A program made the translations under genes and the position numbers. Under the pieces are notes generated by a model that did no database searches, had not been told where the DNA came from, and worked only from the letters and a program-made list of their open reading frames with translations. Of a stretch of 64,000 nucleotides of DNA, positions 1 through 64,000 are shown in pieces (position 1 is the stretch's first letter; every line of letters begins with the position of its first letter). The stretch comes from Candidatus Doudnabacteria bacterium RIFCSPHIGHO2_12_FULL_48_16 (lineage in GTDB: Bacteria; Patescibacteriota; Doudnabacteria; UBA920; O2-02-FULL-48-8): assembly GCA_001780035.1 (NCBI GenBank), contig MFEY01000007.1, forward strand, positions 331,146-395,145, read 5' to 3'.

Positions 1-56
1 GCTTGGGCCAGACGCTGGATCAGGGTTTGTAAAATATTATTCGACGGGTTATTCAT
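1..56 (-). CDS. N-terminal fragment of a gene that runs off the left edge (hypothetical)
   Basis: Reverse complement of 1-56 reads ATG AAT AAC CCG..., translating to MNNPSNNILQTLIQRLAQA with no stop before the window edge. Only 18 codons are visible. Confidence 0.25.
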   Translation of the reverse strand, partial: MNNPSNNILQTLIQRLAQ

Positions 57-121
57 ATTTGAAATAATCATAGTAATATAGTAGATTTTACTTCTTAAGT
101 CAACCTCGTTAAAATGACTCT

Positions 122-541
122 ATGGCCAGTTACAAAAACCTCGACCTAAAACAGCTCCACCGCCTGGCGGCCGCCCTGGCTCTAACGCTTAAGGGCCGTG
201 GCGCCACCATCGGCCTAACCGGAACCTTGGGCGCGGGCAAAACAACCTTTGTCCAAGGCTTTGCCAAAGCTCTGGGGATCAAAAAAATTTCCAGCCCGAC
301 ATTTGTGATTCGGCACGATCACCGGGCCAGACGATCCAATCTTTATCATCTGGATTTTTACCGGCTGACCAAAGCCAGCCAGCTTAAAAATTTGGGACTC
401 ATGGAACTGTTGGGCCGGAACAATTTGATTCTGATTGAGTGGGTGGAAAAATTTTCGAAAATTGAAAAGCTCTGCGACATTGTTGTTACGTTTAAGATTA
501 AACCCGGAAACGTCCGTGACATTACCATCAAAGCTAATTAA
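122..541 (+). CDS. tsaE: tRNA threonylcarbamoyladenosine biosynthesis protein TsaE (YjeE-type P-loop ATPase)
   Basis: 139-aa ORF with the Walker A motif GLTGTLGAGKTTFVQGFAKALG, which is typical of TsaE/YjeE. Confidence 0.85.
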   Translation: MASYKNLDLKQLHRLAAALALTLKGRGATIGLTGTLGAGKTTFVQGFAKALGIKKISSPTFVIRHDHRARRSNLYHLDFYRLTKASQLKNLGLMELLGRNNLILIEWVEKFSKIEKLCDIVVTFKIKPGNVRDITIKAN

Positions 542-578
542 AGCCTGTTTGATCGCCGCACCCCTGTTTTTGGCGCCG

Positions 579-1664
579 ATGTTTGCCCATGCCGCAACTT
601 TTGCCTTCAACAATCAAACCTGGGAGATTGCGGTCCAGGTCGACAACTACACGCCACAGCTTTTGACCCGCAATGACGGGGATCTGGCAATTTTGGCGCG
701 GGCCGTTTTGTTTGGGCAGACCAATTTGCCAACAGCCGGTCTATTTGCCCCCACCACCATTAAGGAAGTCATGAAACTCCCTGCCCAAATCAACCAGCAG
801 TCGGCCGGGGCCGAGCTGACGATTGAAAATAAACGGGCCACGCACTTTATCCCCGGACAAAACGGACAAGCGCTCGATCTCTATGCTCTGCGCCAGCAAC
901 TGCTCGCCGACGGGTCCCAGCCGCTGCCGGTCCTGATTTCGGAGCCAACTGTTAAGCTTGCCAGCACCAATATCCTTGGAATTAATGAACTCGTGGCGAT
1001 CGGCGAATCAAACTTCAGCGGCTCACCCAGAAACCGTATCCACAATATCGCCGTGGGCGCAGACAAATTTGACGGTTTGATTGTGGCGCCGGGGCAAGAA
1101 TTCTCATTCAATAAATATCTGGGCGACGTCGACGCGGAACACGGGTTCCTGCCGGAGCTGGTGATTAAACCGGGAGGGGTGACGCCGGAATTCGGCGGCG
1201 GGCTGTGCCAGGTCTCTTCCACCACCTTCCGCGCGGCCATGAATGCCGGCCTGCCGATCACCGCTAGGCGCAATCATTCATTCGCCGTCCAATACTATGC
1301 GCCCCAAGGCACCGATGCCACAATTTACCCCGGCTCGGCGGACTTAAAATTCATCAATGACCTGCCCACTAGCCTGCTGATCCACACCAAAATTGTAGGC
1401 CGCAAACTTTATTTTGAATTTTATGGTACCAAGGACAGCCGGACCATAACCTTTGACGGCCCCACACAATATGACAAAAAACCTGACGGCTCCATGAAAG
1501 CAACCTGGACCAAACATGTCACCAAAAACGGCCAGCTCGTCACCCAAGTCTTCAAAAGCACCTATCTGCCGCCTGCGCTGTTCCACCGTGACGCAGTCGA
1601 ACAACCCTCCACCCCCAACCCGGAAACGCCGACCACCCCTATCACCCCACCATTAACCCAATAA
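579..1664 (+). CDS. VanW-family protein
   Basis: Contains the conserved VanW core GQEFSFNKYLGDVDAEHGFLPELVIKPGGVTPEFGGGLCQVSSTTFRAAMNAGLPI. The start was moved to the in-frame ATG at 579 so that it does not overlap tsaE. Confidence 0.7.
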   Translation: MFAHAATFAFNNQTWEIAVQVDNYTPQLLTRNDGDLAILARAVLFGQTNLPTAGLFAPTTIKEVMKLPAQINQQSAGAELTIENKRATHFIPGQNGQALDLYALRQQLLADGSQPLPVLISEPTVKLASTNILGINELVAIGESNFSGSPRNRIHNIAVGADKFDGLIVAPGQEFSFNKYLGDVDAEHGFLPELVIKPGGVTPEFGGGLCQVSSTTFRAAMNAGLPITARRNHSFAVQYYAPQGTDATIYPGSADLKFINDLPTSLLIHTKIVGRKLYFEFYGTKDSRTITFDGPTQYDKKPDGSMKATWTKHVTKNGQLVTQVFKSTYLPPALFHRDAVEQPSTPNPETPTTPITPPLTQ

Positions 1665-1666
1665 CC

Positions 1667-2908
1667 ATGTTTACTTTTCACCCCGATCAAAAAATACTCA
1701 ACCGCTACGCGCAAGTTCTCGTCCGGTTTGCCCTCGGTGGCGGGAAGGGCATCAAACGCGGAGAAGTCGTCCGCGTCAGCGCCAACGAATCAGCCCGGCC
1801 GCTATTTTTGGCTGTGTGCAACGCTGTCGTCGACGCGGGTGGCCATGTCATCTCCCACTACGCGCCGGATGATGAACAAGGCGACAAGCGCCGCAATGAA
1901 AGCTATACCCGATATTTTTATGAACAAGCGGAACAGCATCAATTGGATTTTTTTCCGGACAAATATCTTAAAGGTTTGATGAACCAGATGGATCACTCAA
2001 TCTTCCTGCTCTCAACCAATGATCCCCATGCCCTCCGGGGAGTGGACCCGAAAAAAATTATGCGTCGTGGCGTCGCCCTCAAACCGTTTATGGATTGGCG
2101 AAATGAAAAAGAGTGGGCCGGGAAATTTACTTGGACCATTGCCTTGTATGGCACGGCCGCCATGGCCGCCGAAGCCGGGCTGTCAGAAAAAGCATATTGG
2201 AATCAAATCATCAAGGCGTGCTTCCTGGATCACCCCAATCCGGTCGCGAAATGGAAACAAATTTACCGCGAATTAGAAAAATATCGAACCAAGCTCAACA
2301 AGCTCGCACCCCAGACCGAATCGCTCCACGCGGTGGGGCCAGATATGGATTTATGGGTCAAGCTGGGCGAGAAACGCCAGTGGCTCGGCGGCAGCGGGCG
2401 CAATATTCCCAGTTTTGAGCTCTTTACTTCGCCGGATTGGCGCGGCACCGAGGGCTGGATTCGCTTCAACCAACCCCTCTATCGCTATAGCAATAAAATT
2501 ACCGGCATCCAACTGTGGTTTAAAAACGGCCGGGTGGTGAAAAGCTCCGCCAAGTCGAATGAAAAATTGTTAAAACAAATGATCGCGACTCCGGGCGCAG
2601 ACCGGATTGGTGAATACTCTTTGACTGACCGGCGGTTTTCCCGCATCACCAAATTTATGGCGGAAACCCTCTTCGATGAAAATATGGGCGGTCCTCAAGG
2701 CAACACCCACCTCGCTCTCGGCATGTCCTATCGGGACACCTATGCCGGCGACGCCGCGAAGCTGACCAAAAAACAAGCTCTGGCGCTGGGATTTAACGAC
2801 TCCTCGGTGCATACGGATATCATCTCCACCACCCCTCGTGTTGTCACCGCGCACCTCAAAAACGGCTCCCGCAAAATTATTTACGCCAATGGCCAATTTG
2901 TCTTGTAA
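1667..2908 (+). CDS. Aminopeptidase, M29 (AmpS/PepS) family
   Basis: 413-aa ORF whose N-terminus MFTFHPDQKILNRYAQVLVRFALGGGKGIKRGEVVRVSA matches thermophilic-metalloprotease (M29) aminopeptidases. Confidence 0.65.
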   Translation: MFTFHPDQKILNRYAQVLVRFALGGGKGIKRGEVVRVSANESARPLFLAVCNAVVDAGGHVISHYAPDDEQGDKRRNESYTRYFYEQAEQHQLDFFPDKYLKGLMNQMDHSIFLLSTNDPHALRGVDPKKIMRRGVALKPFMDWRNEKEWAGKFTWTIALYGTAAMAAEAGLSEKAYWNQIIKACFLDHPNPVAKWKQIYRELEKYRTKLNKLAPQTESLHAVGPDMDLWVKLGEKRQWLGGSGRNIPSFELFTSPDWRGTEGWIRFNQPLYRYSNKITGIQLWFKNGRVVKSSAKSNEKLLKQMIATPGADRIGEYSLTDRRFSRITKFMAETLFDENMGGPQGNTHLALGMSYRDTYAGDAAKLTKKQALALGFNDSSVHTDIISTTPRVVTAHLKNGSRKIIYANGQFVL

Positions 2909-2943
2909 TTACCAGGCACGAGGACTAGTGCTATACTTAAATC

Positions 2944-3981
2944 ATGATTGAAACCAACGAAATAGAAACTGATATTATAAATCCCGTCTCAATGCCTGAC
3001 GAGAGCTTGTTTGAGGCAACTCTACGGCCCCAGAAACTCGCCGAATATGTGGGCCAGGAAAAAATCAAGGAAAATCTAAAAATTTTGATTGACGCTGCCC
3101 GCGGTCGCAAAGAAACTCTAGAGCATATTTTATTCTACGGCCCCCCAGGCTTGGGCAAAACCACGCTGGCCCACATCATCGGCCGGGAAGTCGGCGTCAA
3201 TGTCAAAGTCACCTCCGGCCCGGCCATCGAAAAAGCCGGAGATCTGGCCTCAATCCTGACCAATTTGGCGGAAAATGATATTTTGTTCATCGACGAAATC
3301 CACCGCCTGAACAAAACCGTGGAAGAAATTTTGTATCCCGCCATGGAAGATTATTGCCTCGACATTGTCCTCGGTAAGGGCGCGGGGGCGAAAGCAGTTC
3401 GCCTCGACATGCCCAAATTTACCCTGATTGGGGCGACCACCCGGATCGGCCTGCTGACCGGCCCGTTCCGCGACCGGTTCGGCATGACTTACCGCCTGGA
3501 TTATTACGAGGAACCGGAGATCGAGAGAATTATCGGCCGGGCCGCCAAAATTTTAAATATCGGCATTGATGACCCCGGCAAAAAAGAAATCGCCAAGCGC
3601 TCCCGCCGCACGCCGCGCATCGCCAACCGGCTGCTGAAGCGCGTGCGGGATTTTGCCCAGGTCAAAGCCGCAGGCAAGATTACCGAAGACATCGCCCATC
3701 AAGCCCTGTCCATGATGGAAGTGGATGAATTGGGTCTGGATCAAAACGACCGGCGGATTTTGGAAGCCTTGATCGAAAAATTCGGCGGCGGCCCCACCGG
3801 CATCTCATCCATCGCCGCGGCCACGTCGGAAGACCAAGGCACGATCGAAGATATTTACGAACCCTACCTACTCCGCTTGGGCCTGATTGAGCGCACCCCC
3901 AAGGGCCGGGTCGCCACCCCTGCCGCTTACGATCATCTCAAAAAACCGGTCAAGAAACCGGCCGGGCAAACTCTTTTATAA
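2944..3981 (+). CDS. ruvB: Holliday junction branch-migration helicase RuvB
   Basis: 345 aa with the AAA+ Walker A motif [14 protein letters not shown], the sensor region and the RuvB C-terminal winged helix. Confidence 0.95.
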
Positions 3982-3988
3982 ATTTCTT

Positions 3989-4216
3989 ATGACTCCTGAC
4001 ATTTACCAACCCACCACTCTCGGCCATACGATTTTGGCTTTGGCGTTTTACGTTTTGATGGCTGGGTTTGTGATTTACAGCCTCGTGGCGCTTTATTCGC
4101 TGCTGCGGTTTGGTCGCTCCATGATTCTTGCCATTATCGTCGCGCTGCTCTACCTAATTATCTCGGCCAGCCTCTACGCGGCGGCCGTCGGCAATCTTAA
4201 CGGCATTAAGTTTTAG
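3989..4216 (+). CDS. Small hydrophobic membrane protein (hypothetical)
   Basis: In-frame ATG 8 nt after the ruvB stop. 75 aa with two predicted transmembrane helices (MTPDIYQPTTLGHTILALAFYVLMAGFVIYSLV...). Confidence 0.4.
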   Translation: MTPDIYQPTTLGHTILALAFYVLMAGFVIYSLVALYSLLRFGRSMILAIIVALLYLIISASLYAAAVGNLNGIKF

Positions 4217-4222
4217 AATCCT

Positions 4223-4792
4223 ATGTATTGGCCGAAGTTCAAACGAACCATTATGTTTCCGGGGCAGCAAGCCGACGAAGAAGTGCTGCTCGTGGTACGC
4301 GAGCACTGGCTGGTTTTTCTAACCAAGCTGCTGGCTTGGCTGATGTTCGCCGCTTTTTTAATGCTCGGTGATTGGGCGATCAATGTTTACGCCCCGGTCC
4401 TTAATACCGCCCCTTATCTTGGCTACGTCAATCTGCTTAAAAGCATCTACTTGATGTTTCTCGTACTCGGCCTGCTAATCCTCTGGGTCATGTATTATCT
4501 CAATATTCAGATTGTGACCAACCAGCGAATCGTGGATATTACCCAGCGCTCGCTCATCCACCATACGATTTCGGAATTGCATCTGAGCCGGATCGAGGAT
4601 GTGACGGCGGAAGTTTCCGGCATCTTTGGCACCTTCCTCGACTACGGCAACGTCTACATCCAGACCGCGGGCGAAACCGAACGGTTTACCTTTAACAAAG
4701 TCCCCAACCCGCAGCGGATCGAAAAAATGATCCTCGATCTTTACGAACAGCTGCCGGAAGACCTCAGGGGCCACCCCCACGAAAAAAAATAA
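4223..4792 (+). CDS. Membrane protein with bacterial PH (bPH_2 / YdbS-like, DUF304) domain
   Basis: N-terminal transmembrane hairpin followed by ...GTFLDYGNVYIQTAGETERFTFNKVPNPQRIEKMI, a typical bPH_2 fold signature. Confidence 0.55.
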   Translation: MYWPKFKRTIMFPGQQADEEVLLVVREHWLVFLTKLLAWLMFAAFLMLGDWAINVYAPVLNTAPYLGYVNLLKSIYLMFLVLGLLILWVMYYLNIQIVTNQRIVDITQRSLIHHTISELHLSRIEDVTAEVSGIFGTFLDYGNVYIQTAGETERFTFNKVPNPQRIEKMILDLYEQLPEDLRGHPHEKK

Positions 4793-4797
4793 AAAAC

Positions 4798-4826
4798 AAA
4801 CCGCCTCAACGGCGGTTTTATTTTAG
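4798..4826. terminator. Bidirectional intrinsic terminator between the bPH gene and recF
   Basis: AAACCGCC-tcaac-GGCGGTTT hairpin flanked by A-run and T-run. Confidence 0.6.
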
Positions 4827-5882
4827 CTGGTTATTTTCAACCTTAAAGATCTGCACATCCTTGGCGAGTTTTGGCAAATGATGTTCTTCCGTAGTTGTGA
4901 TAAAAATTTGATGGCCGGTTAACGTTTCCAGCAATTTCGTCCGGCGAATTTCATCGAGTTCGGAAAACACATCGTCCAGTAGGATGACCGGCTTACTCTC
5001 ACCATTCGTTAAATATTCGGCCTGCAGTAACTTGAGTGCCAAAATCTGGGCGCGCAATTCGCCGCGGGAGGAATTATAAATATTCAGTTCCCCATTTTTT
5101 TTGATCAAAAAATCATCCCGATGCGGGCCCAGCAAATTTTTACCAGCCCGGATTTCCGCCGGCTCCAACCGGCCCAGTTCCGCCAAAAATTCATTCTCGT
5201 TCGCGAACCGGTTAGCGCTTACAAATTCAATCTGATATATATGATCAAAGTTGGTGAGGTCACGGTTGACCTGATTAAAGCGGCGGTTCAAAAACCCGAT
5301 CAGTTCTGTGCGCTTGACCCAAATAGTTAGGGCTGTTTTGGCCAATTCCAGGTTCCAATAATCAAGCTCGCTCCTTTGACCCTCCCCGCGCCCCAGCAGC
5401 TGCAGGAGCGCTCCACGCTGCTTCAAGACATGCTCTAGCGAAGACAGACTCAGCACATACAGGGAGTCCCGCTGGCCGAGCACCTCGTCCAGATATTTGC
5501 GGCGGAAGACGGGACCCAAAATGAACAAATTCAAATCATTGGGGACGAACAGCACGGTAGCGAAAGTTTGCCACAAGCTCCGTTTCGTTTTTTGGCCATC
5601 GAGTTTAAATGAGCGCTTAACCAAACCGGACTTTTGGACCACGGTTTCCATCTGCCGGTTGCCCGCTCGGCCCTGGAGAGCAAAATAATCTTCCCGGTGG
5701 TTGATCAGCAGCTCATCCGGAGCGCGGAATGACCTGAGGCGCGACAAAAAATAAATGCTTTCGAGCAGGTTGGTCTTGCCGGACGCATTGGCTCCCAATA
5801 TCAAAACGAGGTCAGAGTTGAAACTGACCTCAAGGTTTTGATAGTTACGGAAATTTTTTAAAACCAGATTGGTTAATCTCAT
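4818..5882 (-). CDS. recF: DNA replication and repair protein RecF
   Basis: N-terminus MRLTNLVLKNFRNYQNLEVSF...ILGANASGKTNLLESIYFLS (Walker A). It sits in the classic dnaA-dnaN-recF arrangement. Confidence 0.9.
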   Translation of the reverse strand: MRLTNLVLKNFRNYQNLEVSFNSDLVLILGANASGKTNLLESIYFLSRLRSFRAPDELLINHREDYFALQGRAGNRQMETVVQKSGLVKRSFKLDGQKTKRSLWQTFATVLFVPNDLNLFILGPVFRRKYLDEVLGQRDSLYVLSLSSLEHVLKQRGALLQLLGRGEGQRSELDYWNLELAKTALTIWVKRTELIGFLNRRFNQVNRDLTNFDHIYQIEFVSANRFANENEFLAELGRLEPAEIRAGKNLLGPHRDDFLIKKNGELNIYNSSRGELRAQILALKLLQAEYLTNGESKPVILLDDVFSELDEIRRTKLLETLTGHQIFITTTEEHHLPKLAKDVQIFKVENNQLK

Positions 5883-6983
5883 TTACAGTTTAATCGGCAT
5901 CACGATATACAAATAATTATCGCGCTTAATCGGCACAATCGCCGCCGGCGAGGAATCATTAATCATTTTGAAAATCACACCTTCCTCGGACAGGTTATTA
6001 AGACAATCCAGCAGATAGCGGAAATTAAAAACAGCGGAGTTGTCGCCCCCGGTAACTTTGGCCTTAACCTGCGTGGTATTTTCGCCGGCGGCCATGGAGG
6101 AGGCGGTGACGGTCAGACCGCTGTCCGGCCGAACTTCGATCGTGATGTTGTTCGAGTCCGGAGCAAACAAGGCTGTGGCTTTTAACGCATGTAGCAGGTC
6201 TTCGCGGGGGACTTCCACCATGGTTTTAAATTCTTTGGGAATAATCTGCCGGTAATCCGGGTATTGGCCGTCGATCAGGCGCGAGATTAGTTCAGTATCA
6301 TCAAATTTGAATAGGACTTGGGATTCGGAAAAATAAATTTCCACCACGCCTTTGCCTAGCCCCAAAATCTTATATAGCTCGCCAACCGTGCGGGCCGGGA
6401 TGATAACCTCTTTCTGGCTGCGGGCCGGCTCCAGGAGAGTTGCGGTACGCTCAGCCAACCGATACCGGTCAGTGGTCGCAATCCGGACGCGATCATTCTC
6501 AAAAGCCATGAATACGCCGGAAATTTCCGGTTGGGTTTCGTTGGCGGCAGCAGCCCAGGCGGTTTCGGACAAGGCGTTTTTGAGCTCCTGACTGTCGATT
6601 TTGGCCAACGGCTCTTCGGTCACCTGCGGGATCAGCGGAAAATCTTCAGATGAAAGGCCTTTGATACTGGTGTGGTAGTTCTCCGATTCCAGCTTCAGGG
6701 TATTGTTTTCTGTCGTTTCGATCTCAACTTTCTCGGTCGGCAGGTTATTAATATATTCATTAATAATCCGGGCTGGCACGGTGATCGCGCCCTCTTCTTC
6801 AATTTTGCCGCCGACCCAAGTGTTAACCCCAATTTCCAGATTGGTCGAAGACAGTTTAACCCGGCCCTCATCTGTTTTTATTAAAATATTATTCAAAACC
6901 TGAAGCGGATTACCAGATCCGACAATCCGGCTAACCGCAAATAAACCTTTCTTTAAATTATCCCGCGTGCAAGTTATTTTCAT
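5883..6983 (-). CDS. dnaN: DNA polymerase III beta sliding clamp DnaN
   Basis: MKITCTRDNLKKGLFAVSRIV... has the three-domain clamp architecture. The start was moved to the ATG at 6983, because the annotated ORF carries a 42-aa AT-rich N-terminal extension that is unlikely to be translated. Confidence 0.85.
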   Translation of the reverse strand: MKITCTRDNLKKGLFAVSRIVGSGNPLQVLNNILIKTDEGRVKLSSTNLEIGVNTWVGGKIEEEGAITVPARIINEYINNLPTEKVEIETTENNTLKLESENYHTSIKGLSSEDFPLIPQVTEEPLAKIDSQELKNALSETAWAAAANETQPEISGVFMAFENDRVRIATTDRYRLAERTATLLEPARSQKEVIIPARTVGELYKILGLGKGVVEIYFSESQVLFKFDDTELISRLIDGQYPDYRQIIPKEFKTMVEVPREDLLHALKATALFAPDSNNITIEVRPDSGLTVTASSMAAGENTTQVKAKVTGGDNSAVFNFRYLLDCLNNLSEEGVIFKMINDSSPAAIVPIKRDNYLYIVMPIKL

Positions 6984-7199
6984 AAAGAGTTTATAAAAAC
7001 AATAATGATAATAGAAGTTGTGGTTTTGTGTAAAAGATTTATTTATCCGATTTTTGTTCGAGGTATTTGGTTTAAAAAATTTAACGAACTGTCTGTAAGC
7101 TGTGAACAAGATTCTGACAAGTTTTGTTTTTGGAAACTAAATATTTTTTTATTCAATTTCCTCCACAGCTTATTTGTTCTTACCCACAACATTTGAACA

Positions 7200-8537
7200 T
7201 CATATCAGATACAACCGGTCGCGGATTAAATCAATTTCCTGTTTGGTTGAACTTTTTTCTTTAATGATCCTCTCAATTTTATCAATCGCATGGATAACCG
7301 TGGTGTGGTCGCGCCCGCCAAACAAATCGCCGATCGACGGCAGGGAGGTTTCCAGTTCCTTGCGGATAATATACATGGCAATCTGGCGCGGGTTGACGTA
7401 TTCTTTCTTGCGGGATTGTTTGACCATATCATCGGTGGTGACGTTGTAAAAATCCGCCACCGCCTCAATGATTTTTTTGGCGGAAACCCCGCGTTTTTTG
7501 GGCGGGGTGATGACATTGACCAAAACACCCTTGACTTGATCGAGCGTTGGTTTGGTGTTGTTGAGCTGGCAATAAACCATCAGGCGGTTAAGCGCCCCTT
7601 CCAGTTCGCGGATATTGCTTTGGATGTTTTCGGCAATGTAATTGAGCACATCCGGATCGATATTGTAGTTTTTCTCCCGGGCTTTGGTTTTCAAAATCGC
7701 CAACCGGGTTTCCAGATCCGGTGATTGGATATCTGCAATCATCCCCCACTCAAACCGCGAGACCAGCCGCTCTTCGATGGCTGGAATTTCCTTGGGCAGC
7801 CGGTCGGAAGTCATGACCACCTGCTTGTTGTTCTGGTGCAGGGCATTGAAGGTATGAAAAAACTCTTCCTGGGTCCCTTCCCGGCCGGCCAGAAACTGAA
7901 TATCGTCCACCAGCAAGACGTCCACGTTGCGATAAGTGGACTTGAACTGGTCGGCGCGCCCTTGGGACAGGGCGGTCACAAAGTCGTTAGTGAATCGCTC
8001 AGAGGTAACATATAAGATTTTGGCTTCCGGCTCGCGCTTTAACACTTCTGCCCCAACCGCTTGCATCAAATGGGTTTTGCCCAGGCCGACGCCGCCGTAA
8101 ATGAAAAGCGGATTATAGACTGAGCCCGGTTTTTTGCTGACGGCCAGGCTGGCCGCGTGCGCGAGTTGGTTGTGGGACCCAACGATAAAGGTATTAAAGA
8201 CGTATTTGGGGTTGAGAGTTTGATTTTCGGCCCGTCGGGGAGCCACACGCGATGCTTCCCGGGACATGGATGGAGTAGTGGGGGCCGGGAAATTGTTGGC
8301 GATCTGGTATTTAATTTCTTTGATTTCCGGCAGGAGGGTTTTGGCGGCCCTGAGGATTTCGGGATTATATTTGTTCTGCAGCCATTCCTTGGTGAAGGCA
8401 TTGGGAACGCCAACAATCAGGCTGGAGTCTGCTTTTTCGGTGATGGTGGTGTTCTTGAACCAGGTGGTGAAGTTGGCTTTTGAAAGGGTTAATTCGAGAT
8501 TTCCGAGAATGGCTTGCCAGAGCTGTTGATTAGTCAT
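7200..8537 (-). CDS. dnaA: Chromosomal replication initiator DnaA
   Basis: 445 aa with N-terminal MTNQQLWQAILGNLELTL, the AAA+ motif GGVGLGKTHL and the C-terminal DnaA-box-binding domain. Confidence 0.95.
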   Translation of the reverse strand: MTNQQLWQAILGNLELTLSKANFTTWFKNTTITEKADSSLIVGVPNAFTKEWLQNKYNPEILRAAKTLLPEIKEIKYQIANNFPAPTTPSMSREASRVAPRRAENQTLNPKYVFNTFIVGSHNQLAHAASLAVSKKPGSVYNPLFIYGGVGLGKTHLMQAVGAEVLKREPEAKILYVTSERFTNDFVTALSQGRADQFKSTYRNVDVLLVDDIQFLAGREGTQEEFFHTFNALHQNNKQVVMTSDRLPKEIPAIEERLVSRFEWGMIADIQSPDLETRLAILKTKAREKNYNIDPDVLNYIAENIQSNIRELEGALNRLMVYCQLNNTKPTLDQVKGVLVNVITPPKKRGVSAKKIIEAVADFYNVTTDDMVKQSRKKEYVNPRQIAMYIIRKELETSLPSIGDLFGGRDHTTVIHAIDKIERIIKEKSSTKQEIDLIRDRLYLI

Positions 8538-8749
8538 AAAGGGGATTCTGAATAGGGGCTAAAAGTAAATCTTTACCCATTTTAACAGATAAGTTATCCC
8601 CACGTCCATTGAAATTTTTTGGCTAACTTAAGCTAAAAATATAAGCCATTGTTTATAATATGTGGATTACCGGTGTATTAGTCTCACCTACTCGTCCATT
8701 CGTGACAAAAATTGGAAATTATATTATAATCATGGGGTCATTTTAATGT
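8538..8749. promoter_or_regulatory. Candidate oriC region: the AT-rich dnaA/rpmH divergent intergenic region
   Basis: Position between divergent dnaA and rpmH. DnaA-box-like 9-mers with one mismatch: TTATCCCCA at 8593 and TGTGGATTA at 8660. Further near-matches lie in the dnaA-dnaN spacer (TTACCCACA near 7170). Confidence 0.4.
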
Positions 8750-8884
8750 ATGCAACCAACTTATAACCCCAAAAAGCTCCATCGCAAACGGGTCCATGGC
8801 TTCCGCAAACGGATGCGCACCGGCAACGGCCGGGCTGTGCTGTCCCGCCGCCGGGCCAAGGGCCGCAAACGCCTGACGGTTTAA
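8750..8884 (+). CDS. rpmH: 50S ribosomal protein L34
   Basis: [44 protein letters not shown]. It is 44 aa, so it falls below the ORF-track length cutoff. Confidence 0.85.
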
Positions 8885-9222
8885 TGCCGAAGTTAACTCT
8901 TCTTAAAACTGAAAAAGATTTTTCAGCTTTTCGCAAAAGCCAATCCTATCACTCAAAGCTCCTAACGCTTCGTGTTCACTTTGCGGCAAACCAAAACTTT
9001 CCACGTTTTGGTTTTATTGTCCCCAAAAAGGTTCTGGCCAAAGCCACGGCGCGCAATTTGGTCAAACGCCGGATCAAAAACCTGCTGGTTAAGGTCCAGC
9101 CCCGGCTCAAACCGGCCGACCTGCTGTTCTTCCCGAAAGCCGGCCTGGTCAAGATCAAATTCGGAGAGCTGGAAGAGATCGTGAATAAATTATTTACCGA
9201 CGCGCGATTATGGAAATCCTAA
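8884..9222 (+). CDS. rnpA: RNase P protein component RnpA
   Basis: Start overlaps the rpmH stop (TAATG). Conserved RnpA core FGFIVPKKVLAKATARNLVKRRIK. Confidence 0.85.
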   Translation: MPKLTLLKTEKDFSAFRKSQSYHSKLLTLRVHFAANQNFPRFGFIVPKKVLAKATARNLVKRRIKNLLVKVQPRLKPADLLFFPKAGLVKIKFGELEEIVNKLFTDARLWKS

Positions 9223-9437
9223 AATCTGTCAGCAAATTTTTGGCCCTGCCGCTGGTCGGCCTGGTCGTGGTTTATCAGAAAACACTTTCACCCGACCATG
9301 GACCGCAGCAAATTTTGTATCCGTATGGCTACTGTCAGTTTTATCCGTCCTGTTCGGAGTTTGCCCGGTTAAGTTTATTAAACGACGGCTTGCTGTCCCT
9401 GCCGCAAATAATTAACCGGCTCATTCGCTGCCGCTAA
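9210..9437 (+). CDS. yidD: Membrane protein insertion efficiency factor YidD
   Basis: 75 aa with the YidD signature ...YQKTLSPDHGPQ...CQFYPSCSEFA. Confidence 0.8.
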   Translation: MEILKSVSKFLALPLVGLVVVYQKTLSPDHGPQQILYPYGYCQFYPSCSEFARLSLLNDGLLSLPQIINRLIRCR

Positions 9438-9441
9438 ATTT

Positions 9442-10140
9442 ATGTCATATTGGTTTAATTTAATTTTAGTTTATCCCCTGCTCAATCTGTTGGTCTTTTT
9501 TTATCACTATATTCCGGACATCGGGGTGGTGATTATTATTTTGACGGTGCTGACGCGGCTGTTGCTCCTGCCATCGTTTCACAAGCAGCTCAAAAGCCAG
9601 AAAGTCATGAATGAGCTGCAGCCAAGAATGACTGCTCTCAAAGAAAAACATAAGGACGACAAAGAAGCGCACGCTAAGGCCATGATGGAGCTTTACAAGG
9701 AACATAAAGTAAACCCCCTAAGCGCCTGCCTGCCGTTGCTTATTCAGCTGCCGATTTTAATTGCCCTCTACCAGGTCTTTATCCAGAGCCTCAATGGCAC
9801 CCAACTGCACGGTCTGTATTCCTTCATTGCCGATCCGGGCCAAATTAATCCCATGTTTTTGCACTGGATTAACCTCGGGGGCCGCAATGTCGCCATGGCG
9901 ATCGTTGCCGGTTTGCTCCAGTATTTTCAAAGCCGGCTGATGCTGCCCAAGCAGCAGAGCGCCGATACCACGACCAAGATGATGCAATACCAGACGCTCT
10001 ATTTCCTGCCAGCCGTGACGGTTTTTATCGGCATGCGGTTTCCGGCCGGTTTGACCCTCTACTGGATTGTTACCACCCTGTTTGGCATTGCCCAGCAATA
10101 TTATATTTTAAGAAGAGAAGTGCAACCGGTTAAGGTATGA
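9442..10140 (+). CDS. yidC: Membrane protein insertase YidC/Oxa1 family (short form)
   Basis: 232 aa, polytopic, with the conserved 60-kDa inner-membrane insertase C-terminal region. Canonical position after rnpA-yidD. Confidence 0.85.
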   Translation: MSYWFNLILVYPLLNLLVFFYHYIPDIGVVIIILTVLTRLLLLPSFHKQLKSQKVMNELQPRMTALKEKHKDDKEAHAKAMMELYKEHKVNPLSACLPLLIQLPILIALYQVFIQSLNGTQLHGLYSFIADPGQINPMFLHWINLGGRNVAMAIVAGLLQYFQSRLMLPKQQSADTTTKMMQYQTLYFLPAVTVFIGMRFPAGLTLYWIVTTLFGIAQQYYILRREVQPVKV

Positions 10141-10244
10141 ATCCCGTTATAAATTTTGCGTGGTTAACTACTGGCAAAAGCTATATTTTACGGGTTGATA
10201 ATAAAAATTATATATTATATTAACTAATCACTATTTCTAACGGG

Positions 10245-10763
10245 ATGAACGAGATACTTAAAAAAATTATTTTAGACTTACTGCGGCAGATGGGTTTTGA
10301 GGCCGAAGTTTATGAGCGGATGGAAGAAGACCGCACGGTTTTTAATGTCAAAACTAGAGACGCTCAGCTGTTGATCGGCAAGCAGGGTGCGAATCTGCAG
10401 GCTCTGCAGCATCTGATCCGAATTTTGTTTCGCAAGCAAACCAATGATGACCCGTCTCGCCCGGCGCGAGCCGAGGCGGACCGGTTTCCGTTTGCCGTCG
10501 ATATCGATGACTACAAAGACCAGCGCAGTTTGTATCTGAAGGAGTTGGCGCGCAAGGCCGCCCACCACGTGCGCCAAACCCGTAAGCCGGTGTCACTCGA
10601 ACCTATGCCGGCGCATGAGCGCCGGGTGGTCCATTCTTATCTTTCACTTTATAATGATATCGGTTCCGAAAGTGTGGGGGTGGAACCGAATCGCAAATTG
10701 ATTATCAAGCCCAAACAAAAACCCAAGGACAAGGATGGGTTTAATTTCGTCGAAAATAGTTAA
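10245..10763 (+). CDS. jag: RNA-binding protein Jag/KhpB (KH + R3H domains)
   Basis: Canonical position after yidC. The R3H-like C-terminus ends ...IIKPKQKPKDKDGFNFVENS. Confidence 0.75.
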   Translation: MNEILKKIILDLLRQMGFEAEVYERMEEDRTVFNVKTRDAQLLIGKQGANLQALQHLIRILFRKQTNDDPSRPARAEADRFPFAVDIDDYKDQRSLYLKELARKAAHHVRQTRKPVSLEPMPAHERRVVHSYLSLYNDIGSESVGVEPNRKLIIKPKQKPKDKDGFNFVENS

Positions 10764-11545
10764 GCCCGGATCTTTAGTGGTTTAGAAATTTGCCAGATCA
10801 ATTCAAATTGGCCCTTTAGCATTTCAGCCAATTCTTCACTTTCAATCAAAAACCCGAAATTTTCCCGTGAGGATGAGATAAACCTCACGGTATTTTTGTA
10901 TATGGCGTACCCCAGGGAAAAATTAATGTTTGTTTGCGCGATTCGGACTTCCCTTTTGAATTCTGGGCCGAAAGCTAAGAATTTATGAACTTTGATAGAC
11001 GGGATTTGGTTTTGTGGCCAAATCACCTTGATTTTGATGTTGTTGGCTAATCTTTTTTTGTTGAATTCTTCTATAAAGTCAGGACCCAAAGTCTCCAACA
11101 CGTTCAGTATCGGCCAATAAGCCAAGAGGGTTATGTTTTCGTAGAGCAATAAATCCTTCATCATTTGCCGAAGTTCTTCCTGAGTTTCGAATAGCTGCAC
11201 CCGGGGCTGAAACAATTTACCATTCTTAGTATGTATACTTTTTAATTCATTCAAGGCTTGGCGGGCTTCAATAAGTTTATTCTCTTTTTCTTGGATTAAG
11301 AGATTGATTTTTTCGTATGGTGAAATAGCGAATAGTTTAATTCCATTTTTGAGAGTCTCAAAGACCAGACCCAGTTTAGTCATCTGGTCTAAAGAATTAT
11401 ATACTGTCGTCCGATTGGACTTTATTTGCTTAGCCAGAGAACTGGCTTTTTGAGGGCCGGTTAGAAGCAGGACCTCAAAAATTTGTATCTGAGAAGGATC
11501 CAAAGCAAATACTGAATAGATTGATTTTAAGTTCATTGTTGTCAA
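10760..11545 (-). CDS. TrmB-like HTH transcriptional regulator (paralog 1 of 5)
   Basis: N-terminal winged HTH (IQIFEVLLLTGPQKASSLAKQIKSNRTTVYNSLDQMTKLGLV) plus a ~170-aa C-terminal domain shared with 13630, 21130, 42443 and 55485. Confidence 0.6.
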   Translation of the reverse strand: MTTMNLKSIYSVFALDPSQIQIFEVLLLTGPQKASSLAKQIKSNRTTVYNSLDQMTKLGLVFETLKNGIKLFAISPYEKINLLIQEKENKLIEARQALNELKSIHTKNGKLFQPRVQLFETQEELRQMMKDLLLYENITLLAYWPILNVLETLGPDFIEEFNKKRLANNIKIKVIWPQNQIPSIKVHKFLAFGPEFKREVRIAQTNINFSLGYAIYKNTVRFISSSRENFGFLIESEELAEMLKGQFELIWQISKPLKIRA

Positions 11546-11600
11546 ATTGTCTCAACAGTCTTTACAATATATTATATTATTTGCATAATGTCAAATCAAC

Positions 11601-12263
11601 TTGATGGAGGACAACATGAAAAAACGATTGTTGGTAGTCGATCTGGGTTACACGCAGGGCCAATCGGTTATCGGCCAATTCCCCGAGTCTACGGAATTGA
11701 AGGTCGTGTATACATTGGAAGAGGCACATGAGGAAGTTCGGCCCAAATATGGTCATACGTGGGAAGAACTGTGGGCGCAGTATAGGCCGAACCATGCAGG
11801 AGGCAATACTCAATGGTGGCATCATTTCAAAATAAGACGTGAGAAGTTACTCCAATCGCGCCTGCCATACTGGGACGCAGTGTTGACTGACTTGTGGGAG
11901 AACGACACAGATCAGATTCCCGTAGGGTTTGGAATAGCCACGATCGCTGTATTCTCCGGGGCCAAATACGTAGGGATTATGCAAAGGCGTAGTCGCAAAG
12001 ACTCCATCTTTCATTGGCTGCCAGGTTTAGGTTTTGATAACCCATCATGGTTGCAGATCGAAGAAAGAAAAGTTATCGTGTCTAACGACCAACCATATGG
12101 GAAGGGGTGGTGTGAGCAGTGGAACGATCTTTTGAGAACATCGGTGGTCTCCAATGAATTCCCCACGGATAGTTACACGAACCAGCGGGTAAAGATGGAG
12201 GAAATGGGCGGCTATGAGGCAGCTGTAAACCACTACTGGCCAGATCTCATCAAACCTAAATAA
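11601..12263 (+). CDS. Hypothetical Trp/His-rich protein (ORFan)
   Basis: 220-aa ORF with good coding periodicity, divergent from TrmB paralog 1 and followed by an intrinsic terminator. I recognise no domain. Confidence 0.45.
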   Translation: MMEDNMKKRLLVVDLGYTQGQSVIGQFPESTELKVVYTLEEAHEEVRPKYGHTWEELWAQYRPNHAGGNTQWWHHFKIRREKLLQSRLPYWDAVLTDLWENDTDQIPVGFGIATIAVFSGAKYVGIMQRRSRKDSIFHWLPGLGFDNPSWLQIEERKVIVSNDQPYGKGWCEQWNDLLRTSVVSNEFPTDSYTNQRVKMEEMGGYEAAVNHYWPDLIKPK

Positions 12264-12278
12264 AGCCTAAATAAAAGC

Positions 12279-12316
12279 ATGGCTCAGTCGCTGACTGAGC
12301 CATGCTAGTTTTTATA
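12279..12316 (+). terminator. Intrinsic terminator (21-bp perfect palindrome GGCTCAGTCGCTGACTGAGCC followed by a T-run)
   Basis: GCATGGCTCAGTCGCTGACTGAGCCATGC followed by TAGTTTTTA. The same palindrome recurs at 13173. Confidence 0.6.
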
Positions 12317-12392
12317 TAGCGTTGGCGATAAAGATTTAATCTTGGATATAGAACAGACTGATCATGAACCAAAATAAGATCGCCAGATCGTT

Positions 12393-12431
12393 TTTGAAGT
12401 AAGGGACATCGACCAAGTCGTGCAGAATCAG
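12393..12431. pseudogene. Remnant of the 3' end of the O-antigen-ligase-like gene (copy of 14436-14474)
   Basis: TTTGAAGTAAGGGACATCGACCAAGTCGTGCAGAATCAG versus CTTGAAATAAGGGACATCGACCAAGCCGTGCAAAATCAC at 14436, about 34/39 identical. There is no intact reading frame. Confidence 0.45.
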
Positions 12432-12450
12432 TTGGTCATGAACCCGCCCG

Positions 12451-12520
12451 CAAATTGGTGATCCGGCCCAAACAAAAACCCAAAGATAAAGATGGGTTTA
12501 ACTTTGTGGAAAACAGCTAG
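12451..12520 (+). pseudogene. Remnant of the jag 3' end (copy of 10694-10763)
   Basis: Encodes PKQKPKDKDGFNFVENS* in frame, identical in protein to the Jag C-terminus, at about 85% nucleotide identity. It has no start or upstream ORF. Confidence 0.5.
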
Positions 12521-12527
12521 AAATTAA

Positions 12528-12556
12528 ATCGTCCCGATTAATCGGGACGATTTTAC
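12528..12556. terminator. Hairpin terminator (24-bp perfect palindrome ATCGTCCCGATTAATCGGGACGAT followed by a T-run)
   Basis: Lies immediately after the jag remnant and immediately 3' of brnA on the other strand. Confidence 0.5.
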
Positions 12557-12832
12557 TTAATCGCGCTTTGGCTGACCGTTTGAATATTGGTGGATCAGCG
12601 AAGCCATCAGAGTTTGATACGGAATACCTTTTTGTAGAGCCATCGCTTTTATCTTCAACAAGTCGCTTTCCGATAGGCGAATGTTAACATTTCTTGTTTT
12701 ATCTAAAGCAGCCTTCGCGTATGCTTGGTAACGCAATTTCTCAATTTTTTGATTAGAGACAGGCTTAACTTTACCCTTTTCATAGGATTTTATTATCTCT
12801 TTTTCGTAATCATCGAGTTCTAAATATTGCAT
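12557..12832 (-). CDS. brnA: BrnA-like (CopG/RHH-type) antitoxin
   Basis: 91 aa. ...NVNIRLSESDLLKIKAMALQKGIPYQTLMASLIHQY matches the BrnA antitoxin signature (xRLxxxxLxxxKxxAxxxGxxYQTxIxxxLxxY). It follows the brnT-like gene with a 3-nt gap. Confidence 0.65.
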   Translation of the reverse strand: MQYLELDDYEKEIIKSYEKGKVKPVSNQKIEKLRYQAYAKAALDKTRNVNIRLSESDLLKIKAMALQKGIPYQTLMASLIHQYSNGQPKRD

Positions 12833-12835
12833 AGT

Positions 12836-13111
12836 TTATTTATTAATTAAGTATTTCTTAGTCGCCTTACGGCTCGGGATAATAGTTTTTAAAAAGATTT
12901 TTTTATCATCTTCCACAAAAGGAACCAAGTAAGCGTAATGATTGATTTCAACCACAAAGATTTTTTGGTTGAGGTATTTTTTTGAGTTCGGGTGTTCTAG
13001 GATGTCGAGTAACCGACCCTCATTTAAGGCTATAATGATATACTCAAATCCTATACCGCGGCTATCTATTAGCTGAATATTTTTATCAACACTCCAGTCA
13101 AAATACTTCAT
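12836..13111 (-). CDS. brnT: BrnT-like toxin (DUF497 ribonuclease)
   Basis: 91 aa: MKYFDWSVDKNIQ...ILEHPNSKKYLNQKIFVVEINHYAYLVPFVEDDKKIFLKTIIPSRKATKKY. The pattern FxWDxxKNxxNxxKHGIxF ... ISARKATKKE is the BrnT hallmark. Toxin-first gene order is typical of BrnTA. Confidence 0.65.
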   Translation of the reverse strand: MKYFDWSVDKNIQLIDSRGIGFEYIIIALNEGRLLDILEHPNSKKYLNQKIFVVEINHYAYLVPFVEDDKKIFLKTIIPSRKATKKYLINK

Positions 13112-13171
13112 AAATATAGTTTATGACAAAGCATACTATTTGTCAATATATAGGTTCAAATAAAAAGGAAC

Positions 13172-13206
13172 GGCTCAGTCGCTGACTGAGCCGTGCCGCC
13201 GACTTT
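13172..13206 (-). terminator. Terminator for the 13207-13563 gene (second copy of the GGCTCAGTCGCTGACTGAGCC palindrome plus a GCCGCC hairpin)
   Basis: ACGGCTCAGTCGCTGACTGAGCCGT followed on the minus strand by TTCCTTTTTATTTG. Confidence 0.55.
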
Positions 13207-13563
13207 TTAAGTTGGCGGCATTCGGAACGAATCCAAGAGCGCGGCAAGAAGCTTCGATTTACCCAATTTCTTGATAGGCCCACTTGCTGTAAAGCGTGTT
13301 CCTGTCCAACGCACTATTTTGTGTGCGATCCGGCCGATTACGATGCCCATTGGCAGAGATATCGCGAAGGACACGTACCACGCATGTAGCCATCTCGCAA
13401 CAAAATCGTCAACGAAACCCAAGTTCCGCCAGGTCGCCACGCCGGTCACGAGTAGGCTCATGAACAGCATCCGGAGCACTTGCTCTGCGTACCAGACCAT
13501 TATTCCTCCTTTGTGTTGCCAGAGTGCAACGATATAGATTATCAGTTCTAGGAATATATACAA
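13207..13563 (-). CDS. Hypothetical small membrane protein
   Basis: 118 aa with 2-3 predicted transmembrane helices. The true start may be the internal Met (MVWYAEQVL...). Confidence 0.4.
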   Translation of the reverse strand: MYIFLELIIYIVALWQHKGGIMVWYAEQVLRMLFMSLLVTGVATWRNLGFVDDFVARWLHAWYVSFAISLPMGIVIGRIAHKIVRWTGTRFTASGPIKKLGKSKLLAALLDSFRMPPT

Positions 13564-13629
13564 TAATTTGGGCAGTTATTTCGAGATATTGACAAAAAGC
13601 CAATAAATAAGGCATTATATAGGCAATTA

Positions 13630-14388
13630 ATGCCGCCAGTTTTTATGGCAGAATCCCAATTAGAGCGCATTCTTATCGAATATGGGCTTAGACAAAAACA
13701 AGCCAAGGTTTACTTGGCGTGTTTGGAAGTGGGTTCAGGCACCGTGCTGAAGATCGCCCAAGCCGCTGGCATGCCCCGTTCCACTACGGAACTGGAACTG
13801 AACCACTTGTTGGACAGCGGTCTGGTCTCCATGTATAAAAAGAAAAGCGTGAAGTATTTTAGTGCCGATGACCCTCATTCGCTTTTGAATTTACTGGAAG
13901 AAAAATCCGAACTAATCCAAAGAGCGCTGCCAAAATTTGTTTCTTTATATGGCAGCAATAAAACCAGGCCCTCAGTGCGATTTTACGAAGGCCGTCAGGG
14001 GTTGAAGCTAGTCTTAGGTGAAATACTTGTGGAAGCCAAGGAATTAATTTCACTTGGTTCAGCAGAGGATTTATTTAAAGTTTTGGAAGACTTTCCGGAA
14101 TTCGTAATGAAAAGAGTGGAACGTAAAATTCCTGTTAAAGTTATTCTTATAGATTCTCCGAAGGCCAGAGAGAGAAAGCTTCTGGGACCACAACAGCTTC
14201 GGCAGGTAAGACTGATACCGGAAACTTACAGTTATCACGGTCAATACAATGTTTGGAACAACAAGATCGCGATGTTTTCCTTTGGCCGTAATTTGTCAGC
14301 TGTGGTAATAGAAAGCCTAGAACTGGCGCAAATGCAAAAGGCTGCCTTTAATTTTATGTGGGACAGCCTGGAGGTCAAGAGAAATTAA
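13630..14388 (+). CDS. TrmB-like HTH transcriptional regulator (paralog 2 of 5)
   Basis: N-terminal HTH ILIEYGLRQKQAKVYLACLEVGSGTVLKIAQAAGMPRSTTELELNHLLDSGLV and the conserved C-terminal domain. Confidence 0.6.
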   Translation: MPPVFMAESQLERILIEYGLRQKQAKVYLACLEVGSGTVLKIAQAAGMPRSTTELELNHLLDSGLVSMYKKKSVKYFSADDPHSLLNLLEEKSELIQRALPKFVSLYGSNKTRPSVRFYEGRQGLKLVLGEILVEAKELISLGSAEDLFKVLEDFPEFVMKRVERKIPVKVILIDSPKARERKLLGPQQLRQVRLIPETYSYHGQYNVWNNKIAMFSFGRNLSAVVIESLELAQMQKAAFNFMWDSLEVKRN

Positions 14389-15587
14389 TTGTCTAAGTAA
14401 AATAGTGAAATCGCAAACCAAAACAGCACGGCTAAATCATTCTTGAAATAAGGGACATCGACCAAGCCGTGCAAAATCACAATCAGCAGGAATGCCGCGG
14501 CCGCCAGGCCCCACACCGTGGGGTGTTTTTTTTGCCGCTCGCCGACGGCACCTATGATCAGACCAAATGCCAGCAGCCCAAGCAAGCCGGTTTCGAGCCA
14601 GAAGTTCAGAAAAATATTGTGCGGATAATTGAGAATCTCTCCTTGAAAGTCGGCCGCGCTCAGAGTCGTGCGAAAACCGTGCAGTCCGTTGCCCAAAAAT
14701 GGTTCGTCTTGGATTTTTTGGATGCCAAGCCGCATGAGCTCCAGCCGGGCGTCACTGGAAGCATCGGAGACGGCGGAGACGAGCCGTTGCCGGATCGGAG
14801 CCACTCCCACTCCCAATGATCCGAGCAATACCAGGGTGACGATGGTCAGTACAGCCCGGCCGCTGTGGTTTTTGATCAGGAACAGAGTCAGGGTAATTGC
14901 AACCGCGAGCCAGGCGCCCCGGGAAAAGGTGAGAATCAAGGCCGCGGCCATGAGCAGGAGCCCCAGAATTTCCAGCCATTCGCGTTCAAATAACCGATAT
15001 TTTTTGTAAATTAAAATCGCAAACAGACCAAACAACGGCGCCAGGAACAAGGCCAGGGCATTCGGATAATCGAAAACCGAAGTTATGCGCTCCGGTTCTA
15101 TCCCCGTGCCCCAAAATCGGATTGGCAAGCCGGACAGGGTAAAATATTGGACGACGCCGAACAGCGAGATTAATCCGGAGCTCACAAACAATCCCTGCAG
15201 CGCCAATCTGATATTTGATTTTTCTTCCCATAGCAACACTAGCGCGTAAAATACCAAGACTGGTTCGATAAAGAAAGCCTTCAGTTCTCCCAGGGCCTTA
15301 AGTTTTTCCGGCGAGAGATAGGCGGCCACAGACGCGGCCAGTAAAAATAACCCGATGATCCAATTGAGCCGGCCGAGTTTGCGAAGCGGCCGGAAGTCCG
15401 GCTGTTGGGCCAGCAATCCGACAAGAAAAGCCAGGATTAAAACTTCAAGCAGAGTGGTTGGCAATCCCAGCAGCGTGAATCGGACTTGATAAGCCGGCAG
15501 CAAAAACAGCAGGACGGCCAAAGCCCAGCCAGGTTTTTTGAAAGCCAGATATAAGAAACAGACACTGATGACAAAAATGATCGTCAT
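14385..15587 (-). CDS. O-antigen ligase / Wzy-like polytopic membrane protein
   Basis: 400 aa with about 10 transmembrane helices and the Wzy_C-like motif ...LTFSRGAWLAVAITLTLFLI. Confidence 0.55.
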   Translation of the reverse strand: MTIIFVISVCFLYLAFKKPGWALAVLLFLLPAYQVRFTLLGLPTTLLEVLILAFLVGLLAQQPDFRPLRKLGRLNWIIGLFLLAASVAAYLSPEKLKALGELKAFFIEPVLVFYALVLLWEEKSNIRLALQGLFVSSGLISLFGVVQYFTLSGLPIRFWGTGIEPERITSVFDYPNALALFLAPLFGLFAILIYKKYRLFEREWLEILGLLLMAAALILTFSRGAWLAVAITLTLFLIKNHSGRAVLTIVTLVLLGSLGVGVAPIRQRLVSAVSDASSDARLELMRLGIQKIQDEPFLGNGLHGFRTTLSAADFQGEILNYPHNIFLNFWLETGLLGLLAFGLIIGAVGERQKKHPTVWGLAAAAFLLIVILHGLVDVPYFKNDLAVLFWFAISLFYLDN

Positions 15588-15590
15588 TTA

Positions 15591-18170
15591 TTATTTGGCG
15601 ACATTGATTGATATGCTGTTTTGAATTGTCCCCTGGCCGGGCACATGGGCAAATGCCGAGAGCCGGTGGGCACCGTTATCAATATGCGGAATGGTGAAAC
15701 TAAAGGGCGAATTATTTTTGGTTCCAATCTGCTGATCATCCAGATAAAGTTCGACTGACGTCGGTACGAACCCCGTAACGTCAACCTGCACGGTCAGCGG
15801 CAGCTTATTGATGATCTGATTATTGACCGGCGCGACAAAGCTCACCAGCTTGTCATTGCTGCCCGGCGTTCCATCCAAGCCGCCGCTCCCGGCTGACCCA
15901 TCATCCTCTTCAGTCGGCGGGTAGGCAAAGCCGGCGGCCAGGGCCCAAGCCCGAACCGGGTTTTCCCAGTTGGGATTATTGGGCATTTCCGAATGCAGCA
16001 CGGTGTAGACCCGGTTTTCCAGCGCATCCGGCGGGGTCAGGCTGGAGGCTTTTAAGCCGTTGTATTTGTTGATGGCCACGGAGATGTGGACGTCGTCGAA
16101 ATCTTTGGGCAGGGCGAAGCTGGCAAAAACTTCGCTCTTGGTCGACGGGGTCAATTCGGTCGGCAATTTACCGGAAATAGCATCCACCACCACGCGCTGG
16201 ATGCCCGGCGGCTCAGCAAAGGTTTCCGCCGGCGTTCCTTTGAGCGCATTGAGCATAAACTGACGCCAGATCGGAGCGGCCACGATGACGCCGTCCGCAC
16301 CGCGGCGCATGACGGAAGAATCGTTGTTGCCCACCCAGACGCCGGCTACCAGCGAGGGAGTAAAGCCCAGGGCCCAGCCGTCCTTCCATTCTTGGGTCGT
16401 GCCGGTTTTGGCGGCCACCACCCGACCGGGCAAAGTTAACGGCGAGTTGGGCCCGAAGACAAATGCGCGCGCGTCGTTGTCAGTCATGACGCTGTCAACT
16501 TCGTAGGCGACTTGGGGGTCAATCACTTCGCGGCCCTCGCCCGGCTTGTATTCTTCCAAGACGTTGCCCTGGCCGTCCTCCACTTTCAGAATCGGTGTTG
16601 CCTCGTGCCGGATTCCCATATTGGCAAAGACCCCCATGGCTGAGACGTGGTCCAACAGTTTAAGTTCACAGCCGCCCAAAACCAGGGCCAAGCCACAGCG
16701 ATCGGCGCTGATGTCCGAGGTAATGCCCATGTCTTTGGCCGTATCAATGGCATTTTGGACGCCGACCAGGGCCAGGGTTTTAACCGCCGGGATGTTTAAC
16801 GATCCGGCAAACCCTTTGCGGATATTCACGATCCCGTGGTTGGCGCCGTCATAATTGCCCGGGGCGTATTCCTTGCCGCCGTAGGTGCCAAACACGGTTC
16901 GCACATCCACCAGCATCGTAGCCGGGCTCAATCCCTGTTTGAAGGCGGTGGCGTAAATGTAAGGTTTGATTGAGGATCCGGGCTGGCGTTCGCGCAGGGC
17001 GACATTGACCTGGCCGTCGTGTTCATCGTCAAAATAATTGCGTGAGCCGACCATGGCCAGAATCTCGCCGGTCTTTGGATCAATTGCAACCAGCGAGGCA
17101 TTGGAGGCGTTGTTTCGTTTTTCATTGATGGTCACACCATCGGTAACCGCTTTTTCCGCTATTTGCTGCAGGTTCCAGTCCAGCGAGGTCGTAACTTTGA
17201 GGCCGCCCACTTCCAAAGTTTGTTCGCCGTATTTTTCCGCCAGCAAGCTTTCCACGTAGAGCACGAAGTGCGGGGCCAGGATCGCGTCGCGGACTTTGTT
17301 GAAGGTCACTTTTTCCGCCTTGGCGGTCTCTGCCTGATCATGAGTGATGTATCCTTGCTCGGCCATTTGATCGAGCACGTAATTTTTTCGGCCATCGAGC
17401 CGGTCGCGGTTCGGCCCGCTCGGGTTATAAAAACTTGGCGCCTGGGGCAGGGCCGCGACATAAGCGGATTCGGCCAGGGTCAGATCGTGGGCGTGTTTGT
17501 CGAAGTAAGTCTGTGCGGCCGCTTCGATCCCGTAGGCATTCTGGCCGTAAGGAATTTCGTTTAAATAAAAACCGAGAATCTGGTCTTTGGAATAGCGCTG
17601 ATCCAGTTCGACGGCCAATACAATCTCTTTGATTTTCCTGACCCAGGTTTTTTCCCGCGTCAGAATGGCGTTGCGCACAAATTGCTGGGTGATGGTGGAG
17701 CCGCCCTGGCTGAGACTGCCGGAGGTTAAATCCACCCAAATCGAACGAAGAATTCCGGTCCAGCTGACCCCGGAGTTTTTATAAAAATTTTTATCCTCGA
17801 TTGCGATCGCGGCCTGCTTGGCATAATCGGGAATCTCGCTTAAGTCAATCAAAGTCCGCTTGGCCTCGCCATGAACTTCATACAACAGCGTCGTGCCGTC
17901 GCGGGCGTAAATTTTGGTCGATTGGGGAATCAGCCGCGTATCCAGTTTGGCCGGGTCAGGCAGGGTCAGGGCGATGACGGTAAACGAGACGCTGACAAAG
18001 AGCAGGCAGAACCCGCCGAAGTAAAGGACGAACCGGGTGATTTTTTGGCGATAAGCCTTGTCGCTGCGGAATCGTTCCACGAACCGGCGCGGCCAGGCGG
18101 TGGCCAAACCCCAGATTTTTTTGATCGAAAATTTGCGGTGTTTGTTCCAATTGGATTGGATGTAAGCCAT
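15591..18170 (-). CDS. mrcA: Bifunctional class A penicillin-binding protein (PBP1A: transglycosylase + transpeptidase) with C-terminal Ig-like extension
   Basis: 859 aa with an N-terminal transmembrane segment, GT51 motifs (EDKNFYKNSGVS...GGSTITQQ) and transpeptidase motifs SIKP and KTGT. Confidence 0.9.
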   Translation of the reverse strand: MAYIQSNWNKHRKFSIKKIWGLATAWPRRFVERFRSDKAYRQKITRFVLYFGGFCLLFVSVSFTVIALTLPDPAKLDTRLIPQSTKIYARDGTTLLYEVHGEAKRTLIDLSEIPDYAKQAAIAIEDKNFYKNSGVSWTGILRSIWVDLTSGSLSQGGSTITQQFVRNAILTREKTWVRKIKEIVLAVELDQRYSKDQILGFYLNEIPYGQNAYGIEAAAQTYFDKHAHDLTLAESAYVAALPQAPSFYNPSGPNRDRLDGRKNYVLDQMAEQGYITHDQAETAKAEKVTFNKVRDAILAPHFVLYVESLLAEKYGEQTLEVGGLKVTTSLDWNLQQIAEKAVTDGVTINEKRNNASNASLVAIDPKTGEILAMVGSRNYFDDEHDGQVNVALRERQPGSSIKPYIYATAFKQGLSPATMLVDVRTVFGTYGGKEYAPGNYDGANHGIVNIRKGFAGSLNIPAVKTLALVGVQNAIDTAKDMGITSDISADRCGLALVLGGCELKLLDHVSAMGVFANMGIRHEATPILKVEDGQGNVLEEYKPGEGREVIDPQVAYEVDSVMTDNDARAFVFGPNSPLTLPGRVVAAKTGTTQEWKDGWALGFTPSLVAGVWVGNNDSSVMRRGADGVIVAAPIWRQFMLNALKGTPAETFAEPPGIQRVVVDAISGKLPTELTPSTKSEVFASFALPKDFDDVHISVAINKYNGLKASSLTPPDALENRVYTVLHSEMPNNPNWENPVRAWALAAGFAYPPTEEDDGSAGSGGLDGTPGSNDKLVSFVAPVNNQIINKLPLTVQVDVTGFVPTSVELYLDDQQIGTKNNSPFSFTIPHIDNGAHRLSAFAHVPGQGTIQNSISINVAK

Positions 18171-18210
18171 GTTTTTAATTGTATCAAAAAATTGCTATAA
18201 TGTCTTTACT

Positions 18211-19362
18211 ATGAATGAATTACTCACCCGCTCGATTTCCGAAATTATTGACCGGAAGCATTTGGAAGATAATTTGAATTCCGGCCAAAAACTCCGGGTA
18301 AAATTGGGCATTGATCCCACGGCCGCCAAGCTTCATTTGGGTCACGCCGTCGTGCTGCGGATTTTGCGGCGTTTTCAAGACGAAGGACACACGGCGGTCT
18401 TAATCATTGGCGACACCACCGCGTCCATCGGTGACCCCTCGGGGAAAAACGAAACGCGGCCGGCGCTTACTGCCGAACAAATTGCCAAAAATTTTGCTAC
18501 GTATGAAAAACAAGCCTTGAGGATTTTGGACAAGTCTCGGCTGGAAGTCCGCTGGCAATCCGAGTGGTTCAAAAATTTCAATCTTAGCGATGTGATCAGG
18601 GAAGCAGCCCAACTTTCCGCCGGTTGGATTCTTTCCCACGAAACTTTCCGCAATCGTTTGCAGCACGGTCAGCCCTTGGCTTTTCATGAATTATTGTATC
18701 CGTTGGTCCAGGCCTATGACTCGGTGGCGGTGCAGGCGAATGTCGAACTGGGCGGGCCGGATCAAAAATTTAATTTGTTAACCGGTCGGGAGCTGATGCG
18801 GTCACACAAAATGGAGCCCCAAGACATTGTCTTGGGGAAATATTTGATCGGTACCGATGGTCAGAAGATGGGGAAAACCACCGGTAATTTTATCGCTCTG
18901 GAAGAAGAGCCATTTGAAATGTTTGGTAAAGTTATGGCCTTGGTGGACGAGGTTGTGATTGATTATTTTGAGAACGCGACCACTGTGCCGGTGGATGAAA
19001 TTAAAACAATTGAAAAAGAACTGAAAAAAGGGACCAATCCCCGTGACATTAAAAAACGGCTGGCGGCGGAGATTGTTACTTTGTATCATGGCGAGCAGGC
19101 CGCCAGTGTAGCCTCGGATGAATGGCAGAAAGTTTTTAGCAACAAAGAAAAACCCACGGAGATTGAAGAGGTCAAGGTGAAATCAGAAAATATAGTTGAT
19201 GTTCTTGTTGAAACAAAACTAGCCTCAAGCAAAAGCGAGGCCAAGAGATTGATTGAGCAGGATGGTGTAAGGATTGATGATCAGATTGCTTCCGAGGAAT
19301 CAGACACAAGTTCTGGTAATTTAATTCAAGTTGGAAAAAGAAGGTTTATAAAAATTAAGTAA
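18211..19362 (+). CDS. tyrS: Tyrosine--tRNA ligase
   Basis: HIGH-type motif LHLGHAVVL, KMSKS-type motif KMGKT and a C-terminal S4 domain. The start was moved to MNELLTRS (ATG 18211). Confidence 0.9.
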   Translation: MNELLTRSISEIIDRKHLEDNLNSGQKLRVKLGIDPTAAKLHLGHAVVLRILRRFQDEGHTAVLIIGDTTASIGDPSGKNETRPALTAEQIAKNFATYEKQALRILDKSRLEVRWQSEWFKNFNLSDVIREAAQLSAGWILSHETFRNRLQHGQPLAFHELLYPLVQAYDSVAVQANVELGGPDQKFNLLTGRELMRSHKMEPQDIVLGKYLIGTDGQKMGKTTGNFIALEEEPFEMFGKVMALVDEVVIDYFENATTVPVDEIKTIEKELKKGTNPRDIKKRLAAEIVTLYHGEQAASVASDEWQKVFSNKEKPTEIEEVKVKSENIVDVLVETKLASSKSEAKRLIEQDGVRIDDQIASEESDTSSGNLIQVGKRRFIKIK

Positions 19363-19392
19363 TTACTCCCCCGTTGACTCTCTTCTGACGCA

Positions 19393-19420
19393 CCCCCTCT
19401 TATATTAAGAGGGGGTTTTA
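19393..19420 (+). terminator. tyrS intrinsic terminator (CCCCCTCTTA-tat-TAAGAGGGGG + TTTTA), followed by a second similar hairpin at 19437-19457
   Basis: 10-bp GC-rich stem with a T-run, 31 nt after the tyrS stop. Confidence 0.6.
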
Positions 19421-19471
19421 GATTGCTTATTTACTCCTCCCCTTAGAATAAGGGGAGGGTGGGAGGGGTTA

Positions 19472-19500
19472 TTGACCTTGGGTCTTAAAACTGCTATCTT
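19472..19500 (+). promoter_or_regulatory. Sigma-70-like promoter candidate (TTGACC-17-TATCTT) driving the GC-rich island
   Basis: TTGACC at 19472, a 17-nt spacer, then TATCTT at 19495. Confidence 0.4.
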
Positions 19501-19561
19501 AATGAGCTTACTTGACCGGGCGAATCCGGTCCGTATGGCGACGAAAGGCAGCAGGGGGAAA

Positions 19562-19826
19562 AATGAAGAACGCAGGAGCAAAGCGACAGACCGGTGGCGA
19601 GAGCGGAACCGATCGGCCATCGCGTCGCCGCACGCCGACCGAGCGCATGCCGACGCGGGAGCCGGGCACGGGCGGCGACGCGGATGACCAGGGCGGTCAG
19701 TCCGATCGCCCGGCGTGGGACACGCCGACCGACCGCTTGCCCACGAGCGACCCGCCGCCGGCCGATGAAGCGGATACGGCCGACGCGGCGCCCGATCGCG
19801 GACAGGCCACCACGGCGATCGCGTAG
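19562..19826 (+). CDS. Hypothetical intrinsically disordered, Pro/Asp/Arg/Thr-rich small protein inside a ~70% GC island
   Basis: 87-aa ORF MKNAGAKRQTGGESGTDRPSRRRTPTERMPTREPG...PTDRLPTSDPPPADEADTADAAPDRGQATTAIA. It has a GGGGG Shine-Dalgarno 5 nt upstream, its own promoter and its own terminator. Coding status is uncertain, because all three forward frames are open. Confidence 0.3.
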
Positions 19827-19917
19827 AACGCGACGCGGACAACCAGATGGACCGGGTGTGCAGTGACAGTGCACATCCCGGTCTTTTTTTATTCCGACCT
19901 CGACAAAGTCGAGCGTC

Positions 19918-19950
19918 GGAACTCCGACCGAAGCGTCGGAGTTTTCTTAT
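19918..19950 (+). terminator. Intrinsic terminator closing the GC-rich island (AACTCCGAC-cgaagc-GTCGGAGTT + TTTCTT)
   Basis: 9-bp stem with a T-rich tail on the plus strand only. It overlaps the ruvC stop. Confidence 0.45.
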
Positions 19951-20411
19951 CGTCCGATTCCAGACCAGGCGATCGCGCACGCATCTGCGGCATCATCGGG
20001 TTTGGGAATTTTTTTCAGTTTCAAAAGTTTGACGATCATGGTCTGCACTTGTTTTTTGTCCGCCTTGCCATAGCCGGTCGTGGACATTTTGACTTGCAAC
20101 GGCGTGACTTCAATCATTTTGAGTCCGGCTTCAGCCAAAGTTACCATGACCATGCCCCGCGCCTGCCCGACGGTCATCGCGGTTTTGACATTGGTTTCGA
20201 AAAACAACGATTCGATGCAGGCGCTGTCCGGTTTTAATTTTTTGATTAAGGTGGTTAAATCTTTTTTGATTTCCAAAAGCCGGGCCGGCTCGGCCGTCCC
20301 CGCCTTGGTCGTGATACAGCCGCATTCCAGCAAAGAAGTTTCCTTGCCAGTATGTTTGAGGAATGCATAGCCGGTGCGCGCTATCCCTGGATCAATTCCT
20401 AGTATGATCAT
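19947..20411 (-). CDS. ruvC: Crossover junction endodeoxyribonuclease RuvC
   Basis: MIILGIDPGIARTGYAFL... with the RNase H-like catalytic acidic residues. Confidence 0.9.
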   Translation of the reverse strand: MIILGIDPGIARTGYAFLKHTGKETSLLECGCITTKAGTAEPARLLEIKKDLTTLIKKLKPDSACIESLFFETNVKTAMTVGQARGMVMVTLAEAGLKMIEVTPLQVKMSTTGYGKADKKQVQTMIVKLLKLKKIPKPDDAADACAIAWSGIGR

Positions 20412-21124
20412 AAATTTACGTTACTATGAACCGCCACGACATCATCGTCTTCATTCAGCGCATCGAGTAGAGTTTGAATTTTGATAGCATCATCCAGAGC
20501 GACTTCCACTGATTGCTGCGGGCGCATAATAAGCTCGCTCGAAAGCGTTTTTATCCCCTTGGCCTCGATAAACTTTTTGGTTTTTTCCAGGTCCATCGGC
20601 AGAGTGTAAATTTCCAATCCTTCTGGCGTTTCTTTCACGTCTTCGACTCCTTGGTCAATCAATTCCAGAGGTAAATCCTCGGCGCCCTTCTGCTTCTCCA
20701 CCAGGATCTGGCCTTTGGACTCAAACATCCAAGCGACGCTGCCCTGCTCCCCCAGGCGGCCGTTATTTTTCGTAAAGATGTTGCGAACGCTTTGGAGTGT
20801 GCGATTGGTGTTATCAGTCACGGTTTCTACAATCAGGGCCGAGCCGGCGGGTCCATATCCTTCATAGGTAGCTTGCTGGATGCTTTCTTTGCCTTCGCCT
20901 TTGCCGCGCGCAATCGCGCGTTCCACATTTTCCTTGGGCATGCCGACTTCCTTGGCTTTATCCATGGCCATACGCAACTGAAAATTAAACGTCGGGTCAG
21001 CCCCGCCTCCGGTGCGCACCGCCACCGTGATGTTTTTGGCAATTTTAGTAAAAGCCTTGCCCTTGCGAGCATCCGTGATTGTCTTGGCCCGTTTGATTGT
21101 ATTCCATTTACTGTGTCCACTCAT
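20408..21124 (-). CDS. yebC: YebC/PmpR family DNA-binding transcriptional regulator
   Basis: MSGHSKWNTIKRAKTITDARKGKAFTKIAKNITVAVRTGG is the canonical YebC N-terminus. Confidence 0.9.
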   Translation of the reverse strand: MSGHSKWNTIKRAKTITDARKGKAFTKIAKNITVAVRTGGGADPTFNFQLRMAMDKAKEVGMPKENVERAIARGKGEGKESIQQATYEGYGPAGSALIVETVTDNTNRTLQSVRNIFTKNNGRLGEQGSVAWMFESKGQILVEKQKGAEDLPLELIDQGVEDVKETPEGLEIYTLPMDLEKTKKFIEAKGIKTLSSELIMRPQQSVEVALDDAIKIQTLLDALNEDDDVVAVHSNVNL

Positions 21125-21129
21125 AAAAA

Positions 21130-21876
21130 TTATTTTATAATCTTATCATACGGCTCCGCTTGTTTCCAAGCAAACTCAAATAATGTCCGAAGCGACTGAT
21201 GAATGGTTTTGCTTTGAATTAATACAGCAAAAATATGCGGTTGATAGGAAAAAAACACCACGTTGCCATCGAATAAGCAATTATCTGTGAGAAATTCTTC
21301 TCCGGGTTTGGTAAATCGTTGTTGGTAATATTCAGTATGAGTTACATTTTCCGCGAATTTGAGGTCCGCGGGATTTTGAGTCAAAATCTCCAAGACTTTA
21401 GTTTTTTTGGCCAGTGTGTTGGCAACTAACTTTTTTTCATAATCCGGATAGATGGTGACAAAATCTCGGATAGTGCCGAAAAAAATAACCTCTTTGGCAT
21501 TTAAAATTTTATCATATAAATCTTTTATCGCTTCTTTGCCTTCAAACAATAAAACCTGTGGTTTATTTTTTGGTTCATTATAGACGGCCAGTAGGTTAGG
21601 CATGAACCTTTTGACTAGCTCTTGTTTGCGATTCAGATCCGAGAGGATTTTGTCCGGCGACTCTGGCATGTATAAAATCTTCTTCGCTCGCGGTACTAGA
21701 GCGGCCAATCCCTTCTTCTGTAGCTCGTCGAGGATCAGATAAGTCGTGGGGCGCTTAGTCCCCGCTTTCTTGGCGATCCCTTCAACTGAAGAGGTACCCA
21801 ATTCCAATAAAGCCATATAGACCATGGCTTCTTTTTGGTTTAATCCGATTTTCTCCAGTATTTCTGCGATTTCCAT
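21130..21876 (-). CDS. TrmB-like HTH transcriptional regulator (paralog 3 of 5)
   Basis: EAMVYMALLELGTSSVEGIAKKAGTKRPTTYLILDELQKKGL HTH plus the conserved C-terminal domain. Confidence 0.6.
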   Translation of the reverse strand: MEIAEILEKIGLNQKEAMVYMALLELGTSSVEGIAKKAGTKRPTTYLILDELQKKGLAALVPRAKKILYMPESPDKILSDLNRKQELVKRFMPNLLAVYNEPKNKPQVLLFEGKEAIKDLYDKILNAKEVIFFGTIRDFVTIYPDYEKKLVANTLAKKTKVLEILTQNPADLKFAENVTHTEYYQQRFTKPGEEFLTDNCLFDGNVVFFSYQPHIFAVLIQSKTIHQSLRTLFEFAWKQAEPYDKIIK

Positions 21877-21899
21877 TTGGTTCTCTTCAGATTAGATCT

Positions 21900-21940
21900 C
21901 CCCTCTCCTGACTAGGAGAGGGGCCGGGGGTGAGGTTAGC
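21900..21940. repeat. Copy A of a ~40-nt palindromic repeat (CCCCTCTCCT-gact-AGGAGAGGGG + CCGGGGGTGAGGT)
   Basis: Inverted-orientation copy of the element at 56381-56416: the 10-bp stem sequence is identical and the flank is about 90% identical. Confidence 0.45.
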
Positions 21941-22113
21941 CCAGTCAACTTATCAGCATTTTGCTCTTTTGTCAATAATTCTGACAACATAACAACTAAA
22001 GATAAAAAAAGCTTTATATAAGCTATTATTTGACTATTATATAAGTCAGAATTATTGACCTAAGGATTAATAAATGGTATTATTACCCGTTAAAACAGTA
22101 TTAATCATTATTT

Positions 22114-23097
22114 ATGAAAAAACTATATGCGGGGTTTGGGGTTGTGGTATTGCTTGTTGTTTTAATCATGGGATTGAAAGGTTTAAACCATTCTCAGGAC
22201 AGTAAGTCAGCCACTCTAAAGATCGGACTTAATCCGTGGATCGGCAATGGGCTGTATTTTATCGCTCAGGAAAAAGGATTCTTCGAGGCAAATAATATCA
22301 ACGTTAAGCTCGAGAGCTTTGACGATGGCGCAATCGGCAAGCAATTGTTAAATAGTGGGAAAGTGGATGTGCTTCCTATTACGCCTGAAACCGTAGTGAT
22401 AATTAAAGATTCGGGTCTGGGCATTAAAATTATTGGAATGACGGTTGCCAGTAAAGGCGCTGATGGCATAATTGCGACTAGAGATGTTCAGAATCTTACC
22501 GATCTTCGCGGTAAAAAAGTTGCATTCGAAGTTGGCTCCCCTTCTCATTTCCTGCTGTCTTATTTTTTAGATCAGCAGAATTTAGATACCAGTATTTTGG
22601 ATGTGGTTAATACCACAGCCCCTGATGCCGGAGCTGCTTTCGTGGCGGGTCAGGTGGACGCCGCTGTAACTTGGGAGCCGTGGCTGTCCAAAGCAAGCGA
22701 ACGACCAGGTGGGCATGTCTTGCTGAGTTCTAAAACCATGGAATTATTTCCTGACATGATGATTATCAGGAACGATGTACTCGAAAGCAACCCAGAAGCA
22801 GCCGCGGCTCTATTGCGCTCTTTGTTTGCTGCGATTGATTGGATAAATGCCAACAATGACGAAGCGGCTGAAATTATCGGGAAAAATTTTCAAATCTCCC
22901 CGGAAGAAGTTAAGGCACAGCTTGCGACCATCCAGTGGTTAACTTATGACGATAACATTGTCAGCTTCAAATCTGGCCAGCCTCAGGACTTGCTGCAAAA
23001 AGCCGGGGATCTCTGGCTTAGACTGGATTTGATCCGGAATCCTATTAGTGGCACTAATTTGGTTGATGACTCTATATTAATTAATCTCTATAAATGA
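22114..23097 (+). CDS. ABC transporter substrate-binding protein, NMT1/SsuA/TauA-like (NitT/TauT family)
   Basis: 327 aa with an N-terminal signal/anchor and a type-2 periplasmic-binding fold of the sulfonate/nitrate/taurine family. Confidence 0.7.
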   Translation: MKKLYAGFGVVVLLVVLIMGLKGLNHSQDSKSATLKIGLNPWIGNGLYFIAQEKGFFEANNINVKLESFDDGAIGKQLLNSGKVDVLPITPETVVIIKDSGLGIKIIGMTVASKGADGIIATRDVQNLTDLRGKKVAFEVGSPSHFLLSYFLDQQNLDTSILDVVNTTAPDAGAAFVAGQVDAAVTWEPWLSKASERPGGHVLLSSKTMELFPDMMIIRNDVLESNPEAAAALLRSLFAAIDWINANNDEAAEIIGKNFQISPEEVKAQLATIQWLTYDDNIVSFKSGQPQDLLQKAGDLWLRLDLIRNPISGTNLVDDSILINLYK

Positions 23098-23876
23098 AAT
23101 TAGAAAGGAAAATCAGCAGGAATAAATATATACTCTTCGGATCCGCAGGATTGCTGGTTTTCCTTTCTGTTTGGTCGTTACTGACGTATACAGGATTAGT
23201 GCCAGCGTTCTTTCTACCGCCACCGAGCAAGGTATTATCGGCTATTGCAGATTTGCTAATCAAAGGGAATTTGTTGGGCGATATCTTCGCCAGCTCTTCC
23301 AGGATTTTTTTTGGTTTCCTTTTGTCTCTAGTGGTAGCTTTGCCTATTGGAATTGCCCTCGGTATATCACGGAAGTTTGAGGCGTTCATAGAACCCATTA
23401 TCGCCTTTATTCGATATATTCCGCCCTCTGCATTTATACCATTAGCAATCATTTGGTTTGGGATTGGGGAGCTTGAAAAAGTCACGATATTGTTTATGGG
23501 GATAGCGCCTTACTTGACATTATTGATCGCTGACGTTGTCATAAACAGCCGTAGGGATTTGGTTGAGGCTGCCTTAACTCTCGGAGCTGATCATCAAAGC
23601 GTGATCCTTAAAGTCATACTGCCAAACTGTTTTCCTGGGATTTGGGACTCGTTACGGATCATGATGGGGGCAGCTTGGACTTTTGTGATTATCGCAGAAA
23701 TTGTCGGAGCAAGTGCCGGCTTGGGACATTTGATGATTGAATCGCAGAGATTTTTAAGAACTGACAATATTTTTGGCGGGATTGTTGTGATTGGGTTTTT
23801 GGGACTGACTACGGATTATTTTTTTAAAGTAACTTACAAGTCGTTATTTAAGTGGACCGAGAAATCCAATGCTTGA
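23094..23876 (+). CDS. ABC transporter permease (SsuC/TauC-like)
   Basis: Six transmembrane helices and the EAA-like loop LTLGADHQSVILKVILP. Translationally coupled by a 4-nt overlap. Confidence 0.75.
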   Translation: MKLERKISRNKYILFGSAGLLVFLSVWSLLTYTGLVPAFFLPPPSKVLSAIADLLIKGNLLGDIFASSSRIFFGFLLSLVVALPIGIALGISRKFEAFIEPIIAFIRYIPPSAFIPLAIIWFGIGELEKVTILFMGIAPYLTLLIADVVINSRRDLVEAALTLGADHQSVILKVILPNCFPGIWDSLRIMMGAAWTFVIIAEIVGASAGLGHLMIESQRFLRTDNIFGGIVVIGFLGLTTDYFFKVTYKSLFKWTEKSNA

Positions 23877-24615
23877 AATATCAAATATTTCTAAATTATA
23901 TAAACATAACGACCAGTGGTCGGAAGTTATCAAAGATGTCACCTTGCCGATTGCAGACCGGGAGTTCATTGCGATTGTAGGACCGAGCGGTTGCGGTAAA
24001 ACAACACTACTCAAGATTCTTGCGGGGTTGCTGGAACCTTCAAGCGGCAAAATTTTACTGGACGGCAAAGAGATCACCGCACCGGGAAAGGACTTGGGGT
24101 TGGTGTTCCAGGGCTTCACGCTTTTCCCCTGGTTGAACGTCTGGGAAAACATTGCCTTCGGATTAAATATAAGAAACTTGAAGCAAGAAGAAGTGGTAAA
24201 GACCGTGAATCATTATTTAACCGTAACTGGCCTAAAAGACTTTGCTGAATATTTTCCCAAGGATTTGTCCGGAGGCATGCAGCAAAGGGTTGCCATTGCG
24301 CGTACTTTGGCCAATAATCCCAAGATATTGTTGATGGATGAGCCGTTTGGCGCTCTCGACTCCCAGACCCGTTCGCAGATGCAGGAGTTCTTGACCCGTC
24401 TATGGGAAGCAGAACATAAAACAGTTGTTTTTGTTACTCACGATGTAAATGAAGCGGTTTTTTTGGCTGATAAGGTCTATGTTTTTAGCCCCCAACCCAC
24501 TGAGATAAAAAAAGTTTTTAACGTGCCTTTCCCCCGCCCACGTACTCACGCGCTTAAACGTACTAAGGAATTTTTTGACTTCAGTAATCAAGTCGCACAC
24601 GAGTTCGAGCAATAG
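23869..24615 (+). CDS. ABC transporter ATP-binding protein (SsuB/TauB-like)
   Basis: Walker A GPSGCGKTT, signature LSGGMQQRVAIARTL and Walker B ILLMDEPF. Confidence 0.85.
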   Translation: MLEISNISKLYKHNDQWSEVIKDVTLPIADREFIAIVGPSGCGKTTLLKILAGLLEPSSGKILLDGKEITAPGKDLGLVFQGFTLFPWLNVWENIAFGLNIRNLKQEEVVKTVNHYLTVTGLKDFAEYFPKDLSGGMQQRVAIARTLANNPKILLMDEPFGALDSQTRSQMQEFLTRLWEAEHKTVVFVTHDVNEAVFLADKVYVFSPQPTEIKKVFNVPFPRPRTHALKRTKEFFDFSNQVAHEFEQ

Positions 24616-24626
24616 AAATTAATTTG

Positions 24627-24655
24627 TTGAACAGAGTTAAATTAAGGTATAAATA
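24627..24655 (+). promoter_or_regulatory. Promoter candidate P1 (TTGAAC-17-TAAATA), near-duplicate of the one at 25584
   Basis: GTTGAACAGAGTTAAATTAAGGTATAAATAATA versus GTTGAAAAGAATTAAATTAGGTATATAATAAGG at 25583-25614 (about 27 of 32-33 aligned positions, one 1-nt indel). Confidence 0.45.
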
Positions 24656-24688
24656 ATACAAGTATTAATACACCGAAAGGAAGATTAT

Positions 24689-25420
24689 ATGGGCAGAGGA
24701 GATACTACTAACAGGCCATCCGATCCAAGCAATCCAGAGGCGCAATCAAGTTCGCTGGAAATCTTACAAAGGAGAATGGCACAATTACAAGAACAGACAG
24801 CTTCTGCGCAGAGAGAGAAAGAGGCAGCCGTAGGCAGAAAACAGGCAGATTTGGCTAGGACTCTAACTGCACACCAAGGTGCCCAATTGGAAAAGCAAAG
24901 AGTGGCTGCTGGGATAGAACAGACTAAAGCAGAATTAATACAGTTTGAGGCGGTAAAGCAACAAGCCAAAGCCGCAGGGATTGCAGTAGAGGACGACGAA
25001 GGATTTACGGCTGCTTTTCAGGCAGAAAAGAATAGGTTGGCAGAATTAGAACAAAGTCAAAGGGAATTAACAATAAGGATCAATGTTCTGGCAAGTGATC
25101 CTGAAGCTGTGGCAGGAATAAAGACTGAAATCGAGGCAAATAACAAGAAAGAATTGGAAGAAACAGAAACAGATATGCGCATGGCTTTACTTGAATTCGC
25201 ACTTAATTTACGGAATAGATTTATTGATTCTGATCATAGACCAGGCGACGTAGCAGAAGAAATGAGGCAAGCACTCGAATCCTCTGAAACACTCGACTCC
25301 CTTACTGCTCAGGGTGAAGTTTTTAGGCAGCATGAATATAATATCGGGCAAGATCGAGTTGCAATAAGATATCTTGAACTTAAGGCAAAAGCACAAAGTC
25401 TTAGGGAATCAGGGAAGTAA
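24689..25420 (+). CDS. Hypothetical acidic coiled-coil protein (ORFan A)
   Basis: 243 aa with no signal peptide, long heptad-like Gln/Glu/Ala-rich helices, its own promoter and a terminator at 25444-25468. Confidence 0.5.
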   Translation: MGRGDTTNRPSDPSNPEAQSSSLEILQRRMAQLQEQTASAQREKEAAVGRKQADLARTLTAHQGAQLEKQRVAAGIEQTKAELIQFEAVKQQAKAAGIAVEDDEGFTAAFQAEKNRLAELEQSQRELTIRINVLASDPEAVAGIKTEIEANNKKELEETETDMRMALLEFALNLRNRFIDSDHRPGDVAEEMRQALESSETLDSLTAQGEVFRQHEYNIGQDRVAIRYLELKAKAQSLRESGK

Positions 25421-25443
25421 AAGAATTTACCGGTTAAAGAAAA

Positions 25444-25468
25444 CTGCCTCGAATTGAGGCGGTTTTGA
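25444..25468 (+). terminator. Intrinsic terminator (CTGCCTC-gaatt-GAGGCGG + TTTT)
   Basis: Hairpin with a T-run 24 nt after ORFan A. Confidence 0.6.
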
Positions 25469-25583
25469 AATTTATTTATACAAATTGCTGTGCGTGTGGG
25501 TTAAAATTAACTCCCCCGCAACCCCTCCCTGTCGGGTTAGAATAGACAGGAGTTTTTTCCAGCAGATTTAATAAGTTAGTCTG

Positions 25584-25611
25584 TTGAAAAGAATTAAATT
25601 AGGTATATAAT
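25584..25611 (+). promoter_or_regulatory. Promoter candidate P2 (TTGAAA-16-TATAAT)
   Basis: See P1. Consensus-like -35 and -10 elements. Confidence 0.5.
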
Positions 25612-25658
25612 AAGGTTAGAAAAAGTAACTAGCTTTGTTGTAAAAAGAAAGGAAAAAT

Positions 25659-26312
25659 ATGGGGACAGAAACTGAAGATGATGAGCAGGCAAAAGCAAAT
25701 TTTAAATTTCCTGAAAATCGTGTAGAAGATCCTAGCCCAGTAGCCGTTGAATCCAGAGACAGTCAAGCCGAAAAAGCAGAAGCAAAAATAGAGCAGAGTC
25801 TGACCGAGTGCCTGAATTTGGCACAAAACGATACTGACAGAGAAGATGTAAAGTATCTTTTCAGACAATTTTTAACAGGGTCTAGTTCGGTAGATAAGAC
25901 AGAAAGGTTACGAGGACTAACCCCTGACAACATACAGATTCTGGAAGCGAGAATAAACCGGGTTAGTGAATACGCAAAACTTCACATGGCGGTTTCGCAT
26001 ACAGGTGAAGCTTGGCAAGAAGCGAAAGGTAAATTTACTGAAGATTCAAAAGAATATCAAGCCGCACAAAAAGCTTATAAAGATACCCTTGAATCATACA
26101 ATGTTGCCAGAGCAATGGTCGCCGCTTCCGATGTTGAAGTTATTAAATACAATGATCCGAATCTTGAAGACGACGAAAACTTGCGAAGAACAGCATTTGA
26201 ACTTGATACCGCCACAAAGTATACGGATTCAGTGGATAGCCTGCCTTATTCCCAGCAGGAAATTAGGGCTATCCGGGCCAGAAGTGAAGCCAAGAATAAA
26301 TTAAGTTCTTAA
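25659..26312 (+). CDS. Hypothetical acidic coiled-coil protein (ORFan B)
   Basis: 217 aa with a Glu/Asp-rich N-terminus, helical, followed by a terminator at 26332. The promoter is paralogous to that of ORFan A. Confidence 0.5.
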   Translation: MGTETEDDEQAKANFKFPENRVEDPSPVAVESRDSQAEKAEAKIEQSLTECLNLAQNDTDREDVKYLFRQFLTGSSSVDKTERLRGLTPDNIQILEARINRVSEYAKLHMAVSHTGEAWQEAKGKFTEDSKEYQAAQKAYKDTLESYNVARAMVAASDVEVIKYNDPNLEDDENLRRTAFELDTATKYTDSVDSLPYSQQEIRAIRARSEAKNKLSS

Positions 26313-26331
26313 ATCTAAATCGAGATAACTA

Positions 26332-26362
26332 AAACCCGCCAGGCTTGGGCGGGTTTTTTATT
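26332..26362. terminator. Bidirectional terminator between ORFan B and gyrA (CCCGCC-aggcttg-GGCGGG + T-run)
   Basis: AAAACCCGCCAGGCTTGGGCGGGTTTTTTATTTT. Confidence 0.65.
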
Positions 26363-28822
26363 TTATATCAATGCGGTGGAGGCAACTTTGTCGCCGGCAT
26401 CCAGAGTCATAATTTTGACGCCCTGGGTGGCGCGGCCGAGGGTGGAGATCTTACCCACCGGCGTGCGCAGCGCCTGGCCGAGTTTGGACAGCACCACCAG
26501 GTCATGCTCTTCGGATTTGTCGATCACATGCAGGCTGACAATTTTGCCGGTCTTAGGGGTGACTTTCAGCGTCTTGATGCCGGAGCCGCCGCGGTGTTGT
26601 TTTTTGTAGAATTTCAAGTCGGTTTTTTTGCCCAGGCCGTTTTCCGTCACAATCAGCAGCTGGATGTTGTCGAGGCTTTCTTTCTTGCTGACTAGGTCCA
26701 TGCTGATCACGACGTCGTCCTTTTTAAGGCGCATGCCTTTGACCCCGGAGGCGGTGCGGCCCATGGGCCGGGCATCTTTTTCGTCGAAGCGGATGGCCTG
26801 GCCGTTGGCCGTGGTGAAAATCACGTCATCTGTGCCGGCGGAAGATTTGACCCAGCGCAGCTCGTCGCCGGGTTTGATTTTGATGGCAATCAGGCCGCTG
26901 CGGCGGACTTTGACGAACTCCTCAATTGGCGTTTTTTTGATCAAGCCTTTTTTCGTGGCCAGGACCAGGAATTTGGCCGCGGTTTTTTTGGAAATCGTCA
27001 GTACGGCCGAGACCAGCTCGTCGCTGGGCAGATCGAGGAAATTGACCAAAGCCTGGCCGCGCGCGGTGCGCGAGGCTTCTGGCAGCTCATATACTTTGGT
27101 GGCAAAAACTCGGCCCTTGGTTGTAAAGAACAGGATGTCGTCGTGGGTGTTGGTGGTCTTGAGCCATTCAACCACGTCCTCTTCTTTGGTCGCCATGCCG
27201 ATCACGCCCTTGCCGCCGCGGCCCTGGGATTTGTAAGTATCCGTCGGCAGGCGCTTGACATAGCCGGATTTAGTGATAATCACAATCGCCTGCTCTTCCG
27301 GAATCAGGTCTTCCGCCTTGAATTCGCCGATCGGCTGTTTGACCAAGACGGTCTTGCGCGGGTTGCCATATTTGTCCTTCAGTTCCAGCAGTTCGGTTTT
27401 GACCACGCCGCGGATCTTTTTCTCGCTTTTGAGCAGCGTTTCCAGCTCTTCGATCAGCTTCATTTTTTCTTTCAGTTCGTCATCAACTTTTTTGCGCTCC
27501 AGACCCGCTAACGCGCGCAGCTGCATTTGTAAAATTGCCGTCGCCTGTTTGTCCGACAGCTTGAATTTGCTCATCAGGCTGGCGTGGGCCTCTTCGGTCG
27601 TGTCGGATTTGCGGATGGTGGCAATGACGGCGTCGATATGGTCGAGGGCTTTTTTCAACCCCTCCAGAATATGCGCCCGGTCTTTGGCCTTGTTCAGATC
27701 GAACACGGTCCGGCGCGTAATAATCTGGATCCGATGTTTAATGTAATATTCCAAAGTGTTCTTCAGATTCAAAACCTGGGGCTCAATGCCATCCACCAGG
27801 GCCAGCATGTTGACGTGGAATGTTTCCTGCAGCTGGGAGAATTTAAACAGTTGGTTGAGAATTTTGTTCGGCAGGGCTTCTTTTTTCATTTCGACCACGA
27901 TCCGGACGCCGTCCTTGTCGGATTCGTCGCGCAGGTCCCGGATACCTTCGATTTTTTTGTCCTTGACCAGTTCGGCGAATTTTTCCAGCAGCGTGGCTTT
28001 GTTGACCTGGTAAGGAATTTCAGTAATTAAAATTTTGTGCATCCCCTTTTCTTCCACGATTTCGGTTTTGGCCCGCATGACGATCGGCCCCTTGCCCGTG
28101 GCATAGACTTGCTTGATCGTATTCCAGTCATAGATAAAGCCGCCGGTTGGGAAATCCGGGCCCTTTACAAATTCCAGCAATTCTTCGGTGGTGGTCGCCG
28201 GCTCTTCGATCAGTTTGACGGTGGCATCCACGATTTCACCTAAATTGTGCGGCGGGATATTGGTGGCCATGCCGACCGCGATCCCCAGGGTGCCGTTAAG
28301 CAGCAAGTTTGGGGCTTTGGCCGGCAGCACGCGCGGCTCCTGCCTGGTAGCGTCATAGTTTTCCATCCAGTCCACGGTGTCTTTGTCGAGGTCGGAGAGC
28401 ATCTCTTCGGCCAGGGCCATCATCCGCGCTTCGGTGTAACGCATGGCTGCGGGCGCGTCGCCATCCATGGAGCCGAAGTTGCCTTGGCCGTCGATCAGCG
28501 GATAGCGCATGGCAAACTCTTGGGCGAGGCGCACCAAAGAATCATATACGGCCACGTCGCCGTGCGGATGGTATTTGGCCAGCACTTCGCCAACAACTGC
28601 CGCGGATTTGCGGAATTTGGCGTTGTTGCGCAGGCCTAGCTCGTTCATGGCATAGAGAATCCGCCGGTGCACCGGCTTTAACCCATCCCGGACATCGGGC
28701 AGGGCGCGGGAAACGATCACGCTCATCGCGTAATCGAGATAAGATTCTTCCATTTCGCGTTCGATAGAGCGCGAGTTGACAGAGCCGATATTGGTGTTGG
28801 CCGCGGTTTTAATTTCGGACAT
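26363..28822 (-). CDS. gyrA: DNA gyrase subunit A
   Basis: [59 protein letters not shown], including the active-site Tyr region and the C-terminal beta-pinwheel repeats. The ATG at 28822 is preferred over the TTG at 28846. Confidence 0.95.
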
Positions 28823-29357
28823 TGGGGGATTGGTTAAGTTTGTCAAAATCCAAATCTAATTCCTGCCTGAAAATTTTATCAGGATTTTTTTCCAAAAATA
28901 GATTGTCAAAACTGAGCACCCCGGTTTTGTCGTTGGTGGCTTTGAAATTCATGATCCCGAAAATCTGGGTGTGGGACAGGACTTTTTGGGCCAGAGGCTG
29001 GCCTTGCCGGTCCAGCAAGCTGCCGGGATGCAGGCTGCCTTCGTCAACCGTCAAAGAGATGTCATCTGTTTTGGAAACGTTCAGGATATCATTGGTCTCA
29101 TTTTTGAGGGTAAAGTAGATTTTTAAGCTGCCCGCGATGCGCTCGACCCGCTCCACTCCCAAAAACTGATTGGTCAGTTCGCTGCTCGCCGGCTCCTGGG
29201 GCGGTGCGCTTTGGCCGTCGCTGTTTTTAATCGTTGATTTGAGGTTTACTGTCCAGATGATGAGCAGGCCTATGGCGATGACCACGGTGGTTATCCAGAG
29301 AATTTTAACCCGGGTCTCGTATGGTTGGTTTTGGAGGCGTTCAAGCAAGCGGCGCAT
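28809..29357 (-). CDS. Hypothetical membrane-anchored protein
   Basis: 182 aa with one N-terminal transmembrane segment ([21 protein letters not shown]) and an extracytoplasmic domain. It overlaps the gyrA start by 14 nt. Confidence 0.45.
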
Positions 29358-29360
29358 AAT

Positions 29361-29990
29361 TTACCTTTGCGGAGTTAGGACGACCAGGGATGTCGCCTCG
29401 CCGACCAAATCTTTTTTCTTAAGGCTGAGCTTTTCCTCTTCGGTGTGTTTGCCGCCCATTTCCTGTAAAAACTTATCCAGCTTATCCAGGTTAAGAGCCA
29501 GGCCGGAGGTTTTGTAGCTATGCGGCACGATAATGAAGGGTTCCAGCTGCGTGGCGATTTTGGCGCCGACCTCAAAGTCCAAAATTTGCCGGCCGCCGAC
29601 CGGCACCAAGGCGATGTCGGATCCTTCCAGCACTTCCTTCTGTTCATCGGTTAGCTGCGCTTGTTTGATTGGGCCCAAAAAAGCAATCCGGATCCCTTCT
29701 AGCTCAATGCTGTAAATCGTGGTGGCGCCCAGCTCCTTGTTTTCGGCGCCCGTTCCGATGATAAAGGCTTCTTTGATGTCGTATTCGCCTGGGCCCGTGA
29801 TTATAAACGGCGCGCCAGAGATGGACGAAAAATTATTGCACCAATCCAAGGCGGGATTGGAACAAACAACGACGTCAGCGCCGCCCCGCACCGCGGTTAA
29901 TCCGCTGCTGGAGCCAAACGGGTCGGTAATGATGGTGATGTCTTTGCCGGTAATTTTAAAGCTGCTGAGTCCGAACCAGGAAATAGTCAT
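29361..29990 (-). CDS. MBL-fold metal-dependent hydrolase (UPF0173-like)
   Basis: 209 aa, MTISWFGLSSFKITGKDITIITDPFG...ADVVVCSN, characteristic of the small beta-lactamase-fold hydrolases. Confidence 0.55.
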   Translation of the reverse strand: MTISWFGLSSFKITGKDITIITDPFGSSSGLTAVRGGADVVVCSNPALDWCNNFSSISGAPFIITGPGEYDIKEAFIIGTGAENKELGATTIYSIELEGIRIAFLGPIKQAQLTDEQKEVLEGSDIALVPVGGRQILDFEVGAKIATQLEPFIIVPHSYKTSGLALNLDKLDKFLQEMGGKHTEEEKLSLKKKDLVGEATSLVVLTPQR

Positions 29991-30063
29991 TTGGGGATAA
30001 GATTATGAAATTCTGCCTTTGTATTTTAGCAAATTTCGGGCAATTTTGGAAGTCCAGCAGCCC

Positions 30064-30092
30064 TTGATTTTTCTGCCCCAAAAGCGTATAAT
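30064..30092 (+). promoter_or_regulatory. rpsA promoter candidate (TTGATT-17-TATAAT)
   Basis: Consensus spacing and a perfect -10 element, 65 nt upstream of the rpsA ATG. Confidence 0.5.
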
Positions 30093-30156
30093 TCTCACAG
30101 TTATAGAAGGGGTTTGGATCATCGCAGCGTCGAATGGCCAGACCCAAATTTAAGCA

Positions 30157-31278
30157 ATGAGCAACACAGCAACCATGGACGCCAAAACCATGCAAGAGCT
30201 TTTGGCAGCCGACGGCGGGGAAATCAAAGTCCCCAAAGCCGGCGATGTGATTGAAGGCACGGTTTTAACCGTCGCCAAGAATGAAGTTTATGTCGACATC
30301 GAAGGCATCGGCCTGGGTGTGGTGCGGGGCCGCGAACTTTATGACGAATCCGTGCGTCTCGGGCAACTGAAAGCCGGCGATACGGTTTTGGCCCAGGTCC
30401 TTGAGCCGGAAAACAAGGACGGCAACATCGAATTGTCGTTCCGGGCCGCCGGCCAGGAACGCGTTTGGCAAACTCTGGCCGAACGGCTCAAAGCCAAGGA
30501 AATTATCCAGACCAAAATCATCGAAGCCAATAAGGGCGGGCTCATGGTCGAACTCAACGGCGTGGTTGGATTTTTACCGGTGTCGCAGTTAGCGACTGAG
30601 CATTATCCACGCGTGGAAGAGGGTGACAAAAACAAGATTTTGGAAATTCTCAAAAGCTATGTCGGCCAAACTTTTGACGTACAGATCATTACCGCCGATC
30701 CCCAGGAAGAAAAATTGATCGTCTCCGAAAAAGCTGTCGGCGAGGGCGCCCTCCGCGAAAAGATGGGCAAGCTGCATATCGGTGACGTGGTCGAAGGTGA
30801 AGTTTCTGGCATTGTTGACTTTGGTATCTTCATGAAATTTGGCGAAGGCCTGGAAGGTCTGGTCCATATTTCAGAATTGGCCTGGTCGCGGATTGAACAC
30901 CCCAAAGACCTCTATAAGGTCAGCCAAAAAGTCCAGGCCCAGATTATTTCGATTGACCGGGACCGCATTTCGCTGTCAATCAAGCGCTTGCTGGCTGACC
31001 CGTGGCTCGAATCAATCAAGAAATACCAGGTTGGGCAGATCGTGACCGGCAAAATCACAAAAGTCACGCCTTACGGCGCTTTTGTGGAACTGGATCCGGA
31101 AATTTCCGGGTTGGTACACTCCGTGGAATTATCAGCCGAAGAAGGCAAAGAGCCCGGCGAAATTGTCGCCGTGGGTGATGAGAAACAATTCAAAATCATT
31201 TCCATCGATCCAGCCGATCACCGCTTGGGATTATCTCTTCGAGCCGTGATCGCATCAGCTCCAGCCGAAGCCAAATAA
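30157..31278 (+). CDS. rpsA: 30S ribosomal protein S1 (four S1 domains)
   Basis: Repeated S1 OB-fold modules (GDVIEGTV..., GDTVLAQV..., GDVVEGEVSGIVDFGIFMKF..., GQIVTGKITKVTPYGAFVEL). Confidence 0.75.
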   Translation: MSNTATMDAKTMQELLAADGGEIKVPKAGDVIEGTVLTVAKNEVYVDIEGIGLGVVRGRELYDESVRLGQLKAGDTVLAQVLEPENKDGNIELSFRAAGQERVWQTLAERLKAKEIIQTKIIEANKGGLMVELNGVVGFLPVSQLATEHYPRVEEGDKNKILEILKSYVGQTFDVQIITADPQEEKLIVSEKAVGEGALREKMGKLHIGDVVEGEVSGIVDFGIFMKFGEGLEGLVHISELAWSRIEHPKDLYKVSQKVQAQIISIDRDRISLSIKRLLADPWLESIKKYQVGQIVTGKITKVTPYGAFVELDPEISGLVHSVELSAEEGKEPGEIVAVGDEKQFKIISIDPADHRLGLSLRAVIASAPAEAK

Positions 31279-31287
31279 TTCTCAATA

Positions 31288-31322
31288 AAAAAACTCTCCC
31301 GGTATGCCGGGAGAGTTTTTTG
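31288..31322. terminator. Bidirectional terminator (CTCTCCCGG-tatg-CCGGGAGAG flanked by A-run and T-run)
   Basis: AAAAAAACTCTCCCGGTATGCCGGGAGAGTTTTTTG. Confidence 0.7.
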
Positions 31323-32006
31323 TTATTCAATGCTACTTTCGATGGCGACCAGATCGTTGTAAACGGATTTGTTATTGTTAACCCAATGATCACCCGGCGG
31401 TTGCTTGTAGAGCCCATTCATGCGTTCAAAACTCATTTGGGAATATTTGACCGTAGACCGCAGTGGATATTTGTTTAAGAACCGATTCATGGCGATGACG
31501 CCTTCGCCCAAGTTGTCGCCCATGTCCCAGAGGTCTGAGCCCCCCACCCCCCAGCAATTGGCTTTGTCCAAAGGGTAGCGCCGACAGAGCGTGCTTTCGG
31601 CATTGGCCAGAGCGGTGATTTTTTTCCAGTTGCGCAGGCTGACCAAAGTCGAAGCATAAGGCGCGAGTGGCGAGCGCTGGGAGGCCAGGTAAGCGCCGAC
31701 TGCCGTAGCGAGCTTCTGCTGCCGGATCGCCTGCTGCACCGCCTGCCGCTGATAATACTCGTCGGTTAAGTCTTGGTTTAGCTGGGAGAGGTAATCTTCA
31801 TAGTCGGAAATCCCGGATTCAAAAACCAGGGCCGGACCCAATTCGGGCGCTAGCAACGGCGGCTGGGCATAAGTGACATGCGGCACCAGCGTTGCCAAAA
31901 GCCCCAGCAAAAAGAGGGTAAGTGAAAACTTATGGCGCAGGGCCAGTGTGTTAAAGCTGGCTTTCAGCGGATAATTTTTTATTTTACGAACAATGTCTAT
32001 GTCCAT
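31323..32006 (-). CDS. Hypothetical secreted protein
   Basis: 227 aa with an N-terminal hydrophobic signal-like segment (FSLTLFLLGLLATLVPHVTYAQPP). I recognise no domain. Confidence 0.45.
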   Translation of the reverse strand: MDIDIVRKIKNYPLKASFNTLALRHKFSLTLFLLGLLATLVPHVTYAQPPLLAPELGPALVFESGISDYEDYLSQLNQDLTDEYYQRQAVQQAIRQQKLATAVGAYLASQRSPLAPYASTLVSLRNWKKITALANAESTLCRRYPLDKANCWGVGGSDLWDMGDNLGEGVIAMNRFLNKYPLRSTVKYSQMSFERMNGLYKQPPGDHWVNNNKSVYNDLVAIESSIE

Positions 32007-32131
32007 TTAGGATTTGTGGGGGTAATCTCAGCAGAACCGTATCAAATTTAAACTGTCGGGTCAATGCTAACATGTGGATTGTCTGTGCAGAATAAGATAT
32101 AATATTTGGAGTTTGCGGTTCAATATGGGAT

Positions 32132-32161
32132 GGCGTCATGGCCGAGCGGTTAGGCAGAGGT
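32132..32161 (+). other. 5' half of a second tRNA-Cys-like gene (acceptor GGCGTCA + D-arm), separated from its 3' half
   Basis: GGCGTCATGGCCGAGCGGTTAGGCAGAGGT: the D-arm and anticodon-stem 5' strand are identical to tRNA-Cys at 32213. The acceptor strand pairs perfectly with TGACGCC at 32334. Confidence 0.4.
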
Positions 32162-32212
32162 TAAGTCTGCCCCGACGCTTCGGCCGGGGTTCCGACCCAA
32201 AATTTTGGACTT

Positions 32213-32286
32213 GGTCTGGTGGCCGAGCGGTTAGGCAGAGGTCTGCAAAACCTCGTACACCGGTTCAACTCCGGTCCAGACCTCCA
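32213..32286 (+). tRNA. tRNA-Cys (GCA), CCA-encoded
   Basis: Manual cloverleaf: acceptor GGTCTGG/CCAGACC, anticodon arm GAGGT-CTGCAAA-ACCTC, T-arm ACCGG-TTCAACT-CCGGT, discriminator U73 and CCA. Confidence 0.8.
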
Positions 32287-32307
32287 AAATTTTGGCGTCG
32301 GAACAAA

Positions 32308-32344
32308 ACCTCGTACACCGGTTCAACTCCGGTTGACGCCTCCA
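32308..32344 (+). other. 3' half of the second tRNA-Cys-like gene (anticodon-stem 3' strand, T-arm, acceptor TGACGCC, U73, CCA)
   Basis: ACCTCGTACACCGGTTCAACTCCGGTTGACGCCTCCA is identical to tRNA-Cys positions 39-65, followed by an acceptor strand complementary to 32132-32138. Confidence 0.4.
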
Positions 32345-32416
32345 GAATAATAAAATGTAGGTAAACGTAGGAGGATAGAGATTGTCTTTGTCTTTACCAT
32401 CAGATATACTTTTGTT

Positions 32417-32899
32417 ATGAGTAAAGACAGAAAAAAGAAGTGGACAGGAGACCAGTTAAAGAAAGCGGCACAGGAATCCTTTAGTATACGACAGGTAATC
32501 TTTAAGCTGGGTTTAATTCCTGCTGGAGGCAATTATGTTCAAATTCAAAATTATTTAAGGTCGCTTCATATTGATACATCTCATTTTAAAGGGAAGAGTT
32601 GGAATAAAGGGCTAACGGGATTAGTGCGAGCGAGTATGCCCATAGAGCAGATTCTTGTTAAAGAAAGTTATTATCAGAGTTATAAACTAAAAAAGCGTTT
32701 GTTTTCCCTCGGATTGAAGGCCAGGAAATGCGAAGAATGCGGTTGGGCAAAAACTACACCAGAAGGTCGGCTGCCACTAGAGCTAGATCATATTAATGGT
32801 AACCGTAACGACAATAGGTTAGAGAACCTAAGAGTTCTTTGTCCCAACTGCCATAGCTTGCAACCAACTCATAGAGCTAGGAACAAGAAGAAAAAATAG
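32417..32899 (+). CDS. HNH endonuclease (free-standing, homing-endonuclease-like)
   Basis: 160 aa. C-terminal zinc-ribbon HNH motif CEECGW...ELDHINGNRNDNRLENLRVLCPNCHS. Located between the tRNA-Cys locus and tRNA-Leu. Confidence 0.75.
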   Translation: MSKDRKKKWTGDQLKKAAQESFSIRQVIFKLGLIPAGGNYVQIQNYLRSLHIDTSHFKGKSWNKGLTGLVRASMPIEQILVKESYYQSYKLKKRLFSLGLKARKCEECGWAKTTPEGRLPLELDHINGNRNDNRLENLRVLCPNCHSLQPTHRARNKKKK

Positions 32900-32907
32900 T
32901 TTTATTT

Positions 32908-32993
32908 GCCCGGGTGGTGGAATGGTATACACGCAGCACTTAAAATGCTGTGGGCGTAAGCTCTTGAGAGTTCGAATCTCTCCCCGGGCACCA
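32908..32993 (+). tRNA. tRNA-Leu (TAA), type II, CCA-encoded
   Basis: Acceptor GCCCGGG/CCCGGGC, anticodon loop CTTAAAA, long variable arm and T-loop TTCGAAT. The anticodon loop is intact, so there is no intron. Confidence 0.85.
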
Positions 32994-33071
32994 GAAAGGA
33001 AAAGTCAAAGAGTTTTGGGGGAAGAAATTTTTTTAATCACAAAGTCGAAAAAATAATTTACGAATAACCAT

Positions 33072-33695
33072 ATGAATCAAAAAGGATTTGCAAATATAGT
33101 TTTGATAGTAGTAATTATTGCCATTGTCGCTGTTGGTGGATATTTTGTTTTTTCCAAAAAATCAAATCAATTTAGTAAAAGTCCGATACCTACCTCGACT
33201 CAAAATTTCGGTCCAATCGCAGATTGGGAAACATACACCTTGCCGACTACGGACGAATTTTTAAGTCCAGCCCCAGCACTTGGTTTTAGTTTTCGCTACC
33301 CTAGTATTTTTCGGGCTCCAATACTTAGTTTTAATCGGGTTACGCCAGGGGATTCGCCGCGTCGTCAGATTAATATTTCTACGGGTAGCGGGTCATTTCT
33401 AGTAGATATTACCGTTAACGCTCGTAGTTACGGTGGAACAATAGTTCCTGAGTTAAAAAATACTTCGTCAGGTACTGTTGTATCCGGAGATAATCGTACA
33501 CTTACTTACCAGACTGGCCGATTCACTCCTCTAGGAGGTCCTGTGAGGATGTGGTATGTTGGCACTAGAGTTAATGAGGACGCTTACTTCATGATTAACG
33601 GAGATGTCTATTCCATTAGATTCTCGGCCAATGACGATAGTGATCAAACACAACTTGTCCGCCAGATCCTCTCTACAATCAAATTTACGAATTAG
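33072..33695 (+). CDS. Hypothetical membrane-anchored protein (pilin-like N-terminal TM)
   Basis: 207 aa. MNQKGFANIVLIVVIIAIVAVGGYF transmembrane anchor followed by a Ser/Thr-rich extracellular domain. Confidence 0.45.
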   Translation: MNQKGFANIVLIVVIIAIVAVGGYFVFSKKSNQFSKSPIPTSTQNFGPIADWETYTLPTTDEFLSPAPALGFSFRYPSIFRAPILSFNRVTPGDSPRRQINISTGSGSFLVDITVNARSYGGTIVPELKNTSSGTVVSGDNRTLTYQTGRFTPLGGPVRMWYVGTRVNEDAYFMINGDVYSIRFSANDDSDQTQLVRQILSTIKFTN

Positions 33696-33895
33696 TTTTC
33701 AAAGAATTTGCCGCTAAAGAAAAACTTGCCTGTCCGCCGAAACTTTAGTGCAGGCGAAAAATTGTCAGCGGTGCGGCTCCGCCGCCTTTCCGAATTTTCG
33801 CGGGGTGAATTCCCCGCCGCCGCAGGCGGCGAAATGCGTTCGGACTAATTCAAGAATACTGCACCATAATTTATAGAAGAGTTATTGGAAATAAA

Positions 33896-33921
33896 TAAGC
33901 GGGTAAAACCGCTTATTTTTC
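33896..33921 (+). terminator. Intrinsic terminator (TAAGCGG-gtaaaa-CCGCTTA + TTTTT) ending an ORF-free structured region
   Basis: Hairpin with a T-run, about 200 nt downstream of 33695 with no intervening ORF. Confidence 0.6.
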
Positions 33922-33992
33922 AATATGAGCCCTGTAACATTTAACCTGCTTGGGGCATTATATTACTGTGATCACATTATTAACTTCACGAT

Positions 33993-34511
33993 ATGAACTC
34001 GGCGGATGAGCGGTTGTTAGTGGTTAAAGCACAAGGAGGCGACCGCGAAGCCATAGGGCAGCTTTGGGATCTTTTGACCCCCAAGCTTTACGGATATTTG
34101 TTAAACACCCTACGCCACCGTCCCCTCGCTGAAGATATTTTACAGTCGACCTGGCTAAAAGCGATCGAGGCACTCCCCAAATTTCAGCAGAAACATATCC
34201 GTGTCGGCTCTTGGCTGTTTGCGATTGCCCGGAATGAATGCCGGCAACATTGGCGTAAATCAAACCGAGAGGTTGGGTTGAATGCGTCCCTAAACGAATT
34301 GCCAAGCAATACCTATATCGATTCAGAGAATCAAATTTTAGTTGAACAAATGCTGGCCCCTTTATCTGAAGATGATCGGGAATTGATTCGTCTTCGATAC
34401 ATTGCCGATTTGCCCTTGAATGAAATAGCCAAAATTTTGAATCTTAATTTTGTGGCCGTCCGAGTCCGCCTCCACCGAGCTCTCACTCGGGCCAAAAGTA
34501 GCCTTAACTAA
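33993..34511 (+). CDS. ECF-type RNA polymerase sigma factor (sigma-70 regions 2 and 4)
   Basis: 172 aa. Region 2 ...DILQSTWLKAIEALPKF... and the region 4 HTH LNEIAKILNLNFVAVRVRLHRALTRAK. Confidence 0.8.
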   Translation: MNSADERLLVVKAQGGDREAIGQLWDLLTPKLYGYLLNTLRHRPLAEDILQSTWLKAIEALPKFQQKHIRVGSWLFAIARNECRQHWRKSNREVGLNASLNELPSNTYIDSENQILVEQMLAPLSEDDRELIRLRYIADLPLNEIAKILNLNFVAVRVRLHRALTRAKSSLN

Positions 34512-34516
34512 TACGT

Positions 34517-35632
34517 ATGAATAACCAGCACGATATAGAAGATGTTTTAACTTCCTGGGGTAAAAATTCCCGGCAGGAGCCGGTCAATAATCAGATTTTA
34601 AAATCTGAAATTTTATCGAAAGAATTTGCGACCGCGAAAAAGATTGCTCCGACCAGGGCTTGGCCATTGTGGTTTTCTCTGAGCCTTACTGGTGTTGCCG
34701 TAATTCTATTTTTCGTTAATTTGTTTCCTACGGTTAATTTTTCCTCTCCTAAATTATGGGCACCGTCCGAGAGCAGTCCTACTGCCGGTGTGAGCGCTCC
34801 CCAAAATAGCATCATTGCTCCAGATTATTATCCCAGAGATGTCACGCCTGTTTCCGACAACCGCGAGTTCTTGAAAAAAGATTACAATGCCACTCTTCGC
34901 TCCCGTGACGTTTCAGAATTAGTAGATCGAATTCAAATTACGGTCCGTGGGTTCAATGGCCGCGTAGATGGTTCGAGTGGCTCTGTCAAAAATGGATATG
35001 TTAGCTTTGTAATACCGGCGAGTTCATTGGAGACTTTCCGAGCTCAGATTAAGACATTGGTTCCTGGCAAATTTTATGCAGAGCAAATTTATACGCAAAA
35101 TCTTCTGCCCCAAAAACAATCAATCGAACAAAGCCGAACGGAAGCCGAAAAAACTCTGGCCCAGCTTCAGGCCAGCCGCCAACAGTTAATCACTGCGCAT
35201 TCGTCAGCTGTTAATTCCCTGCAGCAGCGGCTGAATGCTGTGGCCAAAGAACAGACGGCTCTACAGTCGGAAGTAACGTTTGACCCAGCCCGGCAAGCTC
35301 AAATCAACGCTCGCCTGGACCAGCTGGCCAAGCAGAAAATAAGCCTGCAGAGTCAGCTGGTCAGCGAAAACAATTCATACAGCCAGAAACTTGGCTCTTG
35401 GGACAGCCAAATCTCCTATACTCAGACTAACCTGGAAAACATTCAGAAACAGGATCAGAGCCTGGTGGATAATGTTGCCACAGTTCAAGGCTACATTGCC
35501 ATCAATTGGATTAGTCTTTGGGAAGCGGCAGACCTATACATGTCTGGACCGTTAGTCGCTTGGTTATTTTTAGCTGCTGCGCTTGCCGTGTATTTATGGC
35601 AGCGTCGAACGCCAGAAATTTTACTGCCGTAA
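34517..35632 (+). CDS. Putative anti-sigma factor / DUF4349-like membrane protein
   Basis: Directly downstream of the ECF sigma gene. It has an N-terminal transmembrane segment, an extracytoplasmic coiled coil (QLQASRQQLITAHSSAVNSLQQRL...) and a C-terminal transmembrane segment (GPLVAWLFLAAALAVYLWQRR). Confidence 0.45.
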   Translation: MNNQHDIEDVLTSWGKNSRQEPVNNQILKSEILSKEFATAKKIAPTRAWPLWFSLSLTGVAVILFFVNLFPTVNFSSPKLWAPSESSPTAGVSAPQNSIIAPDYYPRDVTPVSDNREFLKKDYNATLRSRDVSELVDRIQITVRGFNGRVDGSSGSVKNGYVSFVIPASSLETFRAQIKTLVPGKFYAEQIYTQNLLPQKQSIEQSRTEAEKTLAQLQASRQQLITAHSSAVNSLQQRLNAVAKEQTALQSEVTFDPARQAQINARLDQLAKQKISLQSQLVSENNSYSQKLGSWDSQISYTQTNLENIQKQDQSLVDNVATVQGYIAINWISLWEAADLYMSGPLVAWLFLAAALAVYLWQRRTPEILLP

Positions 35633-35640
35633 GAATTTTA

Positions 35641-35671
35641 AAAGCCCCCGATATTCGGGGGCTTTATTTTT
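35641..35671. terminator. Bidirectional terminator (AAGCCCCCG-atatt-CGGGGGCTT + T-run)
   Basis: AAAAGCCCCCGATATTCGGGGGCTTTATTTTTT. Confidence 0.7.
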
Positions 35672-36399
35672 TATTCGATTGTTTTAGCCACTGGAGCCAC
35701 AGCCACGGGTTTCAAAAACTTTTTGTAAGTACCTTTGGTGTAAGCATACCAGGGTTGGAATCCGCGAGCCTTATATTTGAGCAAGGCAATGTCGAGGTTG
35801 AATTTGCAATCCCGCAATTGCTCAACGCTGTAAGGCGGGTGGTATTTGGGATTCCAGTTGATCTGAGCCAATCCGACGTCGAGCGAACCATTGCGGTTCA
35901 CGCCGCGGTTGTCGCGGGTACATTCATGGGTCCCATTTTCACCCTTTAGCACTGCGATAAAGATTTCACACTGGGCCAGACCCATCTTCGGACAGACATA
36001 AGCGCGGATTTCTGGCTCATGCATGTAAACTCGGTCATCGCCCAAAATCTTGGGCGGGAAGGAGTAAGAAGATTTGGTGACCGCAATTGTTTTCTTCGGT
36101 GCAATCACAACTGGAGCGGGCGCGGGATCAACGATCGGTTCCGGTTCAGCCACAGTTTCATCATTATCATTGTTATCAATGAAGTCAGAAATCTGTTGGA
36201 TGTTGGGAATTGTAATTGTTTGAAAGTTTTTTATTTCAAGGACTTGTCGTGTTTTGTTTTCCGCCTTCGCTAAAGCTATGGCGGACAAGTCAGTTGAGGC
36301 CATCGCTGCCTGGGGTAACAACAGGGTTGGCAGGATGGTTAGCAAACTGATCAAGATGATCCGGTTTGCTAAGGTCAACCGTTCAAAACGGCTAGTCAT
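35671..36399 (-). CDS. Lytic transglycosylase, SLT (GH23) domain, secreted
   Basis: N-terminal signal peptide. C-terminal ...GENGTHECTRDNRGVNRNGSLDVGLAQINW resembles the SLT catalytic region (E...S...GLMQIN). Confidence 0.55.
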   Translation of the reverse strand: MTSRFERLTLANRIILISLLTILPTLLLPQAAMASTDLSAIALAKAENKTRQVLEIKNFQTITIPNIQQISDFIDNNDNDETVAEPEPIVDPAPAPVVIAPKKTIAVTKSSYSFPPKILGDDRVYMHEPEIRAYVCPKMGLAQCEIFIAVLKGENGTHECTRDNRGVNRNGSLDVGLAQINWNPKYHPPYSVEQLRDCKFNLDIALLKYKARGFQPWYAYTKGTYKKFLKPVAVAPVAKTIE

Positions 36400-36664
36400 G
36401 AAATATGTCCTTGCCGATTATGAACCTGGAACCTGAGACCGCCGGCCGAGGTTGAAATTCGGCCAGACTCCATTCAAGGAAGATCAGGTAAGGACCATAA
36501 AACGGTTTGGTTGAGACCTTATAAAAGAGCTTTGATTGCGTGGTAACATAGGGGTTCCTATGTTGCCTGCCCCCGCCTGGCACAAGGCCAGGACGGGGTA
36601 CGCAACTATCAATATTAGCATAAAACCGGGGTTTTGTCAAGGGTTAAGTCAAAGTGTGCTAGAA

Positions 36665-36693
36665 TTGACCTAGAGGCGATTTTGGCCTATAAT
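36665..36693 (+). promoter_or_regulatory. Consensus sigma-70 promoter of the tRNA cluster (TTGACC-17-TATAAT)
   Basis: Perfect -10 element and a near-perfect -35 element, 18 nt upstream of tRNA-Leu(GAG). Confidence 0.6.
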
Positions 36694-36710
36694 TGATAGG
36701 ATTTTTGTTG

Positions 36711-36796
36711 GCGCGGGTGGCGAAATGGCAGACGCACTACCTTGAGGTGGTAGCGCCCGCAAGGGCATGGAGGTTCGACTCCTCTCCCGCGCACCA
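36711..36796 (+). tRNA. tRNA-Leu (GAG), type II, CCA-encoded
   Basis: Acceptor GCGCGGG/CCCGCGC, anticodon arm CTACC-TTGAGGT-GGTAG and a long variable arm. Confidence 0.85.
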
Positions 36797-36798
36797 GA

Positions 36799-36875
36799 GG
36801 ACGCTTAGCTCAGTTGGTTAGAGCGTCTCGTTTACACCGAGAAGGTCGAAGGTTCGAATCCTTCAGCGTCCACCA
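36799..36875 (+). tRNA. tRNA-Val (TAC), CCA-encoded
   Basis: Acceptor GGACGCT/AGCGTCC, anticodon arm TCTCG-TTTACAC-CGAGA and T-loop TTCGAAT. Confidence 0.85.
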
Positions 36876-36903
36876 GAAAAATTGCTATAATAAGAATCCG
36901 CGA

Positions 36904-36978
36904 GCCTCGGTAGCTCAGTGGTAGAGCGCAGCCCTGAAGAGGCTGGCGTCGTCAGTTCGATTCTGACCCGAGGCACCA
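36904..36978 (+). tRNA. tRNA-Phe (GAA), CCA-encoded
   Basis: Acceptor GCCTCGG/CCGAGGC and anticodon arm CAGCC-CTGAAGA-GGCTG. Extended -10 element TGcTATAAT upstream. Confidence 0.85.
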
Positions 36979-36987
36979 AAATAACGA

Positions 36988-37061
36988 GCAGGTATGGTTT
37001 AATGGTAGAACGCTTCCTTGCCAAGGAAGGGGTGGGGGTTCGATTCCCCCTACCTGCTCCA
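36988..37061 (+). tRNA. tRNA-Gly (GCC), CCA-encoded
   Basis: Acceptor GCAGGTA/TACCTGC and anticodon arm CTTCC-TTGCCAA-GGAAG. Confidence 0.85.
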
Positions 37062-37063
37062 AG

Positions 37064-37096
37064 AAAACACCCGATTATTCGGGTGTTTTCTTTTGA
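37064..37096 (+). terminator. Terminator of the tRNA operon (AACACCCG-attatt-CGGGTGTT + TTTCTTTT)
   Basis: Hairpin with a T-run directly after tRNA-Gly. Confidence 0.6.
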
Positions 37097-37159
37097 AAAG
37101 ATAAATTTAAGGTTACCGGAACGTGGAATAGAATTCTAAATGCAGCAAAAGCTTAAGCT

Positions 37160-37519
37160 CTAGTGTCTATAGTTGGAGTAAATAAGACTAACAATTTTGA
37201 CCAAGTTAATTGCAATTAACCCTGCAAGCAACCAGTAGTCTAAAGCGTGATTAAACAACTGCACCAACACGCCGATTGATAGAATAACGGTTCCAGCGAT
37301 TAATGCTAACCGGTTGGATGTATATCTGTGCTGCATATCTCTTTCATCTATGATCTTACCTTCACCAACCAAAGATATAGCGACCACATAAACCCCTAAT
37401 AATAATGAAACCGAAATTATTTGCTCCATGCTCATTGAATCAGGGGTTCCTTGCACCAAAAATCCTGTAAGTAAAGCTATTAAAATTAACAGTACCAGGT
37501 AATATATAATAATCTTCAT
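37160..37519 (-). CDS. Hypothetical membrane protein (partner of XRE regulator)
   Basis: 119 aa with three or four transmembrane helices. Co-directional, 4 nt downstream of the XRE gene. Confidence 0.45.
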   Translation of the reverse strand: MKIIIYYLVLLILIALLTGFLVQGTPDSMSMEQIISVSLLLGVYVVAISLVGEGKIIDERDMQHRYTSNRLALIAGTVILSIGVLVQLFNHALDYWLLAGLIAINLVKIVSLIYSNYRH

Positions 37520-37523
37520 ATAG

Positions 37524-37721
37524 TTATTTTACGCTAAAAAGTTTTTCTACGGAAACATCAAAAAAACTAGCAAGATTTATAGCCAGTAAAAGCGATGGGG
37601 TATAGTTGCCTTTTTCAATGGCGACTATCGTTTGTCTCGATACTCCCACGGCTTCTGACAATTGCTCTTGGGTCACGTTTTTTTTGATTCTTAATTCTTT
37701 AATATTGTTTTGAATTGTCAT
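37524..37721 (-). CDS. XRE-family (Cro/C1-type) HTH transcriptional regulator
   Basis: 65 aa: LRIKKNVTQEQLSEAVGVSRQTIVAIEKGNYTPSLLLAINLASFFDVSVEKLF. Confidence 0.75.
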   Translation of the reverse strand: MTIQNNIKELRIKKNVTQEQLSEAVGVSRQTIVAIEKGNYTPSLLLAINLASFFDVSVEKLFSVK

Positions 37722-37726
37722 TAATA

Positions 37727-38767
37727 TTATCCGAAGGTGAAGGTAAAGGCTTCAAAACCAGCCCCTTCAATTTGCAACTCTAAAATCCGCTGTTTGGAAT
37801 CCGTACCTTCAACAAGAGTATAAAGGCTGGAATCTTGAATCTTTGTTGTTTTAATTAGCTTGCCATCAATTAATACTTTAACGTTAATTTCACTATCGCC
37901 CTTGGCTACTATATGAACATCTTTGGAATAAAAATTAAGCCTGATTTTGCCCGAAGTGCCGACAAGTTTGACGCCTTCATCATTAAATGACCACTGGCCT
38001 TCCAGAGCAAAATTATTCAAAGGAAGCTCAGAAGGAAAATTATATTGTTGATTCGCTTCTGATGGTTTCTGGTTTTTTGAAAGCAGCTCCAGACGCTTTA
38101 ATCCAAAATATATTTCGGGAGTCTCAACCACTTTCTGGATATTTTCTTCCGCCATCTCATTTTCATCACCAAGTCCAATCAGCTGCTGAATGGCTTGTTC
38201 GGTTTCTTGATATTTTCCTTCGCCAAAATGGGTATAAACAATCTTTCCAGATTGATCTATCAAATAATGTGCTGGCCAGTAGCGATTGCTATAGGCTTGC
38301 CAAGTGCCATAGTCATTATCTTGGGCTACAGGATAATTTATCCCATGTCTTTTCAAAGCGGTTTGAACGTTTGATGTGTCTTTTTCAAACGCAAATTCCG
38401 GCGTATGGACGCCGACGACCACAAAACCTTTGTCTTTATATTTCTCATACCATCCTGTGACATAAGGCAGCGTCCTGATACAGTTGATGCATGAGTATGT
38501 CCAAAAATCGATCAACACAACTTTGCCGCGTAATTGCTGCATGGTTAATGGATCTGAACCTGCCTGACCGGCAGGCAGGTTAAGCCAATTTGCAATACCG
38601 GTAAATTCGGGCGCTACGCCATAATTTTCTAATTTAACATCATCCATGGAATCATTTTTAAATAAGGACAAGCTAGTATCAGACCCATCTTTGGTTCTAT
38701 CCAGATAAAATCCGCCAACAACTAGAAAAATTGCGACTATTAAAATGTAGAGATAAGTTTTTTTCAT
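37727..38767 (-). CDS. TlpA/ResA-like thiol:disulfide oxidoreductase (thioredoxin fold, CxxC) with extra C-terminal domain
   Basis: N-terminal transmembrane segment. KVVLIDFWTYSCINCIRTLPYVTGWYEKYKDKGFVVVGVHTPEF, plus about 150 extra aa at the C-terminus. Confidence 0.7.
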   Translation of the reverse strand: MKKTYLYILIVAIFLVVGGFYLDRTKDGSDTSLSLFKNDSMDDVKLENYGVAPEFTGIANWLNLPAGQAGSDPLTMQQLRGKVVLIDFWTYSCINCIRTLPYVTGWYEKYKDKGFVVVGVHTPEFAFEKDTSNVQTALKRHGINYPVAQDNDYGTWQAYSNRYWPAHYLIDQSGKIVYTHFGEGKYQETEQAIQQLIGLGDENEMAEENIQKVVETPEIYFGLKRLELLSKNQKPSEANQQYNFPSELPLNNFALEGQWSFNDEGVKLVGTSGKIRLNFYSKDVHIVAKGDSEINVKVLIDGKLIKTTKIQDSSLYTLVEGTDSKQRILELQIEGAGFEAFTFTFG

Positions 38768-38769
38768 GT

Positions 38770-39471
38770 CTAGAACTTTGGGTTTAATGCCGGGATAAAT
38801 TCCAAAAGTTTGGCTTGGAGCAAGGTATCATATTGAAAATATATGGCTACAGCCAGAAGTAAAATAATAATACCGAATACCTGCTGTAATCTGTGGGCAT
38901 AGGGTGCAATACCTTTGACTTTAGTAGTCAACGCTTGGCCGCCATAGGCAATGGCCAGCATTGGAAGCCCTGCCCCTACCGCATAGGCAATAAGTAATAT
39001 TCCGGCTCTGGTTATATCCTGCTGCTGTGCGACTAAAGTTAAAATTGAACCAAGAATTGGGCCAGCGCAAGGAGCCCAGACAATTCCAATCACCACTCCG
39101 ATTATGAACCCTCCCAAATTTCCCTTGCCCGCACTTCGGCCGGTTTGACTGGCTTTGTTAATCAACCCAGACAAGTGCATTGTCATCCTCTCAAATGGAG
39201 TCGGCCAGATCATGAACAAGGCAAAAATTGCCAGGACAATAGCCGCGCTATTTCTTAAGGCATTTGGGGACAACCCCAAATTTTGGATTATGAAGTTAAG
39301 GGTCAATCCTAGAACCGCAAAGGTCAGAACAAATCCTAATGTTATAAATATCGGTCGGGTTTTGCTTTGCTGGCCTACGGAACTGCCTAAAATAATCGGC
39401 AACGGCAAAAGAATACAAGGAGCGGCAATAGTTAAAATTCCAGCTAAAATTGCAAGTAATACTTCAATCAT
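38770..39471 (-). CDS. ccdA: Cytochrome c-type biogenesis / disulfide-reductant transporter CcdA (DsbD_2 family)
   Basis: Six transmembrane helices with conserved Cys pairs (IAAPCILLPL...WAPCAGPILGSILTL). Confidence 0.75.
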   Translation of the reverse strand: MIEVLLAILAGILTIAAPCILLPLPIILGSSVGQQSKTRPIFITLGFVLTFAVLGLTLNFIIQNLGLSPNALRNSAAIVLAIFALFMIWPTPFERMTMHLSGLINKASQTGRSAGKGNLGGFIIGVVIGIVWAPCAGPILGSILTLVAQQQDITRAGILLIAYAVGAGLPMLAIAYGGQALTTKVKGIAPYAHRLQQVFGIIILLLAVAIYFQYDTLLQAKLLEFIPALNPKF

Positions 39472-39472
39472 T

Positions 39473-39991
39473 TTATTTTAAATATTTCTTGAGATTATCT
39501 ATGTCGCCACCATTCCATTTGCTGACTTGATTTTCATTATTGTCGATCTGAACGAAAGTGTGCTGATAAGTAACTCCATATTTTTGTTTCAATTCTGTAT
39601 TGGAATCATAATTGGTTTTAAGTACAGTTACACCAGCTGGAATTTCATTGGCGCGGGATATAAATTCAGCATTAGCGGCTTTGCAGAAAGGACACCATGG
39701 AGCGTGGAAAAACAACACGACCTTGTTTCCAGCTTTCTGTTCAGCCTCAACCGTAGCAATAGAATAATCCTTATACGATCCAGCTTTTTGCATCATAGTA
39801 TCGGAATCATCCATCATTTTATCATCTTTCATGATACTCTCGTCAGATTTATCCTCCATCATTGCGTTTTCAGATTTATTATTATTTTGAACTAAAGCCC
39901 AAACTAGCCCAACGCCGATCAATAGAATCACAACAATTGATATTACCAAGGTTTGTGAAAATCCTTTTTGTTTATTCATAAAATTGGACAT
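39473..39991 (-). CDS. Membrane-anchored thioredoxin-like protein (CPFC active site)
   Basis: N-terminal transmembrane segment. ...KVVLFFHAPWCPFCKAANAEF.... Confidence 0.7.
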   Translation of the reverse strand: MSNFMNKQKGFSQTLVISIVVILLIGVGLVWALVQNNNKSENAMMEDKSDESIMKDDKMMDDSDTMMQKAGSYKDYSIATVEAEQKAGNKVVLFFHAPWCPFCKAANAEFISRANEIPAGVTVLKTNYDSNTELKQKYGVTYQHTFVQIDNNENQVSKWNGGDIDNLKKYLK

Positions 39992-40028
39992 TACTTATAT
40001 ATTTTTTAGTTTACGCTTATAACAAATT

Positions 40029-40050
40029 AATGTCAAGTTGACTTGACATT
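40029..40050. promoter_or_regulatory. 22-bp perfect palindrome AATGTCAAGT-tg-ACTTGACATT upstream of the trx-ccdA-tlpA operon (candidate operator)
   Basis: 10-bp inverted-repeat arms with a 2-nt spacer, about 40 nt upstream of the thioredoxin-like gene start. Confidence 0.3.
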
Positions 40051-40113
40051 AAGCAAAAATATTAGAGTCAATATTTATAATTGCGACACGGTCGGGTTTT
40101 TTCTTAGAAGTAT

Positions 40114-40959
40114 TTAGAATTTACGATCGCGACCGACAATGATTTTGAGCGCCTGGGGCAGGACGGAAATCTGCGCCGGGGTGCGGGCTACGATTTTGCC
40201 GTCCACCCGCAGGGGTAGGCCGGCCGGCGTCGTGATTTCCATTTGCCGCACATGGATCAGGGAGCTGCCGGGGATGGCTTCAAAACGGCCGGTGAGAATT
40301 TCGCGACGGTAGCGGAAGGTGCGAAATCGGTTTAGCTTTGGCAACAGCACGACATCGAGCACGCCGTCGGTCGGATTGAACATTTGGGACGATTCCGAGC
40401 CAGTGGCCCGGCTGTTGACCACAATCCCGCCCACGGCGCTGAGCGTGGCGCTAAAGTCATTGTTGTCCGCCGTGAATTTAATCTGAAACGTGGGCATGCC
40501 GAATAAATTTTTCAGGGTTTTGTAGCCCAATCCGCTCAACGGTCCGGCCGGTAGCGCGCCAAAGGTCAGGTTCGACAAAAAAAAGTTACTGTTCACTTGC
40601 GCCAGATCCAGTTCCGCCACGCGGCGCAGGCCGATGGTTTTGGCCGAGTGCTCGATATCGCCCAGCCCCAATATTTCCCCCAGCTCGGTGCGCAGGAGCG
40701 GGATAAAGCCGATAATCACCTCTCGGCCTTTGACCGCGTTGATAACTTCGTGCAAAGTTTCATCCGTGCCGACCGCGACCAGGGTTTTGACCCCGCGCGC
40801 AAGCGCCGTTTCGACCAGCTGGTTGATGGTGCGCAGGCCGGTGACCCGGGCGGTTTCGCCGCTGATCCGATACTCAGACACAGACGAGTACAAAATATTT
40901 TGTACTTGGTCGAAATGCCGTTGTGAAATTTTTTGGGGATCGACGATGTAGTAATACAT
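40114..40959 (-). CDS. Diacylglycerol kinase catalytic-domain lipid kinase (YegS/DgkA-like)
   Basis: 281 aa. DAGK_cat region ...TALARGVKTLVAVGTDETLHEVINAV.... Confidence 0.7.
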   Translation of the reverse strand: MYYYIVDPQKISQRHFDQVQNILYSSVSEYRISGETARVTGLRTINQLVETALARGVKTLVAVGTDETLHEVINAVKGREVIIGFIPLLRTELGEILGLGDIEHSAKTIGLRRVAELDLAQVNSNFFLSNLTFGALPAGPLSGLGYKTLKNLFGMPTFQIKFTADNNDFSATLSAVGGIVVNSRATGSESSQMFNPTDGVLDVVLLPKLNRFRTFRYRREILTGRFEAIPGSSLIHVRQMEITTPAGLPLRVDGKIVARTPAQISVLPQALKIIVGRDRKF

Positions 40960-41027
40960 GGGGAGGAAGAACGAATAATGAATTAGGAATTAGGGGAAAC
41001 GCGGCCGTAATTCATAATTCTTAATTC

Positions 41028-41393
41028 CTAATTCGACTCGGAAGCGTTTATCGGGCTCTTGGGTTCGGCCATCTTACAGGCGCCGGAAAAGTAAGCGCCT
41101 TCGCGTATGCCTAAGGAAGCGCAGCTGACATTGCCGACAATTTTGCCGGTTTCCAAAATTACCAGCGCGCCTTTGACCATGACGTTGCCTTTGACTGCGC
41201 CAGCCACGGTGGCATTGCCCGCAATCAAATCGGCATCAATCTGGGCGTTGGGGCCGATGATCAGATCCTGCGCGGTCTGGACTTTGCCGTTGACGATCCC
41301 GTCGATTTTGATATTGCCGGCGCTTTTGAGTTCCCCCTCGATCCGCATGGAGGAGGAAACAATGGTCTCGGCGAATTCTTGTATCTTGGCCAT
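41028..41393 (-). CDS. Bactofilin (polymer-forming cytoskeletal protein)
   Basis: 121 aa of beta-helical bactofilin repeats: IEGELKSAGNIKIDGIVNGKVQTAQDLIIGPNAQIDADLIAGNATVAGAVKGNV. Confidence 0.75.
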   Translation of the reverse strand: MAKIQEFAETIVSSSMRIEGELKSAGNIKIDGIVNGKVQTAQDLIIGPNAQIDADLIAGNATVAGAVKGNVMVKGALVILETGKIVGNVSCASLGIREGAYFSGACKMAEPKSPINASESN

Positions 41394-41428
41394 TTTAATT
41401 TATAATTTATAATCTAAAATTTATAATT

Positions 41429-41893
41429 CTATTTGGCGTCCTTTATTGCCTGCATTTCTTCTTCCGTCAGCTGGGTTTCGCTGCGGCCGGCCTTAACGGC
41501 CTTGGCATAAACGCGCGTCCCGTCCCGCCCATGGAGCGAGGACATGACAACGCCTTCATCCTTGGCATTCAGGAGCGCGAGCGTAAAACTGATATTGCCA
41601 CCGGCATCGTCAAACGGGTTGAATCGTACAAAGCCGACTTTCTGGATGTTATTCCGGTTACCGGTAAAAATTGTATCCAGGCTTTCGTCAATCTCTTTGA
41701 TTTGCTGGGTAATTTTGCTGATTGAGCGGTTCTGATCGATCAGGATTTGTTCCAGATCTTTTTTGAGGCCGGAAGAGAAAAATTCCCGCCGCATCCGATC
41801 CAGCCGGTGGAGCTTTAACGCCTGCCAAAAGACGATAATCAAAAGAGCTACGCTTAAAATAGTGCTGATTAAAGCTAAATATTGAGAATCCAT
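41429..41893 (-). CDS. DUF4446-like membrane-anchored protein
   Basis: N-terminal transmembrane segment. ...KVGFVRFNPFDDAGGNISFTLALLNAKDEGVVMSSLHGRDGTRVYAKAV... is typical of DUF4446. The start was moved to MDSQYL to clear the tRNA. Confidence 0.5.
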   Translation of the reverse strand: MDSQYLALISTILSVALLIIVFWQALKLHRLDRMRREFFSSGLKKDLEQILIDQNRSISKITQQIKEIDESLDTIFTGNRNNIQKVGFVRFNPFDDAGGNISFTLALLNAKDEGVVMSSLHGRDGTRVYAKAVKAGRSETQLTEEEMQAIKDAK

Positions 41894-41904
41894 AAAAATT
41901 TCCA

Positions 41905-41978
41905 TGGTGGACCCGGGGAGAATCGAACTCCCGCCTCAGCAATGCGAATGCCGCGTAATACCACTTTACTACGGGCCC
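41905..41978 (-). tRNA. tRNA-Ala (CGC), CCA-encoded
   Basis: The reverse complement folds as acceptor GGGCCCG/CGGGTCC (one G-U pair), anticodon arm CGGCA-TTCGCAT-TGCTG and T-arm GGGAG-TTCGATT-CTCCC. Confidence 0.75.
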
Positions 41979-41988
41979 ACGTCAACCT

Positions 41989-42171
41989 TTAAAATTTCAG
42001 TAGGTGAGCAAAGAAGGCATCAACCTGGCCCGTAGCGTGGTTGAAAAAATATAGTCCAATCAATGCGGCGAAAAAAACGACATTGAGTGTGACCACAAAA
42101 ATCAAATCTCGGCGGACTTGGGCGGTTTCTTCTTGCTCGTTGCGGATTAAAACAGGGTTATTTTTTATCAT
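41989..42171 (-). CDS. Hypothetical small membrane protein
   Basis: 60 aa with one transmembrane helix (LIFVVTLNVVFFAALIGLYFF). Confidence 0.3.
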   Translation of the reverse strand: MIKNNPVLIRNEQEETAQVRRDLIFVVTLNVVFFAALIGLYFFNHATGQVDAFFAHLLKF

Positions 42172-42204
42172 AAGTAGCTTGATTATAAAGATAAATTGGT
42201 TTTT

Positions 42205-42432
42205 TTACAAACCGTTGATGGTTTCGTCGATCCGGGTTTGCACGCGCCGCAGCTCGTCGCGGATAAAGCCGCGCTCTTCCCGTTCGTAAATGTTGTCGGC
42301 GGGCACCCGCTCATAGTAGCGGTTAATGATGGCTCTAATTTCGTTGTAGACATCCGAGCGCAGCGTTTCCAGCCGGCCCATGGTTTCATAATGTCGGTCT
42401 TTGGCTTGTTGCTGTTCTTGTTCATCGGCCAT
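42205..42432 (-). CDS. Hypothetical small helical protein
   Basis: 75 aa, charged and helical (MADEQEQQQAKDRHYETMGRLETLRSDVYNEIRAIINRYYERV...). Confidence 0.35.
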   Translation of the reverse strand: MADEQEQQQAKDRHYETMGRLETLRSDVYNEIRAIINRYYERVPADNIYEREERGFIRDELRRVQTRIDETINGL

Positions 42433-42442
42433 ATATTTTGGA

Positions 42443-43192
42443 TTAATTCACTCTTTTCCCTATTTTACCAACTTCCCAGGTAATCTCAAAGAAATTATTT
42501 AAAGTCTGAAACAAATCTTCGGATTCGATAATGATGCCGAAGTTTTCTTTTTTCGTGCCAATGATCGAAACCTTGCGATCATACAAATAAATGGTCATGG
42601 GGAAAATCATTTTTTGCGGCGCGTAGCGCAACTCGCGGAACTCTTTTTGGCTGCTCGGCCAGGTTTCTTCCACCTCTTTGATCTCGGAGCGGATGACCCG
42701 CAGCTTGATCTGGGCCGCAATCCGCTTGGCAACGTATTCGTCCATAAATTGTTTCCCGGGGGTTTTGTATAAGTCCTCCATGGATAGAATGCCGCGTAGC
42801 GTTTTGTTGTTCACGGTCAGAGTGTCTTTGAAAACTTCTTTCATACCCTCGACGCCCTCATAAAATTTAATCCGGGGCCGAAAACCGGCCGAATTAAACA
42901 ACAACTTTAGTTCGGGCAACGCCTCGTCGAGCTTGTGTTCCTGCTCTTTAAGCAACAATTTGAGCTGGATGGGGGGTTCGGCCTCGAAGATCAAGGTCCG
43001 GCCGCGTTGGATTTTCCGGATCAATCCCCGATGGGCCAAGTGTTCCAAGATTTCATTGGCCGTGGTGCGCGGAACCCCGGCTTTATCCGCAATGGTCCGA
43101 ACTTTGGCGCGGCCCAATTCCAAGGCCGCCAGATAAACCTCGGCTTTGGTTTTATGGATTCCTAATTCCCCCAGAACCAGTTTAATATCCAT
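42443..43192 (-). CDS. TrmB-like HTH transcriptional regulator (paralog 4 of 5)
   Basis: KAEVYLAALELGRAKVRTIADKAGVPRTTANEILEHLAHRGLI HTH plus the conserved C-terminal domain. Confidence 0.6.
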   Translation of the reverse strand: MDIKLVLGELGIHKTKAEVYLAALELGRAKVRTIADKAGVPRTTANEILEHLAHRGLIRKIQRGRTLIFEAEPPIQLKLLLKEQEHKLDEALPELKLLFNSAGFRPRIKFYEGVEGMKEVFKDTLTVNNKTLRGILSMEDLYKTPGKQFMDEYVAKRIAAQIKLRVIRSEIKEVEETWPSSQKEFRELRYAPQKMIFPMTIYLYDRKVSIIGTKKENFGIIIESEDLFQTLNNFFEITWEVGKIGKRVN

Positions 43193-43356
43193 TTTGTCGG
43201 AAAATTACGACGACAATAATTAGTTAATTTTGGCTTAGCAAAAGCAAAATTTAAATCTAGATCAATGTGTATATACAACTATTATAGACCAAATATCCAA
43301 ATTCGTCTAAGCTTACCGGTCAACCTTAATTTCGGGTTGATCAGCAGGAGGAAACA

Positions 43357-43551
43357 ATGAAAGCCAGATTTTTCTTCGTCAGATCCGCGACCAGGCCGGA
43401 TCGCCTCAACAAGTTCCTGGCCTCGGTCAAAGTCACCCAGGTTCTTCAGAGTTCGGCCGCGCATACCAATTTCAATTTGGCGTCCGCGGTAATTCCCAAC
43501 CCCTTGGACATGTTGACTCAGATCACGGTTCTTTACGAACCAAAGGAGTAG
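43357..43551 (+). CDS. Hypothetical small protein with S4-like RNA-binding motif (RPDRLNKFLA)
   Basis: 64 aa with an AGGAGG Shine-Dalgarno 7 nt upstream. It is the first gene of a compact three-ORF module. Confidence 0.4.
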   Translation: MKARFFFVRSATRPDRLNKFLASVKVTQVLQSSAAHTNFNLASAVIPNPLDMLTQITVLYEPKE

Positions 43552-43553
43552 TT

Positions 43554-43682
43554 GTGCAGAACAAGCAAATTGCGGCGAGAGTGCGGCGTGAACTGCGGAT
43601 CTGGTGGCTGCAGCAGTCCATTGAGGACTTGTTGTCCGGCCGCCGCCCGGTCAGCTTCCAGAAGTTCCTGGGAGGTGCGTAA
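43554..43682 (+). CDS. Hypothetical 42-aa protein (GTG start), translationally coupled
   Basis: AAGGAG Shine-Dalgarno 6 nt before the GTG. Its stop overlaps the next ATG (TAATG). Confidence 0.25.
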   Translation: MQNKQIAARVRRELRIWWLQQSIEDLLSGRRPVSFQKFLGGA

Positions 43683-44008
43683 TGGATCCCGGAATTACGC
43701 AGGCATTGCTCAGGCGGCATTTGCGCCTGAACGTTCCGCAGCAGCAGGTCAGCTATCACATCGAAGAGCAGATCCGAAATACTGCCGCTGACATTCCGGT
43801 GATGATTTTTACCGATGGCATCTTGATCCGTGTTGATAAGGCCGACCACCAGATCCGCGAAGCGAGGGTTTCGTTCCAGAGCCTGATTGAGGCCCTGGTG
43901 AAGGACGGCGCGGCGGTTAAGCAGCACGCCAAGTTTCACGGGATGGAGATCGACGAGATCTGCCACATCGTCATCGACGGCGAGGAGGTGCAGCTCTGGC
44001 TCACCTGA
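43682..44008 (+). CDS. Hypothetical 108-aa protein
   Basis: GGAGGTG Shine-Dalgarno. MDPGITQALLRRHLRLNVPQQQVSYHIEEQIRN.... It is followed by a strong terminator. Confidence 0.45.
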   Translation: MDPGITQALLRRHLRLNVPQQQVSYHIEEQIRNTAADIPVMIFTDGILIRVDKADHQIREARVSFQSLIEALVKDGAAVKQHAKFHGMEIDEICHIVIDGEEVQLWLT

Positions 44009-44020
44009 ACACAAAACTAA

Positions 44021-44075
44021 ACCGGCTGATAGCTTTGACGAACGTCATAGCAATCAGCCGGTCGTTTATTTTTGC
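44021..44075. terminator. Bidirectional terminator (ACCGGCTGAT ... ATCAGCCGGT with inner hairpin, + TTTATTTTTG)
   Basis: 10-bp outer stem enclosing TGACG-aa-CGTCA. Confidence 0.6.
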
Positions 44076-45385
44076 AAAATCTTTTTGAGTTCTTCTCTGG
44101 CCACAGTCCGGTCATCCCACGGGATATAACCGCCCCGGACTGCCATTTTTTGTTCCGCGCCTTTGCCGGTGATCAGAATTAAATCATTGGCTTGCGCCAG
44201 GGCGAAAGCTTTGGCCATGGCTGCGCGCCGGTCCGGAATTTTATATAAATTTTGATTGAGGAGTTTGCCCTGTGCCATGCTGCCTGCCGCCATCTCATCC
44301 ATAATTGTTTGCGGGTCGTCGTCATACGGATCGTCGGTCGTCAGAATCACCACGTTCGCATTTTCTGCCGCGAGTCTTCCCAGCACCGGCCGGCGCGCCT
44401 GATCGCGGCCCCCGCCGGTTGACCCGAGGATTTGAATAATATTTTTTTCGCTCCAATTTTTGATTGTGGCGTAAACTTGCTTCAGGGCTGCGGGTTCGTA
44501 GGCATAGTCAACCAGGACTTGGAATGCCTGGCCCTCATCAACGAGCTCCATCCGGCCCGGGACATTGGGAATTTTTTCCAAGGCGTGCCTGGCCAGGCTC
44601 AGATCAATCCCTAAGCGCGAGGTTATGGCAATCGCAGCTAGGGCATTGTAAAGATCAAAAATTCCTTTTAAATTCAGGCTAAAATCCACGTCGGCCACGC
44701 GGAACGCCACTCCCCGTTCGCTGGCTTTCAAATCCATGCCGCGGATGTTGGCGACTTCTGCTTGGCCGTAAGTTATTTTTTGATCCACGCTGAAGTTCAA
44801 AAATTCCGCGGCCGCACGATCGTCAATGTTAGCCGCAATTATTTTGGGCACGCGCTGCTTGGCGATCGTCTTGTGCGGCAGATTTTGCAAAGTTTCAAAA
44901 TACTTTAATTTTGATTGTTTGTAATTTTTAAATCCCCCGTGCGCTTCCAGATGCTCCGGCGTTAAGTTAGTAAAGACCAGGCAATCATAATGAAGGCCAA
45001 CCTGGCGGTGCTGCAGGATTCCTTCTGAGGACGATTCAATCACAGCAAAGCCGGCGCCGTTTCGCACTCCCTGCGCCAGCAGGCGCTGCAGGAAGAATCG
45101 TCCCGGCATGGTCATCTTTAGATTATTGAGCCATTCGTTTTTGCCGTCGCTGAAACTGACGGTCGACGAGACCACGACTTTGTGCCGGGCCTCGCGTAAA
45201 ATTTCCGCGATCAAATTAACGGTCGTAGATTTGCCGTTGGTGCCAGTCACTCCGATCACGATCAGATTTTCCGACGGCCGGCCATAAATAAAATTGGCTA
45301 AGTGAGCCAGCATTAAATGATACCAGCCAAGCAAGAATTTCGGAATAAATTTTTTAATAAAGTTTTTCAATTTATAATTTATCAT
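44066..45385 (-). CDS. Mur ligase family protein (MurE-like UDP-N-acetylmuramoyl-tripeptide synthetase)
   Basis: 439 aa with the Mur ligase P-loop IGVTGTNGKSTT and the central and C-terminal Mur ligase domains. Confidence 0.6.
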   Translation of the reverse strand: MINYKLKNFIKKFIPKFLLGWYHLMLAHLANFIYGRPSENLIVIGVTGTNGKSTTVNLIAEILREARHKVVVSSTVSFSDGKNEWLNNLKMTMPGRFFLQRLLAQGVRNGAGFAVIESSSEGILQHRQVGLHYDCLVFTNLTPEHLEAHGGFKNYKQSKLKYFETLQNLPHKTIAKQRVPKIIAANIDDRAAAEFLNFSVDQKITYGQAEVANIRGMDLKASERGVAFRVADVDFSLNLKGIFDLYNALAAIAITSRLGIDLSLARHALEKIPNVPGRMELVDEGQAFQVLVDYAYEPAALKQVYATIKNWSEKNIIQILGSTGGGRDQARRPVLGRLAAENANVVILTTDDPYDDDPQTIMDEMAAGSMAQGKLLNQNLYKIPDRRAAMAKAFALAQANDLILITGKGAEQKMAVRGGYIPWDDRTVAREELKKILQK

Positions 45386-46847
45386 TTAAAATTTCATGCT
45401 GTAGGTTTGGCAAAGCCGCGAGTAATCCCAGCACGACAAACAGCATGAGTCTCCCCTGCTGAATTGTAACAAAATAATGATCAAACTGTCCCAGGATCAA
45501 AAAAATCAATCCTAGAAAGATCAGGGAAAATTTAAGCGGCCCAACTGGGCCATGCCGCGCGCCGCGGAAAATTTGGATGATGATCAGGACAAAAATAGCC
45601 AAAGCTCCGACACCGGATTCCGCCGCAATGAAAATAAAAATATTATGGGCCGGTTGGTATTGCCAGGCCTTCAAAGCATACAGATCCCGCAGTGCCGGCA
45701 CGTAGTTCCCTACCCCTACCCCCAGCCAGGGATGTTGGGCCACCAAGTTTAACCCTAGGTCATTGAAGAATCCACGGTCTGTAATGGAGGTTTGATTCTG
45801 ATCCAAAACCCGGGTTTTGAGTAGCTCAAAATAAGTTCCATCCGCCTTCGTTAAAACTCCGGCGGACAGGCATGAAACAATGCCAATAATGGCTAAGATA
45901 AGCGATTTTTTCCATTGTTTGTGCCAGAGCCAATAGATGCCAAAGCCCAAATATCCGATGGCCGTGGCCAACCAGGCTAGCCGGGAAAAAGTCACAAAGA
46001 TTCCGAGCGTGATTAAGATCGTTCCACATGAAACCAAGAATAGCCTTAGTTTTGTTTCACGCCTGCCCGCCGAAGCCTCGGCGAAGGCGGATGAAACCAA
46101 AAAAAAGCCCATAAATAAGGCAAAAATCAGGAAAGACGCTAAAACATTGGGGTGTGGGAATGTTCCGTAAGCCCGAATAACCTTCCCTCCCAGAGTATCG
46201 ATCGTGGCTAATCCCGTCGTTCCCAGCGGCGGGATATATTCCCCAAGGAATTTCAGGCCAAGCATATGTTGCACGTGAAACTGCCAGAGAGCCAAAATCG
46301 CCTGGGTAACCCCTAATATAAATAGTATAGTGGCTGAAAGCCGGAACTGAATTGTTTCACGGAATGTTTCACGGAGGTAAATTAGCAGTAATAATAGCTC
46401 AAACCATTTAAAAACCCCGTAAATCCCCAGTTTTATTTGTTTCACGTGGAACACCGAGACTACAACCCAGAGAAATAACCCCAATAATAGCCAGAGTTTG
46501 CTGGTCAGGCTAATTCGAGGGCGCTCAAAAACCAGCCAGCTTAAGAAACACAAAATTAAGATTAAATCAGTCAGATAAACAAAGATGGCCAGGTGGTAAT
46601 TGAAATACCAGGAGATATATGATTGGGCCGGATTATAAAGCATCCGGGTTTGAATGGGCAGCAATAATAGGAATAAATAAAAGAAAACTTCATGAAACCG
46701 AAGTTTCATAAGCCAAGCTGATAAATGTTTCACGCCTGCCCGCCACGCCGCATTTTCTAGAAAATTTAAAAATTGTTTCACGTGAAACATAAATTTTTGG
46801 CTAATATTATTGATAAAAGGCAAGGCAGGCGGGTGAAACATTGACAT
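45372..46847 (-). CDS. O-antigen ligase / Wzy-like polytopic membrane protein (paralog of 14385-15587). 5' third is motif-laden.
   Basis: 491 aa with 10-12 transmembrane helices and the motif ...TFSRLAWLATAIGYLGFGIYWLW. The extent of the true coding 5' end is uncertain; see findings. Confidence 0.5.
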   Translation of the reverse strand: MSMFHPPALPFINNISQKFMFHVKQFLNFLENAAWRAGVKHLSAWLMKLRFHEVFFYLFLLLLPIQTRMLYNPAQSYISWYFNYHLAIFVYLTDLILILCFLSWLVFERPRISLTSKLWLLLGLFLWVVVSVFHVKQIKLGIYGVFKWFELLLLLIYLRETFRETIQFRLSATILFILGVTQAILALWQFHVQHMLGLKFLGEYIPPLGTTGLATIDTLGGKVIRAYGTFPHPNVLASFLIFALFMGFFLVSSAFAEASAGRRETKLRLFLVSCGTILITLGIFVTFSRLAWLATAIGYLGFGIYWLWHKQWKKSLILAIIGIVSCLSAGVLTKADGTYFELLKTRVLDQNQTSITDRGFFNDLGLNLVAQHPWLGVGVGNYVPALRDLYALKAWQYQPAHNIFIFIAAESGVGALAIFVLIIIQIFRGARHGPVGPLKFSLIFLGLIFLILGQFDHYFVTIQQGRLMLFVVLGLLAALPNLQHEILNDKL

Positions 46848-46938
46848 ATTGAATAATTTATTTTTTAATAAAAATATGAATTTACATTTTGAGTTTCTGC
46901 TTTTTCAAGATATCATGGAACGTAAGAGGAGGTAACCC

Positions 46939-47187
46939 ATGACGCCAAGAATCGTCGTGGCCAAGGGAGCGGGGTTGATCCGGCAATACGCGCAGCTGCG
47001 TTCCCGCTGGGATCGTGAAGCCTGGCTTGCCAAGGCTGAGCGGGCCGTCAGCTTGTGCACAAGAGATGAAGAAGAAAGGCTCCTGGCCATGATCCGTCTC
47101 ACGCAATATGCGCTGGGACAGGGGAGCCCTTACCCGGATAATAAAGAAGGAGGAGACCATGGGACGAAGGGAGGAGGTTCTCGCTGA
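46939..47187 (+). CDS. Hypothetical 82-aa protein in a GC-rich patch
   Basis: Strong AGGAGGT Shine-Dalgarno 6 nt upstream: MTPRIVVAKGAGLIRQYAQLRSRWDREAWLAKAER.... Confidence 0.4.
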   Translation: MTPRIVVAKGAGLIRQYAQLRSRWDREAWLAKAERAVSLCTRDEEERLLAMIRLTQYALGQGSPYPDNKEGGDHGTKGGGSR

Positions 47188-47413
47188 TGCAATTGCGGCG
47201 CTTAATCGAGCCGCCTGGGCTCTGAATGAGCCTTGGTCAGAGCAGAGTGCGCGCCGCAATCAGGACACTCTCGCCGCCATTTGTCGCGCCTTGCCGTATT
47301 GTCAAGGGCAGTGGTCGAGCCGCTTGCCTGGCCATTTCCAGGCCGCGGCCGAGGCTATGAAACAAAAGCTTCTGGCGCGCTTGGCCCAGCCGGGGACACT
47401 CAAGGAGCGTTGA
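47159..47413 (+). CDS. Hypothetical 84-aa protein, overlapping the previous ORF out of frame
   Basis: AAGGAGGAG Shine-Dalgarno immediately before the ATG: MGRREEVLADAIAALNRAAWALNEPWSEQSARRNQDTLAAICRALPYC.... Confidence 0.4.
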   Translation: MGRREEVLADAIAALNRAAWALNEPWSEQSARRNQDTLAAICRALPYCQGQWSSRLPGHFQAAAEAMKQKLLARLAQPGTLKER

Positions 47414-47560
47414 ATGGTCCACCCAATCGTCGATTGAACGCCAGGTAGTCGGGCCGATAGCCAGATAATAAGGCTATCATCCAACACTGGCGTTCGTTCC
47501 TGCTCTAGAAAACATACGGAGATAAATGTATAATATATGAACTTGAAAATTGTTGAAATA

Positions 47561-47612
47561 CGGGGTGTCGTATACCGGTAGTATGCACGCCACGCCCCCC
47601 ACACCAGTTTTA
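47561..47612 (+). pseudogene. Truncated, divergent copy of the 5' part of tRNA-Pro
   Basis: CGGGGTGTCGTATACCGGTAGTATGCACGC aligns to CGGGATGTAGTATACCGGTAGTACACGCGC of tRNA-Pro(CGG). There is no T-arm or 3' acceptor. Confidence 0.35.
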
Positions 47613-47613
47613 T

Positions 47614-47687
47614 CGGGATGTAGTATACCGGTAGTACACGCGCTTCGGGTGCGTGAAGACCGGGTTCGATTCCCGGCATCCCGACCA
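47614..47687 (+). tRNA. tRNA-Pro (CGG), CCA-encoded
   Basis: Acceptor CGGGATG/CATCCCG, anticodon arm CGCGC-TTCGGGT-GCGTG and T-arm CCGGG-TTCGATT-CCCGG. Confidence 0.8.
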
Positions 47688-47816
47688 AAAGACGCTCGGA
47701 CCTTGCAAAATTACCGGTTGTCGAAATTTAATTAAATTTCGCAACCTGCGTTCTCGACCCGCTTAAAGCGGGTCTGCGAAGGCTAATTTTGCAAGGTCCT
47801 CGCTGAAAGCAATTAT

Positions 47817-48416
47817 ATGAAACCTTTAATACTCGGCATTAACGGCTCGCCGAACCAAAACGGCCGCGTGGAACAATATTTAAAACTGGTTTTGAAAGAG
47901 ATCGGCATAGCGGGCGGGACAACCCGGCTTTTAAATTTGCGGAAATACAAGATCTTGCCGCACCGGGGTGCGTTGAATGCCAAAAGTTATTTGGAAAAGA
48001 GCCAAGACGACATGGCTGAACTGGTAAAACAGATTTTAAGGGCCGACGGCGTCATTTTTGCCACTCCCACACACTGGTTCCATGTTTCATCGCTCATGAA
48101 ATTATTTATTGATCGACTGACTAGCCTGGAGCATTACAATTTTTTGTTGGAAGGCAAAACAGCCGGCGTGATCACTTACGGTCCGCAGGGCGGGGCGCTC
48201 AATAGCGCTATGAATCTGCTGATGATCCTGAATCAATGGGGCATGAGTGTCCCGCCATACGGAACGTTGTTTGATGAGGGCCGGCAGGACAAATGGTTTG
48301 CTAGGGACTTGAAGCTCCTAGCTAAAAACATTTTGACCCAAATAAAAATATCCCGGCAGACGAATTGGGGATACAAGGGGGCCAAGTATAAATACCGGCC
48401 GACCGAGCTGATATGA
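47817..48416 (+). CDS. NAD(P)H-dependent FMN reductase / flavodoxin-like fold oxidoreductase
   Basis: 199 aa: MKPLILGINGSPNQNGRVEQYLKLV...FATPTHWFHVSSLMKLFIDRLT. Confidence 0.6.
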   Translation: MKPLILGINGSPNQNGRVEQYLKLVLKEIGIAGGTTRLLNLRKYKILPHRGALNAKSYLEKSQDDMAELVKQILRADGVIFATPTHWFHVSSLMKLFIDRLTSLEHYNFLLEGKTAGVITYGPQGGALNSAMNLLMILNQWGMSVPPYGTLFDEGRQDKWFARDLKLLAKNILTQIKISRQTNWGYKGAKYKYRPTELI

Positions 48417-48507
48417 GCAGAATTTTTTTCGTAGAGCCGTTATAAGTATTTACAAATCCGCCAAAAATCTATAAAATAAAGTGCAAGTTCACTCGGTGAG
48501 GATTGTA

Positions 48508-48582
48508 GCCCTCGTAGCTCAACGGATAGAGCCGGCGCGTCCTAAGCGCACGATGGGGGTTCAATTCCCTCCGGGGGCACCA
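48508..48582 (+). tRNA. tRNA-Arg (CCT), CCA-encoded
   Basis: Acceptor GCCCTCG/CGGGGGC (one G-U pair), anticodon loop GTCCTAA and T-arm GGGGG-TTCAATT-CCCTC. Confidence 0.7.
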
Positions 48583-48601
48583 CAAGGAAAATATTATTTT
48601 A

Positions 48602-48677
48602 GGGCCCATAGCTCATTTGGTAGAGCGCTTCCATGGCATGGAAGAGGTGACCGGTTCGAGCCCGGTTGGGTCCACCA
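48602..48677 (+). tRNA. tRNA-Ala (GGC), CCA-encoded
   Basis: Acceptor GGGCCCA/TGGGTCC (G3-U70), anticodon arm CTTCC-ATGGCAT-GGAAG and T-arm ACCGG-TTCGAGC-CCGGT. Confidence 0.8.
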
Positions 48678-48698
48678 AAATAATAAGTTAACAAACTT

Positions 48699-48869
48699 AT
48701 GAAGAAGTTATTTTACGGTTCGATGTTCTTGACGATTGCGTCACTGGTTATTGGCATGTTTAGTTTCGATAACTTTCGGGATCGAGTATATTTAGCTGCG
48801 ATGTTGTTGGGTTTTATATCAATTTTTGCCGGGCTGGAATATTTAATCAGAAATGCAAATAAGAAATAG
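48699..48869 (+). CDS. Hypothetical 56-aa membrane protein
   Basis: MKKLFYGSMFLTIASLVIGMFSF...AAMLLGFISIFAGLEYLIRNANKK with two transmembrane helices. It falls below the ORF-track cutoff. Confidence 0.3.
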   Translation: MKKLFYGSMFLTIASLVIGMFSFDNFRDRVYLAAMLLGFISIFAGLEYLIRNANKK

Positions 48870-48922
48870 TCAGAGAAAAACAACCCAATTACGGGCTGTT
48901 TTTTAAATGCTAAAATAGTCAT

Positions 48923-49564
48923 ATGAAATTCCCGACGTTCGTTTATGAAACCAAAAAATATAAAGAGGGGCTTTTCTTTGTTGCCGGGTGCGATGAAGTC
49001 GGGCGGGGGCCATTAGCTGGACCAGTCGTGGCCGCGACCGTGATCCTGGATCCGCTCTCGATCGGCAAGCAGCGGTCCAAAACCAAATGGTGGTATCGGG
49101 TGCGCGATTCCAAGACCGTGAATGAGCGGGAGCGCAGCGAACTGGAGCGGTTTATCAAAGATCATTGTCTGGATTTTGCCATTGCCGAAGTCTCGCATGA
49201 AACAATTGATGAAATCAACATTCACCAGGCTGGGATGCTGGCCATGCGCAAATCGGTTGATGGCCTGAAACCAAAACCGGATTTTTTATTTCTCGACGGC
49301 CGGCATACGATCAGGGGTTTGGATATGAAACAGGAAGCAGTGATTCAGGGCGATACAAAAATTTTGTCGATCGCGGCCGCCTCGATAATCGCCAAAGTCG
49401 CCCGGGACAAAATTCTTGGACAGCTTCATGCGATTTACCCACAGTATGGTTTTGGCAAGCACAAAGGCTACCCGACGCGGCAACACCGCGAGGCGATTCT
49501 AAAATTTGGCGTCCTGCCCGTGCATCGCCGCAGCTTTGCCTTCGTGAAACAATGTTTGCGATGA
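48923..49564 (+). CDS. rnhB: Ribonuclease HII
   Basis: MKFPTFVYETKKYKEGLFFVAGCDEVGRGPLAGPVVAATVIL is the canonical RNase HII active-site region. Confidence 0.9.
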   Translation: MKFPTFVYETKKYKEGLFFVAGCDEVGRGPLAGPVVAATVILDPLSIGKQRSKTKWWYRVRDSKTVNERERSELERFIKDHCLDFAIAEVSHETIDEINIHQAGMLAMRKSVDGLKPKPDFLFLDGRHTIRGLDMKQEAVIQGDTKILSIAAASIIAKVARDKILGQLHAIYPQYGFGKHKGYPTRQHREAILKFGVLPVHRRSFAFVKQCLR

Positions 49565-49577
49565 AACTTGCCAATCA

Positions 49578-49606
49578 TTGAAACAAGAGCAATTTTCGGC
49601 TATCAT
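49578..49606 (+). promoter_or_regulatory. Promoter candidate (TTGAAA-17-TATCAT) preceding a GC-rich structured leader
   Basis: Consensus-like elements that begin 14 nt after the rnhB stop. Confidence 0.35.
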
Positions 49607-49743
49607 TTATGGGCTTGGAGAGGTCGCAGATGCCGCCTCCGGCGGCACCCCGCCTTCATTAGAATTAATCGAGGTGGCGGTGGGTGGCCACCGCATTATG
49701 CGGGGTCCCGCCTACGTCTAATAAATAGTAATGGCGGGATCGA

Positions 49744-49989
49744 ATGAGATTTTACGCATATATTCTCAAAAGCCAGAAGCACGGCAGATATTATGTTGGA
49801 TCAACAAATGATCTTCAAGATCGATTGAAAAGACATAACGCCGGTTATAATAAATCAACCAAGGATGGCGTTCCTTGGGAACTAGTCTATAGTGAAACTT
49901 TTTTGACGAAGCAAGAAGCATACAAAAGAGAATTAAAAATAAAAAGTTATAAGGGCGGTGAAGCCTTTAAGCGCTTGATAAATTTATAA
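49744..49989 (+). CDS. GIY-YIG nuclease family protein (single-domain, UPF0213-like)
   Basis: 81 aa: MRFYAYILKSQKHGRYYVGSTNDLQDRLKRHNAG...EAYKRELKIKSYK. Confidence 0.8.
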   Translation: MRFYAYILKSQKHGRYYVGSTNDLQDRLKRHNAGYNKSTKDGVPWELVYSETFLTKQEAYKRELKIKSYKGGEAFKRLINL

Positions 49990-49993
49990 ATAC

Positions 49994-50083
49994 GGAAGCG
50001 TGGCCGAGTGGTTGAAGGCACGGCTCTCGAAAAGCCGCAGAGGTGAAAGCCTCTCGTGAGTTCGAATCTCACCGCTTCCGCCA
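49994..50083 (+). tRNA. tRNA-Ser (CGA), type II, CCA-encoded
   Basis: Acceptor GGAAGCG/CGCTTCC, anticodon arm CGGCT-CTCGAAA-AGCCG, a long variable arm and T-loop TTCGAAT. Confidence 0.85.
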
Positions 50084-50100
50084 AGAAATCAAGCTAGTTC

Positions 50101-50140
50101 GTCCGGTCGAATGACCGGACGCCCGATCGGATGATCGGGC
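50101..50140. repeat. Twin 20-nt hairpins (GTCCGGTC-gaat-GACCGGAC / GCCCGATC-ggat-GATCGGGC) between direct repeats of the tRNA-Ser 3' end
   Basis: Two adjacent hairpins, each an 8-bp stem with a 4-nt loop, bracketed by the 13-nt direct repeat TCCGCCAAGAAAT at 50077 and 50154. Confidence 0.4.
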
Positions 50141-50168
50141 GACTCCCACCCTCTCCGCCAAGAAATTT

Positions 50169-50510
50169 ATGATTATTACTTACGAAGATTTTCAGAAAGT
50201 GGATATCAGACTCGGCAAAATTATTGACGTCCAAGATTTTCCGGAAGCGAAAAAACCGGCATTTAAGCTTCGGATAGATTTCGGGACTGATGTGGGCATC
50301 AAAAATTCCAGCGTCCAAGCCGTCGGCGCCCATACTAAAGAAGAGTTGTTGGGGATGCCAGTGATGTGCGTAGTTAACTTTCCTGTTAGAAAAATTGGCC
50401 CGTTTGAATCCGAAGTTTTAACTCTCGGTTTCAAAAATAATTCAGGAACTGGTTGGATCCTGGCAACTCCAGCCAAAAATTCAGTAAACATTGGTGATCG
50501 ACTGCAATAA
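50169..50510 (+). CDS. csaA: tRNA-binding protein (CsaA/Trbp111, EMAP-like OB fold)
   Basis: 113 aa: YEDFQKVDIRLGKIIDVQDFPEAKKPAFKLRIDFGTDVG...VMCVVNFPVRKIGPFESEVLTLG. Confidence 0.75.
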   Translation: MIITYEDFQKVDIRLGKIIDVQDFPEAKKPAFKLRIDFGTDVGIKNSSVQAVGAHTKEELLGMPVMCVVNFPVRKIGPFESEVLTLGFKNNSGTGWILATPAKNSVNIGDRLQ

Positions 50511-50512
50511 GT

Positions 50513-50968
50513 ATGGACAACGTGCAAGAGAAATTTATGCGGGTCGCTTTGGCAGAAGCCAAGGCTGCCCAAGCCGCGGGCGACTTGCCGTTTGGCGCAG
50601 TCATAGTTTGTGACGACAAAGTTGTTGGCGCAGGCCGTGCGCAAAATAACACGGTCGGCGATGTCACCGACCACGCAGAATTATTGGCCATTCGACAGGC
50701 CTGTCAGACTTTGAGTAAGAACAATTTGTCCGATTGTGTCATTTATTGCAGCAATGAACCGTGTATTATGTGTGCGGCCGGAATCTTTCAAGCCAACATA
50801 CCCAAAGTCGTGATCGGTGTTTCACGGGATGATCTGCCTAATTTTTTACGCCCGCGCCGGATAAAGATTGAACATCTGGCTGAAGATTCCAGTTATAAAA
50901 TTGAAATTATACGGGGTGTTTTGAAAGATCAAATTTTGTCATTGTTTGAAAATATTAAAAATAATTAA
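50513..50968 (+). CDS. tadA: CMP/dCMP-type zinc deaminase, tRNA adenosine deaminase TadA-like
   Basis: HAELLAIRQA (H-A-E zinc ligand) and PCIMCAGAI (C-x-x-C). 151 aa. Confidence 0.75.
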   Translation: MDNVQEKFMRVALAEAKAAQAAGDLPFGAVIVCDDKVVGAGRAQNNTVGDVTDHAELLAIRQACQTLSKNNLSDCVIYCSNEPCIMCAAGIFQANIPKVVIGVSRDDLPNFLRPRRIKIEHLAEDSSYKIEIIRGVLKDQILSLFENIKNN

Positions 50969-50977
50969 GCAAAATTT

Positions 50978-51136
50978 ATGGACAACATCAAAGTCAAAGT
51001 TGTCGAGCATGGGGCCAAGGGCGGGGTTTGGTTCATCGGCTGGTTATTTACCATCGGTTTCGTGCATCTCTCATTTGGGCAGGGGGTGCTGGCCATTATT
51101 ATCTGGCCCTACTATCTGGGCAACGCGCTTAGCTAA
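50978..51136 (+). CDS. Hypothetical 52-aa membrane protein
   Basis: MDNIKVKVVEHGAKGGVWFIGWLFTIGFVHLSFGQGVLAIIIWPYYLGNALS, followed by a terminator at 51143. Confidence 0.3.
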   Translation: MDNIKVKVVEHGAKGGVWFIGWLFTIGFVHLSFGQGVLAIIIWPYYLGNALS

Positions 51137-51142
51137 GTTCTC

Positions 51143-51170
51143 AAAAAGTCGCCTCGTCAGCGACTTTTTG
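51143..51170 (+). terminator. Intrinsic terminator (AGTCGC-ctcgtca-GCGACT + TTTTG)
   Basis: Hairpin with a T-run. Confidence 0.55.
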
Positions 51171-51197
51171 ATATGATTAAGCTAGAGAATTAAAGAA

Positions 51198-51575
51198 ATG
51201 AATATGGGAAGTTTTATTGAGCTCAATGATACGCTACAAATAACGAGAGACCAGGGATTTCCGAAGGAACTGGATCTGACTAGGCATATGAGTAAGCCCT
51301 TTCAAGCGGCAGATTTTGCGGGTCAGGTTTTTGAATTTCGTGATAAGAAAGATCCGCGGGTTTACCATATGCCGCCGGTCAGAGTTTTTTTTGCCGAGAA
51401 CATTGACGGCAAATGGCTTTACTGGGGCCACGCAGAAATTTTGGAAATTAATATCGATACGGTTAAACGCATGACCAGCGGTAAGTATCGAATTACTAAA
51501 ATATTTACTTTCGAAGAAATGAAATCCGCATTTAACTTTCTTGATAATAGATCAGAGATAGACTACTTAAAATAA
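51198..51575 (+). CDS. Hypothetical protein
   Basis: 125-aa ORF with coding-like composition, immediately upstream of the cyclase gene with a 0-nt gap. Confidence 0.45.
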   Translation: MNMGSFIELNDTLQITRDQGFPKELDLTRHMSKPFQAADFAGQVFEFRDKKDPRVYHMPPVRVFFAENIDGKWLYWGHAEILEINIDTVKRMTSGKYRITKIFTFEEMKSAFNFLDNRSEIDYLK

Positions 51576-52178
51576 ATGTATATTGACCTGACACAAACTT
51601 TTGGTCCAGTAATGCCAGTATATCCCGGTGATCCGGCTCCGGAATTGAAACAAATTACCACCATTGAAAAAGACGGTTTTACCGATCATCAGCTCAACAC
51701 AGCGATGCATGTGGGGACGCATATGGATGCGCCGTGGCACATGATTGCTGGCGGCAAACGGATTTCGGAAATTAGCCCTGAGAAATTTTTTGGCCGCGGA
51801 ATCCTGATCGACGTCCGCGGCCGGGACCAAATCGGCCCGGAACTTCTGGCCGGAGCGCAAGCCGGGGATATGGTTTTGGTACTGACCGGTTTTGGTGCGA
51901 AGTTCCACAAGGCGGATTATTATGACACCTATCCGGAACTCACTGTCGAGTTTGCGCAAAAAGCCGCGGAGCTCCAAGTGAACCTGATTGGTCTGGATAC
52001 GCCGAGCCCGGATCGCACGCCGTTTGCGGTCCATAAGATTTTACTGGGCGCGGGTATTTTAATTGTTGAAAATTTAACTAATTTAGAACAATTGTTAAAT
52101 CAAAAGTTTGAAGTCGTCGCCCTGCCGGCTAAGCTGGAAACCGATGCCGCCCCTACCAGAGTGATCGCCATGCTTTAA
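51576..52178 (+). CDS. Cyclase-family protein (kynurenine formamidase-like)
   Basis: 200 aa: ...DLTQTFGPVMPVYPGDPAPEL...TAMHVGTHMDAPWHM.... Confidence 0.65.
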   Translation: MYIDLTQTFGPVMPVYPGDPAPELKQITTIEKDGFTDHQLNTAMHVGTHMDAPWHMIAGGKRISEISPEKFFGRGILIDVRGRDQIGPELLAGAQAGDMVLVLTGFGAKFHKADYYDTYPELTVEFAQKAAELQVNLIGLDTPSPDRTPFAVHKILLGAGILIVENLTNLEQLLNQKFEVVALPAKLETDAAPTRVIAML

Positions 52179-52191
52179 GCTATTTGGCATA

Positions 52192-52767
52192 TTGACATAT
52201 ACTACCATATTAGCTATGATGATAGTAATTTGTCGTATATATACATATATAAACGTGAAGACTGTAAAAAATCGATTAACCAAACAGCAGCAAGAAGGGC
52301 TCTTGATCAAGCTGGCGCGGGCCGTGGCTTCAGTTAATCGTGCCGAGGAAGGCGCCAAATTCCTTAGGGATTTATTGTCTGAGCCCGAGGTATTTATGTT
52401 AGCTCGTCGGCTGCAAATTGCTGAATTGTTGATGGACGGTTTAACTTATGAACAGATTCGAGAAGAATTAAACGTAGGCTATAATACCATTGCTAAGGTT
52501 CAAACTTGGCTGGAGCTTTATGGCGACGGATATAGGACGGTGATTAACCGGACAATTAAGAATAAAGTAGAAAAAAATATTAATGAACCATTTACAAAGT
52601 TGAAGCGAAAATACCCGATATCGTTTTGGCCGCAGTTGTTGCTCGAAGAGATGATTAGAAACGCCAATCAACGGGAGAAACAAAGATTACGGAATGTGGT
52701 GGAAGGGTTACGGAACAAAACGCAACTCTCGCGTGAGCTAACAAAATTATTAGCTAAAATAAATTAA
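52192..52767 (+). CDS. TrpR-like/YerC-family HTH protein with C-terminal extension
   Basis: ...FLRDLLSEPEVFMLARRLQIAELLMDGLTYEQIREELNVGYNTIAKV resembles the YerC/YecD (Trp-repressor-like) fold. Confidence 0.5.
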   Translation: MTYTTILAMMIVICRIYTYINVKTVKNRLTKQQQEGLLIKLARAVASVNRAEEGAKFLRDLLSEPEVFMLARRLQIAELLMDGLTYEQIREELNVGYNTIAKVQTWLELYGDGYRTVINRTIKNKVEKNINEPFTKLKRKYPISFWPQLLLEEMIRNANQREKQRLRNVVEGLRNKTQLSRELTKLLAKIN

Positions 52768-53885
52768 TGAAAACCAAAATTTTGGTTTTATGCACCTCGG
52801 TGGGCGGTGGGATCAAATCCACGGCTGACAATGTCGCCGAGCAGCTCAATTTGTCCGGCCGTTATGAGACGCGGGTCGAAGACGTGGAAAAAGTTGAACG
52901 CGGAGTCGTCACTTCCATCATCCGCTCCGGCACGGTTGGCATGTTAAATCACATGCCTTGGCTGTGGGGATTTTTGTATGACGCCCAAATTATTCTGAGC
53001 CTGAGTCTGCCGCTGCGCAAAGTATTGGCTTCGTTTAAATCCAAGCACGTATTGGAGCTGCTGCGCTCCTGGCAGCCGGCAATCGTGATCTCCACCGGCG
53101 TCAACCCGTCCGCCATTATGGCGTATTTGAAATCCAAGGGTCTATATCGCGGCAAATTCGTGACTGTGTTTTCGGATTACCATGTCCAGAGGTTTTGGCT
53201 GCATCGCGAAACGGATTTGTTTGTCTGCAACGTCCCAGAGCAGATTTCCGAGCTAAAACGCTTGGGATATGGCGAAGTGCCAGCCGTCCTAACCGGCACC
53301 CTGATTGCCCAAAAGTTCCACCGGCCGCTTAGCCGGGATCTCGCCCGCGATCAACTGGGCCTGCTCAAGAGTATGCCCCTGGTCCTGGTCGGCGGAGCGG
53401 GCAAAACCCGATCCAGCATGCGAGAAGTGTTCCATCAGCTGCTGCGGAGCTCTCAATCGTTCCAGGTCGTAGCGCTGTGCGGCAGTAATCAGACGTTGAA
53501 GGAGGAGTTGGCCCAAATTTCCGCGCCGGATCGGCACCCGGTAAAAATTTTGGGCTTCATCGGTAACATGGATGTCTGGATGGCGGCCAGTGAAGTTTTG
53601 GTTTACAAAACCGGCGGGCCGAGCATGGCCGAAGCTGTGGCCAAAAAGCTGCCGATTGTTTTCGTCGATGTCCGGCCCGGCCACGAACAGAAAAATTTGG
53701 AATATTTGACAGACCATGGCATTGGGGTTTATGCTCGCAGCCCGCGGGAAGCCCAGCATTGGGTCGAGGAAATTTTGGCTCATCGGCTGAAATTTAACCA
53801 TGAAAAAAGTTTCCAGACCATTGTGCGGCCGCCCGGCGCGATTGCCTTAATCGAGGCGATTGACAGGTTGCATCCGAAAGATTAG
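52767..53885 (+). CDS. Glycosyltransferase family 28 (MGDG-synthase / MurG-like fold)
   Basis: 372 aa: MKTKILVLCTSVGGGIKSTADNVAEQL... with a C-terminal UDP-sugar-binding Rossmann half. Confidence 0.55.
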   Translation: MKTKILVLCTSVGGGIKSTADNVAEQLNLSGRYETRVEDVEKVERGVVTSIIRSGTVGMLNHMPWLWGFLYDAQIILSLSLPLRKVLASFKSKHVLELLRSWQPAIVISTGVNPSAIMAYLKSKGLYRGKFVTVFSDYHVQRFWLHRETDLFVCNVPEQISELKRLGYGEVPAVLTGTLIAQKFHRPLSRDLARDQLGLLKSMPLVLVGGAGKTRSSMREVFHQLLRSSQSFQVVALCGSNQTLKEELAQISAPDRHPVKILGFIGNMDVWMAASEVLVYKTGGPSMAEAVAKKLPIVFVDVRPGHEQKNLEYLTDHGIGVYARSPREAQHWVEEILAHRLKFNHEKSFQTIVRPPGAIALIEAIDRLHPKD

Positions 53886-53912
53886 TATTTAGATACTTAA
53901 TGAGTAATCACT

Positions 53913-54386
53913 ATGGCTAAAGAAAAACTTATCAACAAACTTATGGGTTCTCAAACCACCACGGAGGATAGTGACGACGAAATTGCAACCCCGGAAGAAA
54001 CCGAAACCGCAGCTGCCGCTCCGGCCTCTCAGGAAGATTGGCTGTCGGAATACGAAGGCCAATTAACGATTGATATGTATCAGACCAAGGACAACGTGAT
54101 TATCAAATCGACCATTGCCGGCGTGCGGCCGGAAGACATCGACGTCACGATCGCTAATGACATGGTGACGATCCGCGGCGAACGCAAGCGCGATTTTGAA
54201 GCCTCAAGTGAAGATTATTTTTATCAGGAATGTTACTGGGGTTCATTCTCCCGTTCCGTGGTTCTGCCGGTCGATGTCGACATCGAACAGGTCAACGCCG
54301 ATTTGAAGGATGGCATCCTGACCGTGATTCTGCCGAAAGCCGCCAAAGCCAAGGCCAAAAAAGTCAAAGTCGGCGCCAGAGTGTAA
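53913..54386 (+). CDS. Hsp20/alpha-crystallin family small heat-shock protein
   Basis: Alpha-crystallin domain ...LTIDMYQTKDNVIIKSTIAGVRPEDIDVTIANDMVTIRGERK.... Confidence 0.85.
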   Translation: MAKEKLINKLMGSQTTTEDSDDEIATPEETETAAAAPASQEDWLSEYEGQLTIDMYQTKDNVIIKSTIAGVRPEDIDVTIANDMVTIRGERKRDFEASSEDYFYQECYWGSFSRSVVLPVDVDIEQVNADLKDGILTVILPKAAKAKAKKVKVGARV

Positions 54387-54423
54387 GGCAGGTATCAGAT
54401 AATACTAAACAGATAACAAAGAG

Positions 54424-54458
54424 AAGAAGCAGGCCTGTTGCAGGTCTGCTTCTTTAGT
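54424..54458. terminator. Bidirectional terminator (AGAAGCAGGCC-tgttg-CAGGTCTGCTTCT + TTT)
   Basis: Long hairpin after hsp20. Confidence 0.6.
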
Positions 54459-54523
54459 TACGTAATTGCCACGCCACGGCCGGCGCAAATTTGAGCGGCC
54501 CGATGAGCCGGCGGGCCGGAAGG

Positions 54524-54808
54524 TCATTGCGACTTGCTTTGATAGAAGTTATCCACTATTTCGGCGGCGCCAAAAAGATCACCAATTAGAGATCTCACCT
54601 TATAGTCGTTAAGTTGTTGTCCTTCGAGGTCCATCTTCCGTAGAATCAATTGAACGTAGTCCAGCAGTTTTTCTCTTGCTTCGGGGCTGAGATTCCTAAT
54701 TGCCCAGCTCGGAATATCCTCGTCCGTAAGTGTAATTATTCTTTTCAATTGAACCTCCAAAAAAGATAGGGCAAGCCTTGCGACTCGCCCTGGTCCCCAT
54801 TCAATCAC
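54524..54808 (-). CDS. Hypothetical protein
   Basis: 94-aa ORF co-directional with the secreted protein upstream. The start is uncertain. Confidence 0.35.
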   Translation of the reverse strand: MIEWGPGRVARLALSFLEVQLKRIITLTDEDIPSWAIRNLSPEAREKLLDYVQLILRKMDLEGQQLNDYKVRSLIGDLFGAAEIVDNFYQSKSQ

Positions 54809-55398
54809 TTGCCGGGCTTATACACGACATAGGTCCGGACCACGACGTTGCCATGGATATTCTTGAAGGCCGTCGTGGCAATGTTCGTGCCCTTAAGCTT
54901 GGGAACTTTGACGCTGGCGCGCAGGCCGACCCCTGTAGTGGTTTTGGCCGGCTTGCCGTGAGCCTTGTCCTCAAACACCACGACCTGCTCGTATTCAACT
55001 CCGACGCGCCAGCCCAGGGTGTCCGAGGTTACTGGGACCGTCACGAACCCGCTCATCAGCGCTAGATTGCTCCGTAGCTGAAACTCGGTGTAGAGATCGG
55101 TGCGCCGGCTTTTGGCGTAAGACCGGAAGTTGGCCACGGGTTTGACCACACCGTCAGTGCCGATCACGGAGCCGAACATGACTTCTTTCCAGCCCCGGTC
55201 GTCGCGGGTAAGGTACCCCGCGACCAAAAGCAGTTGCCGCGGCGTGCGCGTGGCGTCAGGCACAATGACCCAGCCGGCCAAGTGGCCCGCCTGCCAGTGG
55301 AGCAGGGGTCGGAACTGATAATCATTCGGCGGCGTCTGCGCGGTAACAAGAGAGGGGAGAACGAGCACGGCACATGCGGCCAGAATCAGGTGCTTCAT
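54805..55398 (-). CDS. Hypothetical secreted protein (signal peptide MKHLILAACAVLVLPSLVTAQ)
   Basis: GC-rich. Signal peptide followed by a beta-rich domain. The start was trimmed to MKHLIL. Confidence 0.45.
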   Translation of the reverse strand: MKHLILAACAVLVLPSLVTAQTPPNDYQFRPLLHWQAGHLAGWVIVPDATRTPRQLLLVAGYLTRDDRGWKEVMFGSVIGTDGVVKPVANFRSYAKSRRTDLYTEFQLRSNLALMSGFVTVPVTSDTLGWRVGVEYEQVVVFEDKAHGKPAKTTTGVGLRASVKVPKLKGTNIATTAFKNIHGNVVVRTYVVYKPGK

Positions 55399-55484
55399 GG
55401 TTTCCTCCATGGAAATCATTAGGGCCGCAATTGGCCGCTAGTTAACAGGTCTTGCCTGTTAACGTCAAAGCATATATTATATAG

Positions 55485-56330
55485 TTGGAGTGGCCAATAC
55501 CACCACGAGGTGATAATTATCACCACAAAAATATGTATCAAGAAACTCTACAATCCTTGGGATTAAGCCCAAATGAGGCGAAAATTTATGAAACCCTGGT
55601 CGGGACTGGGGAGACGACTATTGGGGACATTGCCGTGGCCGCCAAAGTTCACCGGCGGAATGTTTATGATTCCGTTCAACGCTTGATTGAAAAAGGCCTG
55701 TGTTTTGAGGTTTTTTCGAGCGGCGGGAATTTATATAGCGCAGTCGATCCAGGTAAACTTTCCGAATTGGTGGCGGAAAAACAACAAAAATTAGAATTGA
55801 TTTTACCAGAATTGCAAAAGAAATTTCGGAAAGGAACTGAGAAGGAAGAAGCTTACATTTATAGAGGCTTTGAAGGTCAGAAAAATGTTTGGCGTGATAT
55901 ATTGCGAGTTGGTAAAGACAGTTATTTTATTGGAGCCAAAGGAGGTTGGTTTGATCCGCGGATTGATAAAACTGCCCGTGATGTTTTTTTCCGCGAAGCT
56001 AATCGAAAAAAAATAAAATTTACTCAACTATTTGATTATGAAGTTAAGGAGCAAATGCCGGACTTTCCGCGTTATTTTCCAGGAGACTTAAAATATCGCT
56101 TTCTCCCAAAAAAATATTCCACTACTTCCGGGGTTGGGATATTTGGGGATTATGTGATTACTTACACCGGGTTAGGGGTTATTGGCCGAATGGAGGAGAA
56201 TACTGTATTTTTTATTTTACACAGCAAAGATTTGGCAGAATCCTACCGGACTTGGTTTTGGTATATGTGGGAGCAGTCGGAGGAAGATAAAAAGCCACGT
56301 AGCGCGAATCACGAAACACGTAACAAATAA
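55485..56330 (+). CDS. TrmB-like HTH transcriptional regulator (paralog 5 of 5)
   Basis: EAKIYETLVGTGETTIGDIAVAAKVHRRNVYDSVQRLIEKGL HTH plus the conserved C-terminal domain. Confidence 0.55.
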   Translation: MEWPIPPRGDNYHHKNMYQETLQSLGLSPNEAKIYETLVGTGETTIGDIAVAAKVHRRNVYDSVQRLIEKGLCFEVFSSGGNLYSAVDPGKLSELVAEKQQKLELILPELQKKFRKGTEKEEAYIYRGFEGQKNVWRDILRVGKDSYFIGAKGGWFDPRIDKTARDVFFREANRKKIKFTQLFDYEVKEQMPDFPRYFPGDLKYRFLPKKYSTTSGVGIFGDYVITYTGLGVIGRMEENTVFFILHSKDLAESYRTWFWYMWEQSEEDKKPRSANHETRNK

Positions 56331-56380
56331 GCTTGATTTTTATCTGAAATTTTGTCATAATAGTTTGATTCTAGTGACGA

Positions 56381-56416
56381 CCTCACCCCTGGCCCCTCTC
56401 CTCGCCAGGAGAGGGG
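56381..56416. repeat. Copy B of the ~40-nt palindromic repeat (ACCTCACCCCTGG + CCCCTCTCCT-cgcc-AGGAGAGGGG)
   Basis: See 21900-21940. It lies in the spacer upstream of infB. Confidence 0.45.
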
Positions 56417-56437
56417 AATCTAAATTGAAATAAGTAA

Positions 56438-58360
56438 ATGGATATCTCAACTTTATCGAAGCAACTGAATATGTCCTCGCAGCAGCTGCGCTACAAGATC
56501 CGCGAAGCGGGATTTTTCGTCTCGCCCAAGGCCAACAAAATCGACAACCAGCTGGCGAAACAGATTTTGAATTCCTTAAGCCAGAAGAAGCCCGAAACCG
56601 GCGTTCCCGCTGAACCCAAGGACGTGTCCCTCCCTAAGGTCCTGTCAGTCAAAGAGCTGGCCGCCAAATTGGGACTCGACATTACGGTCGTGATCAAAAA
56701 ATTGATCCAAAACGGCGTCATGGCCACGATTAACGAAGAAATCGACTATGATACGGCCGCCATCGTGGCCGGGGATTTGGGATTCAATGTTTCGGAAGTG
56801 CAGGAAGCCACGACGCGGTTGGGGCTGGGCTATATTGCCGATGAAATGAAAAAAGAGCAGGCCGTCAATCCGGAAACTTTTATTGTCCGGCCGCCGATTG
56901 TAGCCATCATGGGCCACGTCGACCACGGTAAAACGACATTACTCGATACGATGCGCAACACCAAGGTGGTCGACACAGAAGCCGGCCGGATTACCCAGCA
57001 TATCGGTGCCTATCAAGTGGCGCACAACGGCAAGTTTGTCACCTTTTTGGATACGCCGGGCCATGAGGCTTTTTCCGCCATGCGCGCCCGCGGCGCCAAT
57101 GTCACGGACATGATAGTTTTGGTTGTGGCTGCGGATGACGGCGTCAAGCCGCAGACGATCGAAGTCATCAACCGGGCCAAATTGACCGCGACGCCCTTGA
57201 TCGTGGCAATTAACAAGATCGACAAGCCGGATGCCAATCTCGAGCGCGTCAAAAAAGAACTGGCGGACTTTGGTGTCTTGATTGAAGAATGGGGCGGCAC
57301 CACTCCGGTGGCCAAAATTTCCGCCCTAACCGGCCAAGGCGTGGATGATCTGTTGGATTTGATTTTGCTCCAGGCCGAAGTCATGGATTTGAAAGCCAAT
57401 CCAACGGGCCAAACTATGGGCACCGTGATCGAGGCGCATTTGTCCCGAACTTTGGGGCCGGTGGCCACCGTGATTGTCCAGAACGGGACTCTGAGCCTGT
57501 CCGATATTGTGGCGGCCGGCAAGGCCTTTGGGAAAATCCGATCAATGATCGACGCGCGGGGCGCTAAGCTCAAAACCGCGCCGCCGTCGCGCGCGCTGCG
57601 AATCAGCGGAATTTCCGACGTACCGCAGGCCGGTGACATTTTGAAGACTTACGCGACTTTGGATGAAGCCAAAATCCAGGCCACGGCCGTGGCCCGGGGC
57701 GAGCGCGCGAAAAAATTTGCGACCACGAAGCAGCTGGCCTTTGCCGGCAAGGATCTGAATTTGATTATCAAAGTCGACGTGCTCGGCAGCCTCGAGGCAA
57801 TCAATGATGCCTTATCCAAACTTAAAAATACGGAAGTCAAAATCAATGTTTTGGATGAAGGCGCCGGCGAAGTCAACGAAAACGACGTGTTGCGGGCCGA
57901 TTCGGCCAGCGGCGTGATCATCGGTTTCCATACCAAAGTCAGCAGCCAAGCGGCGAAACTCGCCCAGGCCAAAGGCGTGACAATTCAGACTTACGATGTG
58001 ATTTACGAACTGATTGAAGACATCACCCGCCAGGTCGTGGACATGCTGACGCCGGAAGTGTTGCGCACGGATCTGGGTCGGGCCAAAATTTTGGCCATTT
58101 TCCGCACGGAAAAAGACAGCATGATTATCGGCGGCAATGTCGCGGAAGGCAAAATCAAGGACGGGGCGGAATTTGAAATCAAACGCGGGGACGAAATCGT
58201 CGGCAAGGGTCTCGTCACCCAGCTGCAGCAAAATAAGATCAAAACCAAAGAAGTCCTCCATGGCTCGGAATTTGGCGCCAACGTCAAAACCGCGACCAAA
58301 ATCGAGGCCGGGGACGTGCTGGTATTGTTTGAGGAAAGCGTCCGCAAGAAAACTTTATAG
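56438..58360 (+). CDS. infB: Translation initiation factor IF-2
   Basis: G-domain motifs GHVDHGKTTLLD, DTPGH and NKID, plus the C-terminal beta-barrel domains. Confidence 0.95.
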   Translation: MDISTLSKQLNMSSQQLRYKIREAGFFVSPKANKIDNQLAKQILNSLSQKKPETGVPAEPKDVSLPKVLSVKELAAKLGLDITVVIKKLIQNGVMATINEEIDYDTAAIVAGDLGFNVSEVQEATTRLGLGYIADEMKKEQAVNPETFIVRPPIVAIMGHVDHGKTTLLDTMRNTKVVDTEAGRITQHIGAYQVAHNGKFVTFLDTPGHEAFSAMRARGANVTDMIVLVVAADDGVKPQTIEVINRAKLTATPLIVAINKIDKPDANLERVKKELADFGVLIEEWGGTTPVAKISALTGQGVDDLLDLILLQAEVMDLKANPTGQTMGTVIEAHLSRTLGPVATVIVQNGTLSLSDIVAAGKAFGKIRSMIDARGAKLKTAPPSRALRISGISDVPQAGDILKTYATLDEAKIQATAVARGERAKKFATTKQLAFAGKDLNLIIKVDVLGSLEAINDALSKLKNTEVKINVLDEGAGEVNENDVLRADSASGVIIGFHTKVSSQAAKLAQAKGVTIQTYDVIYELIEDITRQVVDMLTPEVLRTDLGRAKILAIFRTEKDSMIIGGNVAEGKIKDGAEFEIKRGDEIVGKGLVTQLQQNKIKTKEVLHGSEFGANVKTATKIEAGDVLVLFEESVRKKTL

Positions 58361-58362
58361 CC

Positions 58363-58698
58363 ATGAGCCGAAGAACCGAAAAAGTTGCTTCGTTGCTGCA
58401 CCATGAAGTGGGAGAGTATTTGCTTCATTTCGAGCTGCCGGCAATTACCACGATCAGCAAAGTGGAAGTGACGCCGGATCTTAAATGGTGCAAAATTTGG
58501 GTCACAATCCTCGGCGATGCCAGTAAGCAGCAGGCCGTGCTCGCTCAGATCAAAGAGAATTTGCCGGAAATGCAGCGCTCAATCAATCATAAAATGAGCA
58601 TGAAGATCGTGCCGCGGATTTCGTTCGTGATCGACCACGGGGAAGAATATGCTTCCCATATCAACGAGCTCTTAAAGAAAACCCACGATGAGTATTAA
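58363..58698 (+). CDS. rbfA: Ribosome-binding factor A
   Basis: MSRRTEKVASLLHHEVGEYLL.... Canonical position after infB. Confidence 0.85.
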   Translation: MSRRTEKVASLLHHEVGEYLLHFELPAITTISKVEVTPDLKWCKIWVTILGDASKQQAVLAQIKENLPEMQRSINHKMSMKIVPRISFVIDHGEEYASHINELLKKTHDEY

Positions 58699-59638
58699 AC
58701 TCCAGTTCAAAAAAGCCCAGGAATTGATTGACCAGTCCACGGTAATCTTTTTGACCACGCATGAGGGCACGGACGGCGACGATTTGGGCAGCTGCCTTGC
58801 CATCTATCAGTATCTAAAAAAGTTGGGCAAAACTCCCCTGATTGGAATTAAAGGAGGCGTGCCGACTAACTTGCTGTTTTTGCCGTTTGTGTCCGAAGTT
58901 GCCGGACCGTTTGAAACGACCGAGGCGGATTTGTTAATTACCTTTGGTTGCTCGCGGATCGAGCGCACCGGCCAGCGGCTGCTGCAAAGTTTCAAGGGGC
59001 CGATTATCAATTTTGACCACCATCCGGACAACACTAACTTTGGCACGGTCAATGTCGTCGACGAGAAACTGGCGGCGGTGGCGCAACTGATCTATTATTT
59101 TTTGCAGTATAAGGAAGCGGCGATTGATCAAAAAACCGCCAACTGTCTGCTGACCGGGCTGTTTACGGATACCGGGGGGTTTAAGCACGTCAACACGTCG
59201 GCCGAAGTGCTTGAGGTCGCGGCGGAACTTTTAAAGCGCGGCGGCCGGATCGATAAGATCGCGTTTGAGACCATGGGCAAGAAGCGGCCGCAGGCGCTTC
59301 GGGCCTGGTCCAAGGGCTTGGAGAATGCGCGGTTTGACGGCGACAAGCGGATGGTGTTTTCGGTGTTAACGGAAGAGGATCTGCGCGAAATCGGCGCCAG
59401 CGACGAAGATCTGGACGGTTTCGTGGAGCTGTTAAACAATTTGCCGCAAGCGAAATTCGCCTTGTTGTTGCGCCAGGACGGCGACGTGGTCCGGGGCAGT
59501 TTGCGATCCGAACCCGACAAGAAAGTGGATGTCTCCAAAATCGCCAAATCGTTCGGCGGCGGCGGCCATAAACTGGCAGCCGGATTCAAAGTCAAGGGTC
59601 GGCTCAAGCGCGCCGGCAGCGCATGGCAGATTGAATAA
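58688..59638 (+). CDS. nrnA: DHH-family phosphoesterase (NrnA-like oligoribonuclease/pAp phosphatase)
   Basis: DHH motif (NFDHHPDN) and DHHA1 GGGGH motif. Confidence 0.8.
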   Translation: MSIKLQFKKAQELIDQSTVIFLTTHEGTDGDDLGSCLAIYQYLKKLGKTPLIGIKGGVPTNLLFLPFVSEVAGPFETTEADLLITFGCSRIERTGQRLLQSFKGPIINFDHHPDNTNFGTVNVVDEKLAAVAQLIYYFLQYKEAAIDQKTANCLLTGLFTDTGGFKHVNTSAEVLEVAAELLKRGGRIDKIAFETMGKKRPQALRAWSKGLENARFDGDKRMVFSVLTEEDLREIGASDEDLDGFVELLNNLPQAKFALLLRQDGDVVRGSLRSEPDKKVDVSKIAKSFGGGGHKLAAGFKVKGRLKRAGSAWQIE

Positions 59639-59662
59639 GCTTTATGTTAAAATAAACCCATT

Positions 59663-61879
59663 ATGGCCCGCAAACGAAACCAAGATTCAAACGACTTTCC
59701 CTCATTCAAAAGACCGCAGCTCAATTTAAAGCACGAAACCCGCAAGGGCGTGCTGATTGTGCTGTTTTTGGTCTTGGCGATTGTGTTTGTGCTCAGTTTA
59801 GTTGGCCTCGCCGGCCCGTTTGGCAGCATCACCAACCGGGTTTTGAAGCTGGCGTTTGGATGGGTCGCCTATCTGGTGCCGCTGATTTTTATGTTTGTGG
59901 CCTTTGCGCTGTTTCGGCAGAAGAGCGAAGATGATGCGTCTTCGGTTTCAACCCATGCTTATGTCGGTGCCGTGCTGATTACCTTGACCTTGACCGGTTT
60001 TTTGCATCTGCTAATGCTGCGGTCGAATATTAACCGCGCGTTTGATTTGGTCAAAGAGGGGGCCGGCGGCGGTTATTTGGGAGTACTGACCAGCTATCCC
60101 TTGATGCACTTTATGGGATTCGTCGCCTCGCTGGTGATTTTGCTCGCCGGTATCATTGTTTCATTTCTCGTGACCTTCAATGTTTCCTTCTCCGATTTGT
60201 TTGGCGGCCCGGCCGACGCGCCAGCGCCAAAACCTCTAAATGGCAAGCTGAAAATCAATAATGCCGCCAATGCCGGTTTTACCAAAGAGCCGGTGGGTGA
60301 GCCGAACAGAGTTGCGCTGCGCGAAAAAGTGGAGTTTACGGTCAACGGTCTGGATGATCTGGACAAAGGGATTGCGAAAAAATCCAAAGCCGTGCTAGCC
60401 GCGGATAAAAATTGGAAATTTCCGCCGCTGGATTTGCTGGAGGAATCCAAGACCAAAGTTGATTCCGGCAATATCGAAGCCAACGTCGCGATCATCCAAA
60501 AAACTTTGAATGATTTTGGCATTGACGTCGAGATGGGCGAAGTCAACGTCGGCCCCACCGTCACCCAATATACTTTCCGGCCGGCCGTCGGGGTCAAACT
60601 GTCTCAAATTGCCGGTTTGCAAAATGACCTGGCCTTGTCCTTGGCGGCTTCATCGTTGCGTATGGAGCTGCCGATTCCCGGCAAGGCTCTGGTCGGCGTC
60701 GAAATTCCCAATAAATCTGCGGCATTGGTGCGCGTTAAGGACATTATTGGCAATGCCGCGTTAAGTGAAAATCCGTCGAAGGTGGCATTTGCCCTGGGTC
60801 GCGATGTGGCGGGCCATCCAATGGTCGCTGATTTGGCCAAGATGCCGCATTTACTGATTGCGGGCGCGACCGGCACTGGGAAATCGGTGGCGATCAATTC
60901 AATCCTGATCAGTTTTCTGTATCGGGCGACGCCCTCGGAAGTGAAATTTATTGTCATTGATCCCAAGCGGGTGGAGCTCAATCTTTACAACGATCTGCCG
61001 CATCTTCTGACTGGCGTGATCACTGATCACCAAAAAGCGGTCAATTCTTTAAAGTGGGCCGTGGCGGAAATGGACCGTCGGTATAAGTTGCTGTCCGAAG
61101 TGCATAAGCGCAACATCGGGGAATTTAATAACTCATCTTTGATCAAACTGCCCTACATCATAGTGGTGGTGGATGAGTTGGCTGATTTGATGAGTGTGGC
61201 CCAAAATGAAGTGGAAGCGACCATTGTGCGTTTGGCCCAAATGGCGCGCGCCGTGGGGATTCATTTGGTTTTGGCCACGCAACGGCCGTCAGTTGATGTC
61301 ATCACGGGATTGATCAAAGCCAATGTTACGGCCCGCATGGCGTTTGCGGTGGCTTCTCAGGTGGACTCGCGAACAATTTTGGATATGGCCGGGGCGGAAA
61401 AACTGTTAGGCTCCGGGGATATGCTTTACGTGACTTCGGATTTGCCTAAACCAAAACGCGTGCAGGGTGCCTATGTGAGCGAGAGGGAAATCAAAAAAGT
61501 CGTAGAATTTATCAAAGAGCAAGCCGGCAGCATTATTTATGACGAGCAGATTACAGAGAAGCCGCAGCGGGGTGTGAGCATTCCCGGGTTCGAAGGCGGC
61601 AACGATGATGAAGATGAATTGTTGAACGAAGCGATGGAAATTGTAAAAGCCGCGGGTAAAGCATCGGCGTCATTGTTGCAACGAAGGTTGCGCGTCGGTT
61701 ATGCGCGCGCTGCCCGTCTTTTGGACATTTTGGAAGACAAGGGAATCATCGGCCCCGGCGAAGGCGCCAAGCCGCGGGAAGTCTATATGTCAAATGATTC
61801 ACCGCGCGAACAAGGTTTTGGTGAGTCTGACGAAGCGGCCGAATTTGAAAAGTCTCAAAAGAGCGAAGAGGAAGAATAA
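59663..61879 (+). CDS. ftsK: DNA translocase FtsK/SpoIIIE
   Basis: N-terminal transmembrane segments, Walker A GATGTGKSVAINSI and the C-terminal gamma winged-helix domain. Confidence 0.9.
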   Translation: MARKRNQDSNDFPSFKRPQLNLKHETRKGVLIVLFLVLAIVFVLSLVGLAGPFGSITNRVLKLAFGWVAYLVPLIFMFVAFALFRQKSEDDASSVSTHAYVGAVLITLTLTGFLHLLMLRSNINRAFDLVKEGAGGGYLGVLTSYPLMHFMGFVASLVILLAGIIVSFLVTFNVSFSDLFGGPADAPAPKPLNGKLKINNAANAGFTKEPVGEPNRVALREKVEFTVNGLDDLDKGIAKKSKAVLAADKNWKFPPLDLLEESKTKVDSGNIEANVAIIQKTLNDFGIDVEMGEVNVGPTVTQYTFRPAVGVKLSQIAGLQNDLALSLAASSLRMELPIPGKALVGVEIPNKSAALVRVKDIIGNAALSENPSKVAFALGRDVAGHPMVADLAKMPHLLIAGATGTGKSVAINSILISFLYRATPSEVKFIVIDPKRVELNLYNDLPHLLTGVITDHQKAVNSLKWAVAEMDRRYKLLSEVHKRNIGEFNNSSLIKLPYIIVVVDELADLMSVAQNEVEATIVRLAQMARAVGIHLVLATQRPSVDVITGLIKANVTARMAFAVASQVDSRTILDMAGAEKLLGSGDMLYVTSDLPKPKRVQGAYVSEREIKKVVEFIKEQAGSIIYDEQITEKPQRGVSIPGFEGGNDDEDELLNEAMEIVKAAGKASASLLQRRLRVGYARAARLLDILEDKGIIGPGEGAKPREVYMSNDSPREQGFGESDEAAEFEKSQKSEEEE

Positions 61880-61961
61880 TAATAGTTGTAATAGTAAGTT
61901 GAAACTCGCAAATTTGCGTGTCGGAATAAATTATTCTATAATAGTATAAATTACCTAAAAT

Positions 61962-62519
61962 ATGATCGAACTCAGAGATAAATCTAGGTTTGACGCTTCA
62001 AAATATGACTCTAGTGAAAAGGCTGACAAAGCCTTTGAAAGGTTGTCATTAGACGAAATTGAACGCCAAAAAGCCGAGCATAGATTTTTAGACGAGAGGC
62101 AGCATGAGCTATATAAGTTTCAGACTGGAATTGGTACAGACATTAGACTTATTAGCCACGAACTTCAATCCAATAGTCCACCAACAGAAATTTCTCGACA
62201 ACGATTGGATGAGTTACAACGTCAATTTAATGGGCTTAAGATAAAAGCTGAAAGATTTTTTCAAGACCAAAAGGAAAAATTTAGAGGAGGTGTGTATCCT
62301 CTGAAAACTGATTTTAGTGTAGTGACTAAAGGGACTGATGTAGGTCATCACTACGATACTGCTTTACATGCAGAACGAGCATCTTTAATAGAACAATACC
62401 AAATTTTAATAATGGCTATTGGTAATTATCAAATAGTTCTTGAGGATCTGGATATACCCAGTATTCAGAGGAGACTGAATGAACGAAAGCAAGCAGGAGC
62501 TGCTAAGGAAGCAAAATAA
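61962..62519 (+). CDS. Hypothetical coiled-coil protein
   Basis: 185-aa ORF, charged and helical. I recognise no domain. Confidence 0.45.
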   Translation: MIELRDKSRFDASKYDSSEKADKAFERLSLDEIERQKAEHRFLDERQHELYKFQTGIGTDIRLISHELQSNSPPTEISRQRLDELQRQFNGLKIKAERFFQDQKEKFRGGVYPLKTDFSVVTKGTDVGHHYDTALHAERASLIEQYQILIMAIGNYQIVLEDLDIPSIQRRLNERKQAGAAKEAK

Positions 62520-62575
62520 TTTAAGTGGGCTTAAGACAAGATTCAAAATGAAATTGCAGAACAAGATTAATTAGT

Positions 62576-62604
62576 TTGACAAAATAATTTAGCGGGAGCA
62601 TAAT
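62576..62604 (+). promoter_or_regulatory. Promoter candidate (TTGACA-17-CATAAT) for an ~100-nt structured transcript
   Basis: Perfect -35 element, 17-nt spacer and a near-consensus -10 element. Confidence 0.45.
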
Positions 62605-62610
62605 TTATTT

Positions 62611-62720
62611 ATTAGAGCGGCCATAGTCCGTCAGAAGTCCGATGCGTTCTCGCATCGGCAGTCGCCAAAAGGCGACTTACTTCTAACGGGCTGAAGAGCC
62701 GTTTTTGTTTTTTGTGATAT
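62611..62720 (+). ncRNA. Candidate small RNA (three consecutive hairpins ending in an intrinsic terminator)
   Basis: Hairpins CCGATGCG-ttct-CGCATCGG and GTCGCC-aaaa-GGCGAC, then GGCT-gaag-AGCC followed by TTTTTGTTTTTTG. It contains no ORF and has its own promoter. Confidence 0.3.
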
Positions 62721-62809
62721 CATTTAGGCATTAATTGAATTGTTGCATTTTTTGCAACAGCTGAACTTACCGGAATTTCCGGGCAGTTGGGCGGTTTAGG
62801 AGGTATTTT

Positions 62810-63799
62810 ATGGAAATTCAGGAAAATAAGGGCGAAATTATCATTTATAAGGCTGAATCAGGCCCAGAACTTCAAGTTAAACTTGAAGACGAAACTATTT
62901 GGCTTAATCAAGCCGAAATTGCCAGCCTTTTTGACACTGACCGTAGTTCTATAGCAAAACACATAAAAAATCTAATAAAATCAGGGGAATTAGAAGAAAA
63001 AAGCAATGTGCAAAATTTGCACATTGCAAATTCAGACAAACCGGTTAAGTTTTATAATCTAGATTTTATCTTATCCGTTGGTTATCGAGTAAATTCAAAG
63101 AGAGCTACCCAATTCCGTATTTGGGCCACTAAACACCTTCGGGATTATCTTTTGAAAGGCTATCTTGTCAATGAAAAGCGGCTAAAAGAGAATGAGGAAA
63201 TTAAGCTCAAGGAACTCCAGGCGGCTGTGGGACTCATGCAGCAGGCGCTGGAAGTCAAAAGACTTGAAGGTTATGAGAAAGAATTACTCAATATCATTAC
63301 GGATTATGCCAATACCTGGCTGACGTTTTATCAATTTGATGCCGGTCAGTTGCCGCTTCAGGGCAGCAAGAAGTCGGCAAAGTATTTGGAATACGATCAA
63401 ATCAAAAAAGCGATTATACGATTCAAACAACGGTTGCTGAAAAACGAAGAGGCCAGCGAATTGTTTGCTCAGGAAGTTTCGGAAAAATTGCTTTCACTGC
63501 TCGGTAATATCAAGCAGAGCTTGGGCGGGCAGGATGTTTATCCGACGCTGGAAGAAAAAGCCGCCCATCTGTTATACTTCGCGGTCAAAAATCATCCGTT
63601 CGTGGACGGCAACAAGCGGATCGGAGCGCTGCTGTTTATCTTGTTTCTGGTCGAGAATAATTATCTGCACAACAAAAAAGGCGAACGCAAGATCAATGAC
63701 GCGGCGCTGACTGCCGTTACTTTGTTGGTGGCGGAATCCAAACCGCAGCAGAAAGAGGTTATGATCAAGCTGATCGTTAACTTGATCAATAAAAAATAA
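62810..63799 (+). CDS. Fic-domain protein of the RhuM family
   Basis: RhuM-like N-terminus (...ATQFRIWATKHLRDYLLKGYLVNEKRLK...) and a C-terminal Fic motif HPFVDGNKRIGALLF. Confidence 0.8.
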   Translation: MEIQENKGEIIIYKAESGPELQVKLEDETIWLNQAEIASLFDTDRSSIAKHIKNLIKSGELEEKSNVQNLHIANSDKPVKFYNLDFILSVGYRVNSKRATQFRIWATKHLRDYLLKGYLVNEKRLKENEEIKLKELQAAVGLMQQALEVKRLEGYEKELLNIITDYANTWLTFYQFDAGQLPLQGSKKSAKYLEYDQIKKAIIRFKQRLLKNEEASELFAQEVSEKLLSLLGNIKQSLGGQDVYPTLEEKAAHLLYFAVKNHPFVDGNKRIGALLFILFLVENNYLHNKKGERKINDAALTAVTLLVAESKPQQKEVMIKLIVNLINKK

Positions 63800-64000
63800 T
63801 GCCGACCCCGTTATTTAAAACCAAGACAGTAAAGATCGATACGCTCGGAGAATATTTGGCTTCTGTTCGCAACCAGTTTAATTTCGATATTAAAACTGTC
63901 AGCACCCTAACTCAGATCAAGCCGGCATACCTGGAGCATTTGGAAGCCGGAAGGTTCGCCGCTCTGCCGGCCGATGTTTACGTCCGGGGGTTTTTGAAGA
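63799..64000 (+). CDS. RodZ-like HTH (HTH_25) protein, 5' part (runs off window)
   Basis: TLGEYLASVRNQFNFDIKTVSTLTQIKPAYLEHLEAGRFAALPADVYVRGFLK matches the RodZ N-terminal HTH consensus (...RYLEALE.G.F..LP...YVRGFLR). The ATG overlaps the fic stop. Confidence 0.55.
   Translation, partial: MPTPLFKTKTVKIDTLGEYLASVRNQFNFDIKTVSTLTQIKPAYLEHLEAGRFAALPADVYVRGFLK

What the first reader, a model, noticed from the sequence alone, without database searches (positions are those of the whole stretch)
46882..47700. GC-rich patch with two overlapping strong-SD small genes abutting a truncated tRNA-Pro copy and the intact tRNA-Pro
46939-47413 encodes two out-of-frame overlapping ORFs of 82 and 84 aa. Each has a near-perfect Shine-Dalgarno (AGGAGGT and AAGGAGGAG), which is unusual here, and the patch is markedly more GC-rich than its neighbours. 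A 9-bp inverted repeat follows (GAACGCCAG at 47435 and CTGGCGTTC at 47487).

Then comes a divergent, truncated copy of the 5' half of tRNA-Pro at 47561-47612, immediately before the intact tRNA-Pro(CGG) at 47614. Partial tRNA duplicates next to an intact tRNA are the classic scar of site-specific integration or excision. The small genes look like cargo remnants of an integrated element, phage- or plasmid-derived, that used tRNA-Pro as its attachment site.
Basis: partly seen in the sequence, partly recalled or inferred. Interest (0 to 1): 0.5.

Follow-up and report, generated by a model that had tools for sequence, protein, structure and literature searches.

The report
Leftover half of a displaced tRNA-Pro gene
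The truncated tRNA-Pro copy is real: it is the leftover front half of the genome's original tRNA-Pro gene, pushed aside when a compact insert carrying its own complete tRNA-Pro landed in that gene's anticodon loop, a "tRNA inside a tRNA" layout that recurs in these tiny bacteria and that I could not find described, while the two small genes upstream are not cargo of a mobile element.

Summary
Its interpretation is only partly right.

**The small genes are not cargo.**
- The window comes from a Candidatus Doudnabacteria (CPR) genome.
- ORF1 and ORF2 have no detectable relatives.
- They sit in a conserved slot between the Wzy gene and tRNA-Pro. Four related contigs hold a small ORF there, three behind a strong ribosome-binding site and one behind a weaker one. 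A fifth keeps only the site and a terminator.
- No integrase lies within 10 kb.

**The truncated tRNA copy.**
- Positions 47561-47590 match the stand-alone tRNA-Pro(CGG) of a syntenic relative at 28/30. They match the adjacent intact tRNA at only 25/30.
- The copy, a 19-nt spacer and the intact tRNA are colinear with nested loci in other CPR contigs.
- In those loci a complete tRNA-Pro(CGG), flanked by inverted-repeat arms, sits in the anticodon loop of a second tRNA-Pro.
- In the window the intact tRNA joins straight onto the native 3' flank, so only the left half of a nest remains.

**Two more nests in the same window.**
- tRNA-Cys (32132-32344) is a complete nest.
- tRNA-Ser (49617-50160) appears to be nested too, on weaker evidence, with a GIY-YIG gene inside.

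**Best model (inferred).** Homing-type gene conversion introduced a variant tRNA cassette into the resident gene.

Interest is moderate to high.

The parts
46833..46846 (+). GTGAAACA followed by TTGACA (a -35-like hexamer). It is the last of a cluster of TGTTTCAC/GTGAAACA palindromes (46692-46846) upstream of ORF1 and divergent from the Wzy gene. Likely the operator and promoter of the small-gene unit.
   Evidence: Sequence and inverted repeats I4/I5. L010 carries the same GTGAAACATTGACA and L067 a one-base variant, GTGTAACATTGACA; L011 has GTGAAACA and TTGACA about 56 nt apart. The function is inferred.
46939..47187 (+). ORF1, 82 aa, with Shine-Dalgarno AGGAGGT at 46927-46933. Predicted three-helix bundle plus a disordered tail.
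   Evidence: pLDDT 72. No family or homologue found. It shares a weak [KE]AW[LI] motif with the positional counterparts in L061 and L067.
47159..47413 (+). ORF2, 84 aa, with Shine-Dalgarno AAGGAGGAG at 47147-47155. It overlaps ORF1 by 29 nt. Predicted three-helix bundle.
   Evidence: pLDDT 77, pTM 0.63. Only itself was found among 5.8e9 and 1.84e9 proteins. Foldseek against the PDB gave nothing below E 0.2.
47432..47499 (+). Compound hairpin after ORF2. Probably the 3' end or stabiliser hairpin of the small-gene transcript. It has no U-tract.
   Evidence: I17; dG -32.7 kcal/mol, z -3.1. The positional counterparts in L061, L067 and L010 end in hairpins followed by T-runs.
47506..47534 (+). Promoter-like site TAGAAA-17-TATAAT (10 of 12 matches), placed to transcribe the remnant, the spacer and the tRNA.
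   Evidence: This is a consensus match only; function is not shown.
47561..47594 (+). Remnant of the resident ('outer') tRNA-Pro gene: acceptor 5' strand, D arm, anticodon-stem 5' strand (to 47590) and four junction bases, CACG.
   Evidence: 28/30 identical to L011's stand-alone tRNA-Pro(CGG) (29/30 with the preceding base), against 25/30 to its own neighbour. nhmmer matches profile positions 1-30. Colinear with the outer 5' halves of the L086 and L155 nests.
47595..47613 (+). Left arm of the nest cassette, CCCCCCACACCAGTTTTAT. In intact nests it pairs with a right arm beyond the inner tRNA. Here the right arm is absent.
   Evidence: Homologous to the arms of L086 (CCCCCCACCATTTTTAT) and L155 (CCCCCACACCAATTCTAC), in the same position. 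In 1.34 Mb of loci the motif occurs only at these nests plus one unrelated site.
47614..47687 (+). Intact ('inner', cassette-type) tRNA-Pro(CGG), acceptor CGGGATG/CATCCCG, with CCA encoded.
   Evidence: It is 68/71 and 66/71 identical to the inner tRNAs of the L086 and L155 nests, but 85-86% identical to the stand-alone tRNA-Pro(CGG) of syntenic L010 and L011.
47688..47810 (+). Native 3' flank of the tRNA-Pro locus. It starts (A)AGACGCTCGGAC and contains a Y-shaped structure closed by a 16-bp perfect stem (47698-47713 / 47784-47799). It is not part of the inserted cassette.
   Evidence: L115 and L067 have an un-nested tRNA-Pro followed by gaaACGCTCGGac / agaACGCTCGGgc. Inverted repeats I1, I7, I18 and the fold. 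The interior sequence is unique in all the data held.
32132..32344 (+). Sister example, a complete tRNA-Cys(GCA) nest. Outer 5' part 32132-32161, left insert 32162-32212, inner tRNA-Cys 32213-32286, right insert 32287-32303, outer 3' part 32304-32344.
   Evidence: L011's single tRNA-Cys matches in pieces: positions 1-30 at 100% and 34-74 at 95% on the outer parts, and 8-63 at 96% on the inner tRNA. The RNA folds as a double cloverleaf (dG -108.3 kcal/mol, z -7.35). Sequence.
49617..50160 (+). Sister example, a probable tRNA-Ser nest. Outer remnants GGAGAGGTCGC (49617-49627) and CCCACCCTCTCCGCCA (50145-50160) enclose a GIY-YIG ORF (49744-49989) and the intact tRNA-Ser(CGA) (49994-50083).
   Evidence: a 14-nt exact match to the 3' end of a tRNA-Ser of the GGAGAGG type, E 0.016. 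L011 has the same GGAGAGGTCGC 12 nt upstream of its own tRNA-Ser. The evidence is weaker than for Cys and Pro.

Best explanation
**What the locus is.** The region holds two unrelated things side by side.

1. **The small-gene unit (46833-47499).** This is a resident, fast-evolving unit.
   - It consists of an operator-like palindrome and promoter, two translationally coupled three-helix-bundle proteins with unusually strong ribosome-binding sites, and a closing hairpin.
   - It occupies a slot that related Doudnabacteria also fill with a small ORF carrying a ribosome-binding site.
   - Its cellular role is unknown.

2. **The decayed tRNA nest (47561-47687).** This is the left part of a 'tRNA-in-tRNA' nest.
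   - The resident tRNA-Pro gene was broken at its anticodon loop.
   - From that point on it was replaced by a compact cassette: a 19-nt arm plus a complete variant tRNA-Pro(CGG).
   - What survives of the resident gene is its first ~30 nt plus four junction bases.

**How it works now (inferred).**
- A promoter-like site at 47506-47534 is placed to transcribe the remnant, the arm and the tRNA together.
- RNase P would cut at 47614 and discard the remnant and arm as leader.
- The cassette tRNA would then be the working tRNA-Pro(CGG).

**How it arose (inferred).** A homing-type gene conversion from a donor allele that already carried a nest.
- The left crossover fell in the conserved D-arm and anticodon-stem region of the outer 5' half.
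- The right crossover fell at the extreme 3' end of the inner tRNA, which is homologous to the resident 3' end. That is why the cassette tRNA runs directly into the native 3' flank and no 3' remnant is left.
- An equivalent route is a full nest that later lost its right arm and outer 3' half by recombination between the two 3' ends.
- The likely driver in this lineage is a small free-standing homing-endonuclease gene (GIY-YIG, sometimes HNH) sitting next to tRNA genes. The cassette keeps the host viable by bringing a replacement tRNA rather than by splicing.
For: **Shown**
- The remnant is 28/30 identical to L011's stand-alone tRNA-Pro(CGG) and is the only such match in the window, with zero expected by chance.
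- The adjacent intact tRNA is only 85-86% identical to the tRNA-Pro(CGG) of L010 and L011. It is 93-96% identical to the inner tRNAs of the L086 and L155 nests.
- Remnant, arm and tRNA align colinearly with L086 and L155. There a right arm and an outer 3' half follow.
- The arm motif is essentially confined to these nests in 1.34 Mb of sequence.
- The L086 and L072 nests fold as double cloverleaves (z -5.45 and -5.63).
- About 15 of 120 CPR tRNA-Pro loci carry partial tRNA-Pro pieces flanking a complete one.
- The sequence just 3' of the window's tRNA is the native flank, which L115 and L067 also have after an un-nested tRNA-Pro.
- Syntenic L010, L011, L061, L067 and L115 have no nest.
- The same window holds a complete tRNA-Cys nest whose outer halves equal L011's single tRNA-Cys.
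- It also holds a probable tRNA-Ser nest that contains a GIY-YIG ORF.
- Of 12 GIY-YIG copies found, 8 lie 8-190 nt upstream of a co-oriented tRNA gene and a ninth lies about 110 nt from one.
- In L159 the GIY-YIG ORF is flanked by a duplicated 22-nt tRNA-Pro 5' piece. In L060 an ORF with an HNH-type CxxCH motif, recognised by eye only, lies between a tRNA-Pro 5' piece and a complete tRNA.
- For the small ORFs: positional counterparts exist in L011, L061, L067 and L115, and a vestige in L010.
- No integrase lies within 10 kb.
- The locus is 100% identical in 12 of 13 copies from several independent assemblies, with one SNP in the thirteenth, so it is not an assembly artefact.

**Inferred**
- The direction of the event, the crossover points, the role of the endonuclease and the RNase P processing are all inferences.
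Against: - No endonuclease gene lies in or next to the tRNA-Pro nest itself. The nearest GIY-YIG gene is 2.1 kb away, at tRNA-Ser.
- CGGGATG-type tRNA-Pro(CGG) also occurs stand-alone in many CPR contigs, including the loosely syntenic L138 and L054. The 'cassette' tRNA could therefore be an old paralogous lineage rather than an import.
- The inverted-repeat arms covary between families and are always complementary. A purely selfish DNA model does not explain that.
- The four intact outer tRNAs keep 48 of 48 acceptor and T-stem pairs, with compensatory differences. This hints at RNA-level constraint on the outer gene.
- The loci used for the GIY-YIG and tRNA association were selected for containing tRNA-Pro, which biases that count.
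- No expression or cleavage data exist.
Confidence: 0.62

Rival explanations
1. **Integration scar.** A phage- or plasmid-like element integrated at tRNA-Pro through a tyrosine or serine integrase. It duplicated part of the tRNA as an att site. ORF1 and ORF2 are what remains of its cargo.
For: - A partial tRNA copy lies next to an intact tRNA.
- The ORFs have no relatives, are GC-richer than their neighbours and carry atypical strong Shine-Dalgarno sites.
- L010 has neither the ORFs nor the partial copy.
Against: - The duplicated part is the 5' half and lies 19 nt from the intact gene, with no element between the repeats.
- No 3'-half copy exists in the 64-kb window.
- No integrase lies within 10 kb.
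- Viral contigs contain neither tRNA type.
- Small ORFs with a ribosome-binding site fill the same slot in four relatives that have no partial tRNA.
- The upstream promoter and operator motif is shared with L010 and, with one change, L067.
- GC of 0.61 is within the normal spread of this window.
Confidence: 0.04
2. **Local tandem duplication and decay.** The tRNA-Pro gene duplicated in place by slippage or unequal crossing-over. The upstream copy then lost its 3' part and drifted.
For: - The two copies are direct repeats 53 nt apart.
- Tandem tRNA-Pro genes are common in these CPR contigs.
Against: - The upstream piece is closer to L011's tRNA (28/30) than to its own neighbour (25/30), which is the opposite of what a recent local duplicate would show.
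- The 19-nt spacer is homologous to the left arm of nests in two unrelated contigs.
- The sequence on neither side of the repeat unit is repeated, as it would be for a tandem unit.
Confidence: 0.08
3. **Functional nest.** Nests are working RNA structures rather than scars. The outer tRNA is an intron-containing or scaffold tRNA whose 'intron' is another tRNA. RNase P and RNase Z release the inner tRNA, and the outer halves are then ligated or serve in processing. The window's remnant would be a degenerate or still useful leader.
For: - Intact outers keep all acceptor and T-stem pairs, with six compensated positions.
- The arms are always complementary and covary between L086 and L155.
- The predicted double-cloverleaf folds are far more stable than shuffled sequences.
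- Removing the insert leaves a plausible UGG anticodon loop in L086 (CTTG|GGT) and L072 (TTTGGG|T).
- L086 and L155 outers look like the tRNA-Pro(UGG) member of the usual UGG-CGG-GGG cluster.
- Several outers carry further hairpin inserts placed in loops while the stems stay intact (L155, L068, L064, L070).
- Patescibacteria are already known to be rich in tRNA introns at position 35/36 (PMC13011429).
Against: - No group I intron signature is detected and the inserts are too short for one.
- By inspection there is no bulge-helix-bulge motif. In L086 the outer anticodon stem simply continues into the arm helix.
- RNase P and Z cuts would leave the arms attached and no anticodon.
- Many outers are clearly decayed: the window's Pro locus, L109, L142, L151, L059 and L150.
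- In the tRNA-Cys nest both tRNAs have the same anticodon, and the outer carries a 5-nt disruption next to its loop.
- The window's tRNA-Pro has neither a right arm nor an outer 3' half.
Confidence: 0.1
4. **Old vertical nest.** The nest is ancient and vertically inherited in a wider CPR clade. It has been resolved back to a single tRNA repeatedly by recombination between the direct repeats. No horizontal homing or nuclease is involved.
For: - The arms and outers of L086 and L155 have diverged about as much as each other.
- Direct repeats 50-150 nt apart would readily recombine.
- The window's right side looks like such a resolution, because the tRNA runs straight into the native flank.
Against: - Five syntenic Doudnabacteria lack any trace of the nest at tRNA-Pro.
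- The window's remnant is of their type, while the arm and inner tRNA are of the L086 and L155 type, and those contigs have a different gene context.
- Endonuclease genes sit inside or beside some nests.
Confidence: 0.13

Closest known systems
tRNA-gene-targeting integrative elements (prophages, genomic islands) that duplicate part of the tRNA as attL/attR. From my own knowledge of the literature (e.g. Williams 2002, NAR); not checked with the paper tools.
   Same: - The target is a tRNA gene and the break point is at the anticodon loop, one of the classical crossover sublocations.
- The incoming DNA restores tRNA function.
- A partial tRNA copy is left behind.
   Different: - Those elements carry an integrase, are kilobases long, bring only the 3' part of the tRNA and leave a displaced 3' fragment at their far end.
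- Here the leftover is a 5' half 19 nt from the intact gene.
- The incoming DNA is about 90 nt (the arm plus a whole tRNA).
- No integrase is present.
Group I introns in Patescibacteria tRNA genes, enriched at anticodon-loop position 35/36 (PMC13011429)
   Same: - The same phylum is involved.
- The same kind of target is hit, and in several nests the same apparent position, 35/36: the tRNA-Cys nest, L068 tRNA-Ile, and the L086 and L155 tRNA-Pro nests.
- Homing endonuclease genes are sometimes associated.
   Different: - No group I ribozyme is detectable.
- The inserts are 90-150 nt and consist mainly of a complete tRNA.
- Function would be rescued by the carried tRNA rather than by self-splicing.
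Disrupted tRNA genes of Archaea and algae: multi-intron, split and permuted tRNAs processed through bulge-helix-bulge motifs (PMC3218864, PMC4390854, PMC3978253)
   Same: - tRNA genes are found in pieces, with inserts in the anticodon, D and T loops.
- Long helices bring the two halves together.
   Different: - The organisms here are bacteria, which are not known to have the splicing endonuclease.
- No bulge-helix-bulge motif was seen by inspection.
- The insert is itself a tRNA of the same amino-acid identity.
- Many outers are visibly decaying.
Free-standing homing endonucleases in phage tRNA clusters and 'intronless homing', such as T4 SegB (from my own knowledge; PMC13096335 concerns SegB)
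   Same: - Small GIY-YIG genes sit between or beside tRNA genes.
- The model of spread is cleavage of a sensitive allele and its repair from the nuclease-linked, resistant allele.
- Partial duplications of tRNA regions result.
   Different: - These are cellular CPR genomes, not phages. No match was found in viral contigs.
- The GIY-YIG proteins are only about 80 aa, with no recognisable DNA-binding domain.
- The resistant copy is nested inside the disrupted target gene.
- Nuclease activity has not been tested.

Membership tests
Integrase-mediated integrative element at a tRNA (att scar) | An integrase or recombinase gene next to the tRNA | tested here: not met
   The called genes and their Pfam hits within 10 kb on each side include no integrase or recombinase.
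Integrase-mediated integrative element at a tRNA (att scar) | A direct repeat of the tRNA 3' portion at the far end of an element that lies between the two repeats | tested here: not met
   The repeat is the 5' half, 53 nt start-to-start from the intact gene. No 3'-half copy of tRNA-Pro occurs in the window.
Integrase-mediated integrative element at a tRNA (att scar) | Cargo genes absent from the empty site in relatives and compositionally foreign | tested here: not met
   Small ORFs with a ribosome-binding site occupy the same slot in L011, L061, L067 and L115, and L010 keeps a vestige. A GC of 0.61 is shared by 20 other stretches of the window.
tRNA-in-tRNA nest (operational definition from L086, L155, L072 and the window's tRNA-Cys locus) | An outer 5' tRNA part ending at or in the anticodon loop, directly upstream of a complete tRNA of the same amino-acid identity | tested here: met
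   47561-47594, then the tRNA at 47614.
tRNA-in-tRNA nest (operational definition from L086, L155, L072 and the window's tRNA-Cys locus) | A left arm homologous to that of other nests, between the outer 5' part and the inner tRNA | tested here: met
   47595-47613 aligns with the arms of L086 and L155. The motif is specific to the nests.
tRNA-in-tRNA nest (operational definition from L086, L155, L072 and the window's tRNA-Cys locus) | A right arm complementary to the left arm, following the inner tRNA | tested here: not met
   The tRNA is followed directly by the native flank ACGCTCGG, shared with L115 and L067.
tRNA-in-tRNA nest (operational definition from L086, L155, L072 and the window's tRNA-Cys locus) | An outer 3' tRNA part whose acceptor strand pairs with the outer 5' part | tested here: not met
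   None exists in the window. The locus is therefore filed as a one-sided or decayed nest, not a full member. The tRNA-Cys locus at 32132-32344 meets all four features.
Group I intron in a tRNA anticodon loop | A group I ribozyme core detectable by the Rfam model, lying between two tRNA exons | tested here: not met
   No Intron_gpI match at the gathering score or at E up to 10. No 3' exon is present.
Archaeal-type (bulge-helix-bulge) tRNA intron | Two 3-nt bulges separated by a 4-bp helix at the exon-intron junctions | tested here: inconclusive
   Checked by inspection of predicted folds only. In L086 the anticodon stem continues into the arm helix with 1- and 2-nt bulges. No dedicated motif search was run, and the window locus lacks a 3' junction.
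Homing-endonuclease-associated cassette | A GIY-YIG or HNH gene inside or adjacent to the insertion | tested here: not met
   No such gene lies between 47561 and 47687. The feature is met at the window's tRNA-Ser locus (GIY-YIG at 49744-49989), in L159 (GIY-YIG) and probably in L060 (an ORF with an HNH-type motif, by eye).
Homing-endonuclease-associated cassette | The nuclease cleaves the uninterrupted cognate tRNA gene but not the cassette allele | not testable with these tools
   This needs biochemistry.
Type II toxin-antitoxin pair (considered for ORF1 and ORF2) | A recognisable toxin or antitoxin family or fold | tested here: not met
   No hits in Pfam, NCBIfam, PADLOC or PHROGs. Both are generic three-helix bundles. 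Relatives have a single ORF in the slot.

The most novel reading that the evidence does not exclude
The nests are a bacterial form of disrupted tRNA gene in which the 'intron' is another tRNA.

- The outer and inner tRNAs are transcribed together as a double cloverleaf.
- RNase P and RNase Z excise the inner tRNA.
- The complementary arms hold the outer halves together for trimming and ligation.
- One locus would thereby yield two working tRNAs. In L086, L155 and L072 these would be tRNA-Pro(UGG) and tRNA-Pro(CGG).

The window's tRNA-Pro locus would be a nest that lost its outer gene. The tRNA-Cys locus at 32132-32344 would be a live example.
Probability: 0.08. Interest if true: 0.95.

Novelty: new variant of a known kind. 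Interest (0 to 1): 0.68.

Why it matters
- Partial tRNA copies beside tRNA genes are routinely read as scars of phage or island integration. Here that reading would be wrong.
- In these CPR genomes a different process leaves them: a complete variant tRNA, sometimes accompanied by a small homing-endonuclease gene, is placed inside the resident tRNA gene of the same identity.
- The process is frequent. It appears at three loci in one 64-kb window and at about one in eight sampled tRNA-Pro loci.
- If the homing model holds, this is a selfish element that solves the 'do not kill the host' problem by carrying a spare copy of its target rather than by splicing. It would also be a route by which tRNA alleles move between CPR lineages.
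- It matters for annotation as well. tRNA finders report only the inner gene, and island finders may call false integration sites.
- If the outer genes prove functional, this would be an unrecognised mode of tRNA gene organisation in bacteria.

Tried and rejected
- **GC-rich patch as a structured RNA.** Rfam found nothing but the tRNA, at gathering scores and at E up to 10.
- **Homologues of ORF1 and ORF2.**
  - Only the proteins themselves were found among 5.8e9 proteins.
  - The exhaustive search of 1.84e9 representatives gave one further hit, P0003. It is a spurious tandem-repeat translation.
  - Pfam, PHROGs, NCBIfam and PADLOC were empty or far below threshold.
  - Foldseek matched only generic helical bundles.
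- **Phage origin of either tRNA type.** No match in viral contigs.
- **Strain polymorphism for a coding test or a presence/absence test.** All retrievable assemblies are the same clone: 1301 nt is 100% identical, with one SNP.
- **Apparent similarity between the post-ORF hairpins of the window and L011.** Seen by eye, but BLAST did not support it. Dropped.
- **ARAGORN with introns allowed.** It never called an outer tRNA.
- **Brute-force joining of outer halves.** ARAGORN accepted too many junctions for this to be informative.
- **A right-arm stump (AAAAGA after the tRNA).** Rejected once L115 and L067 showed that this is the native 3' flank.
- **The Y-shaped element 47698-47799 as a repeated mobile element.** It is unique in all the data held.
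- **Pairwise homology among the positional small ORFs.** Not significant; only a short shared motif.
- **Literature.** Four full-text searches found no description of a tRNA nested inside a tRNA.
Full report
**Source and observation**

The window is from a Candidatus Doudnabacteria bacterium (CPR/Patescibacteria; MAG GCA_001777705.1, contig MFEU01000009.1, RIFCSPHIGHO2-series). The 1.3 kb around the finding is 100% identical in 12 of 13 copies retrieved from several independent assemblies, with one SNP in the thirteenth, so it is not an assembly artefact.

- ORF1 (46939-47187, 82 aa) and ORF2 (47159-47413, 84 aa) overlap by 29 nt.
- AGGAGGT and AAGGAGGAG lie just upstream of their start codons.
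- A 9-bp inverted repeat lies at 47436/47487. It is the base of a larger hairpin (dG -32.7 kcal/mol, z -3.1).
- tRNA-Pro(CGG) lies at 47614-47687.
- A 30-nt copy of its 5' end lies at 47561-47590 (25/30 identical).

Strong Shine-Dalgarno sites are rare in this genome. Only 4 of 53 long ORFs have one near any plausible start. They precede almost only small ORFs.

The GC excess is real but modest: 0.57-0.63 against a mean of 0.48. Twenty other stretches of the window reach 0.57 or more.

**The small ORFs**

They have no detectable relatives:
- Only self-matches were found among 5.8 billion and 1.84 billion proteins. The one extra hit is a spurious repeat protein.
- No Pfam, PHROG, NCBIfam or PADLOC family matches.
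- No Rfam family covers the patch.

Single-sequence AlphaFold models give two similar three-helix bundles (pLDDT 72 and 77). There is no informative structural neighbour.

The decisive evidence is comparative. I fetched related loci with the neighbouring Mur ligase and from a metagenome scan. The gap between the divergent Wzy gene and tRNA-Pro looks like this:

| Locus | Content of the Wzy-to-tRNA-Pro gap |
|---|---|
| L011 | 86-aa ORF behind AAAGGAGGG |
| L067 | ~80-aa ORF behind AAGGAGGGGG |
| L115 | two or three short ORFs behind GGAGGGAGG / AGGAGG |
| L061 | ~62-aa ORF with a weaker ribosome-binding site |
| L010 | only a ribosome-binding site and a terminator hairpin in a 245-nt spacer |

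- L010 carries the same GTGAAACA-TTGACA motif upstream, and L067 a one-base variant. L011 has both elements about 56 nt apart.
- The proteins are not significantly similar to each other. ORF1, L061 and L067 share a [KE]AW[LI] motif.
- No integrase lies within 10 kb.

I therefore read ORF1 and ORF2 as the local version of a fast-evolving, positionally conserved small-gene unit. They are not cargo of an integrated element. Their function remains unknown.

**What the partial tRNA is**

- The 30 nt at 47561-47590 match the stand-alone tRNA-Pro(CGG) of the syntenic relative L011 at 28/30 (29/30 with the preceding base). This is the only match of that sequence in the window at 3 mismatches or fewer, with none expected by chance.
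- The window's own intact tRNA-Pro is only 85-86% identical to the tRNA-Pro(CGG) of L010 and L011, which are 93% identical to each other.
- So the fragment is the resident-type gene, and the intact gene is the odd one out.
- The fragment stops at the boundary between the anticodon stem and loop.

**Nested tRNA genes elsewhere**

A metagenome scan for the shared 5' motif returned 120 CPR loci. A tRNA-Pro profile shows that about 15 of them carry partial tRNA-Pro pieces flanking a complete tRNA-Pro.

In the best-preserved cases (L086, L155, L072, L160) the layout is: outer 5' half, left arm, complete inner tRNA-Pro, right arm complementary to the left, outer 3' half. In other words, one tRNA gene sits in the anticodon loop of another.
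- L086 and L072 fold as double cloverleaves (z -5.45 and -5.63).
- The four intact outers keep every acceptor and T-stem pair, although their stems differ from each other and from the inner tRNAs.
- Other loci are visibly decayed or multi-layered: L064, L109, L142, L151, L059, L150.
- I found no description of this arrangement in four full-text searches. The nearest report is of group I introns at position 35/36 of Patescibacteria tRNAs (PMC13011429).

**Anatomy in the window**

- Window 47561-47687 aligns colinearly with L086 and L155 through three parts:
  - the outer 5' half
  - a homologous left arm (CCCCCCACACCAGTTTTAT against CCCCCCACCATTTTTAT and CCCCCACACCAATTCTAC)
  - the inner tRNA
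- The inner tRNAs are 68/71 and 66/71 identical to the window's.
- In 1.34 Mb of loci the arm motif occurs only at these nests plus one unrelated site.
- L086 lies in a different gene neighbourhood, among pilus assembly genes. Neither L086 nor L155 carries homologues of the window's neighbouring genes.
- Downstream of the tRNA the window does not continue into a right arm. I first took AAAAGA for an arm stump, but L115 and L067, which have an un-nested tRNA-Pro, carry the same ACGCTCGG flank right after their tRNA.
- So the cassette-type tRNA runs straight into the native 3' flank. That flank contains a Y-shaped structure closed by a 16-bp stem.
- The locus is therefore: resident 5' piece, arm, cassette tRNA, native flank.

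**Two more nests in the same window**

- **tRNA-Cys (32132-32344).** This nest is complete.
  - L011's single tRNA-Cys matches position 1-30 at 32132-32161 (100%).
  - Its positions 34-74 match 32304-32344 (95%).
  - The annotated tRNA-Cys (32213-32286), which has a different acceptor stem (5 of 7 pairs changed, all still paired), sits between them inside complementary arms.
  - The fold has z -7.35.
- **tRNA-Ser(CGA).** The 81-aa GIY-YIG ORF just upstream of it and the tRNA itself lie between two tRNA-Ser-like end pieces.
  - GGAGAGGTCGC lies at 49617.
  - CCCACCCTCTCCGCCA ends at 50160.
  - Both are the ends of a tRNA-Ser of a different acceptor type.
  - L011 has the same GGAGAGGTCGC just upstream of its tRNA-Ser.
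  - This case is less secure than the other two.
- Nest-like fragments also flank tRNA-Ile and tRNA-Phe in other loci.

**Endonuclease association**

- Of 12 GIY-YIG copies found in the window and loci, 8 lie 8-190 nt upstream of a co-oriented tRNA gene and a ninth lies about 110 nt from one. The loci are biased towards tRNA-Pro, but the tRNA-Ser and tRNA-Cys cases are not affected by that.
- In L159 the GIY-YIG ORF is bracketed by a duplicated 22-nt tRNA-Pro 5' piece.
- In L060 an ORF with an HNH-type CxxCH motif (recognised by eye only) lies between a 41-nt tRNA-Pro 5' piece and a complete tRNA.
- The GIY-YIG protein has only weak similarity to homing-endonuclease models.

**Mechanism**

Shown:
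- The resident gene's 5' part survives.
- An arm and a tRNA of the nest type replace the rest.
- The 3' flank is native.

Inferred:
- A nest-bearing donor allele converted the resident gene.
- One exchange fell in the conserved D-arm and anticodon-stem region. The other fell at the 3' end of the inner tRNA.
- Alternatively, a full nest later lost its right side by recombination between the two 3' ends.
- The probable trigger is a tRNA-gene-directed homing endonuclease. The carried tRNA keeps the host viable, and its altered stems may make it immune.
- Today the remnant and arm are most likely just part of the leader that RNase P removes.

Rival explanations and their weaknesses:
- The integrase-scar model fails its defining tests.
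- Simple tandem duplication does not explain the arm homology, or why the fragment resembles L011's gene more than its own neighbour.
- An old vertical nest with repeated loss cannot be excluded.
- A functional, intron-like nest is mechanistically awkward. There is no ribozyme, no bulge-helix-bulge motif by inspection, and no anticodon left after RNase P and Z cuts.
- The functional reading is nonetheless kept alive by the perfect pairing of intact outers and the covarying arms.

**Limits**

- There are no expression data and no complete genomes.
- The genome and metagenome DNA scans were capped, so only about 120 tRNA-Pro loci could be examined.
- There was no dedicated search for splicing motifs.
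- The direction and timing of events rest on a handful of relatives.

Noticed in passing
window 32132-32344: A complete tRNA-Cys(GCA) nest. The outer halves are identical or nearly so to L011's single tRNA-Cys. The annotated tRNA-Cys sits inside, between complementary arms. Its acceptor stem differs at 5 of 7 pairs, while the D, anticodon and T arms are identical to the outer. The fold has z -7.35.
   Followed up: yes
window 49617-50160: The GIY-YIG ORF (49744-49989) and tRNA-Ser(CGA) (49994-50083) lie between end pieces of a different tRNA-Ser (GGAGAGGTCGC ... CCCACCCTCTCCGCCA), with GC-rich hairpins in between. L011 has the same 5' piece 12 nt upstream of its tRNA-Ser.
   Followed up: partly
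window 47688-47810; L115 and L067, just 3' of tRNA-Pro: A conserved 3' flank starts ACGCTCGG. It folds into a Y-shaped, roughly 100-nt structure closed by a 16-bp perfect stem (47698-47713 / 47784-47799), just before the FMN-reductase gene. No Rfam family matches. The interior differs between genomes. It could be a terminator, a processing element or a leader RNA.
   Followed up: partly
window 46692-46846: A cluster of TGTTTCAC / GTGAAACA motifs, including the perfect 16-bp palindrome TGTTTCACGTGAAACA at 46774-46789, lies between or overlapping the start of the Wzy ORF and the small-gene promoter. The same motif occurs at the equivalent place in L010, L011 and L067. It looks like a transcription-factor operator.
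   Followed up: partly
window, whole; for example 43346, 43671, 13511(-), 20652(-), 54758(-): Strong Shine-Dalgarno sites precede almost only small ORFs (42-108 aa) in this genome. AGGAGG occurs 17 times on the + strand and once on the - strand. AGGAGGAAACAATG occurs twice, at 41351 and 43346.
   Followed up: partly
window 19400-19900: The most GC-rich stretch of the window (up to 0.72) lies between the TyrRS and RuvC genes. It probably encodes a small, highly charged, disordered protein (ATG 19564 to 19826) followed by a clean terminator at about 19850-19890. Two hairpins precede it. There is no convincing Rfam match.
   Followed up: partly
L010 (just 3' of tRNA-Cys); L068 (outer tRNA-Ile): Similar small hairpin inserts with conserved ends (CCCGTAGT ... 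hairpin ... ACTAY) sit at apparent position 35/36 of two different tRNA types in two lineages. This may be a small intron-like or mobile hairpin element.
   Followed up: no
L155 12497-12585; L151, L064, L070: Outer tRNA-Pro genes carry further structured inserts, while their stems stay paired. These are an 85-nt insert between positions 26 and 27 in L155, a D-loop insert in L151, and T-loop inserts of about 50 nt in L064 and L070.
   Followed up: no
L116 (oriented 2550-2650); L060 (oriented 4212-4700): L116 has a degenerate tRNA-Phe peppered with two CCCGCAGAGCGGG hairpins directly upstream of an intact tRNA-Phe, with a GIY-YIG gene next to it. L060 has an ORF with an HNH-type CxxCH motif (recognised by eye) between a 41-nt tRNA-Pro 5' piece and a complete tRNA.
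   Followed up: no
L150 (oriented 1488-1623): Two successive tRNA-Pro 5' pieces, 52 nt apart, precede a third tRNA start. Each has a complete anticodon-like arm with compensatory changes. This looks like nesting within nesting. The contig ends before the structure is complete.
   Followed up: no
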